A DNA stretch of 64,000 nucleotides, taken from a virus. Lineage: Duplodnaviria; Caudoviricetes. A program made the translations under genes and the position numbers. The notes below the pieces were generated by a model. The model was not told where the DNA came from, did not search any database, and was given only the letters and a program-made list of their open reading frames with translations. Of the stretch, positions 1-64,000 are shown piece by piece. The stretch is taken from IMG/VR virus record IMGVR_UViG_3300036987_000310, positions 128,001 to 192,000 of that record. The stretch is one strand, 5' to 3'. Within the stretch, counting starts at the first letter, position 1, and each line of letters begins with the position of its first letter.

Positions 1-4
1 TTCT

Positions 5-508
5 TTGAAGCGCATAATCGACAAAGAAAGAGCGGTGGCCTGGCGCGCGTATGAAACAGCAGATGACAAAATAACCGGCAAGAATTGCAAAATTCATGGG
101 TTTGTTAACATCGAGAACTGTCACGTTGGAAAGCTGCCAGGAGGTGGACCGAGGGTGCTGTGCAGATTGTGTTCGAGAGCTCGTGACAAAGCACGCAAGG
201 CAAAGAAGTTCACGGACCGTGTTGCGCATATGCCCAAGGCCAAACCGCCGCGCGTTGCCACCGCGCGCAATGAGCTTGTTATTCAAGACGGCCGCGTCGT
301 TGGGCTTCAGTGCCGTGCGCACGGCCTCGTATCCGGAGACGAGTGTTTAATCACCGTGTGGCCGAATGGAAACTCTCGTGCTGTATGTAGGGTGTGCGCA
401 CGAGAGGCAGACAAGCGTCGAAAAAATCGAGACCGGCAACGACGCGGTTTGCCTGTCTTCGTAGCGGAGGGAGGCCGAATCGAACGGCCATCCTTTTGGA
501 CGCCCTAG
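5..508 (+). CDS. Protein with two tandem C-x2-H-G...C-x2-C zinc-finger-like repeats, Arg/Lys-rich
   Basis: CKIHG...CRLC and CRAHG...CRVC, each followed by a basic helix. Confidence 0.6.
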   Translation: MKRIIDKERAVAWRAYETADDKITGKNCKIHGFVNIENCHVGKLPGGGPRVLCRLCSRARDKARKAKKFTDRVAHMPKAKPPRVATARNELVIQDGRVVGLQCRAHGLVSGDECLITVWPNGNSRAVCRVCAREADKRRKNRDRQRRGLPVFVAEGGRIERPSFWTP

Positions 509-568
509 TGTTCCAAACTAGTTGCCCACCTTGAGCAGCACCCTCCAGTTTTTGTCACCCGTTTCAGT

Positions 569-835
569 GTGAACACAATCAGGAAAAAGTCGGACTCGTA
601 TATAGAGGCACAGAGCGGCTTTCCTTCTGAAGAAAGAGGGACCCTAGTCACATGCCCTGTGTGTGGTGGAACTGGACAGAAAGAACATAACTCCCCGAAC
701 GGAGAGTATAAAATTCTGTTATGCAGATGGTGCAGCGGACACGGAAGCGTGACCAAAGAAGTGTATGTGGCTTTCATTCGGTGGCTGAGGATTCTCAGCC
801 ACAATCGGGCGTCAGGGAACTGCGAAAGGAAATAG
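569..835 (+). CDS. Small protein with DnaJ-type CxxCxGxG zinc finger
   Basis: CPVCGGTG and CRWCSGHG. Confidence 0.6.
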   Translation: MNTIRKKSDSYIEAQSGFPSEERGTLVTCPVCGGTGQKEHNSPNGEYKILLCRWCSGHGSVTKEVYVAFIRWLRILSHNRASGNCERK

Positions 836-1190
836 CCTCCTGCAGCCATTTTCTGAGCGTGCCTTTGTGTTCTTGGTGTCTTATTTTGACAACTTTCATT
901 TGGCCTTCGGTCATTTCCTCTATGTATGATGCGTGATGCCGAACCGCGATCGGAAGCTTTTCGTGATCGTTGGTCATCACCATGAGATTGTCACATTCGT
1001 ATGCAAAGACAGACTTCGGGCACAAGATGTGTAGCGCCTCGATGAGAATTTCAACTTCTTCATCACGAGCTTCGCGCAGTTTTTGAACAACTAGCGTTGC
1101 GATTTTGTGCCTGCCGCCAAACTCGCTCCCCCAATCTTCCATCACGTCCATGATCTTTAGCTTGTTCAAAAATTCGCGATTGACTATCAT
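795..1190 (-). CDS. Hypothetical protein
   Basis: 131-aa ORF; ATGA overlap with upstream gene. Confidence 0.55.
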   Translation of the reverse strand: MIVNREFLNKLKIMDVMEDWGSEFGGRHKIATLVVQKLREARDEEVEILIEALHILCPKSVFAYECDNLMVMTNDHEKLPIAVRHHASYIEEMTEGQMKVVKIRHQEHKGTLRKWLQEAISFRSSLTPDCG

Positions 1191-1408
1191 GACTCATGCA
1201 CTTTCGACACTTCATACTCTTCGAGAGTTATCTCATTCCATGGGCGCAAAGCCTCAATCGTCATCGACATGTAATGGCTTTCGCAAATCGCCATCGTGTG
1301 TCCAGTTCCGCCGCCAATGTCCAACAGATAGCGATTTGCTTTATTGAAGCAAATCGGGTTGTTTAAACTCCGGCGGCGGAACTGATTCATGTACTCGCAC
1401 AAAATCAT
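1187..1408 (-). CDS. Small hypothetical protein with C-terminal tag (KVHES)
   Basis: Start moved to ATG 1408 overlapping HNH stop; ends EVSKVHES. Confidence 0.6.
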   Translation of the reverse strand: MILCEYMNQFRRRSLNNPICFNKANRYLLDIGGGTGHTMAICESHYMSMTIEALRPWNEITLEEYEVSKVHES

Positions 1409-1917
1409 TCGGCCCCTATGTAAAAAGCCCACAGTTCCGGCACGTCATTTGTTAACATAACCGGTGACGACAGTGGGAGAGACTTTGGCCGAAACGGTTT
1501 CCGCTTGAGTTTCATGCCAGCTTCAAACGGAGTTCTCCCGGCTTTCCGGGAGTTGCACGGGTAACAGCTTGTAACGATGTTTTCCCATTCTGTCTTGCCT
1601 CCGCACCTCTTGGGAACCACGTGGTCATAGTTCAATTCGCGCATCGACAGCTTTCTGCCGCAGTATTGGCACGTAAACTTGTCTCGCGTCAACACATTGA
1701 TGCGACTAAATTTTACGCCACGCTTGTTCACACAAACATTCTTGACTAGTCTGGCGACCGCCGGCATTTTGATGGATGTTGACGGGGACCTGATGACTTC
1801 ATCATACTCTTCGAGCACTTCTATTTTCTGATTGAAGAGTAGAACGATGGTTGTCTGCCAAGGAACGATTCTATGAGGTTGCATCCAAGGAGTTAGCAAG
1901 AGAGTTTGGGTCGACAT
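1405..1917 (-). CDS. HNH endonuclease (McrA-like)
   Basis: RDKFTCQYCG...DHVVP..GG..WENIVTSCYPCNSRK; GGAG 6 nt before ATG 1917. Confidence 0.9.
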   Translation of the reverse strand: MSTQTLLLTPWMQPHRIVPWQTTIVLLFNQKIEVLEEYDEVIRSPSTSIKMPAVARLVKNVCVNKRGVKFSRINVLTRDKFTCQYCGRKLSMRELNYDHVVPKRCGGKTEWENIVTSCYPCNSRKAGRTPFEAGMKLKRKPFRPKSLPLSSPVMLTNDVPELWAFYIGAE

Positions 1918-1984
1918 CGTCATCTCCGTTTCTTCTTTTTCATGGCTGTCTCCCATGTTCAGCTGTTTGTTGTTGGAACTTTGC

Positions 1985-2266
1985 ATGGACATCCGGAAAA
2001 TCGCGTCAAGAGTTGCAGAAGGGTGGCAAGACAAGCTTCACGGGGGTCTTGCCGACGACAACATCCCTGAAAACTTCAACCCTATACAACTTGTCAACGG
2101 ACTTGTCGTAGAGCTTGAACACGTCAACAAAGAAGCTCACGAAATGCTGAAAAATGCTCCAGACGACATTCATAAAGCATTAGAAATCGCCATGGACCAT
2201 CTTACTGAAGACGCGGAGTACTACACCAAGCTCGCGAAAATGGAGGGGGAAGAGTTTGTAGGCTAG
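1985..2266 (+). CDS. DUF5661-like phage protein with N-terminal IAxRVA motif
   Basis: VELEH...IAMDHLTEDAEYYTKLAKME recalled as DUF5661-like; starts MDIRKIASRVA. Confidence 0.65.
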   Translation: MDIRKIASRVAEGWQDKLHGGLADDNIPENFNPIQLVNGLVVELEHVNKEAHEMLKNAPDDIHKALEIAMDHLTEDAEYYTKLAKMEGEEFVG

Positions 2267-2538
2267 GACTCGTCTTTGACGCTTCCGTACCACCCGGCTT
2301 CCATTACTCGTCTTGCCGTTTCTGCCACTGCTTTTTGATCGTCCGCCCGGCCTTTGGCTAAAGACGTCAAAATTTTGCGCAGCAACGCGTCCCCTCTTTT
2401 GCGGGCTTTCTTTTCATCGGACGCAGACAGAGTTTCAAACTCGGCAGCGATGTCTTTTGCCTTCAAAAAAGGTATTTTGTTTGCGACAACAACAGTGTCC
2501 CCATTCGCAATAGCCCTAGCAAACTTGTCGATCTCCAA
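2263..2538 (-). CDS. Hypothetical protein
   Basis: 91-aa ORF, TTG start, convergent with upstream + gene. Confidence 0.5.
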   Translation of the reverse strand: MEIDKFARAIANGDTVVVANKIPFLKAKDIAAEFETLSASDEKKARKRGDALLRKILTSLAKGRADDQKAVAETARRVMEAGWYGSVKDES

Positions 2539-2588
2539 GTCAGTTTCTCCTATTTCCTGTCAAGTTAGTTCACGCAAATACTTTACAG

Positions 2589-2662
2589 TGCTGACGGCGA
2601 GATTCGAACTCGCACTAAACGCGGTTTGAGCACGTCGCCTCTGCCAGTTGGGCTACGTCAGC
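2589..2662 (-). tRNA. tRNA-Leu(CAA), short variable loop
   Basis: GCTGACG/CGTCAGC acceptor, loop CTCAAAC, TTCGAAT T-loop, 5-nt variable region. Confidence 0.9.
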
Positions 2663-2898
2663 ATGACTGTCATCAGGGCTTTCCTGTCTTGCATGGACCC
2701 ACAATTCAATGGACCACACCATCCTTCAGGGCGGTCAAGTTCACATTCATATGGCTTTGTGCGACCAACTTCGTCGATCATGGCAATGACCCCGCACACC
2801 TTGCAAGACGTGTAACCTCTAAGTTTTGCGGTCCATGTATGGCCGCCCATGTCGTAAATGTGCGTGTTTTTGTCGTAGCACATCACGAGTTTGTCCAT
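2653..2898 (-). CDS. HxW...CxxC small protein with tag-like end (TVMLT); stop lies inside tRNA-Leu
   Basis: GHTW...CKVC...LNCG...ALMTVMLT*; last codons CTG ACG TAG are the tRNA 5' end. Confidence 0.6.
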   Translation of the reverse strand: MDKLVMCYDKNTHIYDMGGHTWTAKLRGYTSCKVCGVIAMIDEVGRTKPYECELDRPEGWCGPLNCGSMQDRKALMTVMLT

Positions 2899-2899
2899 G

Positions 2900-3109
2900 C
2901 TATGACTCGTTGACATCTTCCACAACACCGAGCTTGCATTGTGGTTTGTGCTCCCCAATACATTCGCATTCCTCGCATTTTCGGAGGGCGTAGAAAGCAG
3001 AAGCCCCAGCAGGCATTTCTTGTACAGGAAACAATCCTATGGCCATGGACGCCATACTGACTCGATAAGTCGCCGCGTCAGCCAACGCTTGTCTTGCTTG
3101 ACCTATCAT
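2900..3109 (-). CDS. Small protein with capsid-like segment, Cys/His knuckle and tag (DVNES); start uncertain
   Basis: ARQALA...FPVQEMPAGASAFY, CEECECIGEHKPQC, ends VVEDVNES. Confidence 0.55.
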   Translation of the reverse strand: MIGQARQALADAATYRVSMASMAIGLFPVQEMPAGASAFYALRKCEECECIGEHKPQCKLGVVEDVNES

Positions 3110-3131
3110 CCGGGTGACGGCTTGAATATCA

Positions 3132-3503
3132 TCAGCTGTCCATGACGTCTGCGACTCTGCATGTGTCAACATCATGATCTCTTTGTTTTTTGCATTCCAC
3201 GCACCAAACACTGAATTCAAACTTCCCATAGATGTCTCTCCATGGGTTGGAGCGTTTGGTGCGTGGAACTATGGCACTGTCGGGACATGCGGCATTCGTG
3301 AACGGTTTTGGGAAGTACGCTCTGACCTCCATCAAGTTTTTTCTCTTAACAACTGTGACAAGGTCAGCTAACAGGTCCCACTTTTCCACTTCTCTCAGAG
3401 TCTCAGCTATTGGGGATTTGATCCATTCCCATTCACTGCTAAAAATGTCGTCTTCGACAAAGTCAAAGTTGGCGGCAAGACGAGTCCCCCACAGTTTCTT
3501 CAT
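3132..3503 (-). CDS. Hypothetical protein with CxxC...H...C knuckle and tag (DVMDS)
   Basis: CVECKKQRDHDVDTCRVADVMDS*; ATG shares the A of the tRNA CCA. Confidence 0.7.
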   Translation of the reverse strand: MKKLWGTRLAANFDFVEDDIFSSEWEWIKSPIAETLREVEKWDLLADLVTVVKRKNLMEVRAYFPKPFTNAACPDSAIVPRTKRSNPWRDIYGKFEFSVWCVECKKQRDHDVDTCRVADVMDS

Positions 3504-3579
3504 GGTGGCCCGCCCGGGATTCGAACCCGGAACACACGGATTTTAAATCCGCTACGTCTGCCAATTGCGCCAGCGGGCC
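3503..3579 (-). tRNA. tRNA-Leu(TAA), short variable loop, encoded CCA
   Basis: GGCCCGC/GCGGGCC acceptor, loop TTTAAAA, 5-nt variable region GTGTT. Confidence 0.9.
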
Positions 3580-3640
3580 GTGGTGCGATATGTAAAAATC
3601 AAACTCATCTAGTTCGACAGGTTAGTCTAGTGTCCTCCCG

Positions 3641-4171
3641 CTATGCGTCATGGATTTCGTATGGAACCCAATACTCGTCGTGTGCTTGCATGTCCTGTGG
3701 TCTGTCAATCCCCCAGAATGAAGCCACCTCACCATACATTTGGGGATTACATAGGTCTAACCGTCTCCAAGAAATCAAGACGTTCAATTCGTCGCTATTG
3801 TCAAGTTCGTCGATGACTTTCCCCATAAATCTTGCGAAGTCCCCTTCGCACAGAACTTTTCTCTCAAAAACTCGCACTTCGACAGACCCGGCTGTGACTC
3901 TGATTGGGTCAACCTGGGCTTCAGCTATCGGATCAAGTTCTTTATACCAGATAAAGTCAAGCTTTTCCCGGATGTCTTCTGCCGCGTCACACCCCAACTC
4001 GTAGTCAGAGAACTTTTCCAGTTCAGCAGCAAGAGCATTAAACCTGTCGACTATGACTTTGCGTTCAAACCTGTCCAATTTCAAACCCCATCCGGGCCTC
4101 GTCAAAACATCGAATCTGTGAACTGAATTCAAACTAGGAATGTAACACCCGCGAATTCTAGGCTTGCACAC
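3641..4171 (-). CDS. Hypothetical protein with tag (EIHDA)
   Basis: 176-aa ORF ending YEIHDA. Confidence 0.6.
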   Translation of the reverse strand: MCKPRIRGCYIPSLNSVHRFDVLTRPGWGLKLDRFERKVIVDRFNALAAELEKFSDYELGCDAAEDIREKLDFIWYKELDPIAEAQVDPIRVTAGSVEVRVFERKVLCEGDFARFMGKVIDELDNSDELNVLISWRRLDLCNPQMYGEVASFWGIDRPQDMQAHDEYWVPYEIHDA

Positions 4172-4174
4172 GTT

Positions 4175-4438
4175 TTACAGCCGGTTGTCTTCTCGCATTT
4201 GGTCGATGGTTCTCATGCCGAGGGACCACATGGACCCTTGAATGAACCCGATCCACCTTTGCGCCTTGTCTTTTTGCCCATTTTCCAAGAACCCCGGAAC
4301 TTGTTGACACATCCATGACAGGTGGCCGCAAAGCGCTGCCAAAGTTAGCGGCGTCATGTTTGTTTCGCTCTTCTTCGCAGGGGTTCCAATTGCAGTCTCA
4401 TATGATTTCAAAACTTCGAGAACTCGTTCGTCCGTCAT
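4175..4438 (-). CDS. Small phage hypothetical protein
   Basis: 87-aa ORF with HLSWMC...KAQRWIGFIQG, a motif recalled from phage orphans. Confidence 0.65.
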   Translation of the reverse strand: MTDERVLEVLKSYETAIGTPAKKSETNMTPLTLAALCGHLSWMCQQVPGFLENGQKDKAQRWIGFIQGSMWSLGMRTIDQMREDNRL

Positions 4439-4482
4439 GTCAACCCTCCGGATTCATGAACTCTTGATTTTGAACTATACAC

Positions 4483-5055
4483 ATGAGCAAGCTCACTGCT
4501 GGGGAAAACGAGGTCGTTGAGTTTCGATTTTTGTCCACAGCTTCAGCCATGCATGAAAAAATGGCTCAGACGTATGAAGAACATGGAATGCGAAAACTTG
4601 CAGACGAGGAGTGGGCTAAGTTTTCGATATTGCAAAGAGCAATCAAAGATTGGGGAGAAACTTGGGAATTTCCAGCAAAAAGTGTGGTGGAAATCGTAGC
4701 TACACGAATTGCTCGCTTCAAGGAAAAGAAGGAAAATGTTGTAAAACACATGGCTCAAGCTCTGCATGAACACGTTGGCATGAGCAGGAAAACGTCCTTG
4801 GAGTTGGCCAAGGCGTTATTTGGTAATCGCGACATCTCGTCTCTAGCATTGCAATATGGGTGGGATTTTGACGGCACAGACTTGAAAATTGGGTGTCTCA
4901 AGATGAAAAAGCTCGGCGTATATCCAGAAGACAGTCCGGTGTTGGAGCGGTTGGAAAAATTTGCCGAATCGCGCGGTGTCGACGAAGAGGCTTACGAAGC
5001 AGCGATAGAGCTCATGGACAATCAAGAAAACGCTAAATGGGAACAGCGCGCTTGA
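4483..5055 (+). CDS. Hypothetical protein
   Basis: 190-aa charged helical ORF. Confidence 0.65.
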   Translation: MSKLTAGENEVVEFRFLSTASAMHEKMAQTYEEHGMRKLADEEWAKFSILQRAIKDWGETWEFPAKSVVEIVATRIARFKEKKENVVKHMAQALHEHVGMSRKTSLELAKALFGNRDISSLALQYGWDFDGTDLKIGCLKMKKLGVYPEDSPVLERLEKFAESRGVDEEAYEAAIELMDNQENAKWEQRA

Positions 5056-5072
5056 AACAGCAGCCTGAAACT

Positions 5073-5273
5073 TTATGCCCTGGCGTTTTCTTCACATGAA
5101 AGCTTCACGAGAATCTGTTCAGTTTTGAGTGGACATCGAAGCGGCAACAGATGACTGCGCGCACGCTCTCCGCTTATCGAACATTCGTTCGGAATGCCGC
5201 TTTCATTCCGAACGAATGGGCACGATGGACATGAATCTATTGCGATGATTCTGATGTTCTTCTCGGTGTTCAT
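5073..5273 (-). CDS. Small Cys-rich protein
   Basis: Start moved to ATG 5273 (ATGA overlap); SCPSCPF...C...CPL. Confidence 0.55.
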   Translation of the reverse strand: MNTEKNIRIIAIDSCPSCPFVRNESGIPNECSISGERARSHLLPLRCPLKTEQILVKLSCEENARA

Positions 5274-5512
5274 GACTCCATGACTCCCATCAGAATGCCA
5301 GTCTCGCATCCATTTTCCGGATGCTTCATGTGATTTCGGCTTCCCGGTTCCAAAATGATTAGAGCTTCGCACTCTGGACACGTTATGTAATCTCTCGGGG
5401 CCCTTCTCGGCTGAGACATCGCTTTTGCCAGCTCAGCCCTTCCTTGCGGAGTCGATAAGTATTTGGAGATGATCGGGTCTAACTGCGGCGTCAGTTCCAT
5501 CGAATCCTCCAT
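5270..5512 (-). CDS. Small protein with capsid N-terminus-like segment, Zn knuckle and tag (GVMES)
   Basis: IISKYLSTPQGRAELAKAMSQPRRAPRDY, CPEC...H...C, ends ILMGVMES. Confidence 0.7.
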   Translation of the reverse strand: MEDSMELTPQLDPIISKYLSTPQGRAELAKAMSQPRRAPRDYITCPECEALIILEPGSRNHMKHPENGCETGILMGVMES

Positions 5513-5538
5513 ACTTAGTTTGCATTGCTTTTTCGTCG

Positions 5539-5612
5539 TGGGCCGAGTCGGGTTCGAACCGACAACATCTCCGTTATGAGCGGAGGGCTCTTACCGATTG
5601 AGCTACCGGCCC
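5539..5612 (-). tRNA. tRNA with CAT anticodon (Ile2-like or elongator Met)
   Basis: Loop CTCATAA; C4-G69/C5-G68 pairs resemble TilS substrate tRNA-Ile2. Confidence 0.85.
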
Positions 5613-5626
5613 GCGTAAGTTTACAG

Positions 5627-5707
5627 TGCTCGAGGCGGGAGTCGAACCCGCATTGTCTTTCGACACTGGGCCTAAACCAGTTGGCTATGCCATTCGCCTA
5701 CCCGAGC
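5627..5707 (-). tRNA. tRNA-Leu(TAG)
   Basis: Loop TTTAGGC, variable arm GTC-GAAA-GAC, A73. Confidence 0.9.
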
Positions 5708-5726
5708 TAATTTTTCCAACAAGCCT

Positions 5727-6146
5727 CTAGTCGGCTTTCCACCCGCCGCCAATGGAAAAACCGTCCATGGCTCCCGTAATTGTGTTTCGCTTTTTCCGCA
5801 ATGCGTCAATTTGTGCGTCAATTTTTGACACTTCATGGTTTGCTTTGTCCATGATTTCTTGACACAGTTTTGCAAAGGCTTCCTGAGTGTTTTTAAGAAC
5901 CCAGTCTTCGCTACGCCATGGCTCCGACCTGGTAACGATGCCGTCAATGCTCAGAGCGGTTTCCCACACCACTTTTTCTGAATTGCCACTGATCAGACAT
6001 CCGTGCTGATCCTTTTTGAGAATTGGAACAGCTATATAGCTTACGTGAAGGTGGGAAGCTGACGCGCCTTCGCCTTTGAGAGCTTGACACAGCTTTTCCA
6101 ATCTCAGAGCCTGGCTGTGCGTGATCCTGTCTTTTTTCGAGTCCAT
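5727..6146 (-). CDS. Hypothetical protein with C-terminal coiled coil
   Basis: 139-aa ORF. Confidence 0.6.
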   Translation of the reverse strand: MDSKKDRITHSQALRLEKLCQALKGEGASASHLHVSYIAVPILKKDQHGCLISGNSEKVVWETALSIDGIVTRSEPWRSEDWVLKNTQEAFAKLCQEIMDKANHEVSKIDAQIDALRKKRNTITGAMDGFSIGGGWKAD

Positions 6147-6175
6147 GCCTGTTTATACTCTATGACTTTTTGAAT

Positions 6176-6571
6176 TTACGAAAGATATTTTAGAGCAACG
6201 CCATTCAGGAGTATGTGCATGGTGTTATCGGCCACGATCATGAGCCATACCGCCAACCATGCTGGTCGATCTTGATGGTAGCCCGTTCCCGTGCACTCTG
6301 CCCATGGGTGGCGATACCTTTTTGGACTTGGAATATTTTTAACCCAACACACATACCTGGCGAGTCGCCACCGGTCAATGACGAAGTGTGTGAAACCAAT
6401 GAAAGCCAAAGCAGTTGGGGACCCAGTGAGAAATAGAAACGGAAGCGTGTAGGTTACGGCATGAACCAGCGCTGCCACGCTCTTTTTAGTTTTTTCTCCG
6501 GCCATCCAGTCGCTTTGAACAACATAGTCTCCGATTAGATGAAGAAGAATTTGATCTGCCGAGATTAGCAT
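6176..6571 (-). CDS. DUF3307-like membrane protein
   Basis: HLIGDYVVQSDWMA.EK...HAVTY...THFVIDRW. Confidence 0.75.
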   Translation of the reverse strand: MLISADQILLHLIGDYVVQSDWMAGEKTKKSVAALVHAVTYTLPFLFLTGSPTALAFIGFTHFVIDRWRLARYVCWVKNIPSPKRYRHPWAECTGTGYHQDRPAWLAVWLMIVADNTMHILLNGVALKYLS

Positions 6572-7191
6572 TAACGAGACCTGATGTGAACGTTTCGCGG
6601 GATGGTGCTAAGAGTCGGGAGAAGCGCTTCATTCGCACGCTTCTCGGCATCGGAAAGCCCGCGGGACACTTTCTTGTAGACTGGATGGTGGAGCCAGTCT
6701 GCGTACTTTGTGTTGCCGCGAGCCTTGTTGCACTTTTTACAAGCAGACACCATGTTTTGGTCCGTGCTCGGGCCTCCGTCCTCCCACAAAACAAGATGAT
6801 CGACTGTCAGGGGGACCCCGTCTTTTCCACAGTATCTGCATTTGTACCCATCTCGCCTGAACACTTGCCACGACACTTGTTGGTCAATTTGGCGCTGACA
6901 TTTGCGCACTATGGCTTTGACAATTTTTCCATTCGCGTCTTCAGCCACAATTTCAGTTTCCATCAAGTCCGCTTGACGGATGAATTGTTGCCACTGGTCC
7001 AGGTCCATGTTAAGCGTTTGAGCATAGGAAACAGACCCGTCCGACTGGATAACCTGAACTTCATCGTCGAGGATGTTGCAATGCGATCTCGGAAACATGC
7101 ACAGGTACATTTCTTTGTTTCCGCTGAAAACGGCCCCGACGAGACCGATTGAATGGCCAACTTCCAGAAGGTTCAGTTCTTCAAATTTCAT
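6571..7191 (-). CDS. HNH endonuclease domain protein
   Basis: RDGYKCRYCG...TVDHLV...GG...NMVSACKKCNKARG. Confidence 0.85.
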   Translation of the reverse strand: MKFEELNLLEVGHSIGLVGAVFSGNKEMYLCMFPRSHCNILDDEVQVIQSDGSVSYAQTLNMDLDQWQQFIRQADLMETEIVAEDANGKIVKAIVRKCQRQIDQQVSWQVFRRDGYKCRYCGKDGVPLTVDHLVLWEDGGPSTDQNMVSACKKCNKARGNTKYADWLHHPVYKKVSRGLSDAEKRANEALLPTLSTIPRNVHIRSR

Positions 7192-7469
7192 GCAGTTTGT
7201 TTACATCGACAGTAAACAAGTTGTACGGGGCCGGAGAATCGAACTCCGCTGCAACTCCTTGTAAGAGAGTGGTCATCGCCAGACGACTCGCCCCGCATGT
7301 GCGTCTCGAACTCGAGACGCTTCTTTTGGAATTCGTTCCAGTCTCCGGTCGCCATGGCGCGGCGAAACTCGATGTTCAAGGCTGCAATGACGGCTTTGCC
7401 CTCTTCGCAACACCAAACCCCGCTTCGACATTTGCACGCCTCCATAAATGCCCCCCTATCACACAACAT
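7188..7469 (-). CDS. Hypothetical protein (low confidence); ATG shares the A of tRNA-Gln CCA
   Basis: 93-aa ORF; the 3' part runs through tRNA-Val, so the true coding extent is doubtful. Confidence 0.35.
   Translation of the reverse strand: MLCDRGAFMEACKCRSGVWCCEEGKAVIAALNIEFRRAMATGDWNEFQKKRLEFETHMRGESSGDDHSLTRSCSGVRFSGPVQLVYCRCKQTA
7224..7296 (-). tRNA. tRNA-Val(TAC)
   Basis: GCGGGGC/GCCCCGT acceptor, loop CTTACAA, A73. Confidence 0.85.
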
Positions 7470-7542
7470 GGTTGGAGCGGAGGGAATCGGACCCCCATTC
7501 GCAGGGCCAAAGCCTGCTGTCCTGCCTTTGAACGACGCTCCA
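7469..7542 (-). tRNA. tRNA-Gln(TTG), encoded CCA
   Basis: TGGAGCG/CGCTCCA acceptor, loop CTTTGGC, variant T-loop TCCGATT. Confidence 0.9.
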
Positions 7543-7543
7543 A

Positions 7544-7636
7544 GGTGCTAGCTTGCCCGTACCGGCCTGCCGTTTCCACGAACAGAAGTTTCCAGAGGGG
7601 CTTTGCATCTAATCGCTCTATGGCGGCTAGCGCGCC
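7544..7636 (-). ncRNA. Candidate structured RNA/leader upstream of tRNA-Gln
   Basis: Ends pair (GCTAGC/GCTAGC); nested GCCC/GGGC and CGT-GGAA-ACG helices; TATAAT 7 nt upstream. Confidence 0.35.
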
Positions 7637-7642
7637 GTTTTT

Positions 7643-7648
7643 ATTATA
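7643..7648 (-). promoter_or_regulatory. Sigma70-type -10 element
   Basis: Perfect TATAAT on minus strand; no clear -35. Confidence 0.5.
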
Positions 7649-7736
7649 CCGCTAAAAGCATGTTCAGAGTTCATTCCTCTGTTCATGTTGACACGGTATG
7701 AACTGTGCATAAAATAATTTGGCACTGGTTGCGAAG

Positions 7737-7896
7737 TCAATCACCTTGATTGAATTTTCATTCGCGACGGAATCAAAGAGGGGCCATTTTGTGAGGACTT
7801 TGACGTGGTCGTAATCAGGACCATGTCAAGTAACAATTCAATCACCTTGATTGAACAATCAAGGTGATTGAACAATCAAGGTGATTGAATTGTTAC
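7737..7896. repeat. Array of four palindromic 17-bp sites [TA]CAATCA-N3-TGATTGA including a perfect 24-bp inverted repeat
   Basis: Sites at 7737, 7838, 7855, 7872; arms 7830-7853 and 7873-7896 are exact reverse complements. Confidence 0.9.
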
Positions 7897-7992
7897 CGTC
7901 TTTCCGTTCGAGACAGTGTTAAAAAGGAGGCTGTCCTGAGACCTAGGTAGCTAGTCAATCCGTCCGTAGCAGAACCATCATGAGGAAATGGG

Positions 7993-8361
7993 ATGAACTC
8001 ATACGCATACGCAAACTTGGACACCCGAAACGACCAAAACCATATTTGGGTACCAAATATTCCGGTGGAAGAACTTCGAATTTATGTTCGAATTTTATGC
8101 CAAGTCCATGTAGTCAAGAACTCAGTAAGTCCTGATCATGCGTGGTTCAATCACCATATGTCGCGGTTGCAGCGGGCTGTTGTTGTGTTGAAAAGAAAAT
8201 ATCCTAAACACATGGCAAACAAGCAAGCGGCTTGGAACTTGGCCCGCGTCGAAGCCGTTCTGTGGCTTGAAAACACCAATGCAGACGCGACTGTGCGATC
8301 GTCTGTGTTGGAAAGTCTGAAATGTGGGCTGCCACAAATAGACAACGCACAGCTCATCTAG
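7993..8361 (+). CDS. Hypothetical protein
   Basis: 122-aa ORF downstream of the operator-like array. Confidence 0.5.
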   Translation: MNSYAYANLDTRNDQNHIWVPNIPVEELRIYVRILCQVHVVKNSVSPDHAWFNHHMSRLQRAVVVLKRKYPKHMANKQAAWNLARVEAVLWLENTNADATVRSSVLESLKCGLPQIDNAQLI

Positions 8362-8411
8362 TGCTTGGGAACCGTTTGAAACCATCGCACTAGAAACTGC
8401 ATGGAGGAAAC

Positions 8412-8717
8412 ATGCATACGCATACGCAAACTCGCACAAATGTTAAAGCAACAGCTCAGTTCATAACTTTTAACGACGAACTGATGATGAGATATGCCAC
8501 CAGTTTGGTTAGGCTCATAGTGTTTAACAAACACTGTGGTCCAGAGCATTCTTGCACTATTGAAGAAACACGAATTTTTCGCAAATACGATGATGAAATC
8601 GTGCGACATACCAAAGCTTTGTCTTTTCGTTGTGCGTCCATGCCGCTTGCCCATGCTTTCGTCAACCGCTTGACGAAAGCATGGGCAAGCGGCACAATTT
8701 TTAAACGACAGCCCTAG
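8412..8717 (+). CDS. Hypothetical protein (low confidence)
   Basis: GGAGG before ATG; 3' end runs through a 25-bp hairpin. Confidence 0.35.
   Translation: MHTHTQTRTNVKATAQFITFNDELMMRYATSLVRLIVFNKHCGPEHSCTIEETRIFRKYDDEIVRHTKALSFRCASMPLAHAFVNRLTKAWASGTIFKRQP
8641..8694. repeat. Perfect 25-bp inverted repeat with 4-nt loop
   Basis: TGCCGCTTGCCCATGCTTTCGTCAA-CCGC-TTGACGAAAGCATGGGCAAGCGGCA. Confidence 0.9.
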
Positions 8718-8790
8718 TTTTCAACTAGAGGTAAAAAAACTTTTCGTGGACGCTGTGAAAGTAATATCGCTTCAGCTTTTCCGATAGCGG

Positions 8791-8859
8791 TCGCGACGGA
8801 GGGAGTTGAACCCTCGTCCTAGCCCATATGAAAGGCTGGCCTCGCCTCAAGTCGTCGCG
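8791..8859 (-). tRNA. Atypical CAT-anticodon tRNA with degenerate D-arm (possible pseudo-tRNA)
   Basis: CGCGACG/CGTCGCG acceptor, loop TTCATAT, T-arm intact, only 69 nt. Confidence 0.6.
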
Positions 8860-8936
8860 TGGTTGCGGGCGCGGGGAGTTGAACCCCGCTGTCTCCAGCG
8901 TATGAAACTGGCGTGGAACCGTTTCACTCGCCCGCA
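8860..8936 (-). tRNA. tRNA-Met(CAT), encoded CCA
   Basis: TGCGGGC/GCCCGCA acceptor, loop TTCATAC. Confidence 0.85.
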
Positions 8937-8937
8937 G

Positions 8938-9010
8938 TGGATCCCAGGAGATTCGAACTCCTCGCCTCCGCGGTGCAAGCGCGGCGCTCTCCCAAATGAG
9001 CTAGGAACCC
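8938..9010 (-). tRNA. tRNA-Ala(TGC)
   Basis: Loop CTTGCAC, G3.U70 pair, A73. Confidence 0.92.
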
Positions 9011-9015
9011 ATTTG

Positions 9016-9088
9016 CGCTTCCGGCAGGACTTGAACCTGCAATCTCGCGGTTCGGAGCCGCGTGTCTTGTCCGTTGGACTACGGAAGC
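9016..9088 (-). tRNA. tRNA-Arg(CCG)
   Basis: GCTTCCG/CGGAAGC acceptor, loop CTCCGAA. Confidence 0.9.
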
Positions 9089-9101
9089 GTATTATCAAAA
9101 A

Positions 9102-9517
9102 TGATTGAAATCCTGGAGGAATTTGAAGAAGGACGTTTAGGAGGAGAGCCTGAAGCTTTGGGCGCGGGCGATCTTATTCTCAACATCGTCAAGGACGTGC
9201 AATCGCTAGACGCCAGTTTAGTATGGATCGGAAAAGATTATGCGACTTGGAGCTTGAACGAAGTCAAGATACGGGTTGACACAAAGCGGAGCCATTCATA
9301 TGCTCCATTGTTTGAAGAAGAGTTTCTTCAATGGCTGTCCTCGGCAAATCAGACACTGGACGGCTTCGGAAGAAAGCGGACGATGGAAGCTTTCCAAATG
9401 TCGCTTCCCGGCAAGTTGAGCATAAGCCATTCGGCAATGATCGTTGTTGGATGGGAAGAAGATGAGAGTCACCAGGATGCAATGCTACTGTCTATAGGGG
9501 AAGTTATGAATCAATAA
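9102..9517 (+). CDS. Hypothetical protein with tag (EVMNQ)
   Basis: Start moved past tRNA to ATG 9102; ends SIGEVMNQ. Confidence 0.6.
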
Positions 9518-9524
9518 CGAGCCT

Positions 9525-9908
9525 TTAGCAGTCGTGGATGTGCATGAGAAGCAAAGCCCCAGGAGTCATGGCGTCTCTCGGCATCGTCACCATGTACGAC
9601 CTCGTCACCATGTACGACCCTGTGCCTTTCCATTCGATTGAAATTTCATATGAAGCATGAACTTTCACGCAACTAAACAGAGGCACCGGAGTTTTGTCTT
9701 TGCATATTCGCTTGTTTCGCTTTTCAAAATGCCGCTTCACCCATCCGGAAATCTTTTTTACTGGCTTGCGGCCCAAGTTTGCCATGCAGACGGCGTTCAC
9801 GACAGGACGCGCCCACTGGGGTGGCGGACCGTCACCCCATGTCCAAGACACTGGGGTTGACACCAGTGTCAATGAATTCAAATATGTAGCAAACGGTCCA
9901 ATTGCCAA
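9525..9908 (-). CDS. Hypothetical protein with tag (HIHDC) and 18-bp tandem duplication at 9584-9619
   Basis: SYMVTR repeated; ends LLMHIHDC. Confidence 0.55.
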   Translation of the reverse strand: MAIGPFATYLNSLTLVSTPVSWTWGDGPPPQWARPVVNAVCMANLGRKPVKKISGWVKRHFEKRNKRICKDKTPVPLFSCVKVHASYEISIEWKGTGSYMVTRSYMVTMPRDAMTPGALLLMHIHDC

Positions 9909-9926
9909 ATTACCACCATGTTGCTT

Positions 9927-10346
9927 CTAGGACTCCATACCGAGCGCCGTCGCCAGTCGTGCAGCATCGTCGATGGCGAGCGCATCGGTGGCGCCCTCTC
10001 CCTTAACTGCCTGGTGGCCACGGGTGAACAACCAAAAAGTCATTCGCTCGCCATTGATTCGATAATCGTTGTGGACGGCGACCGACCATCCGGCTCTTCG
10101 CATGTCGGCCAGTTTCCTAATACCACGAATTGCAAGAATTTGCTGCTCAGCCGCGTTCCGTCGAGCCAGAACAGCCGTCCACTTCGCTTCTGCGTTGCGA
10201 GTCTCATCCGACGTGTGGTCGTCGTTTTGCGAGCGTTCAAAGTCATTCTTCATCGACAAACACCACTGGTTGTAGGCAGACTCGTTCTCCTTTTCGATTT
10301 GCGAGAAAGCGTCTTCACACGCGTCAAAAACTTCCTCGGCGTTCAT
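9927..10346 (-). CDS. Hypothetical protein with tag-like end (GMES)
   Basis: 139-aa ORF, WSVAVHNDYR...FWLFT. Confidence 0.65.
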   Translation of the reverse strand: MNAEEVFDACEDAFSQIEKENESAYNQWCLSMKNDFERSQNDDHTSDETRNAEAKWTAVLARRNAAEQQILAIRGIRKLADMRRAGWSVAVHNDYRINGERMTFWLFTRGHQAVKGEGATDALAIDDAARLATALGMES

Positions 10347-10467
10347 GGTGTTTTTTCCTCGCCATTGGAATCACGGTCTGACTTTCCCCACATAGCGTCG
10401 CAAGCCTCCAGAGCAACAAGAACCACGGGCACCAATGGTCCCGGGACTGTTTACACCACCATCGATT

Positions 10468-10543
10468 TGGCACCCCCGGCGCGATTCGAACGCGCAACCC
10501 GCGGCTTAGAAGGCCGCTGCTCTGTCCTTTGAGCTACAGGGGC
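10468..10543 (-). tRNA. tRNA-Arg(TCT), encoded CCA
   Basis: Loop CTTCTAA, stem GCGGC/GCCGC. Confidence 0.9.
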
Positions 10544-10589
10544 GTAGGAAGACTCGGGGCCTGCTTGCACAGACTCACCGAGCCTTCAG

Positions 10590-10662
10590 AGGCGGGAGCG
10601 GGAGTTGAACCCGCCAACAATGGTTTTGCAAACCATGCCCTTGGCCGCTTGGGTATCCCACC
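10590..10662 (-). tRNA. tRNA-Cys(GCA)
   Basis: Loop TTGCAAA, U73. Confidence 0.9.
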
Positions 10663-10663
10663 G

Positions 10664-10963
10664 TCAAAGTTGGTGAATCATTAAGGCCATGACCTCCATC
10701 GTATCGCGCCCATCTTCTGGACTTAATTCAAACTCCAAATCGCACTCCCACTTGTCCCAATGGAGAACCCCAGCCAAATCAAGCTCCCCGTTGCATGCAA
10801 GATCATACAATTTTTTGTTTTCATACAAAACCTTTGCCAGATCCAAGCCCCACCCTTCTTTTCGGAATCTTTTTTCTCTTTTTCCGTTAGAACCAGTCCA
10901 TGTCACCAAAGCTTCTGTTGGTCCGAAAAGAAGAACCTGGTTTACACGTATTCGAGCGCTCAA
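10664..10963 (-). CDS. Hypothetical protein with tag-like end (MIHQL)
   Basis: 99-aa ORF; ATGA overlap. Confidence 0.6.
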   Translation of the reverse strand: MSARIRVNQVLLFGPTEALVTWTGSNGKREKRFRKEGWGLDLAKVLYENKKLYDLACNGELDLAGVLHWDKWECDLEFELSPEDGRDTMEVMALMIHQL

Positions 10964-11595
10964 GAGTTTTGAACCTTTTTGACTGATTCATACCGCTCCC
11001 GCGCCGCCTTCTCTGCCTCCATTTCTTTTTGGTGCGATCTGCGAGTGTGATACTTTTTGTCTGAAAGGGCACCGATCGACTGCATGCATAAAAACACGAC
11101 AGTCCACAAAGCGAAGTCGCCCCCAATTGAAGCAGACCACTGCCGCTTGTTTTGGGAATGGTATCCGCAAACAAGGTTTTCTGGAAATCCCTCGAAATAC
11201 ACGGAGCGCAGTTCGTCTCCTGTATAGTCCGGCTCCGGCGGAGGAATTGTCTTGAACAGAGGTCCGAAGTCGGCTTTGATCGGCTCTTCGCTAAGAACAG
11301 TCAGCTTCCAACCAAAGAAGTTGTTCCGCACTGTGAACGAAATGCTGAAATCCTGCCTGGTGATTTGCACCACCGGAAGCGTTATAGATTTTGACGTATG
11401 AGTCGAAATCACGCGCGCTATTTGCTCGTCTTTTCGTTCGTAAAAGTTCATGCCGCTCTCGACAAGAGGCGTCAACTCGTCACGAATGAATTCGATTTGG
11501 GTGCCGAAGGCTCCCTTCCACAGCATCTCGTCGCCACAGATTTGTTCATTGACCCAATCTTGCAAAGGTGTTCCATTCAAAATTTTCTTTTGCAT
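10960..11595 (-). CDS. Hypothetical protein with tag-like end (KVQNS)
   Basis: Start moved to ATG 11595 because the track ORF runs through tRNA-Gly. Confidence 0.65.
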   Translation of the reverse strand: MQKKILNGTPLQDWVNEQICGDEMLWKGAFGTQIEFIRDELTPLVESGMNFYERKDEQIARVISTHTSKSITLPVVQITRQDFSISFTVRNNFFGWKLTVLSEEPIKADFGPLFKTIPPPEPDYTGDELRSVYFEGFPENLVCGYHSQNKRQWSASIGGDFALWTVVFLCMQSIGALSDKKYHTRRSHQKEMEAEKAARERYESVKKVQNS

Positions 11596-11641
11596 GATGG
11601 TCCATACTTTCACGGGCGAGTTATTTACAATAAGGTACTTG

Positions 11642-11722
11642 AGCGGGTGACGGGAATTGAACCCGCCGTGGCTTTCGCCCCCAGCATGGCAAGCTGGTGT
11701 CCCTCCATGAGACATCACCCGC
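11642..11722 (-). tRNA. tRNA-Gly(GCC) with long variable arm
   Basis: GCGGGTG/CACCCGC acceptor, U73, loop TTGCCAT, extra arm GGC-GAAA-GCC. Confidence 0.85.
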
Positions 11723-11726
11723 AATT

Positions 11727-12032
11727 CTATCGTCGGTTCACGCTGTTGCCAGCCCAGACGTTCCCTTGAACATTCCCGCATTTCACGCTATTGCCTCCTT
11801 CAACATCTCCATGAACTTCTCCACATTCGATAGAGCAGTCTGATTCAACTGAAGCCAGCGGGCCTTCCCACAGAATTTTGACATCGCCTTGCAAACCAGT
11901 TTGGACTGTGACACCATCCACTTGCACGACCCCGTTTTTGATCGTGACGTTATTGCCCTGGACAACTGTTGTTTTGCCATTGACAGTAATTCTGGTAGAT
12001 TGTGAAGGCGGCGTGCGGAAAGGGTTTCTCAT
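11727..12032 (-). CDS. Small beta-rich Gly/Val/Asn protein
   Basis: ITVNGKT..VQGNNVTIKNG...GDVEGGNSV low-complexity beta repeats. Confidence 0.65.
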   Translation of the reverse strand: MRNPFRTPPSQSTRITVNGKTTVVQGNNVTIKNGVVQVDGVTVQTGLQGDVKILWEGPLASVESDCSIECGEVHGDVEGGNSVKCGNVQGNVWAGNSVNRR

Positions 12033-12093
12033 ATCTTTAGGTACTCGAACGAGGGGTAGATTTTCGTTTTAGAGCGCATTTCAAATAATACAG

Positions 12094-12129
12094 TGGACCC
12101 CAGGCTTCGAACCCATGAGCTACGACCCC
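12094..12129 (-). pseudogene. tRNA remnant: 5' end joined directly to T-arm/3' end
   Basis: GGGGTCGTAGCTCA followed by TGGGTTCGAAGCCTGGGGTCCA; no anticodon arm. Confidence 0.45.
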
Positions 12130-12151
12130 GAGTTTTTAATTGTTTTGACTG

Positions 12152-12442
12152 TTGACGATGGACCACCAAAAATGCGACAGCACATGCAACTTCCATGAAA
12201 CAATCGTAAACAGGATGAAGGCCATGGAAGACACGGCAAAGATTTCATTGGACTTGAAAGAGGCAGTAAAAAACCTGTCAGACAATGTGGCGGCGTTGCA
12301 CCAAGCTGTGGTGAAAATGGCGGCAGAAAGAAACAACTCCATGCCGATCAGCGTGAGGGTGTTTATTGCCGTGCCATCGTTGCTAATCACCGTGGCAACG
12401 CTAGTGTGGCTGCACGAGCACGCTGGCGCGCTTCTAAATTAG
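12152..12442 (+). CDS. Coiled-coil protein with C-terminal transmembrane helix (holin/XhlA-like architecture)
   Basis: Heptad helix then VRVFIAVPSLLITVATLVWL. Confidence 0.55.
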   Translation: MTMDHQKCDSTCNFHETIVNRMKAMEDTAKISLDLKEAVKNLSDNVAALHQAVVKMAAERNNSMPISVRVFIAVPSLLITVATLVWLHEHAGALLN

Positions 12443-12516
12443 CGTCCTCGGCAGGATTTGAACCTGCAACCTTGTCCTTAGGAGGGACCTGCACGATCCG
12501 ATTGTGCTACGAGGAC
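12443..12516 (-). tRNA. tRNA-Arg(CCT)
   Basis: GTCCTCG/CGAGGAC acceptor, loop CTCCTAA. Confidence 0.88.
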
Positions 12517-12532
12517 GTTCTGTTGCTAAACT

Positions 12533-12808
12533 GTGGACCCTGTAATTTTTTGCATGGGAAAGCCAACGCATGAACTCGTCGTGAAGGATGTCGAAACCGG
12601 AGACTATGGAAAAATTGGCGTCGGATGGATGGACGACAAAGATGGATATGTGTCCATTAAGCTAAACCCATGCGTTGTCGTGTCGTATGAATCGTTGAGA
12701 GACAAAGTTCTCACGCTTTTTCCGATTAAAACCGACAAAGAATGGGCATCGTTTCACGCCAAAAAGAACAGGCAAAAAGCAAAAACCGAGTCAGAGTCAG
12801 AGTCATGA
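12533..12808 (+). CDS. Hypothetical protein
   Basis: 91-aa ORF, GKIGVGW..KDGYVSIKLNP. Confidence 0.6.
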   Translation: MDPVIFCMGKPTHELVVKDVETGDYGKIGVGWMDDKDGYVSIKLNPCVVVSYESLRDKVLTLFPIKTDKEWASFHAKKNRQKAKTESESES

Positions 12809-13063
12809 AGCCATGACTTGCTCTGGAGCAGACTCCTCGCAAGTCGGCATGTCGCCTTTCTCCGTGCGCCTAGACAGAACAACCCTGTCCCCCTCAGTCC
12901 AGATTTTCAACCCGCAGTCTTTGCAGTTGTGGGTCCAGTCGTGGTCGCCACGCACGGGCCACCATCTGTGAACAGGAAGTTTTTTGTCCTCGTTGCGCAC
13001 ATACTCCAACAATCGGATGTGAGATGGCGGATAAACAAAGTTTGGATCCTTTTGATCAAACAT
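12803..13063 (-). CDS. HxW...CxxC small protein with tag (QVMAS)
   Basis: VHRW...HDWTHNCKDCG...PTCEESAPEQVMAS. Confidence 0.65.
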   Translation of the reverse strand: MFDQKDPNFVYPPSHIRLLEYVRNEDKKLPVHRWWPVRGDHDWTHNCKDCGLKIWTEGDRVVLSRRTEKGDMPTCEESAPEQVMAS

Positions 13064-13077
13064 GCAATAAAATACAA

Positions 13078-13153
13078 TGGGGCGACCGACCGGTTACGAT
13101 CCGGCACTTGAAGGGCCACAACCTTCCGTGCAGTCCACTACACCACGGCCGCC
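13078..13153 (-). tRNA. tRNA-His(GTG) with G-1, C73, encoded CCA
   Basis: Loop TTGTGGC; atypical T-loop ATCGTAA. Confidence 0.85.
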
Positions 13154-13156
13154 ACG

Positions 13157-13276
13157 TTTCATTATATGCTTTTTTACTGCTTTATCTGATACCCCAAGCG
13201 CCTTCCCGACAGAAACATATCCGCGTTCGGATACCATTCGTTTCAGTTCTTCCAGTGAAGGCCATTCTGCTTTTGT
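13157..13276 (-). pseudogene. Start-less remnant of an HTH domain typical of the C-terminus of tRNA-linked HNH endonucleases
   Basis: Frame reads TKAEWPSLEELKRMVSERGYVSVGKALGVSDKAVKKHIMK with no start codon. Confidence 0.5.
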
Positions 13277-13291
13277 ATGTAGGTTCGATAA

Positions 13292-13369
13292 TGGTCGGGA
13301 TGGCCGGATTTGAACCGGCGTCCTCTTGACCCCCAGTCAAGCGCTCTTGCCAGGCTGAGCCACATCCCG
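13292..13369 (-). tRNA. tRNA-Pro(GGG), encoded CCA
   Basis: CGGGATG/CATCCCG acceptor, loop CTGGGGG. Confidence 0.92.
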
Positions 13370-13417
13370 CAATGCCGGTTTTGTCAGGATCCGGCAACCT
13401 GTCGCTGCAACGCAGAG

Positions 13418-14584
<1,167 letters not shown>

Positions 14585-14660
14585 TGCACTTGTGGGTTGC
14601 CAGCCCTCTTTCTCTTCTCTTCTCCTTAACCCCGTCGGACTATCCGACTCCAGGGGCTTG

Positions 14661-15083
14661 TTATGAATCCATGACTGCAGCCATCATTTTGTGACCGTCT
14701 TTTTCTAGCCACGGAAGATAGCTGTAAGCTTCCGGCGAGTCGTTTCCAAACCAGACCCAAACGTCGTCTTCAAGTCTTCCAAGCCAAAAAACAATGTCAT
14801 GCCATGGCTTGAATGATGGTTCTGCATGGTTTCGAAGCCACACGAGCAATTTGCCTGTTATTTTTGCTGGAATAGCAAGATAACAGGATTGGCTGCCCCA
14901 TTCGACGTCAACGTGGACGATCAAGTGGTCCGATGTTTGGGACCAAAAGTTCTTTCGCATACATAAGCGCACGAAGCTCCCAACAGCCAACGTTCTCCCA
15001 ACCCCGACGATTTCGCTATGGTGCGGATACTCGCCATGATAGTTCCATGAGTACTCGGGTTCGTGCGAGTCTGCGCTTTTCAA
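14661..15083 (-). CDS. Hypothetical protein with tag (AVMDS)
   Basis: Ends MMAAVMDS; start uncertain. Confidence 0.55.
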
Positions 15084-15086
15084 AGT

Positions 15087-15269
15087 TCATGACTCCATCA
15101 CGTCTGTCGCAATGTTAAACGCGCAGCTGTCATGCGTATGGCCGATTGAAACAAGGCGCCTGCACGCATGACACCATGTCATATTCCATTCTTTTGCTGG
15201 GACTGTCACAATGGATACCATTTCAAAAAGTGGCATCTTTTCAGTCATTCCACTTTTACGCATCGTCAC
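15087..15269 (-). CDS. Small CxxC...H...C protein with tag (DVMES)
   Basis: CHACRRLVSIGHTHDSCAFNIATDVMES. Confidence 0.65.
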   Translation of the reverse strand: MTMRKSGMTEKMPLFEMVSIVTVPAKEWNMTWCHACRRLVSIGHTHDSCAFNIATDVMES

Positions 15270-15442
15270 CCCTCAGAAACTGACTCCGGCTTAGTCACGG
15301 CAGCGGTTAACAACGCCAAAAGACTTTTTCCATCCTTGTCTGTGAGATCTGTTTCTATGTCTAGACGATTGCCTTTAGGCGTGTACACGACAACGCGGAC
15401 AGAAAATTTGCCAGGCCATCTTTTATTGATTGGCTGCTTCAT
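15266..15442 (-). CDS. Small hypothetical protein
   Basis: Start moved to ATG 15442 downstream of tRNA-Pro. Confidence 0.5.
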   Translation of the reverse strand: MKQPINKRWPGKFSVRVVVYTPKGNRLDIETDLTDKDGKSLLALLTAAVTKPESVSEG

Positions 15443-15472
15443 GCAACTCTCAACTGTCTGTTTAAAACCGGG

Positions 15473-15545
15473 TCGGGGTAGCCGGATTTGAACCGGCGAC
15501 GTCGTGCACCCAAAGCACGCGCTCTTCCAACTGAGCCATACCCCG
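15473..15545 (-). tRNA. tRNA-Pro(TGG)
   Basis: CGGGGTA/TACCCCG acceptor, loop TTTGGGT. Confidence 0.92.
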
Positions 15546-15546
15546 T

Positions 15547-15885
15547 TTAAGCTTGCCCTATCTCTTTGTTTCCAAAGATCCGGTCCCACCCGGATCTGTA
15601 AGCTTCGGTTGTCACTTTTGACGGACCGGAACAAGAACACTCACTTGAATAGTCCGACTCTCCATATAAAAACTCAACTTTGAACCTGTCGCCTTCGACA
15701 TGGGTGAGTTGAACAAGTTCCCCTCCCCCATTTATCGGGCACCCGTCTTTGACGACTCTCATGACGCCACCAACGACTTTATGATCTTTGGTGTGCCTGA
15801 TGAACGGCCGCACGCCATGGGACATCTCAGGACCAGCAATGAGCTCGTCTGAGCAATCGCACTTGTGACTCTTTTCGTCGCTCAT
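15547..15885 (-). CDS. Hypothetical protein
   Basis: 112-aa ORF ending GPSKVTTEAYRSGWDRIFG. Confidence 0.65.
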   Translation of the reverse strand: MSDEKSHKCDCSDELIAGPEMSHGVRPFIRHTKDHKVVGGVMRVVKDGCPINGGGELVQLTHVEGDRFKVEFLYGESDYSSECSCSGPSKVTTEAYRSGWDRIFGNKEIGQA

Positions 15886-15888
15886 GTG

Positions 15889-16299
15889 TTACCTGTCAAT
15901 TCTGATGAATCTGACGAGCTTTCCGTCAGCGTCGTCGTAGCTTGCTGCAATGAATCCCCACCCAGGCTTGTTGGACTCATCCGACTGTGTGCCCACGAGT
16001 CCGTTCAAAATCCCGAGAAGTCCAACCATCGTGTTTCCATCCCCACCTTTCACAACTTGAACAGTCGGGTGCTCAGCCATTTGATCGTTACATCGAACGC
16101 GAGTTTCAATCAAACGTTCCATCGCTTCTTTGTCGACAGACACTAGCTCGTTCAGGTATGCAATGACTTTGTCGACACCGTCTTCTGCGACATGTTCCAT
16201 TCGTCTATTCCTTAGCTTTTGGAGAAGATCGTCGCGATTGTTTCTGTCCATTCTTCCGCAGACCATTACAATGTCAAAACTACATTGTCCACCCAACAA
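15889..16299 (-). CDS. Hypothetical phage protein (start uncertain)
   Basis: RVRCNDQMAEHPTVQV...VGLLGILNGLVG. Confidence 0.65.
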   Translation of the reverse strand: MLGGQCSFDIVMVCGRMDRNNRDDLLQKLRNRRMEHVAEDGVDKVIAYLNELVSVDKEAMERLIETRVRCNDQMAEHPTVQVVKGGDGNTMVGLLGILNGLVGTQSDESNKPGWGFIAASYDDADGKLVRFIRIDR

Positions 16300-16639
16300 A
16301 TTTCCAGACAGGCTTTTTTGAAGCCGTCGAGATTTTCATCATGTCTGCCGTCCCAACCCCTCCCGGAAACGCAAGGACAATGTCCGGCTTTCCTTCTTTC
16401 AGCATTTGCCTATTACGTCTTTTTCCGGCTCCAAGACCGTAAAGATCCCAGTTTGCGGGAAACGGAACATGCTTTACCCCGTGTCTGACGGCCCACTGCA
16501 TCGCCATGGTGTCTGCCCCATTGGCTGCCCCGTGTACTACTGCGGAAACCCCTAAACTCTCGTGCAGATAGTTCAAAACAAGCTCTACAGCGACTTCGTC
16601 GCTCCAGTCTCGGCCTCCACACACTAGGACGCGAATCAT
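16280..16639 (-). CDS. SLOG-family protein (YspA/DUF2493-like)
   Basis: VLVCGGRDW...VVHGAANGAD...PANWDLYGLGAGKRRNRQML...VLAFPGGVGT. Confidence 0.85.
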   Translation of the reverse strand: MIRVLVCGGRDWSDEVAVELVLNYLHESLGVSAVVHGAANGADTMAMQWAVRHGVKHVPFPANWDLYGLGAGKRRNRQMLKEGKPDIVLAFPGGVGTADMMKISTASKKPVWKFVGWTM

Positions 16640-16642
16640 TTG

Positions 16643-16715
16643 AGCCGACAGCGAGAGTCGAACTCGCCTGGTCCGCTTTACGAGGGCGGTGCTCTCCCAC
16701 GAGTGCTATGTCGGC
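16643..16715 (-). tRNA. tRNA-Thr(CGT)
   Basis: GCCGACA/TGTCGGC acceptor, loop CTCGTAA. Confidence 0.88.
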
Positions 16716-16716
16716 T

Positions 16717-16792
16717 TGGAGCCGCCTGCGGGAGTCGAACCCGCTGTCTCCAGAGTACAAAACTGGCGCCCCGCCACTGGGGCCTAGGCGGC
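16717..16792 (-). tRNA. tRNA-Thr(TGT), encoded CCA
   Basis: GCCGCCT/AGGCGGC acceptor, loop TTTGTAC. Confidence 0.88.
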
Positions 16793-16794
16793 GA

Positions 16795-17169
16795 TTATCG
16801 CTTGAGCGCACACACTGCCAAGTTGACGCTTGTCGCCATGATGACTGTTATGTTGCGGGATTCAAGCTCAAAATTCACTATGTCAAGTTCGGGAACTCTG
16901 TCCGGACTGCATACCCAGGCGGATTCCCCACCTCTATTCGAAAGAGCTTCCATGCAGTCCGCAAACTTTGTGGCTCCCCATGAGTCGACGAATCCAACTT
17001 TAGAGAGATCCAACAAAAGAATCGGGCCCCACAAGCTTCCAGACAGATTCTGCAACTCGTCGTCTGCCCCCAATTTCAAATGGAACGAAACGTCTCGCGT
17101 CCAGTCCCCTCGAATCGTGGCAATTGTCACGCCATCTTCTTCTCTGACTTCAACTGTCGGTTTTGGCAT
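16795..17169 (-). CDS. STAS-domain protein (anti-sigma-factor antagonist-like)
   Basis: VTIATIRGDW...ILLLDLSKVGFVDSWG; phospho-acceptor Ser position retained. Confidence 0.8.
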   Translation of the reverse strand: MPKPTVEVREEDGVTIATIRGDWTRDVSFHLKLGADDELQNLSGSLWGPILLLDLSKVGFVDSWGATKFADCMEALSNRGGESAWVCSPDRVPELDIVNFELESRNITVIMATSVNLAVCALKR

Positions 17170-17170
17170 G

Positions 17171-17572
17171 TCAAGACTCCCATACTTCTTGAACCACGAT
17201 CTCCCGAATTGCGTCCAGAAGCATCTGACCATCCAAGTTCTTTTCTGAAGCTTCCAAAAACACCTGTCCGTCTAACAATCCGGCGCGCCAAATTGAAGAA
17301 TGCTTGACGCAGTACATGTGCCCCTTGAACGGGCGCCCTCTGTCCATTTCAAATCGGAATTCAAACTGACTGCCGTGCGAGTGTCCACAATTCCTGCACA
17401 TGCCTCCTTCCACACGCTCGACATATCTTGTGGAAAAGTTGTCGACTAGCTTTTCCAGGTATGGATCGCCTGAAGACATTAATCGAATTTCTGACACTAC
17501 TTTGTTCAGGTATTTTAGCGCTTCCGGCTTAAATACGAACCACTCCTCTACCGGGACTCCAAGATTTTTCAT
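17171..17572 (-). CDS. Hypothetical CxxC/H protein with tag (EVWES)
   Basis: CRNCGHSHG...YCVKH; ends IVVQEVWES. Confidence 0.65.
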   Translation of the reverse strand: MKNLGVPVEEWFVFKPEALKYLNKVVSEIRLMSSGDPYLEKLVDNFSTRYVERVEGGMCRNCGHSHGSQFEFRFEMDRGRPFKGHMYCVKHSSIWRAGLLDGQVFLEASEKNLDGQMLLDAIREIVVQEVWES

Positions 17573-17661
17573 CGGCTCCTCCTGATCGGGTGGAGCCTCC
17601 TGGCGGTGATCTTGACCTCATATTTGCACTTTACAAGTTCACAAGCCTTGAGAACACCATG

Positions 17662-17913
17662 TCAAACGGGAAGGCGACTGGCTTGCGACTCGAACGCACA
17701 AAGCATGTCTTTGATAAGACCACTTGCAAGCGACACGTCTTTCATGAGCTCTTGCAAACTTTTAACAGCCATTTGCATTTCCAGGTCCTCCATGGTTTTT
17801 CCTTGACCCACTAAAGACTGGACGTTGGCCAGAATTGCATCAGCTCTGGCCACATTCTTGAGCATCTTTTTTGTCAGCTTCTTCTTTTTTTGCTTTGCAG
17901 GGAGCTTGGCCAT
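17662..17913 (-). CDS. Small basic hypothetical protein
   Basis: 83-aa ORF, Lys-rich N-terminus. Confidence 0.55.
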   Translation of the reverse strand: MAKLPAKQKKKKLTKKMLKNVARADAILANVQSLVGQGKTMEDLEMQMAVKSLQELMKDVSLASGLIKDMLCAFESQASRLPV

Positions 17914-17999
17914 ATTTTCATGGTACCGGTTTTGTCGACCGATTTTCGCCCATGGTTTTAATCAGAAGTTTTAATACTCACTTGAACCCAGCCAAGTAT

Positions 18000-18164
18000 A
18001 TGATGAACTTAAGCAAAATAGCAGCCAGAATAGCGCAACAAACCGCGCTAAGCAATGAATATGAAAGCCGAATTTGGAAACGTTGCCTTGCATGTGCTTC
18101 AAGAATATTATGGAGACAAAGCGGGGTGGTGAGGCTTGGCAAATTAAGCCATAGTTTAACTTGA
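18000..18164 (+). CDS. Small protein with N-terminal IAxRIA motif (possibly degraded)
   Basis: MMNLSKIAARIAQQ; start moved to ATG 18000. Confidence 0.4.
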   Translation: MMNLSKIAARIAQQTALSNEYESRIWKRCLACASRILWRQSGVVRLGKLSHSLT

Positions 18165-18177
18165 TGTAATTTGCCAT

Positions 18178-18555
18178 ATGATGCCTCGGAAGAAGTCCAG
18201 AGGGATTGTGGTTGACGGAGTGGCGTTCAGGTGGGCAATCAACCACTCTGACATCGTCGTTCAAGCAGAATCGGGTGGTTCTATGCTTTTGGTAAACGGA
18301 GTCTGCCACAGAAGCTACGATTATGATCGCGACAAATACGTTCAAGAGCCCGTCACCCCGCGCTCAATTGCATCAGTGATCCGGCATTCCATGAAGTCTG
18401 GATGGGTATTCAATGCAAGGGGTCCAGTATTCAAAATCAATGTTGGGGATCTGTTGAAATATCGGTGCCCAACATGCAAAGATCTAGTTATCCGAAATGA
18501 TCACCCAGACTATGAATGTGGATTGAACGCCATTCGAACCATCATGGACACGTGA
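18178..18555 (+). CDS. Hypothetical protein with Zn knuckle and tag (TIMDT)
   Basis: SRGIVVDGVAFRWAI...CPTC...H...CGLNAIRTIMDT. Confidence 0.7.
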   Translation: MMPRKKSRGIVVDGVAFRWAINHSDIVVQAESGGSMLLVNGVCHRSYDYDRDKYVQEPVTPRSIASVIRHSMKSGWVFNARGPVFKINVGDLLKYRCPTCKDLVIRNDHPDYECGLNAIRTIMDT

Positions 18556-19034
18556 TGGTTCGAATAAAGTCAGAGATGTTGAACCCCGGGGACCTCCCCA
18601 TATATGATTTCCCGAATTGGAAGCACGAAATATTTTATTTGGAGGAGAAGGACGAGCACGTCCATCTCATGAAATTTGCTGGAAACGGAATTCGAGTGAC
18701 GATTCCGGAAATTGAACTGTGCTGCACTGCCAACAGTCAAGACGACGCAAGCGAGAAGGTTAGGCTGAAGGCGCTAAAGCTAATGGCTGAAGTGTGTGTT
18801 TTCATTGGTGCAGAAAACACATTCGTTGTCATGCCAGTCAGAAACCACATGGTTCTCCTACAAGAGGAGAAGTTCATGGCTGTCATGACTGTTGGTATGC
18901 TGTTTACTCGCGATCCAACGCCTGAAGACGTTGACGAGTTCCTCCCATGGATTCCGGAACGAATCCATGACTCCCGAGATTTTCTTGAAAACACTGAAAA
19001 AACTCTGGAAGTTATGGAAGTCATGACAGCATGA
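18555..19034 (+). CDS. Hypothetical protein with tag (EVMEVMTA)
   Basis: Start moved to ATG 18555 (TGATG overlap). Confidence 0.65.
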   Translation: MVRIKSEMLNPGDLPIYDFPNWKHEIFYLEEKDEHVHLMKFAGNGIRVTIPEIELCCTANSQDDASEKVRLKALKLMAEVCVFIGAENTFVVMPVRNHMVLLQEEKFMAVMTVGMLFTRDPTPEDVDEFLPWIPERIHDSRDFLENTEKTLEVMEVMTA

Positions 19035-19046
19035 AATATGACCTAG

Positions 19047-19118
19047 TGGGTCGTCCGCGAGTCGAACGCGGGGCAAGATCCTTATCAGAGATCTCAGGGC
19101 ACCGGCCCGTCACGACCC
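19047..19118 (-). tRNA. tRNA-Ile(GAT), compact D-arm
   Basis: GGGTCGT/ACGACCC acceptor, loop CTGATAA. Confidence 0.8.
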
Positions 19119-19163
19119 GATGTTGAACAAACTGAAGTACTAGAAGACACTGGATAAAAACAG

Positions 19164-19248
19164 TGCGCAGGAGAGGAATTGAACCTCCACGTTCACTAAG
19201 GAACAACAGGCCCTCAACCTGTCGCGGCTGCCATTACGCCACCTGCGC
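19164..19248 (-). tRNA. tRNA-Leu(GAG)
   Basis: Loop TTGAGGG, long variable arm, A73. Confidence 0.92.
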
Positions 19249-19265
19249 AGTTTGTAACGTGACAA

Positions 19266-19835
19266 ATGCAAAGAATTTTTCTTCTTGACGTGGACGGGAT
19301 TCTCACAGACTTCCATGCAGCTATTGCAGACGTTGCCACTCAAGCCGGGTTTCCGATAAGTTCTCAGCAAATGGGAGAATGGGAGATGTCGGCTTCGTTG
19401 AGAAAGCTGAACGTCCCCGAAGAGGTTATTGAACGCTGCATGTCTGCGATGTCGTCTGTCGGCTTCAACTGCAAGCTTGAACCAACAAAAGAAGCTGTTG
19501 AAAATTTGCCGAAGTTGACGAGAGTCGCCACTGTTCTATTCGTCACGTCGCCGAACGTGGGATGTAAAACCTGGGTTGAAGAGAGAATCTGGTGGATGAA
19601 GAAACACTTTGGGGTTTCTCAAGACGACATCATTTTTGTTCAAGACAAAAGCAACGTCCCGGGAGACGCTTTTGCAGACGACAATCCGCACAATGTTCTT
19701 CAGTGGTCAGCAAAAAATTTCGGGGCCGCGATTCTGTGGGACGCCCCGTACAACAGGTCCGTTGAAGTCAAACGGCGAGCCAAATCATGGAAAGACCTCA
19801 TCGATACAGCGAAATTTTTGAGCGAGATGCTGTGA
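19266..19835 (+). CDS. 5'(3')-deoxyribonucleotidase (NT5C-type HAD)
   Basis: LLDVDGILTDF motif I, VTSP, DKS..PGDAFADD, WDAPYN. Confidence 0.85.
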   Translation: MQRIFLLDVDGILTDFHAAIADVATQAGFPISSQQMGEWEMSASLRKLNVPEEVIERCMSAMSSVGFNCKLEPTKEAVENLPKLTRVATVLFVTSPNVGCKTWVEERIWWMKKHFGVSQDDIIFVQDKSNVPGDAFADDNPHNVLQWSAKNFGAAILWDAPYNRSVEVKRRAKSWKDLIDTAKFLSEML

Positions 19836-20066
19836 TCAAACGTCCATGATGTCGAACACTGAGTATTCTTCTTCCGACATGAAGCCAGCACCGGAATCGC
19901 CGTAGACTCGGAACCCACTTTCTAATTCAACGTATTTTATTTTACGTCCTTGCCGCACAATCCCAAAGCTTCCGTGGGCCGACGTGTGTTGATGTTTTTT
20001 CCATACGTAGACGCGAGACCCCGCCGAGAACCTGTCGAGAAGAAATTTTCCGGGGTCAAAGTCCAC
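19836..20066 (-). CDS. Small protein with tag (DIMDV)
   Basis: GTG start; N-terminus DFDPGKFLLDRF also present as a remnant near 20420-20480. Confidence 0.6.
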   Translation of the reverse strand: MDFDPGKFLLDRFSAGSRVYVWKKHQHTSAHGSFGIVRQGRKIKYVELESGFRVYGDSGAGFMSEEEYSVFDIMDV

Positions 20067-20067
20067 G

Positions 20068-20400
20068 TCATTCTTCCATGACGTCTCTAACGCCAGCCAG
20101 CATGCGCAAGTCGTTCATGGACCCTCTCGAGTTCAAAATGGTAGCGATGCTTTCTCTTCCCTCAGAGTTGCGGAAAAGGGGCCTCAGCTCGCCGCGATAC
20201 GACCCGAATTGCATCAAGCGGATCATCCAGCGCCGTCCACAACAAGCGCACACAAACCCAAACTGCATTTTTTCTCCGACAACCTCAGACCTGATGTCGG
20301 GCGATGAACAGTTTTCCATATGACGGACAATGTTGATCAACATGTCGTCGACATCATTGTCCCATGTTTTTTCATTCACAATGCGTTCCGTGGTTTTCAT
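20068..20400 (-). CDS. Hypothetical CxxC protein with tag (DVMEE)
   Basis: Start moved to ATG 20400; FVCACCG; ends VRDVMEE. Confidence 0.65.
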   Translation of the reverse strand: MKTTERIVNEKTWDNDVDDMLINIVRHMENCSSPDIRSEVVGEKMQFGFVCACCGRRWMIRLMQFGSYRGELRPLFRNSEGRESIATILNSRGSMNDLRMLAGVRDVMEE

Positions 20401-20415
20401 TCGTTGTGGACCTTT
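20371..20415. repeat. 45-bp direct repeat, copy 1 (41/45 identical to 21395-21439)
   Basis: Aligned by eye; four mismatches. Confidence 0.85.
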
Positions 20416-20467
20416 AAGCAACACACGCGCTCCCACCGGAAACCTATCAGGAAGGAACTTTTCCGGT

Positions 20468-21415
20468 TCAAAGTCCGCAGACAAGCTTTTCACCAAGATC
20501 TTTCAGAAACTCGGCGCCATATTTCCCGCCTGGCTCCAGACACGGTTCCATGAAATCTGGCAATTTGTCAAAGCTTCGAGCGGAAGCAATTCCCCAAGCA
20601 ATGGCGGCGACGCTGTCGGTGTCTCCGCCCCATTCAACCAATTGCTTCATCATTTCGACAAGAGATTTTCCAGAAGTGACCAGGTCAAACACGGCGTGAA
20701 CAGTCTTCATTCCAACTCCTGGCCCCATGACCGGACCCTGCCACCGCGGAAGCATGGTGGCAATTTTTTCTAGCTTTCCAGGAAGCATCATGGAGAGAAA
20801 TGTCACTATGGCTCCCGGCTGCATTGGGCCTGACGAGTACATGGAAAAGTGGGACATCAGTGCGACCAACTGCGACGACAAAACGCCGTCTGGCGTGTCG
20901 TGCGTTATGCGCGCTTGCCTTTCCGCAACTCGAACAACTCTTTCCGGAGATTTTAGAGCCCCGATTGGAACAGAACGCATCGCCGCCCCGTTTTTGTCTG
21001 ATTCGGGTCGAATTTTTTCAAGAAGCTCTTTTCCAGAGTCCACAGAGTTTAAAAGAGACTGGAAGCCTCGGGCGTAGCCGTCTCTGCGATCTCGTTTGTA
21101 GCATCGCACAAACGATTCGGCAAAAGCTTCCTTCGAGAGGTCTCCAGCAATCAGCGTTTCCGCGACTGCAATGGACATTTGCGTGTCGTCTGTGTACTGT
21201 CCGGGACGCAGGTTGTGCACTGGATGTTTCAAGTATTTTTCGAGCTTCAAAGCCTCGTCGCGAACAAACTGATCCCGGGGGAGTTTGATATATTCGGTCG
21301 CCATCGCGTAAGCGTCGGCGCAAGCAATAGACAAAAGCATGTTTGGATTCGGGTTCCGCATGCTGAAAATTACAGCGTCATTCTTCAATGACGTTTCATT
21401 CACAGTGCGTTCCAT
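20468..21415 (-). CDS. ADP-ribosylglycohydrolase (ARH/DraG family)
   Basis: ADAYAM, YTDDTQM, NGAAMRSVPIG, GGDTDSVAAIAWGI. Confidence 0.92.
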   Translation of the reverse strand: MERTVNETSLKNDAVIFSMRNPNPNMLLSIACADAYAMATEYIKLPRDQFVRDEALKLEKYLKHPVHNLRPGQYTDDTQMSIAVAETLIAGDLSKEAFAESFVRCYKRDRRDGYARGFQSLLNSVDSGKELLEKIRPESDKNGAAMRSVPIGALKSPERVVRVAERQARITHDTPDGVLSSQLVALMSHFSMYSSGPMQPGAIVTFLSMMLPGKLEKIATMLPRWQGPVMGPGVGMKTVHAVFDLVTSGKSLVEMMKQLVEWGGDTDSVAAIAWGIASARSFDKLPDFMEPCLEPGGKYGAEFLKDLGEKLVCGL

Positions 21416-21439
21416 GGTTTCTATTCGTTGTGGACCTTT
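21395..21439. repeat. 45-bp direct repeat, copy 2
   Basis: Covers the KVHNE* tag of the upstream gene and the ARH start. Confidence 0.85.
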
Positions 21440-21642
21440 CGGATCAAAAGCCAGGACAAATACTCCGACTTGTTGATAGGTTCAAACTTGCTAAGCAACA
21501 CGCCGGGGCCGCCGACGCCATCGACAGCGTTTATGAGCCACGCCGAGTGCTGCTCGCACGTGGCGTAGCAACGCCCCCACTTGTCTTTCCAAAAGTAGGT
21601 CGGCGTCGCAGCGCAACTGCTGTGTAAACACTCGATAGTCAC
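21421..21642 (-). CDS. Small Cys/His protein with tag (KVHNE)
   Basis: GTG start overlapping upstream stop; CLHSSC...CEQH; ends LIRKVHNE. Confidence 0.6.
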   Translation of the reverse strand: MTIECLHSSCAATPTYFWKDKWGRCYATCEQHSAWLINAVDGVGGPGVLLSKFEPINKSEYLSWLLIRKVHNE

Positions 21643-21863
21643 GACTCTAGAACTTCTTCCACGAGAAGCTTTCTTAAACAGTCGAGACAAGTGACCTTTG
21701 ACCTGGCAAAAGTGTATAGCATTTCAGGCTGCGTTCTAGACGCCGGAATCATGTGCACGTCGGGCGGGAGGGTTCTTATGGCCCATGGGTGCCCGCATGT
21801 TTGCGTGCAATATATGCGCACTTCAGGCTGTTGAGACCAGTCGCTCCAATGGATCAGGATCAT
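21639..21863 (-). CDS. Small Cys/His protein with tag (EVLES)
   Basis: CTQTCGHPW...VTCLDCLRKLLVEEVLES. Confidence 0.65.
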   Translation of the reverse strand: MILIHWSDWSQQPEVRIYCTQTCGHPWAIRTLPPDVHMIPASRTQPEMLYTFARSKVTCLDCLRKLLVEEVLES

Positions 21864-21877
21864 AGCGCGCTCGTCAA

Positions 21878-22213
21878 TTAGTACATGTTGCTTCTGTTGA
21901 TTATTCCGAGAAATTCCAAATCTGTGTGGGAAAGCCTGTATGTGGTGTCCTTGACAAGGTGTTCGGTCATGAACCGGTACATTTTGGCTTTTTCTCGATA
22001 CTCTTTGGCTCGACTGATCAAGTTTGTAGATTGATCCCCGCTAAACTTGGGGGAATCGTCGCCGGCCATTTCGGAAATCTTGGCGCTAAGAGCGCGCTGT
22101 TCTTCGCCTTGTTTCCCAAATACGTCTGCTTTCCGTTCGCATTGCTCAACGCGCTTTTCAAGGATCTTGCGAATTTCTTCAGACGTGACGTCGTAATGCA
22201 GTCCTTCAATCAT
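21878..22213 (-). CDS. Hypothetical coiled-coil protein
   Basis: Start moved to ATG 22213 after GGAG. Confidence 0.6.
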   Translation of the reverse strand: MIEGLHYDVTSEEIRKILEKRVEQCERKADVFGKQGEEQRALSAKISEMAGDDSPKFSGDQSTNLISRAKEYREKAKMYRFMTEHLVKDTTYRLSHTDLEFLGIINRSNMY

Positions 22214-22312
22214 GTTCATCTCCTTGTTGAAACAATACACCCAGCTCCAGGGGATGGAGTCCCCAATGTTTCGCGAGCGGTTGATGGCCGCTTGCCTTAG
22301 GCGACCCTGAAA

Positions 22313-22386
22313 TGGCGGGCCAGGCAAGAATCGAACTTGCTACCAGCGGTTTTGGAGACCACCGAGCTACCTTAGCGTTCTGACCC
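22313..22386 (-). tRNA. tRNA-Trp(CCA), encoded CCA
   Basis: Loop CTCCAAA, G73. Confidence 0.88.
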
Positions 22387-22392
22387 ATGAAG

Positions 22393-22465
22393 TGGGAAGA
22401 GACGGAATTGAACCGTCGACACGCGAATTTTCAGTCCGCTGCTCTTCCAGCTGAGCTACCTTCCC
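22393..22465 (-). tRNA. tRNA-Phe(GAA)
   Basis: Loop CTGAAAA. Confidence 0.92.
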
Positions 22466-22469
22466 TTGA

Positions 22470-22543
22470 TGGCGGTCCTGACGGGAATCGAACCCGCCTC
22501 ACTGCATAGACAGTGCAGCAGCCTCCCAGATGCTTACAGGACC
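22470..22543 (-). tRNA. tRNA-Asp(GTC), encoded CCA
   Basis: Loop CTGTCTA, G73. Confidence 0.9.
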
Positions 22544-22547
22544 GTAG

Positions 22548-22620
22548 AGGCGACGGTGAGACTCGAACTCACATGGTAGCGGTTAACAGCCGCTTGCCTT
22601 ACCGAGTAGGCTACGTCGCC
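22548..22620 (-). tRNA. tRNA-Asn(GTT)
   Basis: Loop CTGTTAA; discriminator U rather than the usual G. Confidence 0.88.
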
Positions 22621-22668
22621 AATTAAACACTTCATATCCTACGAACCTCACAAGATTCGTAGGCGTAG

Positions 22669-22740
22669 CATCCCCAGTAGGATTCGAACCTACACATCTG
22701 GTTCCGTAGACCAGCGCCCTGTCCATTAGGCTATGGGGAT
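22669..22740 (-). tRNA. tRNA-Arg(ACG)
   Basis: ATCCCCA/TGGGGAT acceptor, loop CTACGGA. Confidence 0.9.
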
Positions 22741-22800
22741 ATTTTACGGCGTTTGAGTGATGGCTAAGTGTGCTTATACGCTTTGAAGAGTGAACGTTGT

Positions 22801-22876
22801 TGGCATCCCCACGGAGATTCGAACTCCGATTCCTAGGCTGAGAACCTAGTTGCCTGAACCATTAGCAGATGGGGAC
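22801..22876 (-). tRNA. tRNA-Glu(CTC), encoded CCA
   Basis: Loop TTCTCAG. Confidence 0.9.
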
Positions 22877-22941
22877 ATGCGACGCTTTTCGCGCCGATCT
22901 GCTCGGGCACCTCCGATTCTAAGTCGGACACCTTTGCTGGG

Positions 22942-23014
22942 CGCTCCCAGCGGGAATCGAACCCGCATTTCCAGATTGAAAATCTGGCCGCCTAACCGTT
23001 AGCTAGATGGGAGC
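22942..23014 (-). tRNA. tRNA-Glu(TTC)
   Basis: Loop TTTTCAA. Confidence 0.9.
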
Positions 23015-23019
23015 AGTTG

Positions 23020-23102
23020 AGCGGACGACCGGAATCGAACCGGCCTGTGCTTGCGCACGCCAGGGTGGAAACCTGGTGCCCCGCCGTTGAGGCTTCGCCC
23101 GC
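23020..23102 (-). tRNA. tRNA-Gly(TCC) with long variable arm
   Basis: GCGGGCG/CGTCCGC acceptor, U73, loop TTTCCAC, extra arm GTGC-GCAA-GCAC. Confidence 0.85.
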
Positions 23103-23129
23103 ATAAAGTTTTTTTTTAGAAGCATTGAC

Positions 23130-23624
23130 ATGAATTTGTTTCGAATAGCCAGAAGAGTTGCAGCGATTTCCGGTCCAAACCAGTGTAAAAATTGTAGAGG
23201 CACTGGGTTCGTAAACATGGGAGACTGCCCCGAGTGCGGAGGCACCGGAATGGGGCCCCAATCGAGGCCGACAAGTCAAACGCCCATTGACGACATTGCG
23301 AGCAAGGTCATGGAAGCGTTCAGGACTGGGCAGGTCTGGGAATTTGCCGGAGAATCGCATCGAGTGCTGGAACTTCCGGGCAGAGTTACAGTTATCACCC
23401 ATTCTGATTATCCGAACGATCCCAGCAAAGCCTGGGTGGAAATCGTCGTTGATCTGGACGAAGACGAGTACGAGAAAAGATTCCACGAAAAGCCAGATAC
23501 CGGCGGATACTTTGGCTGGACAGTTGACATACGCCACTTGGACTTGACAAACAAAGCCGCAGTTCGGGACTGGGTGACGGAGATGGACAACGAAGGAGTG
23601 TTTGAAGGGTACGATGTCAACTAG
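23130..23624 (+). CDS. Protein with N-terminal IAxRVA motif and DnaJ-type zinc finger
   Basis: MNLFRIARRVAA; CKNCRGTG and CPECGGTG. Confidence 0.7.
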   Translation: MNLFRIARRVAAISGPNQCKNCRGTGFVNMGDCPECGGTGMGPQSRPTSQTPIDDIASKVMEAFRTGQVWEFAGESHRVLELPGRVTVITHSDYPNDPSKAWVEIVVDLDEDEYEKRFHEKPDTGGYFGWTVDIRHLDLTNKAAVRDWVTEMDNEGVFEGYDVN

Positions 23625-24403
23625 CTCTCGTGAATGTGTTCCACGAGAGTTTCCTTCACGATTTCCAACACGTCGCCATAAGACAGCTCAAGACCCATAG
23701 CCAGCATGGACATTTGAGTTGCAAGGCTTTTCACGCGCTTCTTTGCATCTTGCCTAAAAAGTTCTCTAACTTTTTCCCCAATTTCCCCGCGCTTCCCCTC
23801 TTCGACAGCCTTTTCGACTTCGATCTTCATTTTGTTTGTCAAAGAGAGTGTTGCGGAGTCTTTCGCCTCTGCAAAAGCGTGGTTTGTTTTCAAATGCTCA
23901 GGCAACGCGGCAAGCACAAATTTAGAAGCAACATCCTTCAGTGACGGCAAACAGTTTTTCACTCTCAAAAGCGAAGACTCAGAGCCAACGCTAACGTTGA
24001 CAAAAACTATTTCAGAAAAAAGTTCATGAAACGAACAAACCTGAAGACGTAGGGTGTCAGAAAGCTTCAGCTGAACTTCAACACTAGCATCTTCAAACCT
24101 TTGAACAAACTTGTCGATTTCCAGCTCGAACTGCTTTAGGAATTCTGCATAATCTTCAAGCGGCTTTTGAAGCTGCTTGCGAATGCAGGCAAGAATTTTG
24201 GGCTCATTTGACTCCGGAAATCGACCATGCTTTGCCAACCCGAGAAGACGTTCCACAGCGAGGCGTTCGAGCGTTAGAACTATGAAGTCATGACGATGCG
24301 AGAACTGCGGGTAGTAAAATTCGTAGACTTCGCCATCCAGCCGAATTGAAAAGCACGGCTTGCTTTTTTTGTTGATGTCATTAAAGAATATTTCAAACTC
24401 CAT
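23621..24403 (-). CDS. Hypothetical protein with tag (HIHES)
   Basis: 260-aa ORF ending LVEHIHES. Confidence 0.7.
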   Translation of the reverse strand: MEFEIFFNDINKKSKPCFSIRLDGEVYEFYYPQFSHRHDFIVLTLERLAVERLLGLAKHGRFPESNEPKILACIRKQLQKPLEDYAEFLKQFELEIDKFVQRFEDASVEVQLKLSDTLRLQVCSFHELFSEIVFVNVSVGSESSLLRVKNCLPSLKDVASKFVLAALPEHLKTNHAFAEAKDSATLSLTNKMKIEVEKAVEEGKRGEIGEKVRELFRQDAKKRVKSLATQMSMLAMGLELSYGDVLEIVKETLVEHIHES

Positions 24404-24439
24404 GTCGGAGTTTACTCGCGGAATTTAAGCATTTCCATC

Positions 24440-24811
24440 TCATCCAGGATCAGACGAACCGGTTTTTCTCAGCGGCTTGTCATGAATGCTCTTAGTCTTG
24501 ACGTACGGAGCGTTGGGGTTCATTTGCTCCTTCATCTTTTGCCGCTTGACCGTGTTTCTGACTTCTTGAAGCTTGTCTATTGCCGCCGCGATTTCTTCGT
24601 CGCTGGCGCTTCCGCTAGAAATTAGTTTTCCAAGCTTCTGCACCGTCTCTTCTAGGCCTTTGACGTCCTCAGGATTCAAAGAAACAGATGTGCGAAGACC
24701 AGCGATGACTCGGCGCAAATCGGCTGCCACTAACTCGCGAGACGGCTGGCGGGAATTGTCGATTTTGGCTGCTATTTGACGCAGAAGGCTTGACAGTTGA
24801 TCAGGGTTCAT
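24440..24811 (-). CDS. Protein with N-terminal LRxIAxKIDxSxxPS motif
   Basis: LSSLLRQIAAKIDNSRQPSRELVAADLRRV. Confidence 0.7.
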   Translation of the reverse strand: MNPDQLSSLLRQIAAKIDNSRQPSRELVAADLRRVIAGLRTSVSLNPEDVKGLEETVQKLGKLISSGSASDEEIAAAIDKLQEVRNTVKRQKMKEQMNPNAPYVKTKSIHDKPLRKTGSSDPG

Positions 24812-24826
24812 GCCCCAGGTCAGCTA

Positions 24827-25261
24827 TTAAAGATCCGGCAACGCTGGACGATTCCCGAGCTTTCGCAAAAACTCGATTTCGAGCTTTGCAGAAGACGCGG
24901 AGTCAGACCCATGCAAAGCGTTGTTTGGGGTTCCGCGGCCGAACTTTGCCCTGAGCGTTCCAGGTTTTGCATTGGCTGGATTTGTCGCCCCGATGAGCTC
25001 TCTCCATCTGGCGACAACATCTTTTCCTTCGAGCGTCATGACAACCATGGACCCGCTTGTCGTGAACTGAACAAGAGAGTCAAAGTATGGTCTGCCTTTA
25101 TGCTCCGAATAAAATTCCCCGGCCTGTTCTTCAGTCAATCTGATTGAAAACAAGTCAACAACCAGCATGTCGTTTTTGACAATCTCCGAGAGAATGTCTC
25201 CAACGTGCTGACTCCTGACTGCATCCGGCTTGATGATTGCGCATGTTTTTTCCATGCGCAA
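24827..25261 (-). CDS. ndk: Nucleoside diphosphate kinase
   Basis: EKTCAIIKPDAV...GTLRAKFG...NALHGSDS with catalytic His. Confidence 0.95.
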   Translation of the reverse strand: MRMEKTCAIIKPDAVRSQHVGDILSEIVKNDMLVVDLFSIRLTEEQAGEFYSEHKGRPYFDSLVQFTTSGSMVVMTLEGKDVVARWRELIGATNPANAKPGTLRAKFGRGTPNNALHGSDSASSAKLEIEFLRKLGNRPALPDL

Positions 25262-25269
25262 CGATACAA

Positions 25270-25653
25270 TCAGGACGATATTATCTGCCCGGGGGCTTCG
25301 AACAAGCTTTCCACAACTTCTCGCGTTCTGTGCTCATTGCACAAATGAAAAACGCGAAGCTCAATTTCGGCTGTTCCAGCGGTGAATTCATCGCACCCCG
25401 GGTGCTGACACACCCTCATCGTCTTCCTTCCTTCGCCATCTTCGAAGACCAGCCTATTGTCGAGCAAATACTGGCGATAGCACTCAGAGGCTTCTTCCGC
25501 AGAAGCGTGGCCGTCGTCGTGGTATTTGTCGTCGTGAGGCCCCCCAATAGGTCTTCCTGAACAGTATCCGACTGGCCAAATCTGTTTGTTGTTTTTGCAG
25601 GTGAAGTCCCATCGAAGAGACTTTTCTCGTTGTCGTGGCTGGTAGTAGTTCAT
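25270..25653 (-). CDS. Cys/His-rich hypothetical protein
   Basis: Start moved to ATG 25653 after terminator; GHASAEEASECY, CQHPGC, LCNEH. Confidence 0.65.
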   Translation of the reverse strand: MNYYQPRQREKSLRWDFTCKNNKQIWPVGYCSGRPIGGPHDDKYHDDGHASAEEASECYRQYLLDNRLVFEDGEGRKTMRVCQHPGCDEFTAGTAEIELRVFHLCNEHRTREVVESLFEAPGQIISS

Positions 25654-25682
25654 GACTCTGTCTACCTGCGACACAAGAGTCG

Positions 25683-25726
25683 AAAAAAAAACGGGGGCGC
25701 CTTCAGGTCGCCCATCCGGCGCCCCC
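25683..25726 (-). terminator. Intrinsic terminator downstream of the Tyr-Lys-Lys-Gln tRNA cluster
   Basis: GGGGGCGCC/GGCGCCCCC stem then 9 U. Confidence 0.8.
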
Positions 25727-25914
25727 GCACACATCACTAACACTGCAGGAGAGGATCGCGACATCCTGCGCACGCTCGCTGCAGCCCCCAGTAATGTCGG
25801 AGTCGATCACGATAGCGCATGCGTTTCCTCGGCCTGAAGCTGAGGCGAATTCGCGTCCAAGTCCTGTCGAATTTTGAAAGATCAGGGGCTTCCGAACACA
25901 TGGAAACCCATCGG

Positions 25915-25985
25915 CTCCGGGGGATGGAATCGAACCAGCATTTCCGCGTTCAGAGCGCGGCGGCCTTCCATTGGCCGACCCCGAA
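25915..25985 (-). tRNA. tRNA-Gln(CTG)
   Basis: Loop CTCTGAA, U1-A72, G73. Confidence 0.85.
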
Positions 25986-26067
25986 ATCACATCGCTTCTA
26001 ATCTGCCGTCTTGTCCCTCGAAGGGGACCTTCGTCTTCGTCTTCCAATTCACGTCCTTCCTTCAGAG

Positions 26068-26138
26068 TGGGCCCGCCGGGAATCGAACCCGGCCCGACGC
26101 TTTAAGAGAGCGTTGCTCCGCCTTGGAGCTACGAGCCC
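26068..26138 (-). tRNA. tRNA-Lys(CTT)
   Basis: Loop CTCTTAA. Confidence 0.9.
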
Positions 26139-26191
26139 TTCACACCCATTTACCGCCATTCTTGTTCTTGTTCGTTTCCATTATTTCCTCG

Positions 26192-26264
26192 TGGGACCGG
26201 CGGGGCTCGAACCCGCGATCGTCGGATTAAAAGTCCGCTGCTCTACCAACTGAGCTACGATCCC
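26192..26264 (-). tRNA. tRNA-Lys(TTT)
   Basis: Loop CTTTTAA, canonical D-arm. Confidence 0.92.
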
Positions 26265-26302
26265 CGTTTTGGACCCATCTATTCTTCGACGTCAAGAAAC
26301 AG

Positions 26303-26386
26303 TGGAGGCGTGTGGAGTCGAACCACCTAGACCAAAGTCCCTGCGTTTACAGCGCAAGCCGTTTCCCGGAACGTTCATCCGCCTCC
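26303..26386 (-). tRNA. tRNA-Tyr(GTA)
   Basis: GGAGGCG/CGCCTCC acceptor, loop CTGTAAA, variable arm GGAC-TTTG-GTCT. Confidence 0.85.
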
Positions 26387-26445
26387 GAAAAGCTTGGGTG
26401 CGCGCACGCGCTGCGGTATACTGTGTTCGCTTCATTTCTGACTCC

Positions 26446-26486
26446 AAAAAGCATCAAGGCCGCTCGATTTTCATCGGCGGCCTTGA
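26446..26486 (-). terminator. Intrinsic terminator with a competing upstream pairing partner
   Basis: TCAAGGCCGC/GCGGCCTTGA stem followed by TGCTTTTT. Confidence 0.65.
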
Positions 26487-26519
26487 GTTCCCCTTGCGGG
26501 GTGGTGGATCAAAGGCCGC

Positions 26520-26675
26520 CTAGCTGTCCACCTCCAGATTTTCGAGCTTGCACTCGGGGCGACTAGAGGTGGACATCGCATGATCATAGACAAATCCGAA
26601 ACCGCCCTGCACACACCATAGCAAAGCTGCTTTTGGCAACCTTGCTATAATTTGGGCTGAGCGCTGCGTTTTCAT
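26520..26675 (-). CDS. 51-aa ORF below track cut-off, ends LEVDS
   Basis: MKTQRSAQIIARLPK...KLENLEVDS*, translated by hand. Confidence 0.4.
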   Translation of the reverse strand: MKTQRSAQIIARLPKAALLWCVQGGFGFVYDHAMSTSSRPECKLENLEVDS

Positions 26676-26690
26676 CGAAGATCTGACGTC

Positions 26691-26894
26691 CTAGTGAGTG
26701 AAATCGAGTTTCCCCACTTCCTTCGACAGTTTAGCACAGCCGAAGGTTCCACGCAAGTTCTGCTTGACTATAAAAAGTCTATGCTGTCTTTTACACTTAG
26801 ACGTCTCGACATGTCGAGCAGTCTCGGGGTCAGTTGACCCGCCAAACATGTTACACTTCGGAAGGCAGTCATGAACAAGGCCCCAAGCACACAA
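26691..26894 (-). CDS. Small Cys-rich protein
   Basis: 67-aa ORF with five Cys. Confidence 0.45.
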   Translation of the reverse strand: MCAWGLVHDCLPKCNMFGGSTDPETARHVETSKCKRQHRLFIVKQNLRGTFGCAKLSKEVGKLDFTH

Positions 26895-26914
26895 GAGCCT
26901 TTCTGAATTCCGTC

Positions 26915-27142
26915 CTATTCAATGGGCCATCGCCCGCAACCCCCGAAAAGGGGGGCCACAACGCGTTTCCAATCGTCTTCTGACACCACGATGTCCATCG
27001 CTTCACCTTCAGCATTTGCCACCCTCAAGCTTCTGACGACCGGTCCGGGAATCAAGTCCAAGACAGTGCCGTCGTTATGCTTGACTGGCTCGACGATGCG
27101 TTTCTCGTCGAATCCGACGATTTCCAGTCCCATATGTCCCAT
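26915..27142 (-). CDS. Small hypothetical protein
   Basis: 75-aa ORF. Confidence 0.55.
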   Translation of the reverse strand: MGHMGLEIVGFDEKRIVEPVKHNDGTVLDLIPGPVVRSLRVANAEGEAMDIVVSEDDWKRVVAPLFGGCGRWPIE

Positions 27143-27163
27143 AATGTGTGCCCTATTTGGAAA

Positions 27164-27568
27164 TCACTGAGTGTTGCAAACGCTTTCGATTTCGACACAT
27201 GTTAAAATGTCGTTCACAATGCACTTGGTGTTCCAATAAGAGCCCTGATCATGAGCGTATGCGCAGTACCACTCGCAGGACACGCATTCGTTCACGCCCG
27301 CATCGGCTCCGACACAAGACACAAGTTGTGGACAGTCTTGGCCCTGACAAGACAAAATGTCTGGAGGAGCTGGAACCGGGGTTCCTTCCTCGCATCCGAT
27401 TGTCCCATCAGAGTTTTTTAGCCCGTTGGCCATGCGCTCACACGCCTTAGCGCACAGCTCTTTGCCTTCTGCTGGAATCACAACAGGCTCGGGCTCTTCA
27501 GGGCCGACTCCGCACGAGGCGCAAGATCCGACGGTGGCCGCAGCAAGAATCAATGCAAAGATTTTCAT
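27164..27568 (-). CDS. Cys-rich lipoprotein
   Basis: MKIFALILAAATVGSCASC signal/lipobox; many Cys; GGAGG and TGATG overlap. Confidence 0.75.
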   Translation of the reverse strand: MKIFALILAAATVGSCASCGVGPEEPEPVVIPAEGKELCAKACERMANGLKNSDGTIGCEEGTPVPAPPDILSCQGQDCPQLVSCVGADAGVNECVSCEWYCAYAHDQGSYWNTKCIVNDILTCVEIESVCNTQ

Positions 27569-28374
27569 CACATAGCCTCCGCAGTCCAGAATGACCTGGT
27601 TCCTGACCACATGACGTAATCGACGCTTAGCCAGCCGTACCCAGATTCCCCCCAAGCCGGGCTCCATGAGTTTCGGATCTTGAATGCATTTTTGGATGGG
27701 TCATACCCGACAATTACCATGGCGTGTCTGCCAACTGTGTTGTTTGGCGGGTTAAGCACGCCACCTTTGTAGTTAAAAAACTCGTCTCCCAAGCCTGTTC
27801 CGAAAGTGACGCCAGGAACCTGATTGAGTGCCTTGATGAGGTTGTCAACAAGGTTCTTGTCTCGCATGATTTTGTGGAATGCTTTAGATCTGCGCTGAAA
27901 AGCTTCCCTTTGCGAGGAGATGGATGGTCGAACGCATGCATTTTCAAGCAGATAGGGCCATATTTTCTCGGACGGAACGCCGAGCCTGGCAATGACTTCC
28001 ATGATGAGTCGGTTGTAGCATCCCGAGTTTACGTCATGGTTTCTAGGGGGGTCGAGATAAAGTCTGCCGTAGTACCACAGAAACAGGCGCGACAGATCTG
28101 GGACAGCTTGTTTCGCTTGTTCGAGCGTCATGCCCCTCTTCATGAGCTGCTGAATCAACACGGCTTCCCAGAAGTCTGCAGCGGCGTTAGCTGTGCAGCT
28201 TGGCAGGGACAGCTGATCCGAGATTGGCTTATAGTACTTTGAATTGTCGATCGTCGTTGTCTTGGCGGCAACATTTAGCGCGCTATCGGCAAACGAATGG
28301 TCATCCATGCTAAACGGATCAGGGTCCCAGCCGAAAGACGGTCTCTTGACGGTGAACTGAAAGATTTTCAACAT
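27568..28374 (-). CDS. Papain-like cysteine peptidase (C1 family)
   Basis: DQLSLPSCTANA (Gln, Cys), GRHAMVIVGY (His), IRNSW (Asn), WGESGYGW. Confidence 0.92.
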   Translation of the reverse strand: MLKIFQFTVKRPSFGWDPDPFSMDDHSFADSALNVAAKTTTIDNSKYYKPISDQLSLPSCTANAAADFWEAVLIQQLMKRGMTLEQAKQAVPDLSRLFLWYYGRLYLDPPRNHDVNSGCYNRLIMEVIARLGVPSEKIWPYLLENACVRPSISSQREAFQRRSKAFHKIMRDKNLVDNLIKALNQVPGVTFGTGLGDEFFNYKGGVLNPPNNTVGRHAMVIVGYDPSKNAFKIRNSWSPAWGESGYGWLSVDYVMWSGTRSFWTAEAM

Positions 28375-28412
28375 GTCCTCACCTCCGGTTTAATGACGTT
28401 ACCGATAAGACA

Positions 28413-31400
28413 TTGATGACTGGTTTTACGGGCATGGGATTCACTTCATATTGCGTAGAGACTGACGGTTTGACCCAGTACGCCAAAATGGGCGACGTGC
28501 TGGACTTGGAATTTGGGGACGCCTCCCTCATCTTCTCTATCCTAGTGTGGTTCAAGACCACAGACACAGGCGGCTACTTGGTCTCGAAGATGGATGGCAC
28601 CCCCACTGGGTATGGCATCTATGTTGGGGCGTCAGGGCAGCTTCATGCTCGCCTGTTTTCTGATGCGACGTACCAGGAGGAGATTGAGACAACTTCAACT
28701 GGGTGGAACGATGGCGAGTGGCACCAGGCGGTATGGGCGTATTCCGAGCCTGGTTCTGGGGCGGGAAGCTCCCTATACATTGACGGAGAACTTCAGACTG
28801 TCACAGTGGTGAGCGACAACGTGCTAGGGCAGCCGACAGCAAACGCGGCTGAGCTGAACTTCGCAGGGCGGAACAATGGCAGCGATCTTCTTGCCTGTCG
28901 CTTCACAGACATCGCCGTCTACAGCAAGGCTTTGAATGCCGTAGACGTGAGCCGCTTGTACAACAGCGGCAACTGCTTAGACCTGAAGATTTTGGACACC
29001 GGATCAAGTTTGGTCGGGTACTGGCGAGTTGACTACTCTTCGTCGAGGATCTTGCCCCTGGTGGGTGATTACGCCAGGAATCAGTACAACGGCACTCCGG
29101 TGAACATGTCCACAAGTGACATCTCTCTGGATACACCTGGGGGAGCGAGCACGGAGTCCTTGTCCTTCAACGGGACGACGCAGTACGTGGGGATGGGGAA
29201 CGTGCTCGGGTACGACCGAACTTCGGTCTTCAGTATGTCTTGCTGGTTCAAGAGCACGCAAGCGGGACGAGGCTCTATCCTAGGGAAGCACACGTACACC
29301 GGGTATGCAATTCGGTTGGAGACCGGGAAAATCTATGTGCTGTTTGCGAACAACTGGACCTCGACCAGTTGGATGGCCGTGCAGACTCCGTTGACCTACA
29401 ACGATGGGGTTTGGCACCACGTTCTGGTGACCTACACCGGATCCAGCAACGTGGCTGGAATCACCGTGTACATCGATGGTGCTGTCATCGCGATGACTAC
29501 GGTGCGGGATACCCTGACGAGCGCAATAACGACTACAGAGCCGTTCCAGCTTGGCTATGGGGGGTATGCAACAAACGGAAGCCGTGTCTATTACGAAGGT
29601 CTATTGGACGAGGTTGCTCTTTGGAGCGGCATTGCTCTGACTGCTCCTGAGGTGGCCGCAGTGTACAACGCAGGCTCACCCCCTGACCTTCGAACGTTGT
29701 CGACTGCCTTTGCTCTTTCGGCCTACTGGCCGATTGGTGGAGAGATGCGTCTGGAAGATTCGGCGTTGTACCCGAACGTCGTGGCCGCAGCAGGGATTGG
29801 TGTGGGATCCGAAAACATTCCATGTGAGATAGACCCGCTACAGTACATGCTTGGGACTTCTTTGACTTGGGACATGCTGGCTAGATATCCGGGGCCAGGT
29901 GGGGTGGCCCCCTGGTCTATGCAGTATCTGGCCAGCATTGGAGGGCACATAATGGGGTATGTCCCAGCCCCGACTACCTTCGTTCCGTTCTCAGCGGGGG
30001 CTTGGTTCAAGCTTGAGAGTGCCAGTCCTTTGGGGCAACTATTGGGCAGGTGCACAGGTTCCGGGACGTCTCTTAATGGCTGGGCTATACAGCAGCGTTA
30101 CGGTGCTATTGCGTTTTCCGTTCGGTCTTACACAGACTTGCCTCGACTCCAAATCTACACAAATGCTACTTATGTGGACGGCTTGTGGCACCATGTGATT
30201 TGCACATGGAATGGCAGCGGCACACAAGCGGGCATGACCATTTACATTGATGGAGTGGCTGTAGCAGTTACATCCGGCATGAACTACGCAGGGTCTGGGG
30301 GTATTGATTCCCGACCTTATTCCACTGGGTGCTCAGGCGCTTCGGTGTCGTCCTCTTACAATATGATTGGAAAGCTGACTGAATGCGCAGAATGGAACAT
30401 TTGTTTCTCTGCTTTGCAAGTAACAGAGGCATACAACGCTGGGGTGCCAATCCGCTATACCGACCTGTCAACCGCTGGAAATTTGTTGAAGTACCATAGG
30501 CTAGGGAACACCGCGGAGACGCCTCCCGCTGCAACTCTAAACACTCTTTTAGACATCGTGAGTACGGATGCCCCAGGAGGAGTTCTAACGAGATCCATCC
30601 GATGTGACGTGGCTGCTTTCACCTTGTCTTTGGGAAACAGCTTCAACTGGCAGCGAAACCAGTCGTTCTCCTTATCCGGTTGGTTCAAGACATCTGCCTC
30701 GTTGATAGAGCAAACCATCATCGCCAAAGAAGACGCCACCCGGCGTGGGTATCTGGCGTTCATAACGGCTACTGGTGAGATCGAGTGGTCTATTGCCAAC
30801 ACAGCTACGAACCGCGTCTCTGTACGCACCACAGCAACATTCAATGACGGCAACTGGCATCACCTGGTGGTTACTTATGGTGGGGCGTCTCTGGCGACGT
30901 CTTTGGCCATCTACGTGGACGGGGCTGTTCAAGCCACCACCACCATCCTCGACGCCTTGACAGCAGACACTTATGATGACGCGGCCTTGTACTTTGGGTC
31001 CACAGCTAGAACTTCCGCCACGCTTCGGGGGTTGCTTGCTGGCCCCGCCATGTACATTGGCCAGTTGGATGCTGTTGAAGTCGCAGAGGTCTACAACGGC
31101 GGTGTGCCTGCAGACCCTGAGACACTAACTACGGCAGCGGAGCTTCTTGGGTACTGGCCTATCGGGGAGGGGTATCACCCTGGTACGTTGGTAGGAATGG
31201 CGCAGGCGAATTTGGTGGCCGACTACCCATTTTTCTCAGACCTGACCACAGAGAAGACTTGGGTTACGGAGGCAAACTACGTTCTGGCTGCCGGAGACAC
31301 TACGGCAAACACCACGGCAAAGCTTCTTCTGGACTGGAAGAACAAGCTGTGCGCTCATGGGTACACTGTCGTCGGAAGTAGCGACGGGACCAACTACGAG

Positions 31401-32264
31401 TATGAAGGGGAGACGGCTGGCGGTTCTTACGGAGGAGACAGCACTGGGCCATACGACGTGTGGGAAGACTACACGGATGTTTTGTACAAAGTAGACAGCT
31501 CCCAGGGGCCAAGCGGCTGGGTACTTATGCGGAGCCCACTCTCTACGGCTGGACAGTTTTGGATCATTCTCTGGAGGTATGCTTCCAGCACGACGGTGTT
31601 CCGGGGGTACGTGGGCAACACCAAGCCTCCGATGAGGACGCCTGCGAACGAGATCTGCCCCTTCTGGTCTGCCGGAATGCCTTGGCACTACATCTCCGTA
31701 AACGAGGGCGTGTACCATGCCAGCGGAACTTCGGGATGCAGAAGTTACCTGTCGATCTGCGAGAACGATGGAAGCTTTGTTTTTCTTCGGCAGACCATAG
31801 CCACAGGGCAGTATTACCAAGGCATGACTGCCTTCATGGTTCTGGACGAAAACCGAGCCCCTAGTATTGGACAGAAATCGGTGGTTTACCACTATATCTG
31901 GGGAACCACGCGAGACAACACCCGTTGGGCCAGGTTCAACATGTATCTTTCGGGGGCAACGAATCTTCGTTGGAACATGCCATTAATTCCTTGCTACACC
32001 GGAGTCACGTCTACTCGGGCTGTTCTTCAGGATTACTACTCCAACTATTCGGTATACCCCGTGTGGGTATATGCCGGTCCACAGGATGCCACATATGATA
32101 CCTACTTCGGGAACCAGCTTCTGATGGGGCCGATCCCAGACATGTTCATTGCACAAGATGCTACTCCGAACGGATCCTGTGCTCCTGAAAAGCCCCCCTA
32201 CCGCTATGTGTGCGTCGAAGGGATGTTCTGGGTGCCTGGTGACACGGAGCCGGTGTTTGCATGA
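28413..32264 (+). CDS. Large multi-LamG (concanavalin-like) virion/tail protein with C-terminal paralogue domain
   Basis: Four repeats of S.WFKT...DG.WHH....Y...YIDG...Y..G.P; C-terminal GYTVVGSSDG domain. Confidence 0.85.
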   Translation: MMTGFTGMGFTSYCVETDGLTQYAKMGDVLDLEFGDASLIFSILVWFKTTDTGGYLVSKMDGTPTGYGIYVGASGQLHARLFSDATYQEEIETTSTGWNDGEWHQAVWAYSEPGSGAGSSLYIDGELQTVTVVSDNVLGQPTANAAELNFAGRNNGSDLLACRFTDIAVYSKALNAVDVSRLYNSGNCLDLKILDTGSSLVGYWRVDYSSSRILPLVGDYARNQYNGTPVNMSTSDISLDTPGGASTESLSFNGTTQYVGMGNVLGYDRTSVFSMSCWFKSTQAGRGSILGKHTYTGYAIRLETGKIYVLFANNWTSTSWMAVQTPLTYNDGVWHHVLVTYTGSSNVAGITVYIDGAVIAMTTVRDTLTSAITTTEPFQLGYGGYATNGSRVYYEGLLDEVALWSGIALTAPEVAAVYNAGSPPDLRTLSTAFALSAYWPIGGEMRLEDSALYPNVVAAAGIGVGSENIPCEIDPLQYMLGTSLTWDMLARYPGPGGVAPWSMQYLASIGGHIMGYVPAPTTFVPFSAGAWFKLESASPLGQLLGRCTGSGTSLNGWAIQQRYGAIAFSVRSYTDLPRLQIYTNATYVDGLWHHVICTWNGSGTQAGMTIYIDGVAVAVTSGMNYAGSGGIDSRPYSTGCSGASVSSSYNMIGKLTECAEWNICFSALQVTEAYNAGVPIRYTDLSTAGNLLKYHRLGNTAETPPAATLNTLLDIVSTDAPGGVLTRSIRCDVAAFTLSLGNSFNWQRNQSFSLSGWFKTSASLIEQTIIAKEDATRRGYLAFITATGEIEWSIANTATNRVSVRTTATFNDGNWHHLVVTYGGASLATSLAIYVDGAVQATTTILDALTADTYDDAALYFGSTARTSATLRGLLAGPAMYIGQLDAVEVAEVYNGGVPADPETLTTAAELLGYWPIGEGYHPGTLVGMAQANLVADYPFFSDLTTEKTWVTEANYVLAAGDTTANTTAKLLLDWKNKLCAHGYTVVGSSDGTNYEYEGETAGGSYGGDSTGPYDVWEDYTDVLYKVDSSQGPSGWVLMRSPLSTAGQFWIILWRYASSTTVFRGYVGNTKPPMRTPANEICPFWSAGMPWHYISVNEGVYHASGTSGCRSYLSICENDGSFVFLRQTIATGQYYQGMTAFMVLDENRAPSIGQKSVVYHYIWGTTRDNTRWARFNMYLSGATNLRWNMPLIPCYTGVTSTRAVLQDYYSNYSVYPVWVYAGPQDATYDTYFGNQLLMGPIPDMFIAQDATPNGSCAPEKPPYRYVCVEGMFWVPGDTEPVFA

Positions 32265-33307
32265 CAATCCCGATGACAGACTTCGTTGGCTCTCGCGATC
32301 CTCTTCGCATGACCTACGAGCAGGGGTGGCGAAAGGTGTGGGAGACCATTGACCCGGGAACGTGGGTGTGTGGCAACTACATCACCAGCGGCAGCGATGT
32401 TCCCACCTTGTCGATCCTTTTTCGGATGAAGCAAGGGTTGACAAATTCTTTGATCGGGCGCTGGACGGTGCTGGCGAGTTCAGGAAAAGCAGGCACGGGT
32501 TCTCTCGTAGCTTCGGCAGGGGACAACTGGCTTAGTTCCTCAGATCTTGTTAGAGCCGCAAACGGTACCTCTCCCAGGGCGTGGATCCTGCTTAGGAGCC
32601 CTGCGACCTACAGAGGGACGTTCTATTTGCTGATGGACTGGTGGGGCTCTCTTCGCCCTCATGTGCAGTTCTACTTCACGAAGTCCTGTCCGGATTACTC
32701 GTCCCCTGTGACCGACGCTCGTCCTCCTGCCACTGGGAATGAGTGGACTCATCTGAATAGTCAACTCCTGCCCGACGCTGTTCGGTATGGCGGGATTCGA
32801 ACCTACCTCATCAAGGCGCACGACGGTTCATTTGTCTTCGCCTGTGCCCTTGGAGGCACAACAGGAGCTTGGCACAGATTTCAAGCAGGCACCCTGTTCA
32901 ACATTCTTCAGGCAGGAAGCTCGCCTTCGTGGGACACCACGCAAGCAGTGTCTACTAGATGGTCTGGAACAATTAGCCAGCAAGATCAGATATCGTTCAA
33001 GACTTTGCACCGTGACGGTTCAGATTGCACATTGGAACAGGTGCAATTCCAGGACTATATAACTATTAGTGAGAACGTGCTGCTGGGTGCCCATACTGAT
33101 GATGTCAGAAGAAACTACATCTGCTATCCGCCACAACTAGTGAGCATAGACTCCGGAAAGAAGTGTTGGAGGGGGATCTTGGAGGACCTGGCTCTGCCTC
33201 CAAATCAAATCGCAGAAGGCGCGCCTTTCTTCCGCAACGGAGCAATGAAAGGTATCAGGATCGGTTCCTGGGTTGTTCCAGTCACTAGAAATCTGGTGTT
33301 GGTGTAG
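32261..33307 (+). CDS. Tail/receptor-binding paralogue 1
   Basis: WTVLASSG...GDNW...AWILLRSP shared with neighbours. Confidence 0.7.
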   Translation: MTIPMTDFVGSRDPLRMTYEQGWRKVWETIDPGTWVCGNYITSGSDVPTLSILFRMKQGLTNSLIGRWTVLASSGKAGTGSLVASAGDNWLSSSDLVRAANGTSPRAWILLRSPATYRGTFYLLMDWWGSLRPHVQFYFTKSCPDYSSPVTDARPPATGNEWTHLNSQLLPDAVRYGGIRTYLIKAHDGSFVFACALGGTTGAWHRFQAGTLFNILQAGSSPSWDTTQAVSTRWSGTISQQDQISFKTLHRDGSDCTLEQVQFQDYITISENVLLGAHTDDVRRNYICYPPQLVSIDSGKKCWRGILEDLALPPNQIAEGAPFFRNGAMKGIRIGSWVVPVTRNLVLV

Positions 33308-33309
33308 CC

Positions 33310-34440
33310 ATGTACGCATGGGAGAAGAACTGGGTTTGTTTCGCGGACAGTTTCTCCGTTGGGTCCCCTGAAGGAACCCTGACGTCTCGTAAAGCGATAC
33401 TGAACCGGCTCAAGAACTGGATGGTCTCACATGCTGGGTGGACCGTGGTGGCGTCCAAGGGATTCTGGACTGCATCGTATTACTACGAGTATGAAGGGGT
33501 TACGCCTGGGGGTTCGTATGGTGGCGACAGCACTGGCCCATATGATGTGTGGTCTCATTCTGGAGGAGATATAGCAGCTACCAGGGTGCCTTGGATCATG
33601 CTTCGAAGCCCCACAACCTCACTAGGGACGTACTACATCCTGATGGGACATACAAGCTCAAGTACGTCCCTTTCCGGGGACTTCTACTTCGGGGTATCGG
33701 ACCAGATGTTCCAGGAACCTGTGGGTAACGCTCTACCCCTTCCACAGACTGGGGCTCGCATCGCTCAGCGTCCTCGCACGGATGCCTATCATACGGGAGG
33801 AGACAACGCGACCTATTATCTATATTTCTCCGCATGTGCCACCGATGGAAGCTTCTTTCTCACTGTTCGTAGGCACACCCATGTGAACAACTTCAGCGGC
33901 CTGTATATGTTTTCGCTGCTGGATCCAGGCATGATTCCATACGACAACTTCATGCCGATCATTTTTGCTTCGTCTGCCTACAGCACTTGGCGCTTTTCTT
34001 GTGACTTGAGAAGCAATAGCGGATACTATCTTGCCAACTGGATTGACTGGCCCTGGCAAAATCCCAAGGTAGACTACGACTATTTTGGTGTATCAGCTTC
34101 TCCTTGTGTCCGGCGGGTTGGCACGAGCGTAGCGGCCACAGACTTTCCATTCGACATGGATGGCAAGGTATACATGTTTCCGGCGCACATGCATCGGACA
34201 TGCAAGGTAGGTTATGCACAGGGCGGTGTCGGAGGTTATCAATTCGTTCGCCCGACTTACATCGGAAGGGTACCGGACCTGTATGTGGCTCCAGAGTCGG
34301 GAATAATAAAGGGAGACGTGGTCACTGATTCGACCGGGGCTATAAAGTACTATTTTGCCTCATTCAATGTTGACACATACGACACCGTAGCAACCAGTAA
34401 ACTGAAGTTGTGGATTCCTGGAACCGATGTGCCTGCTTGA
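33310..34440 (+). CDS. Tail/receptor-binding paralogue 2
   Basis: GWTVVASKG...YEYEGVTPGGSYGGDSTGPYDVW nearly identical to LamG protein segment. Confidence 0.7.
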   Translation: MYAWEKNWVCFADSFSVGSPEGTLTSRKAILNRLKNWMVSHAGWTVVASKGFWTASYYYEYEGVTPGGSYGGDSTGPYDVWSHSGGDIAATRVPWIMLRSPTTSLGTYYILMGHTSSSTSLSGDFYFGVSDQMFQEPVGNALPLPQTGARIAQRPRTDAYHTGGDNATYYLYFSACATDGSFFLTVRRHTHVNNFSGLYMFSLLDPGMIPYDNFMPIIFASSAYSTWRFSCDLRSNSGYYLANWIDWPWQNPKVDYDYFGVSASPCVRRVGTSVAATDFPFDMDGKVYMFPAHMHRTCKVGYAQGGVGGYQFVRPTYIGRVPDLYVAPESGIIKGDVVTDSTGAIKYYFASFNVDTYDTVATSKLKLWIPGTDVPA

Positions 34441-34449
34441 GGACATGTC

Positions 34450-35466
34450 ATGCCGATAACCAAGACCTGGTGTCACTCTGCTCCTTCTTTGCATCGTTCC
34501 CACTCGTGGTACGACGAAGAGTGGCGCACGGCTATGTGGCTTCTAAAAGAAGCCCTAGTGAATGCTACAGTGGGCGCTTGGACGGTGGTGGCAAGTGCGG
34601 ACAGGTCTGTTGCGGGACTGTACGACACCTGGACCTCCTGGGACAAGGTTGACTGGCGCAATTCTCTGGGAGTGAACGCTAACCCTGGGAGTTGGATGCT
34701 TCTCAAGAGTCCGACAGGAGTGCGGGGGCCAGTTTGGTTGTTTTATGAGATCTCTTCCACGTCCGTGGGCGTGGGTACTCACACCCGCTTTTGGATTCTC
34801 ACAAGAGAGCCCGACCTGTCAAACATAGTCGAGTGGAGAATGCCTTCGTTCGCGGGGATCCCTCGTGTTTTTGCTTCATGCACGTTGGCCATTACAGCCT
34901 CAGGCGCCCCCACCTCAGTCATGGACACGCTCGTAGCAGAAGACGGCAGCTTTTGTTTTTTCACCCGAATAAACAATAACCCGAATGGAGGATCAAACTA
35001 CCCTGTTTCTGTTTTGATCTTCAACTTTCTGGACGATGTTATCCCGCAGGATCCCTACGGGTTTGCGCTGTTTGCTAAAAGTAGCCTTGGTTCAACTGAT
35101 GACCAGAATTCCACCGAGTGGTCTGCTGGTGTTGGGCTAGATCCAGACGGGGTGTCCTCTACAAGAGCCATGGTGAGACACGTCGGAATAAACGAATCAG
35201 GAACAGTGAACGCTAACTTTGCCCCTTCCAAGCAAACAGCAGAAGACCCCTCTTGGGGGAAGTACTACTCGGAGAGGATTCCCATTTTTTGTAGTACCGA
35301 AGGTAGGCAGGGTTTTCGGGGAACCATGTCCGACATTTGGTGGTCCCCCTATGTTGGGTCTGCTGCCGTGTTGAACGGCAGCACGGCTTGGTTGGACTCG
35401 TCCACTAAAGTATGCTGCATGCAATGTTTCTGGCTGCCCTGCCCTGGAGACCCTTGGGTACTGTGA
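34450..35466 (+). CDS. Tail/receptor-binding paralogue 3
   Basis: WTVVASAD...DTW...SWMLLKSP. Confidence 0.7.
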   Translation: MPITKTWCHSAPSLHRSHSWYDEEWRTAMWLLKEALVNATVGAWTVVASADRSVAGLYDTWTSWDKVDWRNSLGVNANPGSWMLLKSPTGVRGPVWLFYEISSTSVGVGTHTRFWILTREPDLSNIVEWRMPSFAGIPRVFASCTLAITASGAPTSVMDTLVAEDGSFCFFTRINNNPNGGSNYPVSVLIFNFLDDVIPQDPYGFALFAKSSLGSTDDQNSTEWSAGVGLDPDGVSSTRAMVRHVGINESGTVNANFAPSKQTAEDPSWGKYYSERIPIFCSTEGRQGFRGTMSDIWWSPYVGSAAVLNGSTAWLDSSTKVCCMQCFWLPCPGDPWVL

Positions 35467-35475
35467 GGAGACAAA

Positions 35476-36474
35476 ATGGCACCGCCGATTCCTTCAAAGA
35501 CCTGGACCATCGGACATATGGTAATTCCAGCCGATGTGGACTCCACCACCTTGCACAAAAAGGTGATGTGGAATATCAAAGAGCTTTTGATCAGCATGGG
35601 GTTTACCGCTAGCCGGTCAGTGGCGTGGAATCCCACTCTCAACCCTCCTAATGGGGCTTGGGAAGGACCATCATCCGGGGACTTGTGGGTAGCGTGGAAT
35701 TATTTGCGTTACGGTGTTCCATACGCCATGTATGGAACTTCGTGGATAAGGCTCGACCATCCAGTGCAAGGGCAATTGCTTATTGTCACAACAGGATATG
35801 GTGGTCAAGGCACCGATGCAAACTGGAACAGGGCCTGGATACGCTGGTCCCCTAGCGGGTCTTTTACGGCTGGGGTCAGTGAACTTTCGGCCCCTACAGC
35901 TCCAGATGCCGTGACACTTTGCGACAATGCCGACTTTCAAAGCGCCGGACTGACCAACAACCAACGCGTGCTTCATTACATGAAGTCCACAGACGGAAAG
36001 GGCATCCGGCTTTTTCAGATGTACTCCAACACCGTGTGGAGCCCCATGTTCTTCGAGGTGTTGTCCAACCCTCACCCGACTTTTAACGGCAAAGTCTTGG
36101 CTTCTGTTTATCCTGCTGCAAATTCGATGACCTATGGCGTCTACTATGACACTTCCCCACTAGTGGGGCTCAATAGCGTTGGAACCAGGTTCTCGGCATC
36201 TCTTGCTTGTGAGGGGGCCCTTAGCAATGGCATCGGAGAAGTTTGGACTACGCCAGACATGAATGGGACGTTGCCGATAGCTGCAATCGGTGCCGTTGCT
36301 ACTTCGCCAGGACCTCAATATTATCTTGGGGATGTTGCCGATTTGTGGTTTGGATCGGCGGCTGGCGTCAACAGTGGCGACACCTATTCAGATCATTTGG
36401 GTAACCTTCGAAAGTTCGCGCAGTTCAATCACATGATTTTCCCGTGGGACGGAACCATCCCACAGACAGCGTGA
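35476..36474 (+). CDS. Tail/receptor-binding paralogue 4
   Basis: GDLW...SWIRL...DLWFGS...GDTY...HMIFPW. Confidence 0.7.
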   Translation: MAPPIPSKTWTIGHMVIPADVDSTTLHKKVMWNIKELLISMGFTASRSVAWNPTLNPPNGAWEGPSSGDLWVAWNYLRYGVPYAMYGTSWIRLDHPVQGQLLIVTTGYGGQGTDANWNRAWIRWSPSGSFTAGVSELSAPTAPDAVTLCDNADFQSAGLTNNQRVLHYMKSTDGKGIRLFQMYSNTVWSPMFFEVLSNPHPTFNGKVLASVYPAANSMTYGVYYDTSPLVGLNSVGTRFSASLACEGALSNGIGEVWTTPDMNGTLPIAAIGAVATSPGPQYYLGDVADLWFGSAAGVNSGDTYSDHLGNLRKFAQFNHMIFPWDGTIPQTA

Positions 36475-36481
36475 GGACCCT

Positions 36482-37423
36482 ATGTCTGCCCCTTCCCACA
36501 CTCTCACCTGGACAATTCGAGGCGATCTGTACGTTCCCTCTGAAACCAACCCTACGATAGGGAAAAAAGCTTTCTTCAAGATGAAGGACACGCTGGTAAC
36601 AGTCTTCGGATGGACAGTGTTTTCCAGCAGCAACTCTTCTTCTGCAGGAGCTTCAGACCTTTGGTTGTCTTTTTCCAACCTTGTATGGGGCACTGGGGCT
36701 CGTTCTTGGATTGTCTTCAATCGCCCGAATGGAGAACAAGTTTGCTTTGACTTATACGGGTGGAGTGCCGATTATACTTGGATGGGAAGCATGACTGTCA
36801 GCCCTGGAGGACTGTTTACGGGCGGCACAGCGTCGGCTCGTCCTACCGCCACTGACGAGATAATACTTGTAGCCAATGGGGAAAACCTGTTGACTACCGG
36901 AGACGCGGCTCCACGCAATTGGTACATTGCTCAGTCTTCAGACGGCCACAACACAAGAATCGTTCACATGCAGAACAACGGCACCACAACGGCCTTTTTC
37001 TTTGAACGGCTTCAATCTCCGATCTCAACCTTTGTGGACAAGTCTTTGGCAGGCGGTCTTGGAATTGGAAGCGCTCTTACTTATTCCAACTGGGTCCACA
37101 CTGGTCGTTTGAAGGGAAGACTGGTGGGTAGCACAGCAGTGACGGCATCTTTTCTTTGCCCCGGCACGCGATCTGGCGGCTTAGGCGAACATGTGAACGT
37201 GCGCGACTTGGACGGGGAGCTTGTCATGCTCAGAATGAAAGCTTACTCCAACACCTCTGGGTACAAGGGGATTCTAGGCACTGTTCCTGATTTGTACATG
37301 GGGAGCAGTCTGCAGAAGAATGGGGACACTTTTCCTGATGGTTTAGGCAACCCGGGGAAATGGCTTTGTCTGGATCACATGATTTTTCCATGGAACAACA
37401 CGCGCCTTCAGTCGGGAGGGTGA
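36482..37423 (+). CDS. Tail/receptor-binding paralogue 5
   Basis: GWTVFSSS...SDLW...SWIVF...DLYMGS...GDTF...HMIFPW. Confidence 0.7.
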   Translation: MSAPSHTLTWTIRGDLYVPSETNPTIGKKAFFKMKDTLVTVFGWTVFSSSNSSSAGASDLWLSFSNLVWGTGARSWIVFNRPNGEQVCFDLYGWSADYTWMGSMTVSPGGLFTGGTASARPTATDEIILVANGENLLTTGDAAPRNWYIAQSSDGHNTRIVHMQNNGTTTAFFFERLQSPISTFVDKSLAGGLGIGSALTYSNWVHTGRLKGRLVGSTAVTASFLCPGTRSGGLGEHVNVRDLDGELVMLRMKAYSNTSGYKGILGTVPDLYMGSSLQKNGDTFPDGLGNPGKWLCLDHMIFPWNNTRLQSGG

Positions 37424-37424
37424 C

Positions 37425-37754
37425 ATGGCAGACTTGATAGGAGAGTTGGTTGACCTGTCCTTGTACGAGGAAGTTTCCAGCAATCGGGAGATGGACGGGG
37501 ACAGTCTAGAGCTAGTCTTGGTGAAAGACGCCGTGCTGCCTCGCTCGTGGCCGTCAATGCTGACTCCTCCTGCGCCCCCGCTTGCAGGCCTTTACACTAG
37601 CTACTATTTAATGCGCGGGTTTAGACATTTGCACGCTCCAACCCCGGATTTTGAAACTTGGGTTGCAGCAGGCGTCCCGAACGCATTGAACCCGAGTGGA
37701 GAACCAATACAAGACGTTAGCATTCAGCTGGCTTGGTTTGAAGTAAACCTGTGA
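37425..37754 (+). CDS. Small fibre-associated protein
   Basis: YYLMRG...FETWV...P...GEPI shared with next gene. Confidence 0.6.
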   Translation: MADLIGELVDLSLYEEVSSNREMDGDSLELVLVKDAVLPRSWPSMLTPPAPPLAGLYTSYYLMRGFRHLHAPTPDFETWVAAGVPNALNPSGEPIQDVSIQLAWFEVNL

Positions 37755-37760
37755 GGAAAA

Positions 37761-37997
37761 ATGGCGAGCTACAGCTTTACACGTCCTGCGGTCAATCAGC
37801 CAGTCTTCGAATTCGACAAAATTCCGTATGGAGAGCCCACTCCAACTTTGCGGAAGTTTTATTATTATCGTGCGTGGAACACTATTCTTCTGATGTGGGA
37901 AACCTGGGTGACAGTGGACGTTCCGGACCCGGCTCCGCCAAGCGGGGATCCAATTGTTGGGTTGACACAAGCTCTTTTCTGGAGAAAAGTAGTGTAG
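37761..37997 (+). CDS. Small fibre-associated protein
   Basis: YYYRAW...WETWV...P...GDPI. Confidence 0.6.
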   Translation: MASYSFTRPAVNQPVFEFDKIPYGEPTPTLRKFYYYRAWNTILLMWETWVTVDVPDPAPPSGDPIVGLTQALFWRKVV

Positions 37998-38000
37998 TTT

Positions 38001-39539
38001 TCACCATGTGAAAACTAATTCAGCCGATTTGCATGTGGCAGCGTTTCCGCCACCTTCAACGCCAATCCAAAGCCTAGCTTCAAACACGCCTGGACCACCT
38101 GCAGACAAATTGGCAAAAGCTGCAGTCACATCGGTTTCATACGTGCTGGGAACAAGCTGATTCGGAGTCGGACCCCCGGGGGGCGGCAGCCCAGTTATAG
38201 TGTCAGTTTGAGAGCCTGACACAACCCCGGGGGTTCCTAAATTCAAAACACCGTTCAAATCGTACAAATCAATGTATGCCTCGTACCCAGCACTTCCGCT
38301 TGTCGACTCCATGACGACACGATATTTTACTGTGTAAGTGCTGTTTGGTATTTCAGAAGCGTCTATATAAGCAGTTCCTATTGATGTTGGAACTGAAACA
38401 GAGGTTGTTCCTATGCCAATGTTTACTGGAACAACCAACCTAGACAAAACAGAAGGCGCGTGGATTGTGAGCGTCCCGGAAACGCCAGGCTGTGTTTCCG
38501 AACAAGTGCACCAATATCCCTCAAGATATACGTCGATGTTTCCAGTTCCAGAAAGCGTTGTGCCTTGAATTTCCGAGTACCCTTCCTCGTAAATCGTGAC
38601 TGACACAGCTCCGTCTGTTGAAAAAACAGTTCCAGACTCCACAAACAAAACCAGGCTTGAACTCTTCAAACTCAAGCGAATAGACCCGCCTACCGTGAAA
38701 AGAGGAGATACTTCGCTGTGGTTTGTGAAGATGCAGTCCACAGCATCTCTTTCTCCCCCATCAGACAGCATGCATGTTCCGGTGGAGCCAGCTTCCATGT
38801 CCATCGTGACATATTCAAACGATCCCGGATTTAAAAGAATAGACCCGGAGTCAAGATATGCTGTGGGACGACTTCCTTCTCTGTTTCCCCATAGTTTTGC
38901 TCTTCCTTCCAGGTCCCAGGTTCCGATTGGTACGATTGCGGCTCCAAGAGAATCGTCTATTTCAACTATGACTGGACCACTTGTGGTTCCAAAGAACGTC
39001 ATCAAGTTTGACCAGTTAGAAAAAATTCTTCCTGCTTCAACCCCTCCCGGCCTATAGATGATGTGCGTTCCTGGGGGTCCTTCAACACCCTGGGGTCCTT
39101 CAACACCCTGCGGACCCTGCGGCCCTTCCACTCCTTGGGGCCCTTCCACTCCTTGGGGCCCTTGCGGGCCCGGGGGCCCGTCCTCTCCTGGAGGGCCCTC
39201 TTCTCCAGTATCCCCTTTTAGGCCTTTAGACCCAGGATTCCCTTGAGGGCCGGGCGGCCCCTGGACCATGTCGAGCTTTGACCCGGGCTTTGCGAATTTT
39301 AAGGCAAATGTGTACTCCCATATGTTGTTGGATGATGTGATTCCAAGCAGAATTATCTGTGTCACCATCCAGCTTTGATCAATGCCGAGCGTTCCGTATA
39401 CTTGATTAAAAACGTTCGGAGTATCAAACTGCAACACTGGATTTTGGAACATTGAATCAGCCGTCAGTATGACGGTTGCTCGCGCTGTTCCTGGCTGGTC
39501 TGAAGCTTGTTTGATTACGCCGATGTTAAACATGTTCAA
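38001..39539 (-). CDS. Collagen-like fibre protein
   Basis: N-terminal DQPGTARA domain, (GXY)n at about 39070-39270, beta-rich C-terminus. Confidence 0.8.
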
Positions 39540-39567
39540 CCTTAGCCACGATCAGAGGTATGCACCC

Positions 39568-39597
39568 AATACTTAGGCGTGAGCACGCCTAAGTATT
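39568..39597. terminator. 13-bp hairpin after the tail-fibre chaperone gene
   Basis: AATACTTAGGCGT-GAGC-ACGCCTAAGTATT. Confidence 0.6.
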
Positions 39598-39921
39598 AAG
39601 GTCTTCGAGAACGTCTTCTGAGCCCTCGAAGAAAGGATGATTTTTGAGCATTTCATAGATGGCCCCGCGAGGATCGCCTGTGGCTATGGCGTCCACAGCG
39701 GTCTGCCCTTTCAGTTCCGTCGCTGGCACATCCGCTACCGACGCTTCCAGGTTGGGGACGGGTACGGGCAGTTTGCCCGCACGTCGGGCAGCCTCGTTGA
39801 TATACAACATGAAATGGCAAGTGACAGCTTTCATTTGAATGTCATAATGCACAACTGGGGCGAGACGCCAATACTCGGCGGCGCCCCCGTCACGCATCGG
39901 CTTGGAGAGTTTTAGGGCCAC
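39589..39921 (-). CDS. Putative tail-fibre assembly/accessory protein
   Basis: Follows fibre gene; EYWRL...LYINEAARRAGK. Confidence 0.55.
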   Translation of the reverse strand: MALKLSKPMRDGGAAEYWRLAPVVHYDIQMKAVTCHFMLYINEAARRAGKLPVPVPNLEASVADVPATELKGQTAVDAIATGDPRGAIYEMLKNHPFFEGSEDVLEDLNT

Positions 39922-42355
39922 AGCTTCCTCCGTTCTTGAGAATCTGAATCCGCGCCTGAAGAGCGACTGCCTCGGCAGCTAACTCCTGTATGGCACGGGT
40001 TAGAGGTGCGATCATTGCTTCGTAGGACACGGCTTGCATGTCGTCTTTCGACACTGGTTTCGACCAGATATTACTTTCCATATCGCCCAAGGACTGTGCA
40101 ACCTCCTGGGCAATGAACCCATGGTGGATGGGGCCTTGCGGGCTGGCCTTCAGGCAGAATCTGCGTGGTCGTAGAGCCCTAATAAAGTCAAGGCCCAGGT
40201 CACAGTCCTCAATGGACGTTTTAAGCCGAATGTCCGAATCCGTGGTGTAGGCACCACCGTGGACTGTGACGGCACCCACGAGCCCAAGACGAACTCCGCT
40301 TGTGGTTGTGGTCGCACCGGATCCAACCAGGGTGGCTTCACTTGGCGGTTCAACTTCATACCAGGTCGGGCTCGACTGGTAGTTCGGTACTGGGGGTTCT
40401 GGGATGTCATAATACCACCATGTACCTTCTTTTTCGATAAAACAGAGATCACCATTATACTCGGACGACCACAGTGTACCCGTATGATCACGGTCATAGA
40501 TCGTTTTATAGGTCCACCTGGTCATACTCAAGAGTGAAAGCGCTGTGCCTGAACCGTACCCGAGACAGGTGTTGTTGTCGCCGTTTTTGTTCACGCCTCC
40601 GGTAGTACCACCCAAGTAGGTGCAGCAGAAGGCGCTTCGGATGTCGGCCCCCGCAAGGTGTCCACATATGACATTGAAGTGATCAATGTTGGGCGTATAA
40701 GTGAAGTCTTGAGAATACTCGAGCGCACGCCGTCCGATGGCGATGTTACTGCTGGAGTAGTCTGAGCCGTAAGGGGTAGACCAAGCCTCTCGCTCTTTGT
40801 CCATCCCCCAACCGACATGATATCCAAAGTAGATGTTGCGGGACGCTTTAACCGACCACTGGGCTGTTTGGCAGCCAAAGAGGATGTTATCCTCTGCTCC
40901 TGTCTCTGCTGGGGGGCGCAGCAAGCCTTTACCTACTTCAAGCCCGAAGCCGATGTTGCAAGGGCCTACACCCTGGTTTGCACCGCCAGAACCACCTTTC
41001 AAAGCCTCGAACCCAAAACCGATATTTCCGGGGAACTTATTGGGGTTGATGCCAGATTGCGAGAGAACTTGATAACCGAAGGAAACAGTGTAATTACCGA
41101 CATCGGCTGAGTTGTAGCCCCCAGCGATCACGCCGGTCAAATTCACGTCTGCATATACCGAGCCTCCCCCAAGATAGGAACGCGGATGGACTATAACGTT
41201 GTCCGACCCGGTCGTCACTTTGGAGTTGGCATATGGTCCGCAGAGGACGTTACGAGATCCGCTGGTGACGACGCTTGCTGCGAGAAGGATATTGCGGGTT
41301 CCCGTGTAAACGTTGAGGGTTGCCCCCGCACCGGCACCCAAGCACAGATTGTCCCCTGGATAAGAACCAGTTTTTGCGGCCTCGTACCCGATGGCGATGG
41401 TTCGAGTAGCGCAGCGGCCCTTACCGGAACCATATCCAGCCAGGATGACGTCCGTGCCAGGCCGTGTGGCGGTGTATATGGTCCCGACCTGGTCTCCGAT
41501 GGCAATCGGGTTCACGGCTCGGGTGTCTGAATAGCTCATCAGATTTCGCCCCACCAGGATGCCCGCAGTGAACTGGCAGGACGTGGCGGGAGACGTGCCC
41601 AGGATGATATTGCTGGAGAAGGTTCCGACGAGGTTACTTCCGGAACCAGCCCCACAGTAGGTGTTCTGAGAGCCCGAGCTTATCCGATTGCCCGAGTTGT
41701 ACCCTAAGGTAACGTTGTGGCTACCCGTCGTGAGCGCACCGTAATACTGACCCAGGCTTTCTTTGCCGAGAAACGTGTTGGTAGAGGACCCGTACGTCGG
41801 GTTGTTCCGGATCGGGAGGACTGAGTTCGCGATGTTGCCGTAGCGACCCGCAACCGCGACCCATCGGGTAGTCCCGCCAGCCCCCGTGTTGAGAATCACC
41901 TTGGCGTCTCGAACAGCGTTCGAAGCGTCTGCGGACAGGTACCGGTAAAAAGTGTCGGTCTCGGCCACGAAGCCGACGGCGTTATTTCCGGGTGCGGCGG
42001 CTTCAGCTGCTGCCACGGTTGCGTACTCGTAGACGCCCCCGCCGGGACCTCCTCCTCCCGCCGGTATCCAAGAAGAAGACCCTGCGTTCCAGGTCAAGAC
42101 CTGTCCGTCCGAAGGGGCTGTGGACGCCACAGTGCGATTTTGGATGCGGATGACGGTCTGGCTCGTCGATGTTCCTGAAAGGTCGCCTCCAGCCGTGAAT
42201 CCCCCTGGTGCCGTGACCCACACAGGCTCTGCACCGTTCCAAGACAACACATACCCTATGCTCGGGGCCGCCTGTGGTAGCCATCGATAGGCTGTGTAGG
42301 TAGGGTCCCAAAATAGGGACTGCCCTGCCGCTCGTCCTCTGCCTACAGTACTCAT
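39890..42355 (-). CDS. Tail fibre protein with C-terminal peptidase S74 intramolecular chaperone
   Basis: GGDLSGT...PSDGQVLTW, Gly/Asn repeats, SDIRLKTSI...GFIAQEV...VSYEAMIAPL. Confidence 0.9.
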   Translation of the reverse strand: MSTVGRGRAAGQSLFWDPTYTAYRWLPQAAPSIGYVLSWNGAEPVWVTAPGGFTAGGDLSGTSTSQTVIRIQNRTVASTAPSDGQVLTWNAGSSSWIPAGGGGPGGGVYEYATVAAAEAAAPGNNAVGFVAETDTFYRYLSADASNAVRDAKVILNTGAGGTTRWVAVAGRYGNIANSVLPIRNNPTYGSSTNTFLGKESLGQYYGALTTGSHNVTLGYNSGNRISSGSQNTYCGAGSGSNLVGTFSSNIILGTSPATSCQFTAGILVGRNLMSYSDTRAVNPIAIGDQVGTIYTATRPGTDVILAGYGSGKGRCATRTIAIGYEAAKTGSYPGDNLCLGAGAGATLNVYTGTRNILLAASVVTSGSRNVLCGPYANSKVTTGSDNVIVHPRSYLGGGSVYADVNLTGVIAGGYNSADVGNYTVSFGYQVLSQSGINPNKFPGNIGFGFEALKGGSGGANQGVGPCNIGFGLEVGKGLLRPPAETGAEDNILFGCQTAQWSVKASRNIYFGYHVGWGMDKEREAWSTPYGSDYSSSNIAIGRRALEYSQDFTYTPNIDHFNVICGHLAGADIRSAFCCTYLGGTTGGVNKNGDNNTCLGYGSGTALSLLSMTRWTYKTIYDRDHTGTLWSSEYNGDLCFIEKEGTWWYYDIPEPPVPNYQSSPTWYEVEPPSEATLVGSGATTTTSGVRLGLVGAVTVHGGAYTTDSDIRLKTSIEDCDLGLDFIRALRPRRFCLKASPQGPIHHGFIAQEVAQSLGDMESNIWSKPVSKDDMQAVSYEAMIAPLTRAIQELAAEAVALQARIQILKNGGSCGPKTLQADA

Positions 42356-42825
42356 TCAACCACCCATCGAAAAAAGCTAGACGACCAGACAAGCGTGAGG
42401 CTGCCGTAATCGGTCATGACGGTCTCGATAAGCGAGTAACTGCTGTTGTAAATGCGTATTCGGTAGTTCACACCGAGACCAGCATTGCCTCCCCCATCGG
42501 CTATTGTGATCCGCATGCCCTCGGTTCCCGAGGGCATGTAGGCGTACCGCAAGCCGCCGTACATCATGAGCACGATGCTGGCACCAGCGCTGGGGACGAA
42601 GTAAGACGAGTTGTAGGTGTAGATGACGGGAAAAGCACCCCCTCCTTCCCCTGGTGCCCACTGCCCTCCAGCGTACTTGAGGACTTGTCCGGTCGTGGGC
42701 AAGGTGCTCGCAACAGGAACTCCTTGAATCGAGTCGATGGGGTTGCATTGAAGCGCGGTCGGGCCTGTGATCCCCGTGACTACGCCAGTTTGTGTGATTC
42801 TGAAAATACCGGCCATGTCAATCAA
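42352..42825 (-). CDS. Short fibre-related protein
   Basis: IQGVPVASTLPTTGQVLKY..W.PG module shared with fibres. Confidence 0.7.
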   Translation of the reverse strand: MIDMAGIFRITQTGVVTGITGPTALQCNPIDSIQGVPVASTLPTTGQVLKYAGGQWAPGEGGGAFPVIYTYNSSYFVPSAGASIVLMMYGGLRYAYMPSGTEGMRITIADGGGNAGLGVNYRIRIYNSSYSLIETVMTDYGSLTLVWSSSFFRWVVE

Positions 42826-44428
42826 CCCCTACCCCTACTGCTTGTCCCCAAGACGCCAAGATGAAATCGCCGTTGTAGGCTGCCACCTCTCCCCATTGAT
42901 CTTCGGGGAGAGCAAACGTGTCCAGCACAGACATGGTAGCAGAATCGATCAACACAGCATTCGTGTCCCACACCCCTGTCACGAGCAAACGCCCCGTTCC
43001 AAGGTCATCGAAGGCGAGGCCATCAGGGTCGCCAACGTCGTCTCCTATGTATATGGAACTCACGAATACGCAGTCCGTGTCGTACTTCCGCACAGTGTTG
43101 TTAGTGATCTCCGTGATATAAATGCTGCTGCCGTAAACAGCCACGTTCATTGCTTCGATCACATCGACAGAAGTCGCGACTTCTGTCAACGAGGTGTCGA
43201 ACTTCCGGAGCGTCGCTGAATAGGACTGCCCCCCGGCAGCCCAGACGTGACCCAACCCAAACCGGATTTTGCGTATGTAGCCGTAGTCACTGTTGTAGAT
43301 CGCGACCGAGGGAGCCACTATCTCAGGCGACGCCCCCAAGCAGGCCGCCGTGGACCACTTGAAAACACCGTAAGTGCGGTTGTTGAGCCCATCCCGACCC
43401 CAACCGATGGCGTAGAAGTTGCCAGCGCCATCGGCGCACACGCTGGTGACTTGACGCCCGGACGTAGAGAAGAGGGGCAAAGACCCCCAACCGACGACAG
43501 TGTTGGTAGCCTTTGCGATGATTGCGACGTGCCCGTTTTTCCACCCCGCACAGTAGACGTAGTCGGCGTCCTGAGCGAGATCTCGGACGCCCTGGTTGAT
43601 GTGTGGTGCCACTGAAACCGAAATACTGCTGGAGTCGATCAGACTGATGCGGAGCACGTCAGGGTAATTGGTATTGGCCTGGTCTTGTTCGGCAACCCAG
43701 ATGTAGTCTCCATCCCGAATGACAGGGCGGGGGGATGTCAAGGCCCACGCAATGCTCACCCTGACGAAGAGCCCTTCCGCTGCGGTGTCCGACAGAGGTG
43801 CCGGGATCGTGTCGATGCCGATAACTCTTTGCTGGGTCGGGCTGGCAGGGTCCCAGTCCGCGAGGTCGCCCCCGAGGGTGATGCTACCACCTCCCCCACC
43901 CGTCCCTGGTTCCCATTGGGCTTCTGCTTCATTCCAAGTTAGCGTGTTGCCATCAGCCGGCGTTGTTGCCGCGACGGCTAGATTTTGAATTTTGACTACT
44001 GTGTTGGATCCAGGGTCGCCTGTCACGTCCCCATCAAGTTCCGCAACTGTTCCTTCCGGGCCCTGTGGGCCCACTGGCCCTGTTGACCCAGGAGATCCAG
44101 GAGATCCAGGAGGCCCTGATGGCCCTGTTGATCCAGGAGGCCCTGGGGGCCCGACGACGTCTCTAAGCTTTGTGGAAGCTTTCCCGAATTTCATCAGGAA
44201 GGTATACCCGTATAAGCCTGCTCCGTCAGCTATTTGGATTAAAAAACATTCAAGTAAATAATAGTCCCTGGTCAAACCAAGAATTTCATAAATTTTGTTT
44301 ATTGATGGGTATGTTGTAACTTCAACGAGCGGGTTTGGAACCACGCCATCAGAGTTAAGCAAGACGGATGCCCTGATCGTTCCCGGCTGATCAGTCAATA
44401 GCTTTGTTGCGCCTATGGTCGTGGTCAT
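42818..44428 (-). CDS. Collagen-like fibre protein with beta-propeller-like head
   Basis: Start moved to ATG 44428; DQPGTIRA domain, (GXY)n, GDVTG...DGNTLTW, propeller-like blades. Confidence 0.8.
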   Translation of the reverse strand: MTTTIGATKLLTDQPGTIRASVLLNSDGVVPNPLVEVTTYPSINKIYEILGLTRDYYLLECFLIQIADGAGLYGYTFLMKFGKASTKLRDVVGPPGPPGSTGPSGPPGSPGSPGSTGPVGPQGPEGTVAELDGDVTGDPGSNTVVKIQNLAVAATTPADGNTLTWNEAEAQWEPGTGGGGGSITLGGDLADWDPASPTQQRVIGIDTIPAPLSDTAAEGLFVRVSIAWALTSPRPVIRDGDYIWVAEQDQANTNYPDVLRISLIDSSSISVSVAPHINQGVRDLAQDADYVYCAGWKNGHVAIIAKATNTVVGWGSLPLFSTSGRQVTSVCADGAGNFYAIGWGRDGLNNRTYGVFKWSTAACLGASPEIVAPSVAIYNSDYGYIRKIRFGLGHVWAAGGQSYSATLRKFDTSLTEVATSVDVIEAMNVAVYGSSIYITEITNNTVRKYDTDCVFVSSIYIGDDVGDPDGLAFDDLGTGRLLVTGVWDTNAVLIDSATMSVLDTFALPEDQWGEVAAYNGDFILASWGQAVGVGVD

Positions 44429-44440
44429 GTTATCCATTAT

Positions 44441-44653
44441 ATGACGCATGAAAAAGCAAACGCCATGGTTGAACACACGCAAATTCGCAGGCACGCGTTG
44501 AAAAATTTTAACGTAGGAACTGTGTTCAACGTTCAAGGATGGCCGTGGGTCCTGATTTGCTGCGAGCCTGAAAAAGACGGGAACGGGAACAAACTAACCC
44601 TGAAAATGATGACGAATGCTGAAGAAGCTCTGTGGCGAGTTATGATATCGTGA
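44441..44653 (+). CDS. Small protein with tag (RVMIS)
   Basis: Ends EEALWRVMIS. Confidence 0.55.
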   Translation: MTHEKANAMVEHTQIRRHALKNFNVGTVFNVQGWPWVLICCEPEKDGNGNKLTLKMMTNAEEALWRVMIS

Positions 44654-44682
44654 CGATGTGCCTTTTATTTGGTGATTTTGGC

Positions 44683-45204
44683 ATGGGAATGAGCCCCGAC
44701 CACGTAGCGAAAGCTCTTCGAAGAATCGCCACGAAAATAGATAGATCCGAGTCCCCGAGCACAAACCTTGTTCAGAAGGATTTGCGGCGCGTGGCTCACA
44801 ACATGCGAACAGCTGCCGATGGCCCTGTGAGCCTCACAGTCGACGGCGAGGTGTCGATTTACGACATCGATGTGAAGTATCAGTTTTTCGCCATGGAGAA
44901 AAAGCCGGACGAGGACTTCGCTCAATTTGGATTGAAGTTTGTTCTTGGCTCCGATTTGGAAGAAAGAACAGCTGTTGGTCGCATGGGGGTGACGCTGACC
45001 AAGCTTGAGCTCAGCAAATACGTGTATCGAAATGCTGATTTGGCGAAAACGGGCCCCCCGGGGAGCGTCAAGGGGGACCCAGAATTGGATCGTTTCGGCC
45101 TGTTGCCGAACATCATTGTCAAATGTTTTAAAGATGCGTTGTCGAAGATGGGGCTGTCGTCCTTGAAAGGAATGACAGTTTCAGACGAGGTTTTTCACCC
45201 CTGA
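44683..45204 (+). CDS. Protein with N-terminal LRxIAxKIDxSxxPS motif
   Basis: VAKALRRIATKIDRSESPSTNLVQKDLRRV. Confidence 0.7.
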   Translation: MGMSPDHVAKALRRIATKIDRSESPSTNLVQKDLRRVAHNMRTAADGPVSLTVDGEVSIYDIDVKYQFFAMEKKPDEDFAQFGLKFVLGSDLEERTAVGRMGVTLTKLELSKYVYRNADLAKTGPPGSVKGDPELDRFGLLPNIIVKCFKDALSKMGLSSLKGMTVSDEVFHP

Positions 45205-45205
45205 G

Positions 45206-45520
45206 TCATTCGTACTTCACGAACACATCGTCCCCGCTTGACGATGTGACCCGAACTCCGTCGTCCTCAAAATATACCGTTTTCATTTTGTCCGAAACGA
45301 TTCCGTTGGATTTCAAAGCTTCCGACAGATTCATGAGATCTTGAATGCGGCTGCCTCCCCGTTTCATCGTCAGCTGAACTGACGCTCCCATTCTATGCAA
45401 AACAGACTCGAGAGCCTGCGTCACAAGAGCAATGGAGGGTTCTCGCGAACCGTCTATCTTTGCGGCGATGTGTAGAAGTTCGAGAGACAACATTTGTGGG
45501 GTCATGCAAATAACCTCCAC
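45206..45520 (-). CDS. Protein with N-terminal LxxIAxKIDxSxxPS motif
   Basis: LSLELLHIAAKIDGSREPSIALVTQAL. Confidence 0.65.
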   Translation of the reverse strand: MEVICMTPQMLSLELLHIAAKIDGSREPSIALVTQALESVLHRMGASVQLTMKRGGSRIQDLMNLSEALKSNGIVSDKMKTVYFEDDGVRVTSSSGDDVFVKYE

Positions 45521-45530
45521 AAAAGGCGAA

Positions 45531-45836
45531 TCAAGACATTTGTCCGACTCGTAGTCTGCTCGCCACGTCGATCACATAATCCCGAGCCGTAACCCTGACG
45601 CCTAGTTTTCTTCCAACTTCTTCAATTTTTCTCGGCTCCGAAAAGAAAAAGTCTCCAACCATCGATTCATCAGTCACAAACGCTTCTGGGTGCCCGATAG
45701 CTTCCAGAACTTTTTGCACCCACGGGCGCAAGGTTTCTCTGCGCGTACTCCTCGCATACACAACCTTGATCTCCCCACTGTTGATTTTTCTTTGAATGTC
45801 CTTTGCGTTAAGCTTGGACACCACTCTGCTTTGCAT
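45531..45836 (-). CDS. Hypothetical protein
   Basis: 101-aa ORF. Confidence 0.6.
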   Translation of the reverse strand: MQSRVVSKLNAKDIQRKINSGEIKVVYARSTRRETLRPWVQKVLEAIGHPEAFVTDESMVGDFFFSEPRKIEEVGRKLGVRVTARDYVIDVASRLRVGQMS

Positions 45837-46101
45837 CTATAACTCCATAGCAGTTGTTTGCGTAGTCTGCAGACTTCAGAGGAAAGCAGCAGACTACGCG
45901 TTCCATTGGGTGGACACAGTCCACACTCATTTCAATCTCAAACAGGTCAACTGTCTCCTCGTGGACTTCCCGAATCAGCAACTCCTCCGGGCATGGGCAC
46001 GGGTCCAATTTAAAACTGGAAAAACATGGATTACCAACGCTCACCAACGAAGCCACAACAGCTTTAACAGCGTCCGAGGAGTGTGCGCCAGCTCTAGTCA
46101 A
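45808..46101 (-). CDS. Cys-containing hypothetical protein
   Basis: 97-aa ORF. Confidence 0.45.
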   Translation of the reverse strand: MTRAGAHSSDAVKAVVASLVSVGNPCFSSFKLDPCPCPEELLIREVHEETVDLFEIEMSVDCVHPMERVVCCFPLKSADYANNCYGVIDAKQSGVQA

Positions 46102-46115
46102 GCTGTTTTATCCAT

Positions 46116-46502
46116 TCATTCGTCCATGACGTCATACACCAGAAACGCGTTGACAGCGGTTAAAAGATCCTCAGCTGTCAGTTTGTCAACTGGAGGAAGA
46201 TGTACTTCCAAATTTTTCTCGCGAAACCTTTGAATCACGATTGTGGCCCACCGGTTGTCGTTGAAGTCTTCTGAGTTGGAGAACCTAAGCAAGCATTCGC
46301 TGTGACTAACAACCAAGGCGAACCACGCGCGCCATCCGCGCTCTTCGATTGAAAATTTGAATGTGAATCCAGAAACTTCGTCGTTTTGCTTCAGATGATG
46401 GAACGCGTCGTTCACCATCTGTTTCCGAATTCCGTCGTCCCCAATGTCGTCTACGTCGATGAAGATCGACAGCGCCTTGACAACATCTGGGTGCAGATTC
46501 AT
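46116..46502 (-). CDS. Hypothetical protein with tag (DVMDE)
   Basis: ATGA overlap at 46502; ends FLVYDVMDE. Confidence 0.7.
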   Translation of the reverse strand: MNLHPDVVKALSIFIDVDDIGDDGIRKQMVNDAFHHLKQNDEVSGFTFKFSIEERGWRAWFALVVSHSECLLRFSNSEDFNDNRWATIVIQRFREKNLEVHLPPVDKLTAEDLLTAVNAFLVYDVMDE

Positions 46503-46693
46503 AGCGTGATCTTTACCCAAAATGTCCCACGGTTGTTTTCTTCCATGATAAGGTCCACAGAAACCTCATCTTGTTCCATCATGCAAACCGTCGGACGAAT
46601 GCCAATAGGTAGCATCCCGTTTGCGGAAAGATTCATCAGCGCTTGAAGCACGGCCTGCATGATCAACGCTTTGAATTCTGTTTTGTTCATCAT
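46499..46693 (-). CDS. Small hypothetical protein
   Basis: 64-aa ORF coupled on both sides. Confidence 0.55.
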   Translation of the reverse strand: MMNKTEFKALIMQAVLQALMNLSANGMLPIGIRPTVCMMEQDEVSVDLIMEENNRGTFWVKITL

Positions 46694-46986
46694 CTTCCTG
46701 GCGGCTTCAGCGGGCGCGGCATATCTTCGTACGGAAGCCGAATGGAGCTAACCACCGGAACTTTCCCAGAACTGCACAAATTTTGCGACCCTTCCTCCGC
46801 GTCCATCTCAAGCTTTCCCCATGCTTGTTCCATTTTGTCGCGCTGGCGAGTGGTCAGTTTGTAACCGCTGTTTTTTGAAAGATTCTCTCTCATGCTCTCG
46901 AAAGCTTCTGTTTCCCAATCGTCTAAACCCTCGTTATCGAGCAACGCCTCGAGCTTCTTTAAATCTTCCACCTTGCTCATGTCCAC
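46690..46986 (-). CDS. Hypothetical protein
   Basis: 98-aa ORF. Confidence 0.65.
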   Translation of the reverse strand: MDMSKVEDLKKLEALLDNEGLDDWETEAFESMRENLSKNSGYKLTTRQRDKMEQAWGKLEMDAEEGSQNLCSSGKVPVVSSIRLPYEDMPRPLKPPGR

Positions 46987-47070
46987 TCCCTGCTTCTAGC
47001 TTTCCATAATTTCCAACATTTTTCGGAACTTAAAACAGCCCAACAAAAATCTTGTAGTCAGACGTGGAGG

Positions 47071-47373
47071 CTATGCCTCCATGACCTCCATGACTTCATA
47101 ATTCACTTTGGTGAGGTCGGACACCAACACAGAAAATCTTTGAGACGGAAATTGTAGCAGAGACGACCAATGCACAGTCATAACTCGCGGAGAGTCGGAC
47201 GAGTTTTGCTTGATGTTAACACTGAAAGTTGCCACGACAGAGTTTGACTTTAGCTCTTCCATAACCCCATGAGCCATTGAGAACTGTGAGTCTGGCGGAG
47301 CGTCTCCAACATTCTTCATGGAGAGCGCTTTCACGATCTCCATCGATATGGAATGACTTGGCCCTGTCAACAT
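47071..47373 (-). CDS. Hypothetical protein with doubled tag (EVMEVMEA)
   Basis: Ends NYEVMEVMEA; GGAGGC/GCCTCC hairpin over stop. Confidence 0.65.
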   Translation of the reverse strand: MLTGPSHSISMEIVKALSMKNVGDAPPDSQFSMAHGVMEELKSNSVVATFSVNIKQNSSDSPRVMTVHWSSLLQFPSQRFSVLVSDLTKVNYEVMEVMEA

Positions 47374-47690
47374 GACGACACTGTCGCAATGTCCTTTATC
47401 GAATCAGCGTTTTCTTTCAGAAGAGAATCGAAATCGAAAGAAATCTCTTGGTTTTCATCCCCAGCCGACACGCCAGACCAAGTAAGCAAAACCTTTCCGT
47501 TTTCGATTTTTGCCGTCCAGTCTCGGCCTATGGCCTTCCTGAGCGCCATGACCTTCATCACCATCTCGACCTTCCCAAGAGCACACTGCATGTCGCGGTG
47601 TCGCCCTATGTCGTGGCGGGACAACTCGTAAAGGATGTGCTCGTACGCAAAGTTCTTGTCAATATCGTGCAAATGAGGCAAACCGGTCAT
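47367..47690 (-). CDS. Hypothetical protein
   Basis: 107-aa ORF. Confidence 0.55.
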   Translation of the reverse strand: MTGLPHLHDIDKNFAYEHILYELSRHDIGRHRDMQCALGKVEMVMKVMALRKAIGRDWTAKIENGKVLLTWSGVSAGDENQEISFDFDSLLKENADSIKDIATVSSC

Positions 47691-47740
47691 GTTGTTGAAT
47701 TACAACGTTGCATACTACCGCAACGCATCGATTTTCGAGT

Positions 47741-48019
47741 TCAAGACTCGTGGGTCCCACGCAGAAGAGTGTCAGTGCAAGACTCATATGGGTCGTCGCA
47801 CATGTTCGGGTCTTCAAACGAGGAACACGTGACCTTGAGGCTGCACCGCCTGCACTGATAAGAAGCACCCGCAGGAGCATATCCGAGAAACACCCACTCA
47901 TGTTCTTTAGTCGGAGAGACAGACACCTCTCCCACAGGATCGGGGGCTCTCACTTTCCACAGGTCTTCTGGAAGCGGGCCCGGGTCTTCGCCCGAATCGA
48001 AAAATGGATCGTTTCCCAT
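47741..48019 (-). CDS. HxW...CxxC protein with tag (GTHES)
   Basis: EHEW...CRRC...SCTDTLLRGTHES. Confidence 0.65.
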   Translation of the reverse strand: MGNDPFFDSGEDPGPLPEDLWKVRAPDPVGEVSVSPTKEHEWVFLGYAPAGASYQCRRCSLKVTCSSFEDPNMCDDPYESCTDTLLRGTHES

Positions 48020-48027
48020 GGATAACG

Positions 48028-48360
48028 TTACAACTCTTGGATTTTTTCAACGAGAGTTTCGCCACAGTTTCGAATGGGGCCGACTGCCCACCCGAGGCTA
48101 TGTTCTCCAAAAAATACCTTGAAGAATGCTTGTGCACTTGTGTGCGGCACGCGCCATATCATGACATCGCACACGGAGCATTTCATTGTGTTCATTTCAA
48201 TCAGCTCCCAAGAATGGCTCCCGAAGAATTTTCGCACATGCTTTTCCCAAACTTCCCACGTGGCAACCTTTTGCTTTTTTGGCCAACTCTTCCACACATG
48301 AGAAAAGCCGGTCATACGAGACTTTCTCATTGAGGCCGCCGACTTTTTTGGGAAACTCAT
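48028..48360 (-). CDS. HxW...CxxC protein with tag-like end (KIQEL)
   Basis: SHSW...CSVC...RNCGETLVEKIQEL. Confidence 0.65.
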   Translation of the reverse strand: MSFPKKSAASMRKSRMTGFSHVWKSWPKKQKVATWEVWEKHVRKFFGSHSWELIEMNTMKCSVCDVMIWRVPHTSAQAFFKVFFGEHSLGWAVGPIRNCGETLVEKIQEL

Positions 48361-48599
48361 TCGTCCATGATCTTTTTCACTGAAATTTCGTCAGCTGCAC
48401 ACCTCAACAAGTCTGCCAAACCCTTGGCTTTCTCGACAGGAAGCGGGATGGAAAAACTTCCTGTGGGGGTGTCGGCAAGCATCACGATCATCACTTTGGA
48501 GTCTCTTTGCACAGACATAGGACGCGATATGTCTAAAGAAGCGTCCATGAGCTCCACCCATACGGTCCTACCTGCGTGCTCGACGATTCTTCGGGCCAT
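48357..48599 (-). CDS. Small protein with tag (KIMDE)
   Basis: Start moved to ATG 48599 (TGATG overlap). Confidence 0.6.
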   Translation of the reverse strand: MARRIVEHAGRTVWVELMDASLDISRPMSVQRDSKVMIVMLADTPTGSFSIPLPVEKAKGLADLLRCAADEISVKKIMDE

Positions 48600-49849
48600 C
48601 AGGTTCGGCGCAAGTATGCGACGGCAATGCGGACAGTTTCCTGGAAATTGATGGCGCCGATGGCCATGAGCTTTTCGCACGAAGCGAAAATTTCCTCCAA
48701 GTCTTCCTTCATCTTCCCAGTCCCAGAGTTGTTCAACGCTTGTTCAAGTTCCGACACCCTTTGTTGCCACTTGCGAAGCGCCAGCTTGAGCGTCTCATTT
48801 TCAGCTGCATACATCTTCGCGAGCTCTGCATCGTCAGACGCCTTGGTGGGCGGAGGTTCCGGCAGAGCCTCTTTCTCGGCCACTTCCGACGCAGGAGAGG
48901 CTGGTTTTTCCGCATGAGAGAATGCGGTTTTCCCAGGCCTGGTTCGGGCGCTGTCATACCATGTCTTAAACCATGCCGGGCACCGCGGAGACTTGGACGC
49001 GGAGGACGCGAATTTTATCAGCTGATCCACGCTGTCTGGCCCTTCTCCGCCAGGCCAGATCTTCTTCACAGGCTCCACGATGTCCTTGTACAAGACGTTC
49101 TTGTTTCGACTGTCCATCACGAATTTCAAGATTTTTACAAGCTCTTCATCCGTCATGTGCCGCATCCCGTGGATCGTTTCTCTCTTTTTGCTCACTGCGG
49201 GTCTTCCTTCCTTCGCCCATTTTTTGTAAAAATCCGGGCAGTCTGCGCGACTGAGGATGTTCCCCAAATACGATCGAAGTTGGTTTCCCCCAGTCAATTC
49301 CCCATGAACCCAGTATTGCCGCAACTCCGGAACCATTTGCGGGTATCCAATTCCTTGCCCGTGAAGGCGCATCATGTGTCGAAGCATTGCTTCGATTTGA
49401 TCATTGGGTACAGCTCTCGTAGTGGGATCAGGCATATGGTCTTCTCCAGCGTTGGTCTCCAATGTTTCGTTGAGATTCTCAGGCTCGAACTCAAGCTTTG
49501 CGAGTCTGTCCGGCAGCAGTTTGTCCCACAGCGAAGCCTTCCTGGACAGGCATATCAACGGAACGCCTGACCTGTCCGCCAAGTCCTTAGCGTTTTTTAA
49601 CTCGCCATGACTTGAGATTTCGTGCATGAAAAGGACCGTGTCCCCGTTGACGCTTTCCATTAAAGCAGCGCCTTTCGGGTGCATAATTCTGTCTACTTGA
49701 ATCCCTCTCGCCTCAAGTTTCGGAACTATGGAGTCGTTCAGAAACTTCATGGGGAATTTGCTAATCAGCGTGGCTCGCAAGACCGGTTCTTCTTGGTCTT
49801 CCACGAGGTTTGTCAACAGTCCTGGAGCTGAGAATGGCTTTGATCTCAT
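48599..49849 (-). CDS. Multi-domain protein with DUF2325-like N-terminal region, internal repeat and coiled coil
   Basis: DTVLFMHEISSH...GVPLICL; repeated CP.[FW][YF]K.W segments; C-terminal coiled coil. Confidence 0.6.
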   Translation of the reverse strand: MRSKPFSAPGLLTNLVEDQEEPVLRATLISKFPMKFLNDSIVPKLEARGIQVDRIMHPKGAALMESVNGDTVLFMHEISSHGELKNAKDLADRSGVPLICLSRKASLWDKLLPDRLAKLEFEPENLNETLETNAGEDHMPDPTTRAVPNDQIEAMLRHMMRLHGQGIGYPQMVPELRQYWVHGELTGGNQLRSYLGNILSRADCPDFYKKWAKEGRPAVSKKRETIHGMRHMTDEELVKILKFVMDSRNKNVLYKDIVEPVKKIWPGGEGPDSVDQLIKFASSASKSPRCPAWFKTWYDSARTRPGKTAFSHAEKPASPASEVAEKEALPEPPPTKASDDAELAKMYAAENETLKLALRKWQQRVSELEQALNNSGTGKMKEDLEEIFASCEKLMAIGAINFQETVRIAVAYLRRT

Positions 49850-49906
49850 CGCCCCTCCAATAGTTGTACCGAATTACAACATCCGATACTTTATAGCCTT
49901 GCAAAT

Positions 49907-50116
49907 TTACGTTTCCATGATCTCAGCACATATTTCAGCGTGGTATTCCTCGAACTTCTGTTCAAGCTGAGACTTCAAATCAGAAAGTCTGGCATCGCGC
50001 TCTCTACACTCAATGGCCCCCCGGTCAAACATGTGACGGACATCGCATATGTTCAAATAGATGCGATACATTTGTTGCACTAGGTCGGACTGCGCCAAAG
50101 CGTATTTGACCGTCAT
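49907..50116 (-). CDS. Small protein with tag (EIMET)
   Basis: Ends ICAEIMET. Confidence 0.55.
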   Translation of the reverse strand: MTVKYALAQSDLVQQMYRIYLNICDVRHMFDRGAIECRERDARLSDLKSQLEQKFEEYHAEICAEIMET

Positions 50117-50121
50117 TGACG

Positions 50122-50400
50122 CTAAGACTCCATGACGTGATTCAAAGCGCTCAAAATCGGACAGTCTTCATGTTTAGAGGGGTCATACCCATGCCAGACC
50201 TTGTTGCACACAGAGCATTTCCACGTTGGAATGTGAACAGCTGTATAAGTCGACAGCGTTTTAAAACCTGGTGTCGAAATATACTGAAGATGCCATTCGT
50301 GGGGAAATTTTGAAAGCATAGGGTATGCTTTCCAATACGCTGGAACTGGAGATAAAGGAGGAGACCATGCCATCGATTCATTATGCGTCGGACTTTCCAT
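50122..50400 (-). CDS. HxW...CxxC protein with tag (HVMES)
   Basis: PHEW...CSVC...KHEDCPILSALNHVMES. Confidence 0.65.
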   Translation of the reverse strand: MESPTHNESMAWSPPLSPVPAYWKAYPMLSKFPHEWHLQYISTPGFKTLSTYTAVHIPTWKCSVCNKVWHGYDPSKHEDCPILSALNHVMES

Positions 50401-50872
50401 CCAACAATTCCAACTCCAACTCCACCATTTTGTTTATTCCGTTTGCTTCATGAGGCGGGAGCGCGTCTGCAAGCATGGACGCTCTTGCGAGCACATGTGC
50501 TCTGTCTTGTATTACAGCAGACACGACGTTCACGGCTAAAAAGGACACGAGCTGCTCCAAAACGTCTTCCGGGATGGCAGCCAGAACTGGAAAAGATTCT
50601 GCAATGTTCCTGACGCCTCCCTCCACCAAAGCTTCCGCTAAACTTCGCATTTGCTCAGACGGCCCGATTCTCGACATAAACTCTTCTGCCAAAAGATCGT
50701 ACGGGCTTCCATCGCTGTCCTTGGCGCTGCAAGCGTCCAAGTGAGCAGCGTCCACTTGGGCCAGATGCTCCGGGCACAAGCGGGCTCCGAAAGCTGTTTC
50801 GCTGTCGCACCCGCTAACAGCGCAAGCGCTCACATCGCCTCCAAAACTTTCGATGCTTCTTTCGTTGGCCAT
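50381..50872 (-). CDS. Hypothetical protein with N-terminal C-x4-C...C-x2-H motif (start uncertain, possibly GTG 50833)
   Basis: CAVSGC...LCPEH then helical region. Confidence 0.55.
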   Translation of the reverse strand: MANERSIESFGGDVSACAVSGCDSETAFGARLCPEHLAQVDAAHLDACSAKDSDGSPYDLLAEEFMSRIGPSEQMRSLAEALVEGGVRNIAESFPVLAAIPEDVLEQLVSFLAVNVVSAVIQDRAHVLARASMLADALPPHEANGINKMVELELELLDGKSDA

Positions 50873-51204
50873 TTTTCGGCGCCGGGAGGCCGCTGCATCA
50901 AAAAGACCCACCTTCCGTCTCGAAGACCAAGAAGGTGTGCAACTTTGACGATTCCAGCTTTTTCGAGCAACTCCCTGTTCCCAGCCAAGTCCCACTCTTC
51001 AGCGATAGGTCCATCCTTGAACACGCTCATCGGAAGCAGCATGAACAGGCTTTTTGCCATTTCGACTATGTGCACTGGTCGGGGGACGCGCTTTATGGCT
51101 TCACGATAACTGCCATACCTTTCGTATACGGGGGTGTCCATGGACATGAATTCCCTCATGTCCTTGACCCCCTCGACTTCCAAAAAATCCGAGATGTTCA
51201 GCAT
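50830..51204 (-). CDS. Hypothetical protein
   Basis: 124-aa ORF. Confidence 0.6.
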   Translation of the reverse strand: MLNISDFLEVEGVKDMREFMSMDTPVYERYGSYREAIKRVPRPVHIVEMAKSLFMLLPMSVFKDGPIAEEWDLAGNRELLEKAGIVKVAHLLGLRDGRWVFLMQRPPGAEKWPTKEASKVLEAM

Positions 51205-51644
51205 TTGACTTTAGACCATATTTCAGGCTCTTGAGGAAGCTCTTGTTCACTGAGCCATTCCCGCGTCGGGGGTTTAAACCCATCGGAAAGAACCTTTTCC
51301 AAAACGTGCTTAGAGAATACGTCTGGGGGGCGGACGCCATGATCTCTCACATAGTGAGAGAAACCTTCGGGCCATACGTACACCCCATCCCCTAAGCATG
51401 CAGACCCGTTTTGCTTTCCGCACATCCTGCATCGAGACCACCCGCGCCATGAGGCTACGATTTTGCCGGAGTCCAAATATCTGGCCACCGCTTCCCGCTC
51501 AATCGAATTCCAGCTCCCGTCAATGTGCTCTTCCGGCTTCGGAAAGGTCGGGTGGTGATCATTGAACCAGTACCCGATGGCTTTCGTGCTCATGTTCGGC
51601 ATGTCGGGATGTCTGTCAAGAATCATGTTTGTGAACTCTCTCAT
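51198..51644 (-). CDS. Conserved hypothetical Cys/His protein
   Basis: YLDSG...RGWSRCRMCG..NGS..LGDGVYVWPEGFSHYV.DHGVRPP. Confidence 0.75.
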   Translation of the reverse strand: MREFTNMILDRHPDMPNMSTKAIGYWFNDHHPTFPKPEEHIDGSWNSIEREAVARYLDSGKIVASWRGWSRCRMCGKQNGSACLGDGVYVWPEGFSHYVRDHGVRPPDVFSKHVLEKVLSDGFKPPTREWLSEQELPQEPEIWSKVKC

Positions 51645-51772
51645 GCTCTTGATTCCTGAATTGGCGCCTCAATTAAGCTAGAAACTGTTTGAGAAACAGC
51701 GGAACCCTAGTGCGTCGTCGTTGAGGCTTCACGTGCGCCATCAGATCCCAATTTTAGGCGGGGCAACCGCCC

Positions 51773-52126
51773 CTATGTCAACATTACACGCGACACGCAT
51801 GATTTTTTCAACCCGGTCAAAATGTTTCGGAACCAAGCTTTGATCGACTTTGTGTGGGAAAGATAAAAACGGCGACGAACTCGCTCAGATGCTAGGCCGC
51901 TGTTATCGTACGTTTGGATGAGAACTTCGACTCTCCAGTTCAGTCTACAAAGAGGAACACAGATGCTAGTCCTCACCGTGGCCAGTTTGACTCTTCCCGC
52001 CTGAATTCTGAACACGAAGTAAGACCGTTTAGTGGTTTTGAACCCGGAGTCCCAACTCATTTTCTTCATGGAGCGCGTGAGTTGGGACCTTAGGCGCCTG
52101 AGCTCCTTTATGATGCTGGCGTTCAT
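51773..52126 (-). CDS. Basic hypothetical protein with tag-like end (RVMLT)
   Basis: 117-aa ORF. Confidence 0.55.
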   Translation of the reverse strand: MNASIIKELRRLRSQLTRSMKKMSWDSGFKTTKRSYFVFRIQAGRVKLATVRTSICVPLCRLNWRVEVLIQTYDNSGLASERVRRRFYLSHTKSIKAWFRNILTGLKKSCVSRVMLT

Positions 52127-52188
52127 GTTTCATCGCTCCAATTTCTTCGCAGGAAGAAGCCGTCCAAATCTACCCCAAATGGATCAAG

Positions 52189-52401
52189 CTATCCGTCCAT
52201 CACCTTCTGCACCGTCCACTCGTTTCTTGCAACTTCTCTGCAGTTAACATACTCAGACGGCGGCTTGTCGTACAATTGCAAATCGTCCGTCCAACAAACC
52301 CCTGGCGCTCCATGCACCATGGCGCCGCATTTTTCACAGCATCTTCGAACGGAGCCATACGGTTGATCTCGCTGAGTCACAAGGTGTAAAATTTCGGTCA
52401 T
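52189..52401 (-). CDS. Small Cys protein with tag (KVMDG)
   Basis: CCEKCG...NCREV...VQKVMDG. Confidence 0.6.
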   Translation of the reverse strand: MTEILHLVTQRDQPYGSVRRCCEKCGAMVHGAPGVCWTDDLQLYDKPPSEYVNCREVARNEWTVQKVMDG

Positions 52402-52600
52402 GAGACAGGTCCCTCGCTGGCCGCCAAACGTGTCAAAACTGGTTCGCAAAAACGGAATGCTCTTAGATTCGAAGAGGAGGCATCTGGCTTACTGCCCGAC
52501 ATGCCTCTTAGACATGCACCCATCATATTTCCCAAAACATTCAGAAAGCGAATGCTTGTCTTTTCAGCTTGAAATCGTTGAAGACGTTCAAGACGACTGA
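52400..52600 (+). CDS. Small CxxC...H...C protein with tag (DVQDD)
   Basis: CPTC...H...H..ECLSFQLEIVEDVQDD; start may be ATG 52457. Confidence 0.55.
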   Translation: MRQVPRWPPNVSKLVRKNGMLLDSKRRHLAYCPTCLLDMHPSYFPKHSESECLSFQLEIVEDVQDD

Positions 52601-53146
52601 TCATGACTCTTGAATTTCTTTGCACTGACCTTCTCGAGAACTGTTGACGAATCCGAAGTAAAACTCCCACAGCTCGATCGCATTGGTGCGAAACCAGTTT
52701 TCATTGTCCACTGATTGAATGGACGGTTCAACGACGTACGTCCAAAAAAGCCGGTGGGCTATGTCTTCTGACGTTTTAGGGTCACACGAGTTGGCGGCTT
52801 TGGCAAGCATTAAGTCTTCTCTTTTCCCGGTGACTCTCATAGAATCCAAGATCGTTTTGGTAGTTATGGGCCCGCTACATTTGACGACCAGACCATGTTT
52901 TGTTTCCACAGGAACTTGTGGATCCGCCCACACTCCGGGCAGGGAGACCAGACCGTATTCTGTTTTTTGAAAAATCATGTCCATGCATATCGCCCAGTAT
53001 TCGCCGACAGTTTCAATCCAAAATTCCAGCACTTTTTTCTCCTCGGACCACTCGACGTCTAGCGGAGAGACTCGCATGGAGAAGATTACTTTTCTGTCCA
53101 TGAAACAAGTTACATGTATTGTCCAAAATGGTTGCAAGAATACCAA
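52601..53146 (-). CDS. Hypothetical protein with tag (EIQES)
   Basis: 181-aa ORF; start uncertain. Confidence 0.6.
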   Translation of the reverse strand: MVFLQPFWTIHVTCFMDRKVIFSMRVSPLDVEWSEEKKVLEFWIETVGEYWAICMDMIFQKTEYGLVSLPGVWADPQVPVETKHGLVVKCSGPITTKTILDSMRVTGKREDLMLAKAANSCDPKTSEDIAHRLFWTYVVEPSIQSVDNENWFRTNAIELWEFYFGFVNSSREGQCKEIQES

Positions 53147-53559
53147 TAAAGAACGAGAATGGCATGTTTGCCGTCATTGACGACGACATGGAGAAGGGGG
53201 CATTGTGTTTCAAATGGACTTTAAACAAAAATGGGGAGCCCAGAGCTCAGTACCCACGTCCTGACCACCCGAAGCTTTACACTAGCATCACTTTGAAATC
53301 ATATGTCATGATGCAGCGCGTCATATCCCCGTTTGTGATCAAAAATTTGAACGGGGACTTGTTAGACTGTCGCAGGGAAAATTTGGCAAAAATGACGCTA
53401 AAAGAAGCCAGAGCTCTGGATAGAAAAAACCTAGGGCCGGCGTCGCCAAAGAAAAAAATTCAGCGCAAATGGGCAAGAAAGCTTGTGAAAATGCCAAAGC
53501 CGAAGAAAAAAGTGTTTGAACTTTTTCCGGAGTCTTCCAGCTCCAATGGCGACAAGTAG
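53119..53559 (+). CDS. Degenerate HNH_3-like protein
   Basis: FAVIDDD...KW...LKSYVM...IKNLNGDLLDCRRENL; HNH His residues missing. Confidence 0.55.
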   Translation: MSKMVARIPIKNENGMFAVIDDDMEKGALCFKWTLNKNGEPRAQYPRPDHPKLYTSITLKSYVMMQRVISPFVIKNLNGDLLDCRRENLAKMTLKEARALDRKNLGPASPKKKIQRKWARKLVKMPKPKKKVFELFPESSSSNGDK

Positions 53560-53755
53560 TCACTCGTTCATCACAGCTTGCACAAATCTGCCGTCGCACG
53601 TGGCGGGAATCCCTTGATTCTCAAGATCCAAGATTGCGTCGCGGATTGTCGAGTTCGGGTTGTTTGTGGCCGTTATTTTCAGGCCGCATCGTTTGCAAAC
53701 GAAAAAAGTTTCTGAAGCGCCTGAATTCTTTCACTACTCCCCATGAGTGGTTCAT
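53560..53755 (-). pseudogene. Frameshifted HxW...CxxC gene with tag (AVMNE): +1 shift at TTT-TTT-CGT
   Basis: MNHSW...RNF then +1 frame FVCKRCG...TCDGRFVQAVMNE*; span 196 nt = 65 codons + 1. Confidence 0.55.
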
Positions 53756-53976
53756 GATTTCATGACTTCCATTAGATGAATAGTTTCTTCAGGAACTTCT
53801 TCCCAGTCAAAAGTTCTTTCCCTTTGGGACACCGGGTCAATCCAGCATCCGCTCCATACGTTGATCATGTCCATCGCGCAATCATCGCAATATTGAATAA
53901 GCCTTCCGTTCAACATGAACACTCTAGTGGCTTGATTTCCACAACAAGCGCTAAGACTGTGACGAAAACAGTTCAT
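53752..53976 (-). CDS. Small Cys protein with tag (EVMKS)
   Basis: CCGN...YCDDC; ends IHLMEVMKS. Confidence 0.65.
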   Translation of the reverse strand: MNCFRHSLSACCGNQATRVFMLNGRLIQYCDDCAMDMINVWSGCWIDPVSQRERTFDWEEVPEETIHLMEVMKS

Positions 53977-54689
53977 GCACTAACAATTTTTTCGAAGTTA
54001 AAGTCCCCGTTTTCCCCTGGGTATCCGTGGGGATTGCACACAATGCGCGTTCTTCCTACGCGGTAATCGAAGGAGGTGTGCGTATGTCCATGGATCGCCA
54101 AGAATGGTTCTTTTTCTTTCACTATGGCTTCGGCTTGTTTGCCAGCGTGAAAGAAACAGTTCAGGGGGCTCCCCGAAAACTTTGGAGACACGGATTCCGA
54201 GAAAGGAAACTGGTGCGTCACAAGAATGTCAGAAGCTGTTAGCTCCGTGTCCAAAAACCGCAAAGACGCTTCGTGCCTGTCGTACACCCAGGGCTCAAAG
54301 TCGGATATGTGACGAAAATCGTTAAGAAACATTTTCATAGCAGAATTCGTCGGGGCCGGGAACCATAAAGTGGACCCAACAAATCTTGTGCCGCCGATTT
54401 CAGCCACCTCGTTATCGATCCAGTGCAGGTTTGAGACCTGTCGAAGCCCGTCTTTCATTAGCCCTAAATCTGCGGGGGACCCTCCGTACAGGTCATGATT
54501 TCCATGAACAAACACGACCTGTTTGAATTTTGAACACACAAGGTGCAAGGCTCGTTGCAGAGTGTGTGCGTTCGCCAAGTCCCCGGCGATGACAGCGACA
54601 TCCACATCTTCTTCCAGAGAAGACACCAGAGATGTCCCAGAGTCCATATGAAACTCCGTGTGCAAATCGCTGGTAATCAGGATTCTCAT
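53973..54689 (-). CDS. Calcineurin-like metallophosphoesterase
   Basis: SDLH, AGD, GNHD, VTH, HGHTH motifs. Confidence 0.92.
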   Translation of the reverse strand: MRILITSDLHTEFHMDSGTSLVSSLEEDVDVAVIAGDLANAHTLQRALHLVCSKFKQVVFVHGNHDLYGGSPADLGLMKDGLRQVSNLHWIDNEVAEIGGTRFVGSTLWFPAPTNSAMKMFLNDFRHISDFEPWVYDRHEASLRFLDTELTASDILVTHQFPFSESVSPKFSGSPLNCFFHAGKQAEAIVKEKEPFLAIHGHTHTSFDYRVGRTRIVCNPHGYPGENGDFNFEKIVSA

Positions 54690-54745
54690 TTCAAACAGTA
54701 CAAGGCATCAAAATTTACATAACCTCTTGATGACGCACAAACAGC

Positions 54746-55864
54746 ATGAGCTCAATCGCTGAACGCGTCGCCGCCATGTATTGGGACCCAACGAACGAAA
54801 CGTCTCCTGAAATTGGTCCCGAAAACGAATTTGTGGTGGGACAAGGATGGCCGGAAACGGACGACCCGGAAGAGAGAAAAAAACAAATTGAGTATGACGA
54901 AAGAACGCTTCGCGGGCTCAAGATGGTAGACGACGAAATGGCTGAGTGGGGGCTCCCGCCGGACAAGCTTGCAACGGAGCTCCGCACGATCGCCGACGCC
55001 ATAGATAGATCTGAGCAGCCGAGCTTGTCTCTCGTGGCCAGCGACATTTCCGAGCTTGTTGGTTTCTTGCGAACTTCTGGCGCCAAATCGATGGCCAGAA
55101 ACATTCGAAACGAAGTGTGGTCGCAAATTTTAGCGCTTTTTCCGAGCGGAACCTTCGACCTTTCCGTTGGCCAAGGGTCTGGCCTCTACGACACCAACGA
55201 AGAGGGAAAGGGGTGGTCGGACGGGTTTGTGTCGTTCGCAGCCAAGCCAACAATCTGGTCCACCAACAACATCATAGGCGGCATCCTGTTTCGATTTCGG
55301 TACTCTCCAGAGAGCATAATTCCAAAACCGGGGACCCCTGAGCACGAAAAATGGGAGAAAGAGAACGTTCTTGGCATCAACCAAAACGTTGTTGAAGTTG
55401 GTGAGCTGTCTGGAGGCTATTACAACAAGAGATCGGGAGGGTCTGTCGACGCGTTTGTCGGAAAGATTGACTCAGAAACTGAGGCTCCCGCCGAGGTCGC
55501 GGCAACTCCAAAGGAAATCTTCTTTGGCGAGGCGATCTTTGAGATCGTCCAAAACGAGACCATTGTTGACTGGGACTGGAGCGACCCTGCAACAACAAGA
55601 TCCAGGATACAAAACGTCATTGACGACATCATGAGAAGCCCTCCCATCGGAGGAACCGGAAAGCCTTCTGGCAAGAAGAACCCGTATGAAAGCATAATGA
55701 AGTTCATGAACCATTTGAGAAGGCAAAGACGGAATGTGTTCTATAAAGACGAAGCCAGCCTTATTGCACAGTCCATTGGGTCAGTTCTGAACACAGTGGT
55801 TCAAACACTGACCAACAACAACTTCCAGTACGACCCGAAGAACGCGCCGTTCCCTGTTCCCTGA
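54746..55864 (+). CDS. Acidic protein with N-terminal IAxRVA motif and internal LRxIAxxIDxSxxPS motif
   Basis: MSSIAERVAA; LATELRTIADAIDRSEQPSLSLVASDI. Confidence 0.75.
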   Translation: MSSIAERVAAMYWDPTNETSPEIGPENEFVVGQGWPETDDPEERKKQIEYDERTLRGLKMVDDEMAEWGLPPDKLATELRTIADAIDRSEQPSLSLVASDISELVGFLRTSGAKSMARNIRNEVWSQILALFPSGTFDLSVGQGSGLYDTNEEGKGWSDGFVSFAAKPTIWSTNNIIGGILFRFRYSPESIIPKPGTPEHEKWEKENVLGINQNVVEVGELSGGYYNKRSGGSVDAFVGKIDSETEAPAEVAATPKEIFFGEAIFEIVQNETIVDWDWSDPATTRSRIQNVIDDIMRSPPIGGTGKPSGKKNPYESIMKFMNHLRRQRRNVFYKDEASLIAQSIGSVLNTVVQTLTNNNFQYDPKNAPFPVP

Positions 55865-56191
55865 TCAACTGTTCATCACAGTTCTGGCGCAAACCCAAAG
55901 ACGGAGTTCCACCAAAGCGTCTTCAATCTCAGGACTGGTTGGCGCGTTTCCACCAATCTTGAGAAGCTCCCCGGATTCCAGCATTTTTCCATATTTGTGC
56001 TTGGTTCCGTCGGAGTCCATCGTTGCCAACATAAAGATTCTGTGCGGCCTGCAAAAACTTTGAACAGGCTCATGTGGCTCGAGAACGGCCATGACCAAAA
56101 GAACAACCCCGTCTCCTATGGGACGGGCCCATTCATACTCTTTTTGACGAGACTGCATTGACAACATACTCTGGAACGGTTCCCCGTTCAT
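55865..56191 (-). CDS. Hypothetical protein with tag (TVMNS)
   Basis: Ends VCARTVMNS. Confidence 0.6.
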   Translation of the reverse strand: MNGEPFQSMLSMQSRQKEYEWARPIGDGVVLLVMAVLEPHEPVQSFCRPHRIFMLATMDSDGTKHKYGKMLESGELLKIGGNAPTSPEIEDALVELRLWVCARTVMNS

Positions 56192-56406
56192 TTGGTAGGG
56201 ATGCGCGCGATCACCCCACGACCGTCCACTGTGTGGTGCTTGAAGTCTCGCTGGTTAGTGGTGCCACAGCGCTCGCACTCGTAGTGCCCATGCTTACAGC
56301 AAGTGGTCGGCTCGATGACTTCGAAGTGCCAATTGTCCAACACTGGACCGGCAAGCTCCTCAAGAGTGGTGACGGGTGGTGGGCGCAGCCACGGATGCTT
56401 GTTCAT
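56188..56406 (-). CDS. Small Cys/His protein, MNKHPWL paralogue
   Basis: MNKHPWLRPPP...CCKHGHYECERCG. Confidence 0.6.
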   Translation of the reverse strand: MNKHPWLRPPPVTTLEELAGPVLDNWHFEVIEPTTCCKHGHYECERCGTTNQRDFKHHTVDGRGVIARIPTK

Positions 56407-56456
56407 TATATATGTGTACGCCTCTCGCTTCCACATTTACGTGTTCCGATTGAGTG

Positions 56457-56627
56457 TTAGTCCTCCCTCCAATCCTCCTCCAGACTAGCCGACTTCACGT
56501 CTACGGGGCCGCCGTGGGTCAGTATCTTGGCAACCCTGTCGACTATTAGATCGGCTTCATATTCGGTAACGCCCATCTCATCCAGATCTGCCGTCAACCG
56601 AATTGTCAAAGCATAGGTCTTCTTCAT
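56457..56627 (-). CDS. Small hypothetical protein
   Basis: Start moved to ATG 56627 (ATGA overlap). Confidence 0.55.
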   Translation of the reverse strand: MKKTYALTIRLTADLDEMGVTEYEADLIVDRVAKILTHGGPVDVKSASLEEDWRED

Positions 56628-56776
56628 GTCTCCTCGCTCGTGCACGGTAGCTCTTCTAAGCTTTGATTCCACAGCCTCACCACAGAGTCATCGGCATGGT
56701 TGAACGGAGGATTGACGCGATCGGCAAATTCCTCAGGAGTGATGGGTGGTGAGCACAGCCACGGGTGTTTGTTCAT
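56624..56776 (-). CDS. 50-aa MNKHPWL paralogue (below track cut-off)
   Basis: MNKHPWLCSPPITPEE...; ATGA overlaps on both ends. Confidence 0.55.
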   Translation of the reverse strand: MNKHPWLCSPPITPEEFADRVNPPFNHADDSVVRLWNQSLEELPCTSEET

Positions 56777-57390
56777 TTTATTGCGAGAACTCTTAACGAT
56801 TTGCCGCTATCGCTGATGTCGCATGAGGCAAAGCCCGTCAAAGCTTTTCGAATTTCGTCTTTGCTGTGGTATCTAAACACGGACACATCCATCCCAATGG
56901 ACGGGGAAGCCTGAACATGAAAAACTTTTTTGCCAAAAAATGCCGAGATTTCAAAATGCCTTCGGTCCTCATGCCTGTAAGTGGAAACCTTCCATCTTGG
57001 CTTTGAGAACGCATTGAATGCCAGTCTGCCACCAGGTCTCAAAGCCTTTCTCACCAATTCAAACACTTTGTCCAGGTCCAGATATCCGATGGACTGTCGT
57101 ATGACGCAAACGTCTACTTTTTTCAGGCACACATAAGCTTCGACGTTCTGAACATCCCCCGACACTTGTTTTACTCTTGTGTCTTTACAGCGAGGGTTTA
57201 GATCTATGAGAGTCGGAGCGTAAACAGCGCCGCGGCGAACAGCTTCCAAAGACACCGCTCCAGTTCCTCCGCACAGGTCCATGAGCCTGTCCTTCTTTGG
57301 ATCATAAGACGCCAGGTCCAAAAGGCTTCCTGGGTTTTCAAGCCACCTGGAGTACAACTTCTCATAGGAGCTTGTCGTGCACTTGAACAT
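56773..57390 (-). CDS. Class I SAM-dependent methyltransferase
   Basis: LMDLCGGTGAVS motif I, VSGDV, ALRPGGRLAF. Confidence 0.85.
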   Translation of the reverse strand: MFKCTTSSYEKLYSRWLENPGSLLDLASYDPKKDRLMDLCGGTGAVSLEAVRRGAVYAPTLIDLNPRCKDTRVKQVSGDVQNVEAYVCLKKVDVCVIRQSIGYLDLDKVFELVRKALRPGGRLAFNAFSKPRWKVSTYRHEDRRHFEISAFFGKKVFHVQASPSIGMDVSVFRYHSKDEIRKALTGFASCDISDSGKSLRVLAIK

Positions 57391-57391
57391 G

Positions 57392-57547
57392 TTACTCTCG
57401 CTTCAATTTTTTGATCTTTCGCCGCAGTTTTTTGATCTTTCGCCGCAGTTTTTTGATCTTTCTCGAATTGTCCGAAGCAGGGTAGTACCTCAAATCCGGG
57501 CCATAGCTTCTCTCATTCGTGGCATAGCAAAAACTGTCAATCGGCAT
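57392..57547 (-). CDS. Small protein with (KIKKLRR)x3 basic tail
   Basis: Start moved to ATG 57547. Confidence 0.45.
   Translation of the reverse strand: MPIDSFCYATNERSYGPDLRYYPASDNSRKIKKLRRKIKKLRRKIKKLKRE
57407..57462. repeat. 21-bp tandem repeat, 2.7 copies
   Basis: TTTTTTGATCTTTCGCCGCAG units. Confidence 0.85.
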
Positions 57548-57548
57548 G

Positions 57549-57752
57549 TCACCACTCAATTTCCACGCCGTGCTTCTCGGCTTCTCGGCGAATGTGTTCT
57601 TCCAAAGCTTGCGCCGCAGACACATACTCGTCGTAAGCTTTGCGAAACTCAAGGTCGGAGATCTCCTCGAAAGAGGAATACTGCCTAAAGCAATAATCAA
57701 ACCCATCGTTGTCGATTTTGAACAGCACATTTTCGACTTGATCTTTTGTCAT
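57549..57752 (-). CDS. Small acidic hypothetical protein
   Basis: Start moved to ATG 57752; IDNDGFDYCFRQYSSFEEISD. Confidence 0.65.
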   Translation of the reverse strand: MTKDQVENVLFKIDNDGFDYCFRQYSSFEEISDLEFRKAYDEYVSAAQALEEHIRREAEKHGVEIEW

Positions 57753-58795
57753 ATCAAATTCCCATCCTTGTCTATGCAGGCCACGAATCCGTGCCCCTCG
57801 ATGTTGAACCTTGTCGGATAAGTTTTGCGGAAAGAGTCTCGAAAAGTTCCGGCCGGAGCATATGGAAACGATTCGACTCCCCCCAAAAACTCGTGCATGT
57901 GAACGACGCCTGCCGCTTCCGGGTGATTTTCGAGCACATACCACAGCAGTGGAGCATTCATTGTGGCTTTGTCCCCGTACGTCACGACAAAGTCGTCCAC
58001 AACACGGACGACCGGGCATACATTCGACAAAAGTCTCGGGCCCTTGATTCTTGGAGTAGTCAGCATAAGACCATTCTTGCACCTCACCGCAAGAGACCCA
58101 AAATGCTTGCTTCCCGCGGCCCACCGCCGTTCAAACATCCAAGCATACCTGGCCAGGAGTTTGCTCATGAAGTCGTGCGCATTTTGATCCTGTTCAACAA
58201 GGCCCTCCTTAACCGTGTGGAAATGAACGTCTTCCACCATAGCCCGAAGCTCAGCGTACAACCTGTCAAACTGGTCTTCAAACCGAAGCACAGCGCCGTC
58301 AGGGAAGCACAACATCTTTAGACGAAGATTGCTTTTGTCGTTAGCTATGACTGCATGGGCCCTAGACCTGTCTATCAGTTCCTGAGCCTTGACTATTGTT
58401 GAAGCCTCTTCTTCTCTCGAAGTGAGCTTGCATCCGATGAGCTTGCATTTCGGGTTGGCTTTCCGAATCTCGTCTATGATGTATGGGGTTCGAACAAGCT
58501 TCACGGACACTTCGTCCATGCATGTTGGCATTTTTCCTTCGAACGGCTTTTCCGGAACGTAGTTTGTGACTGCTGCAGCCATCACAGCAGCGTCCGAAAT
58601 TTTTGCCAAATTTATGCACGATTCTAGGTATGCCCGCCATTCCATGTTGTGAATGGACGTCACCTCATGTCCGTGACTGCGCAAGTAGTCTACAAATTGG
58701 AGAGCCCATTTTCCGCGCGCCAAATTGGAAAAAATTTTGTTGTCGTCAAGTTTTCCAAAAACGGGACCGGACGTCACTAGCACTTTTTTCGACAT
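57749..58795 (-). CDS. CoaB/DFP-like ligase domain fused to class II aldolase-like domain
   Basis: VLVTSGPVFGKLDDNKIFSNLARG, MAAAVTNY, KLIGCKL; then GSLAVR...TTPR...NAPLL...VVHMH. Confidence 0.75.
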   Translation of the reverse strand: MSKKVLVTSGPVFGKLDDNKIFSNLARGKWALQFVDYLRSHGHEVTSIHNMEWRAYLESCINLAKISDAAVMAAAVTNYVPEKPFEGKMPTCMDEVSVKLVRTPYIIDEIRKANPKCKLIGCKLTSREEEASTIVKAQELIDRSRAHAVIANDKSNLRLKMLCFPDGAVLRFEDQFDRLYAELRAMVEDVHFHTVKEGLVEQDQNAHDFMSKLLARYAWMFERRWAAGSKHFGSLAVRCKNGLMLTTPRIKGPRLLSNVCPVVRVVDDFVVTYGDKATMNAPLLWYVLENHPEAAGVVHMHEFLGGVESFPYAPAGTFRDSFRKTYPTRFNIEGHGFVACIDKDGNLI

Positions 58796-58838
58796 TTTAC
58801 GACTCTTGAATTAACAGCACTATGTGTCAAACCACACT

Positions 58839-59054
58839 TCATGCGTCATGAATTTCCATGATCAAAAGTTCGTCTCTTGTTTTTTCAACAAATTTCTTTG
58901 ACCAGCGTCCCTCCATCCCAGTCAATAGAAGAAACGTGCGCGCATGCTGGCCGCACCTTGCGTGCAGAACTTCCTGCCTAGGCTCTGACTCCAAGAACCA
59001 TCTGACCGCGACTTTCGAACACTCCGGTATTCCGCATTTTTGCGGAATTTTCAT
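58839..59054 (-). CDS. Small Cys/His protein with tag (EIHDA)
   Basis: CGIPEC...RCGQH; ends LLIMEIHDA. Confidence 0.65.
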   Translation of the reverse strand: MKIPQKCGIPECSKVAVRWFLESEPRQEVLHARCGQHARTFLLLTGMEGRWSKKFVEKTRDELLIMEIHDA

Positions 59055-59114
59055 CCGAACAGGTCCTTCCAGACCCCGTAAAGAATGAACAAAATCCGCT
59101 GGTATGCTGGTATT

Positions 59115-59606
59115 TTACTCATTGTGTATCTCGAATAACGCCACCTCGTCCTTGTCGAGCGTCATAGCTATGTCAAACCGATTTATTGTTTCGTGTTTCG
59201 CACATCTCGGGTAAACCCTGTCAAATTTTGACACATGCCAAACAACGGCATCGCGTTCACATGTCAAACTATGAGTCGGATTTTCTGCCATGAAATGTCC
59301 ACAACGCTTTTCAAAAACTCTGAAATTGTTCTTTATGGCGTTTGGGGAGCTTCCGTACATCAGCCCAAAGTTCAAATGTTTTTCACTCGACATGACGGAG
59401 TCTATTGTGAAAAATGCTTCGTTAACAGTTTCTGCCATCTTTTCAAAAACAAGTGTGAAAGCCGATGGAGCGCAAAATTTCATTCCAACGTTTTTAACAC
59501 CCGGCATCGGGTTGCAAACGTGCAGTTCCGATTTGCAAGACTCTGCCAAAAGACTCATGAGTCGAATTTCCATTTGAGAATAATTGGAATTTCGCATGTT
59601 CATCAT
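59115..59606 (-). CDS. Hypothetical protein with tag (EIHNE)
   Basis: Ends VALFEIHNE. Confidence 0.65.
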   Translation of the reverse strand: MMNMRNSNYSQMEIRLMSLLAESCKSELHVCNPMPGVKNVGMKFCAPSAFTLVFEKMAETVNEAFFTIDSVMSSEKHLNFGLMYGSSPNAIKNNFRVFEKRCGHFMAENPTHSLTCERDAVVWHVSKFDRVYPRCAKHETINRFDIAMTLDKDEVALFEIHNE

Positions 59607-60784
59607 TGTCGTTCATCGCTCAAAATCTCGACCCCATGAGCCAGGCCAACTTTTAGCTTCGCTTTCCGCCCGACCCGAAAAGTTTTAAACTCTTGAAAGC
59701 TTTTCGGGTCGTACACGTGCTTCTCGTTGTTCAGGTCTGAAAACACAACCTGGTAAACCTCCTCTCGTCTTTGACGTTCTTTCTCACCCTGCCCCAGCAT
59801 GACAACAAGTTCTTGTGATTCAGGCCAGGTTGGACTTGTGTCGCGGCCGGAGTGTTTCACAGTTCTGTTGAATTCCCAGTCCCAAACTTTCCATGAATAC
59901 CAGTCTCGGTATCTAGGCTCATACCGATAGTCAGTAACAGTTTTGTATGCAGTTCTAGTGCAAGTTTTCGGAGTGCAACTTTGCCCGCCTCCAGTGCAGG
60001 TTGCCGTGCCGTTGCCATTCGAAGTGCAAGACAGTGGAATGCTGACGCATGTTTGTCCACATGGATAACTTTCCACATAGGGTTCTTGATGACTGCCGGA
60101 GACAACCTTGTCGTGGTGGTGTAGGCGCGAACCTTCATTTTTGACGTCGAATGCATTGTTGTCCGGGTTCCACCCATCTCGGCCCAAAACTTGATACCGA
60201 TCAATGTGAACCCTATACTCCCAGGATGTGTCTGTAACAGAAGCCTCCACAATTTTTGTGCGAAACACAAGCCAAACGACGATTCCAACTAGCACAAGCA
60301 CAGTTGTCGTCAACGCCACCCGTTTCCACGCGGCAGTATTTCGACGAAATGGGTTCCCAACTTCTTTCCATCGGCCGACGGGAGGTTCGCGGGTGGAAGC
60401 GGGAACTTCGTAGCTTTCTGTTGAAACGCTAGGTTCGTCAATCTGTTTAGTTTTTGAAACAGTTTCAGACCCCTCAACGATCGTGGAAATTTTTGCAGTC
60501 CATTGCCTTCGGCCAGAAACTTTGTCGCATCCGCATTCTGAACAGCATTTGTTCAAGCTAGACTGAAGCGACTGACAGTACATGCACTGCCAGTCAGGGC
60601 CTGCTTCGGCTTTTCTCTTTGCCTCGCCACGAAGAGCGTTTGTTTCGCTTATGTCTGACGGAAAATAATCTTCGCAGCCCGGATCCTTTGGGCGCCCACA
60701 GTTCACACAATGCTTTAATAGGCCACCGTTTCCCTTGTGGCCGCAAGTGCAGTCCCACAGCATCTCGATGACATACTTTTGCAT
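59603..60784 (-). CDS. Membrane-anchored protein with two N-terminal Zn ribbons and Cys-rich extracellular domain
   Basis: WDCTC...CVNCG, WQCMYC...CSECG, one TM helix, CGQTC..C..C...C. Confidence 0.7.
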   Translation of the reverse strand: MQKYVIEMLWDCTCGHKGNGGLLKHCVNCGRPKDPGCEDYFPSDISETNALRGEAKRKAEAGPDWQCMYCQSLQSSLNKCCSECGCDKVSGRRQWTAKISTIVEGSETVSKTKQIDEPSVSTESYEVPASTREPPVGRWKEVGNPFRRNTAAWKRVALTTTVLVLVGIVVWLVFRTKIVEASVTDTSWEYRVHIDRYQVLGRDGWNPDNNAFDVKNEGSRLHHHDKVVSGSHQEPYVESYPCGQTCVSIPLSCTSNGNGTATCTGGGQSCTPKTCTRTAYKTVTDYRYEPRYRDWYSWKVWDWEFNRTVKHSGRDTSPTWPESQELVVMLGQGEKERQRREEVYQVVFSDLNNEKHVYDPKSFQEFKTFRVGRKAKLKVGLAHGVEILSDERQ

Positions 60785-60841
60785 GTATCCCCTTACGCAA
60801 CGCCTTTCAACATTTACGCAAGAATACACTCGTGATTTGAA

Positions 60842-61066
60842 TCAGGACATTTTTATCAAGCTGAGCTTGGCGGCTCTTTTCACAGCCTCAATCAAATCAA
60901 GGTCGTCTGATTCTGACAAAAGCCCGGCTTTCACGTCTCTGTCATCATGATCAAATCTGGCCAAAACCATTGGAACTTCCTTTAGACACACATATAGGTC
61001 GAACAGACCGCGCTGGCCAAGGTATACGCAGTGTGTGCACGAATTCATGTATCGAGGTCTTCCCAC
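60842..61066 (-). CDS. Small hypothetical protein
   Basis: CTHCVYLG...DLYVC. Confidence 0.6.
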   Translation of the reverse strand: MGRPRYMNSCTHCVYLGQRGLFDLYVCLKEVPMVLARFDHDDRDVKAGLLSESDDLDLIEAVKRAAKLSLIKMS

Positions 61067-61084
61067 GATATTTCAGGCCAATCA

Positions 61085-62170
61085 ATGGCTCATCGTGTAC
61101 AGTTTGTGATGGCAAAACCAGGTCTTTCAGAGCATTTGTCCTTTGACGACGTTCTCCTGACTCCTCAATATAGCGAAGTGGTCCCGGCAGACGTGGACGT
61201 CAGCACTTCGTTAGCCGGAATAAAGTTAAAAATTCCGATTTTGAGCGCCGCCATGGACACGGTGACTGAAAGCGCCATGATGACGGCCATGGCTGCAGCC
61301 GGCGGCATTGGGGTTTTGCACAAAAATTTGTCCCCGTCCCAACAAATGTTGGAAATCGAAAAAGTCAAAGAATCATGGGGTCACGTTCCGGTTTCTGACA
61401 GGTCTACGGCAATCGCCGTTGGCGTGAACGACTGGCGTGAACGGCTTCTGGCGTGCCGTGGACTCGTGGACCTTGTGGTGATCGATTCGGCACACGGCCA
61501 CTCGAAAAATGTGATGCGGGCTGTTTCAGACATAAGAGCTGAGTTTAAATATGTGAAAATTATGGCAGGAAATGTTGTTACCCCAGAAGCAGTAAGAGAC
61601 CTAGCAACTGCTGGTGCTGATATAATTAAATGTGGGATAGGACCGGGGAGTATTTGCACAACGCGCCTTGTGTCGGGATGCGGAATGCCCCAGTTTAGCG
61701 CGATCATGAGTTGCGCTGAAGAGGCTGACAAACTCTCGGTGTTTCTGGTGGCTGATGGCGGAATCCGATGCTCCGGGGACATAGTGAAAGCGCTAGCTGC
61801 CGGGGCAGATGCCGTCATGATTGGTTCGATGTTGGCTGGAACAACTGAGTCCCCGGGAGAAGTTGTTGACGGACAATGGAAAAATTATAGGGGCATGGGG
61901 TCTGTCGCCGCCATGGAACGCGGTTCAAAAGACAGGTATGGGCAATCCGGCGTCTCTAAGGACAAACTTGTTCCTGAAGGCGTGGAAGCGATGGTTCCAT
62001 ACAAAGGATCCATTGAAGGCATCCTGCACCAGCTAGTTGGCGGTTTAAAGTCAGGGATGGGGTATGTCGGAGCAGCCGATCTGTCTCAACTTCGGTCTCG
62101 TGCAAAATTTGTTCGAGTCACCACGTCAGGGATTCGAGAGAATGGCGTACACGACGTAAAAGTTGGGTGA
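61085..62170 (+). CDS. guaB: IMP dehydrogenase lacking the CBS subdomain
   Basis: LSFDDVLL, SAAMDTVTE, DSAHG, GIGPGSICTTR (catalytic Cys), YRGMGS, VPEGVE. Confidence 0.93.
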   Translation: MAHRVQFVMAKPGLSEHLSFDDVLLTPQYSEVVPADVDVSTSLAGIKLKIPILSAAMDTVTESAMMTAMAAAGGIGVLHKNLSPSQQMLEIEKVKESWGHVPVSDRSTAIAVGVNDWRERLLACRGLVDLVVIDSAHGHSKNVMRAVSDIRAEFKYVKIMAGNVVTPEAVRDLATAGADIIKCGIGPGSICTTRLVSGCGMPQFSAIMSCAEEADKLSVFLVADGGIRCSGDIVKALAAGADAVMIGSMLAGTTESPGEVVDGQWKNYRGMGSVAAMERGSKDRYGQSGVSKDKLVPEGVEAMVPYKGSIEGILHQLVGGLKSGMGYVGAADLSQLRSRAKFVRVTTSGIRENGVHDVKVG

Positions 62171-62181
62171 CTCTAAGTCAA

Positions 62182-62367
62182 TCATCGTCCGACAGGCGGA
62201 CGGAAATCTTTCTCTGTTTTTGGCAGAGGCGACTGTTTGCACTCTATGCAGCGCGCTTCTTCCGCTGTCAATGAAGGAGTTGTCTTAGGGGGCTCTCCAT
62301 CGTCCCTCCATCTGGGCGTCCACTTTCCACACAGCGTGCAATAAAACCCCAGCTCGTAAACCATCAC
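62182..62367 (-). CDS. Small double-CxxC protein
   Basis: CTLCG...CIECK. Confidence 0.5.
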   Translation of the reverse strand: MMVYELGFYCTLCGKWTPRWRDDGEPPKTTPSLTAEEARCIECKQSPLPKTEKDFRPPVGR

Positions 62368-62517
62368 GTCTTTTTGAACGTGTCCAGCATTTTTTCACCA
62401 CTCGCGCATTTCAAGATTATGGGAAGATTTCTAGACAGCCACTTGGCGTCGGAAGCTGAAAACTCTATGGATTTTCCTTCCAAAGAGATTTTCACGCCGG
62501 TTTTGGTTCGCTCGAGC

Positions 62518-62724
62518 TCAATCCCGGACCCATGAGTTTTCATCGTCCACCACCTTATTCACATGATCATAGAAGCTTGGACCCCCGCGACGCGGCTTTC
62601 GCCCCTGTCGACCAAGCACCCATCCCCAAAGCTCCATTACGCACTCGCGACACGCGACGGACTTTGACGTATACTGGGCTCCAGTGCTTGCATGGGCGGG
62701 GCCTCTGCATACGCAGCATTTCAT
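62518..62724 (-). CDS. Small Zn-finger protein
   Basis: CCVC...H...CREC. Confidence 0.55.
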   Translation of the reverse strand: MKCCVCRGPAHASTGAQYTSKSVACRECVMELWGWVLGRQGRKPRRGGPSFYDHVNKVVDDENSWVRD

Positions 62725-62783
62725 TCTTCTTGAATTTCTAGGACAAGCATTTCTTCAGAAACAGACACGCTTCCCGCAGAGCT

Positions 62784-63401
62784 TTAGCATAACCGCACGA
62801 GCCTTTCCGGCTCCGGCACCCAGTCGGGAGCAAGGTCATGGTCATCTTCGTCCTCACCCACAGGCAAGGCAAAACCTACCGGAATGGCTCGCTTCAGACG
62901 GATCTCGGTATTCCAGATCCGCCCCTGGATGCCTTGCCGAAGCATCACTTCCCGCGTCTCCATGTCGATGAGGTTGCTGCCATATATGCACACGTCGGCC
63001 CAATCCGTGGCATTAAGCCATACCCGTTTGACGATGGTGTCCCAGTCCTCGACCACGGTACCGAACGCCTTGGTGAGCACGTCCGGCGTCACAATGGAAC
63101 GAGGTTCCTTGGCTGCGGCTTGTGCTCGCCGATAGGCGTCTTCCAGGGCCTCAATGACTGTGTCCCGCAGCGGCGTGCTTGGGGCGTTCTGCTCGATGAG
63201 CCTCGCCAAGGCGAGGAAGCCCTCCTGCAAAGCCTGAAGCGCCGTAACCTGGCGGTCCTCAAGGGGCCTCGGCGGCCCGAACACATGGTCAATCCTGCTC
63301 ATGGTTCTTTCCTCGTGCCATTGGCTTAGTCGGATTTGATTTGCTTCAAGATACGCTCGACGGTGGGGCGCGTTGACTGTTTCTATATCGAGAACGGTCA
63401 C
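62784..63401 (-). CDS. Putative Acb2/Tad1-like helical hairpin fused to a major-capsid-like segment (start possibly ATG 63302)
   Basis: IDHVF.P..P...Q...L...FL.LA..I...AP.T..R...IEALEDAYRRAQAAA; then VWLNATDWAD...DMET...GIQGRIW...R.IPVG. Confidence 0.55.
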   Translation of the reverse strand: MTVLDIETVNAPHRRAYLEANQIRLSQWHEERTMSRIDHVFGPPRPLEDRQVTALQALQEGFLALARLIEQNAPSTPLRDTVIEALEDAYRRAQAAAKEPRSIVTPDVLTKAFGTVVEDWDTIVKRVWLNATDWADVCIYGSNLIDMETREVMLRQGIQGRIWNTEIRLKRAIPVGFALPVGEDEDDHDLAPDWVPEPERLVRLC

Positions 63402-63862
63402 GCTGAGGCGGTCAGGTCCGCGTTTTTCCTAGCTCTCGCCACAAGCTTTCCAGCGCAAGCCGTGGCAGCAGCATGAATCCTTGGCGGCGGCAAAGACTTA
63501 TCGCCGCGCTTCGTTTCGATGATATGGTAAACGATCGTTCCTTCGATCCCAAGAGCGTGACGAAGTTCGACAATTGAAGAAAGACATGGATTCTTTGAGT
63601 TCAGACGACCGCATGCTTTGTTGTGGGCATGCACCCGATCAAACTCGTCAGGAGGATTGTGTGTGGCTGTCGAATACCTGACATACTTGCCTTCCAGACG
63701 CCAAGCGATCAGCGTGACCGGATGGTTGTCCGAGTTTCTCAGCCAAAATCTTCCAGAGGTTTCCGAGTTGTTCATTGTTGGGTTCTCCATTGTTTCAAAA
63801 ATAGATTTTACACACGAACCCCCGAGATTTCCGGAGACGATTTTTAACAACATGATTGGCAT
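63398..63862 (-). CDS. Hypothetical protein (start uncertain)
   Basis: FWLRNSDNHPVTLIAW...HNPPDEFDR. Confidence 0.6.
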   Translation of the reverse strand: MPIMLLKIVSGNLGGSCVKSIFETMENPTMNNSETSGRFWLRNSDNHPVTLIAWRLEGKYVRYSTATHNPPDEFDRVHAHNKACGRLNSKNPCLSSIVELRHALGIEGTIVYHIIETKRGDKSLPPPRIHAAATACAGKLVARARKNADLTASA

Positions 63863-64000
63863 AAATTGTGCAGGAAGCTTCAGAAAGTTTTAGAAAAGCT
63901 TCAGTACAGCTTTTCTTACAGTTCGATTGAAATTTTGAAAAAGCTTTAACACATAGCGCACAGCGCCATGCAACAATTTCCTCCCGGAAAGCATAATAAT

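What the first reader, a model, noticed from the sequence alone, without database searches (positions are those of the whole stretch)
62784..63401. Acb2/Tad1-like sponge hairpin fused to a major-capsid-protein-like fragment
Seen: from ATG 63302, MSRIDHVFGPPRPLEDRQVTALQALQEGFLALARLIEQNAPSTPLRDTVIEALEDAYRRAQAAA, followed by PDVLTKAFGTVVEDWDTIVKRVWLNATDWADVCIYGSNLIDMETREVMLRQGIQGRIWNTEIRLKRAIPVG. From recalled family patterns: the first part matches the helical-hairpin pattern of Acb2/Tad1 cyclic-nucleotide sponges (I..F.YH.P...Q...IR...K.LA..I....P.S.ER..A...LEEA...ANAAI), although the usual YH is replaced by PP. The second part matches the C-terminal region of HK97-fold major capsid proteins of large phages (V..IFMNA.DYAD.RK.G.D.LD.E....LL.TG....LWGA.I..SR.VP.G). 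Inference: a decoy or anti-defence chimera that presents a capsid epitope, or carries a sponge into the head.
Basis: inference. Interest (0 to 1): 0.78.

Follow-up and report, generated by a model that had tools for sequence, protein, structure and literature searches.

The report
Sponge-type hairpin joined to capsid A-domain
A 377-kb phage carries a small, conserved accessory protein made of two borrowed parts, a helical hairpin related to the Acb2/Tad1 proteins that phages use to soak up bacterial alarm molecules, and a free-standing copy of one domain of the phage's own capsid protein; this build has not been described and its function is untested.

Summary
The gene is real, but it most likely starts at ATG 63302 (172 aa), not at the GTG at 63401.

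**C-terminal half.** Residues 68-172 are a copy of the A-domain of this phage clade's HK97-fold major capsid protein (MCP). hhalign gives probability 99.7%, E 6e-27. A PDB profile search hits the phage G MCP at E 9.5e-27. Structure comparison gives Z up to 8.6. The N-arm, E-loop and P-domain are missing, so the protein cannot build a shell.

**N-terminal half.** Residues 1-67 form a helical hairpin. It misses Pfam PF24729 (Acb2_Tad1_hairpin) directly. It reaches the family through Microbacterium-phage proteins that are full PF24729 members:
- phrog_1454, E 2e-6
- BLASTP, 35% identity, E 8e-8
- hhalign, probability 92%

The four ligand-contact residues defined in PaMx33 Acb2 are not kept.

**Other evidence.**
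- A homodimer through the hairpin alone is predicted (score 0.60, best control 0.00).
- At least 30 sequence clusters share the build.
- dN/dS is 0.16.
- The gene is absent from ten related huge phages and has no conserved neighbours.

**Reading.** It is an accessory, probably anti-defence, oligomer that displays A-domains. Whether it sequesters a signal, blocks a capsid sensor or docks to capsids is open.

The parts
62784..63302 (-). Coding sequence of the 172-aa protein (P0002), stop codon included
   Evidence: ORF list and translation. The start is supported by an RBS, by the gene call on record and by all homologues. dN/dS against the closest relative is 0.16.
63310..63314 (-). GAGGA ribosome-binding word 8 nt upstream of ATG 63302
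   Evidence: Read directly from the minus-strand sequence.
63303..63401 (-).
   Evidence: No homologue has this extension. No SD word precedes the GTG.
63102..63302 (-). Residues 1-67: FGPP motif plus a two-helix hairpin (helices 16-39 and 44-64), a remote Acb2/Tad1-hairpin relative and the predicted dimer interface
   Evidence: AF2 model. phrog_1454 E 2.1e-6. BLASTP to Lyell gp34 E 8e-8. hhalign probability 92.4%. Dimer interface residues 21-75.
62787..63101 (-). Residues 68-172: stand-alone A-domain derived from the clade's HK97-fold major capsid protein
   Evidence: hhalign probability 99.7%, E 6e-27, to MCP residues 166-245. 6wkk E 9.5e-27. VIA Z 8.6, 8.1 and 7.6 to capsid and encapsulin A-domains.
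62823..62855 (-). Residues 150-160: acidic loop (EDEDDHDLAPD) at the place where the MCP has its roughly 40-residue P-domain excursion
   Evidence: The hhalign match ends at residue 151 / MCP 245. Structural alignments span to the MCP C-termini while skipping about 40 target residues. The DL.PDW.P motif is conserved in the family.

Best explanation
**What is shown.** The gene encodes a conserved 172-aa accessory protein of huge phages built from two recruited modules.
- Residues 1-67 are a two-helix hairpin homologous, at profile level, to the Acb2/Tad1 hairpin family of phage immune-signal sponges.
- Residues 68-172 are a free-standing A-domain copied from the phage clade's own HK97-fold major capsid protein. 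It has no N-arm, E-loop or P-domain, so it cannot form a shell.

**What is predicted.** Two hairpins pack into a symmetric helical bundle, which leaves the A-domains on the outside.

**What is inferred.** As in Acb2 and Tad1, the hairpin is the oligomerisation core of an anti-defence protein made during infection. The appended A-domain is a second binding module, in the way that Tad1 and the known sponge-sponge fusions add a second pocket or activity.

Because the cGAMP- and cA3-contact residues of Acb2 are all replaced, any ligand of the hairpin would differ from those of PaMx33 Acb2. The hairpin may also serve only as a scaffold.
For: **Architecture**
- AF2 on a 30-sequence alignment gives pLDDT 95 and pTM 0.81.
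- A-domain: hhalign probability 99.7%, E 6e-27, to MCP 166-245; PDB profile hit 6wkk at E 9.5e-27; VIA Z 8.6, 8.1 and 7.6 over model residues 68-172.
- Hairpin: phrog_1454 at E 2.1e-6. Lyell gp34 matches phrog_1454 at E 4e-16 and PF24729 at E 1e-13. BLASTP to gp34 gives 35% identity over 66 aa, E 8e-8.
- hhalign of the hairpin family against gp34-like proteins gives probability 92.4%. Those proteins against T4 Vs.4-like Acb2 give 93.5%.
- PF24729 is the only Pfam family hit by more than one of the 30 relatives (4 of 30, all sub-threshold).
- BFVD and Atlas hairpin matches are mostly PF24729 proteins.
- The hairpin against the MCP gives only 1% probability.

**Function under selection**
- At least 30 clusters share the build.
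- dN/dS is 0.16 overall, 0.20 for the hairpin and 0.11 for the A-domain.

**Oligomer**
- Homodimer score 0.60 against a best control of 0.00. That mark was reached by 20 of 30 proteins solved as pairs and 1 of 23 solved as single chains.
- The three runs agree in at least 98% of contacts, and partner pLDDT is at least 83.
- The interface is residues 21-75 only. Acb2 and Tad1 complexes are solved, so part of this score may come from memory.

**Accessory character**
- The gene lies 137 kb from the MCP gene, among small unknown genes.
- It is absent from 10 related huge-phage records, 4 of them complete.
- No neighbour is conserved between contexts.
- One contig carries tandem paralogues.

**Precedent**
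- All characterised Acb2/Tad1 members are homo-oligomeric sponges, and sponge domains occur fused to second domains (10.1101/2025.07.12.664507; 10.1101/2025.08.24.671296).
Against: - P0002 has no match to PF24729 even at E 10.
- Direct hhalign to T4-type Acb2 gives only 45% probability, over helix 1 only.
- A PDB profile search with the hairpin alone does not return any Acb2.
- The residues shown by mutation to bind cGAMP (Y11, K26) and cA3 (R67, T74) in PaMx33 Acb2 (PMC10312549) align to P11, Q26, P44 and E51.
- Two-helix hairpins are common. Structural Z-scores to Acb2 proteins (6.3-7.3) sit among unrelated hairpins.
- No ligand binding, hexamer, timing of expression or host defence system could be examined.
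- The A-domain module also occurs with unrelated N-termini and on its own, so its role need not be tied to a sponge.
Confidence: 0.45

Rival explanations
1. Capsid-sensor blocker or decoy. The hairpin only multimerises the protein. The displayed A-domains mimic the capsomer surface of the MCP and bind a host immune sensor that recognises capsid protein, keeping it from firing, or titrate it early in infection.
For: - The A-domain is a close copy of this clade's own MCP A-domain (E 6e-27) and is under stronger constraint than the hairpin (dN/dS 0.11 against 0.20).
- The same module occurs alone, in tandem and with other N-termini in related phages, which suggests the A-domain is the functional constant.
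- The predicted dimer leaves the A-domains free.
- The Acb2 ligand residues are lost.
- That several defence systems are triggered by major capsid proteins is established knowledge, not tested here.
Against: - Identity to the MCP is only 33%, while the MCP itself is 85-99% conserved across the clade. A faithful mimic would be expected to track it more closely.
- A capsid mimic could just as well trigger a sensor.
- No host or defence system is known.
Confidence: 0.2
2. Capsid-docking accessory. The A-domain is an address that binds MCP capsomers or procapsids. The protein is then packaged or decorates the head, and possibly delivers the hairpin module into the next cell.
For: - In capsomers, A-domains contact each other around the 5- and 6-fold axes (established knowledge; summarised in PMC8346489).
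- The module is attached to varied N-terminal parts, as a targeting tag would be.
Against: - The gene lies 137 kb from the structural genes.
- It is missing from 10 related phages whose MCP is 77-96% identical, so it is not part of the conserved head.
- No virion proteome is available.
- The dimer prediction involves no A-domain contacts.
Confidence: 0.12
3. Not a fusion. The whole protein is a trimmed MCP paralogue (spine-helix region plus A-domain). The likeness of its helices to Acb2/Tad1 is convergence between simple helical hairpins.
For: - The family profile's match to the phage G MCP runs back into helix 2 (profile 49-152 against chain 131-233).
- One Atlas capsid model aligns over residues 15-172.
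- PF24729 is not matched directly.
Against: - hhalign of the hairpin against the MCP alignment gives 1% probability, against 92.4% for bona fide PF24729 proteins.
- There is 35% pairwise identity over both helices to Lyell gp34.
- hhalign of the whole family against the clade's MCPs starts only at residue 71.
Confidence: 0.1
4. A decaying remnant of an MCP duplication with no function.
For: Only part of the MCP is present, and the distribution is sporadic.
Against: - dN/dS is 0.16 in both halves.
- At least 30 diverged clusters keep the full build and length.
- The fold is predicted very confidently.
- The frame is intact and has an RBS.
Confidence: 0.02

Closest known systems
Acb2 (PaMx33 gp24, T4 Vs.4) and short Acb2 homologues such as Acb2_43; Pfam PF24729 Acb2_Tad1_hairpin
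   Same: - Two long antiparallel helices of about 60 residues.
- Profile-level homology through Microbacterium-phage members.
- Predicted self-association through the hairpin.
- A small accessory phage gene.
   Different: - Below the Pfam threshold.
- Y11, K26, R67 and T74 are all replaced (PMC10312549).
- Carries a 105-residue C-terminal domain that Acb2 lacks.
- Hexamer formation and ligand binding are untested.
Tad1, and the fused sponges Tad2-Acb4 and Tad2-PF21825 (10.1101/2025.07.12.664507)
   Same: A sponge-type module combined with a second domain in one small phage protein. In the known cases the second part adds another binding activity.
   Different: The second domain here is a capsid-protein A-domain, which is not a known sponge fold. 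No Tad1 chain appeared among the best structural matches, and no activity is known.
HK97-fold major capsid proteins of phage G-like huge phages (PDB 6wkk gp27; this phage's own MCP at genome positions 328566-329453)
   Same: The A-domain is homologous: 33% identity to its own MCP residues 166-237, probability 99.7%.
   Different: - Lacks the N-arm, E-loop, spine helix and P-domain.
- 172 aa against 295 aa.
- Encoded 137 kb away, outside the head module.
- Evolves much faster than the MCP.
Family 4 'A-domain encapsulins' (PF08967/DUF1884, PDB 2pk8; PMC8346489)
   Same: An HK97 A-domain existing on its own as a protein of about 100 residues; 2pk8 appears as a weak Foldseek match (E 0.58).
   Different: - Those are archaeal or Rhodothermus proteins in operons with enzymes and have very low sequence similarity to capsids.
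- This one is phage-encoded and recently derived from the phage's own MCP.
- It has no PF08967 match and is fused to a hairpin.

Membership tests
Acb2/Tad1 hairpin (Pfam PF24729) | Match to the PF24729 model above its gathering score (27 bits) | tested here: not met
   P0001/P0002 have no hit at E up to 10, and no hit was found anywhere in the genome. Four of 30 relatives give sub-threshold hits, best E 0.0089. Positive controls score 52-71 bits: T4 Vs.4, five other Acb2 proteins and Lyell gp34.
Acb2/Tad1 hairpin (Pfam PF24729) | Profile-level homology to bona fide members | tested here: met
   phrog_1454 at E 2.1e-6, a PHROG whose member Lyell gp34 is a PF24729 protein. BLASTP E 8e-8. hhalign probability 92.4%, and a 93.5% onward link to T4-type Acb2. 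The direct link to T4-type Acb2 is only 45%.
Acb2/Tad1 hairpin (Pfam PF24729) | Two long antiparallel helices | tested here: met
   AF2 helices 16-39 and 44-64 at pLDDT above 90. VIA Z 7.3, 6.6 and 6.3 to 9ptq, 7uq2 and 8h2j, though these sit among unrelated hairpins. Atlas TM 0.77 to a cluster that is 100% PF24729.
Acb2/Tad1 hairpin (Pfam PF24729) | Cyclic-dinucleotide pocket residues Y11 and K26 (PaMx33 numbering) | tested here: not met
   These align to P11 and Q26. Their role is taken from PMC10312549. The Microbacterium-phage branch also lacks them.
Acb2/Tad1 hairpin (Pfam PF24729) | Cyclic-trinucleotide pocket residues R67 and T74 | tested here: inconclusive
   Through two chained alignments they fall on P44 and E51. 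A family-conserved R46 lies two residues away in the hairpin turn, where the alignment is least certain.
Acb2/Tad1 hairpin (Pfam PF24729) | Homo-hexamer built by interlocking hairpins | tested here: inconclusive
   Only a dimer could be modelled. Score 0.60 against a best control of 0.00, with an interface of residues 21-75. Six full-length copies exceed the tool's size limit.
Acb2/Tad1 hairpin (Pfam PF24729) | Binds and sequesters an immune nucleotide signal | not testable with these tools
   Needs purified protein and ligand assays.
HK97-fold major capsid protein | Complete fold: N-arm, E-loop, P-domain with spine helix, A-domain | tested here: not met
   Only the A-domain is present. The match covers MCP 166-245 plus a closing strand. 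The protein is 172 aa against 295 aa for the MCP.
HK97-fold major capsid protein | Encoded in the head-morphogenesis module and conserved with it | tested here: not met
   The gene lies 137 kb from the MCP gene, is absent from 10 related phages that keep the MCP, and has small unknown genes as neighbours.
Family 4 A-domain encapsulins (PF08967) | PF08967 match and an operon with a partner enzyme in thermophilic archaea or Rhodothermus | tested here: not met
   No Pfam hit; phage context; only a weak structural match to 2pk8.

The most novel reading that the evidence does not exclude
Huge phages have turned the A-domain of their own capsid protein into a portable anti-defence module. It is found alone, in tandem and on varied N-terminal carriers. 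This protein would be a two-pronged inhibitor: a sponge-type hairpin oligomer that also displays capsid-like domains to blind host sensors that detect capsid protein, or the A-domain itself would be a new signal-binding sponge domain, as suggested by its fusion to a sponge module.
Probability: 0.2. Interest if true: 0.85.

Novelty: new variant of a known kind. Interest (0 to 1): 0.62.

Why it matters
Sponge proteins are a major route by which phages defeat signalling immunity such as CBASS, Thoeris and Pycsar. New sponge families have recently been found by looking at what known sponge domains are fused to.

This is a conserved fusion of an Acb2/Tad1-type hairpin to a domain taken from the phage's own capsid protein. 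I found no description of that combination in the papers searched.

If the A-domain binds a signal or a capsid sensor, it would define a new anti-defence module. It would also be a clear case of a structural virion protein being exapted for counter-defence.

It also shows that free-standing HK97 A-domains, so far discussed mainly as archaeal 'Family 4 encapsulins', form an unnamed and diverse protein class in large phages.

The protein is small, predicted to fold well and straightforward to test.

Tried and rejected
- **Pfam on the protein and its neighbours:** nothing for the protein.
- **Search for stand-alone short relatives of the hairpin** in the 5.8-billion-protein collection, using a 29-sequence profile: none found. 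The search is limited by its need for shared words.
- **PDB profile search with the hairpin alone:** only chance-level hits and no Acb2. The E 0.4 hit to 9ptq obtained with the whole-protein profile is therefore not counted as evidence.
- **The search for related loci in IMG/VR with the family alignments:** no usable pattern, or no confirmed relative.
- **tblastn of the hairpin against GenBank phages:** two hits at E 5-9. One (Flavonifractor phage) lies on the non-coding strand and was discarded. The other (Lyell gp34) proved informative.
- **Link between the conserved C-terminal tail (PE.LVRL) and the MCP C-terminus (PRGLVRL):** not distinguishable from shuffled sequence. That the last strand corresponds to the MCP's closing strand rests only on structural alignments.
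- **Synteny with the closest complete relative:** only the IMPDH-like gene is shared.
- **Conserved neighbours across five contexts:** none.
- **Promoter and terminator scan:** nothing above shuffles.
- **Full-length hexamer modelling:** not possible within the 1000-residue limit.
- **Literature search for phrog_1454:** no paper.

Full report
**Setting**

The window is bases 128001-192000 of a 376,674-bp virus record with direct terminal repeats, judged complete. It is a huge phage. Its HK97-fold major capsid protein (MCP, 295 aa, P0003) is encoded at genome positions 328566-329453. The MCP belongs to the phage G-like group: PDB 6wkk gp27, and a 485-kb uncultured phage.

**The gene**

The ORF at 62784..63401 (-) is open for 205 codons from a GTG. 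The real start is almost certainly ATG 63302, giving 172 aa (P0002).
- A GAGGA word lies 8 nt upstream.
- The protein on record in the public collection starts there.
- Every full-length relative starts at the equivalent Met.

An exhaustive HMMER search of 1.84 billion representative proteins found 73 relatives at E <= 1e-3. About 30 of them are proteins of roughly 170 aa aligned end to end (alignment A2). Against its closest relative (76% identity, from a 1.6-kb metagenome contig), dN/dS is 0.16 overall, 0.20 for the hairpin and 0.11 for the C-terminal half. This is an expressed-type gene under purifying selection in both halves, not a relic.

**Fold**

AlphaFold2 on the 30-sequence alignment gives a very confident model, with mean pLDDT 95 and pTM 0.81. 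It has three parts:
- a short N-terminal turn carrying the conserved FGPP motif;
- two long helices (16-39 and 44-64);
- an alpha/beta domain (68-172).

**C-terminal half: a capsid A-domain**

Sequence evidence:
- The single sequence matches phage G gp27 (6wkk) at E 1.1e-7, residues 104-177 of the GTG form against chain 154-226.
- The family profile matches the same chain at E 9.5e-27.
- BLASTP to the phage's own MCP gives 33% identity over MCP 166-237, E 2e-13.
- hhalign of the family against an MCP alignment gives probability 99.7%, E 6e-27, residues 71-151 against MCP 166-245.

Structure evidence:
- An all-against-all structural search puts capsid and encapsulin A-domains on top for model residues 68-172. 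The top matches are NF5 capsid (Z 8.6, rmsd 3.7, 92 aligned), Patience MCP (Z 8.1) and SrpI encapsulin (Z 7.6).
- The target ranges run to the chains' C-termini while skipping about 40 residues.
- Foldseek against PDB, BFVD and the ESM Atlas agrees.

The domain is therefore a whole A-domain. The MCP's P-domain excursion is replaced by an acidic loop (residues 150-160), and a closing strand is kept. That the last strand equals the MCP's C-terminal strand rests on structure only; the short sequence likeness is not above shuffles. The N-arm, E-loop, spine helix and P-domain are absent, so this is not a capsid protein.

**N-terminal half: an Acb2/Tad1-type hairpin, remotely**

Evidence against a direct link:
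- Pfam's PF24729 model does not match P0002 even at E 10.
- A PDB profile search with the hairpin alone returns no Acb2.
- Direct hhalign to T4 Vs.4-type Acb2 gives only 45% probability.
- Structural Z-scores to Acb2 proteins (7.3 to 9ptq, 6.6 to 7uq2, 6.3 to 8h2j) lie among many unrelated hairpins.

Evidence for an indirect link:
- The hairpin matches phrog_1454 at E 2.1e-6 over 64 of 81 profile positions. It is the only such match in the genome.
- A weak tblastn hit led to Microbacterium phage Lyell gp34 (83 aa). That protein is a full-length phrog_1454 member (E 4e-16) and a clear PF24729 member (51.7 bits).
- P0002 residues 6-69 align to gp34 without internal gaps in the helices, at 35% identity and pairwise E 8e-8.
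- The hairpin family against five gp34-like proteins gives hhalign probability 92.4%, E 5e-7, over 56 columns spanning both helices. Those proteins link onward to T4-type Acb2 at 93.5%.
- PF24729 is the only Pfam family hit by more than one of the 30 relatives (4 of 30, best E 0.0089).
- In BFVD and in the Atlas, the hairpin's nearest neighbours by shape and by language-model features are mostly PF24729 proteins.
- The hairpin shows no relation to the MCP (1% probability).

I put true homology to the Acb2/Tad1 hairpin superfamily at about 0.8.

**Ligand residues**

In PaMx33 Acb2, Y11 and K26 are required for cGAMP binding, and R67 and T74 for cA3 binding (PMC10312549). Through the alignments these positions fall on P11, Q26, P44 and E51. 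A family-conserved R46 lies two residues from the R67 position, in the turn, where the alignment is least sure.

The canonical pockets are therefore not kept. This does not rule out a sponge: Acb2_43 binds 3'cADPR with a different pocket and does not block CBASS (10.1101/2025.08.24.671296). It does mean that the ligand, if there is one, cannot be inferred.

**Self-association**

A two-copy prediction scored 0.60 (ipSAE) against a best control of 0.00.
- That mark was reached by 20 of 30 proteins solved as pairs and by 1 of 23 proteins solved as single chains.
- The three runs agree in at least 98% of contacts, and partner pLDDT is at least 83.
- The symmetric interface consists only of hairpin residues 21-75 (plus residue 172). 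The A-domains stay free.

Because Acb2 and Tad1 complexes are solved, part of this score may reflect likeness to them. It shows that the model treats the hairpin as an oligomerisation element, not that the protein binds itself in the cell. A hexamer could not be modelled within the size limit.

**Context and distribution**

- The gene sits in a minus-strand run of small genes of unknown function, convergent with an IMPDH/GMP-reductase-like gene. It lies 137 kb from the MCP gene.
- Ten related huge-phage records (MCP 77-96% identical, four of them complete) contain no hairpin-plus-A-domain gene. The family profile finds only their MCPs and a few A-domain-only ORFs.
- The closest complete relative shares only the IMPDH-like gene in this region.
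- Across five genomic contexts of family members, nothing but the gene itself is shared.
- One contig has two tandem paralogues, 54% identical.
- The MCP is 85-99% identical across more than 100 clusters, whereas this protein's relatives fall quickly to 30-50% identity.

All of this is typical of an accessory, fast-evolving gene. It is not typical of a head component.

**The A-domain as a portable module**

The same module occurs in several other forms:
- in tandem pairs behind a shared N-terminal motif;
- behind several unrelated N-terminal regions, none with a Pfam match;
- as stand-alone proteins of 100-160 aa.

The Atlas shows many unnamed viral clusters of 115-142 aa with this shape. The nearest described analogue is the archaeal 'Family 4 A-domain encapsulin' group (PMC8346489). 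It is unrelated in context and in Pfam terms.

**Interpretation**

- Shown: the two-module architecture, its conservation and its accessory distribution.
- Predicted: dimerisation through the hairpin.
- Inferred: an anti-defence role.

The best-supported mechanism (0.45) is a sponge-like oligomer whose hairpin core is inherited from Acb2/Tad1 and whose A-domains add a second binding function. This parallels Tad1 and the fused sponges used to discover new sponge families (10.1101/2025.07.12.664507).

Rivals:
- a capsid-sensor blocker or decoy (0.2);
- a capsid-docking or packaged accessory (0.12);
- a purely MCP-derived protein whose hairpin only converges on Acb2 (0.1);
- a relic (0.02, contradicted by the selection data).

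**Verdict**

The functional proposals remain open. This is a new architectural variant within a known kind (phage sponge-type proteins). It includes a newly recognised use of the capsid A-domain. It is of above-average interest and directly testable.

Noticed in passing
window 61031-62170 (+): IMP dehydrogenase/GMP reductase-family gene (PF00478, E 6e-131), convergent with the operon that holds the finding. It is the only gene of this region shared with the closest complete relative (69% aa identity).
   Followed up: partly
genome G000:C1:194784-195527 (-), 2.8 kb past the window end (L109:8784-9527): Sigma-70-family gene (regions 2, 3 and 4 detected), upstream in the same transcription direction as the finding's gene run.
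   Followed up: partly
proteins P0033, P0055, P0047, P0072, P0039: Relatives with one or two A-domain modules share a basic N-terminal motif of the form K.R..A.KTGMS..AA.N.L. It has no Pfam match and could be a DNA-binding or targeting element.
   Followed up: no
G003:C1:267604-267870 and 425250-425468; G008:C1:238511-238780: Related huge phages carry stand-alone A-domain ORFs of 100-159 aa with no hairpin. The G008 copy has two in-frame TAA codons, so it is a pseudogene or is recoded.
   Followed up: partly
L005 (NCBI GCA_029980445.1 contig) 8001-8528 and 8841-9368; 2117-3370: Two tandem paralogues of the hairpin-plus-A-domain protein (54% identical), separated by one small gene. A gene with an AcrVA2-like domain (PF26125) lies about 5 kb upstream.
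   Followed up: partly
genome G000:C1:328566-329453 (MCP): The MCP of this clade is extremely conserved (85-99% identity in more than 100 clusters from many metagenomes), while the surrounding genomes diverge so far that DNA-level synteny is lost.
   Followed up: partly
window 59603-60829 (-): 408-aa protein with several CxxC zinc-ribbon-like motifs, a hydrophobic segment and a Cys-rich C-terminal part. It has no Pfam match.
   Followed up: no
phrog_1454 ('unknown function') is an actinophage branch of the Acb2/Tad1 hairpin family. Its member Lyell gp34 matches PF24729 at 51.7 bits, and T4 Vs.4 and a siphovirus Acb2 hit it weakly. The PHROG annotation could be updated.
   Followed up: yes
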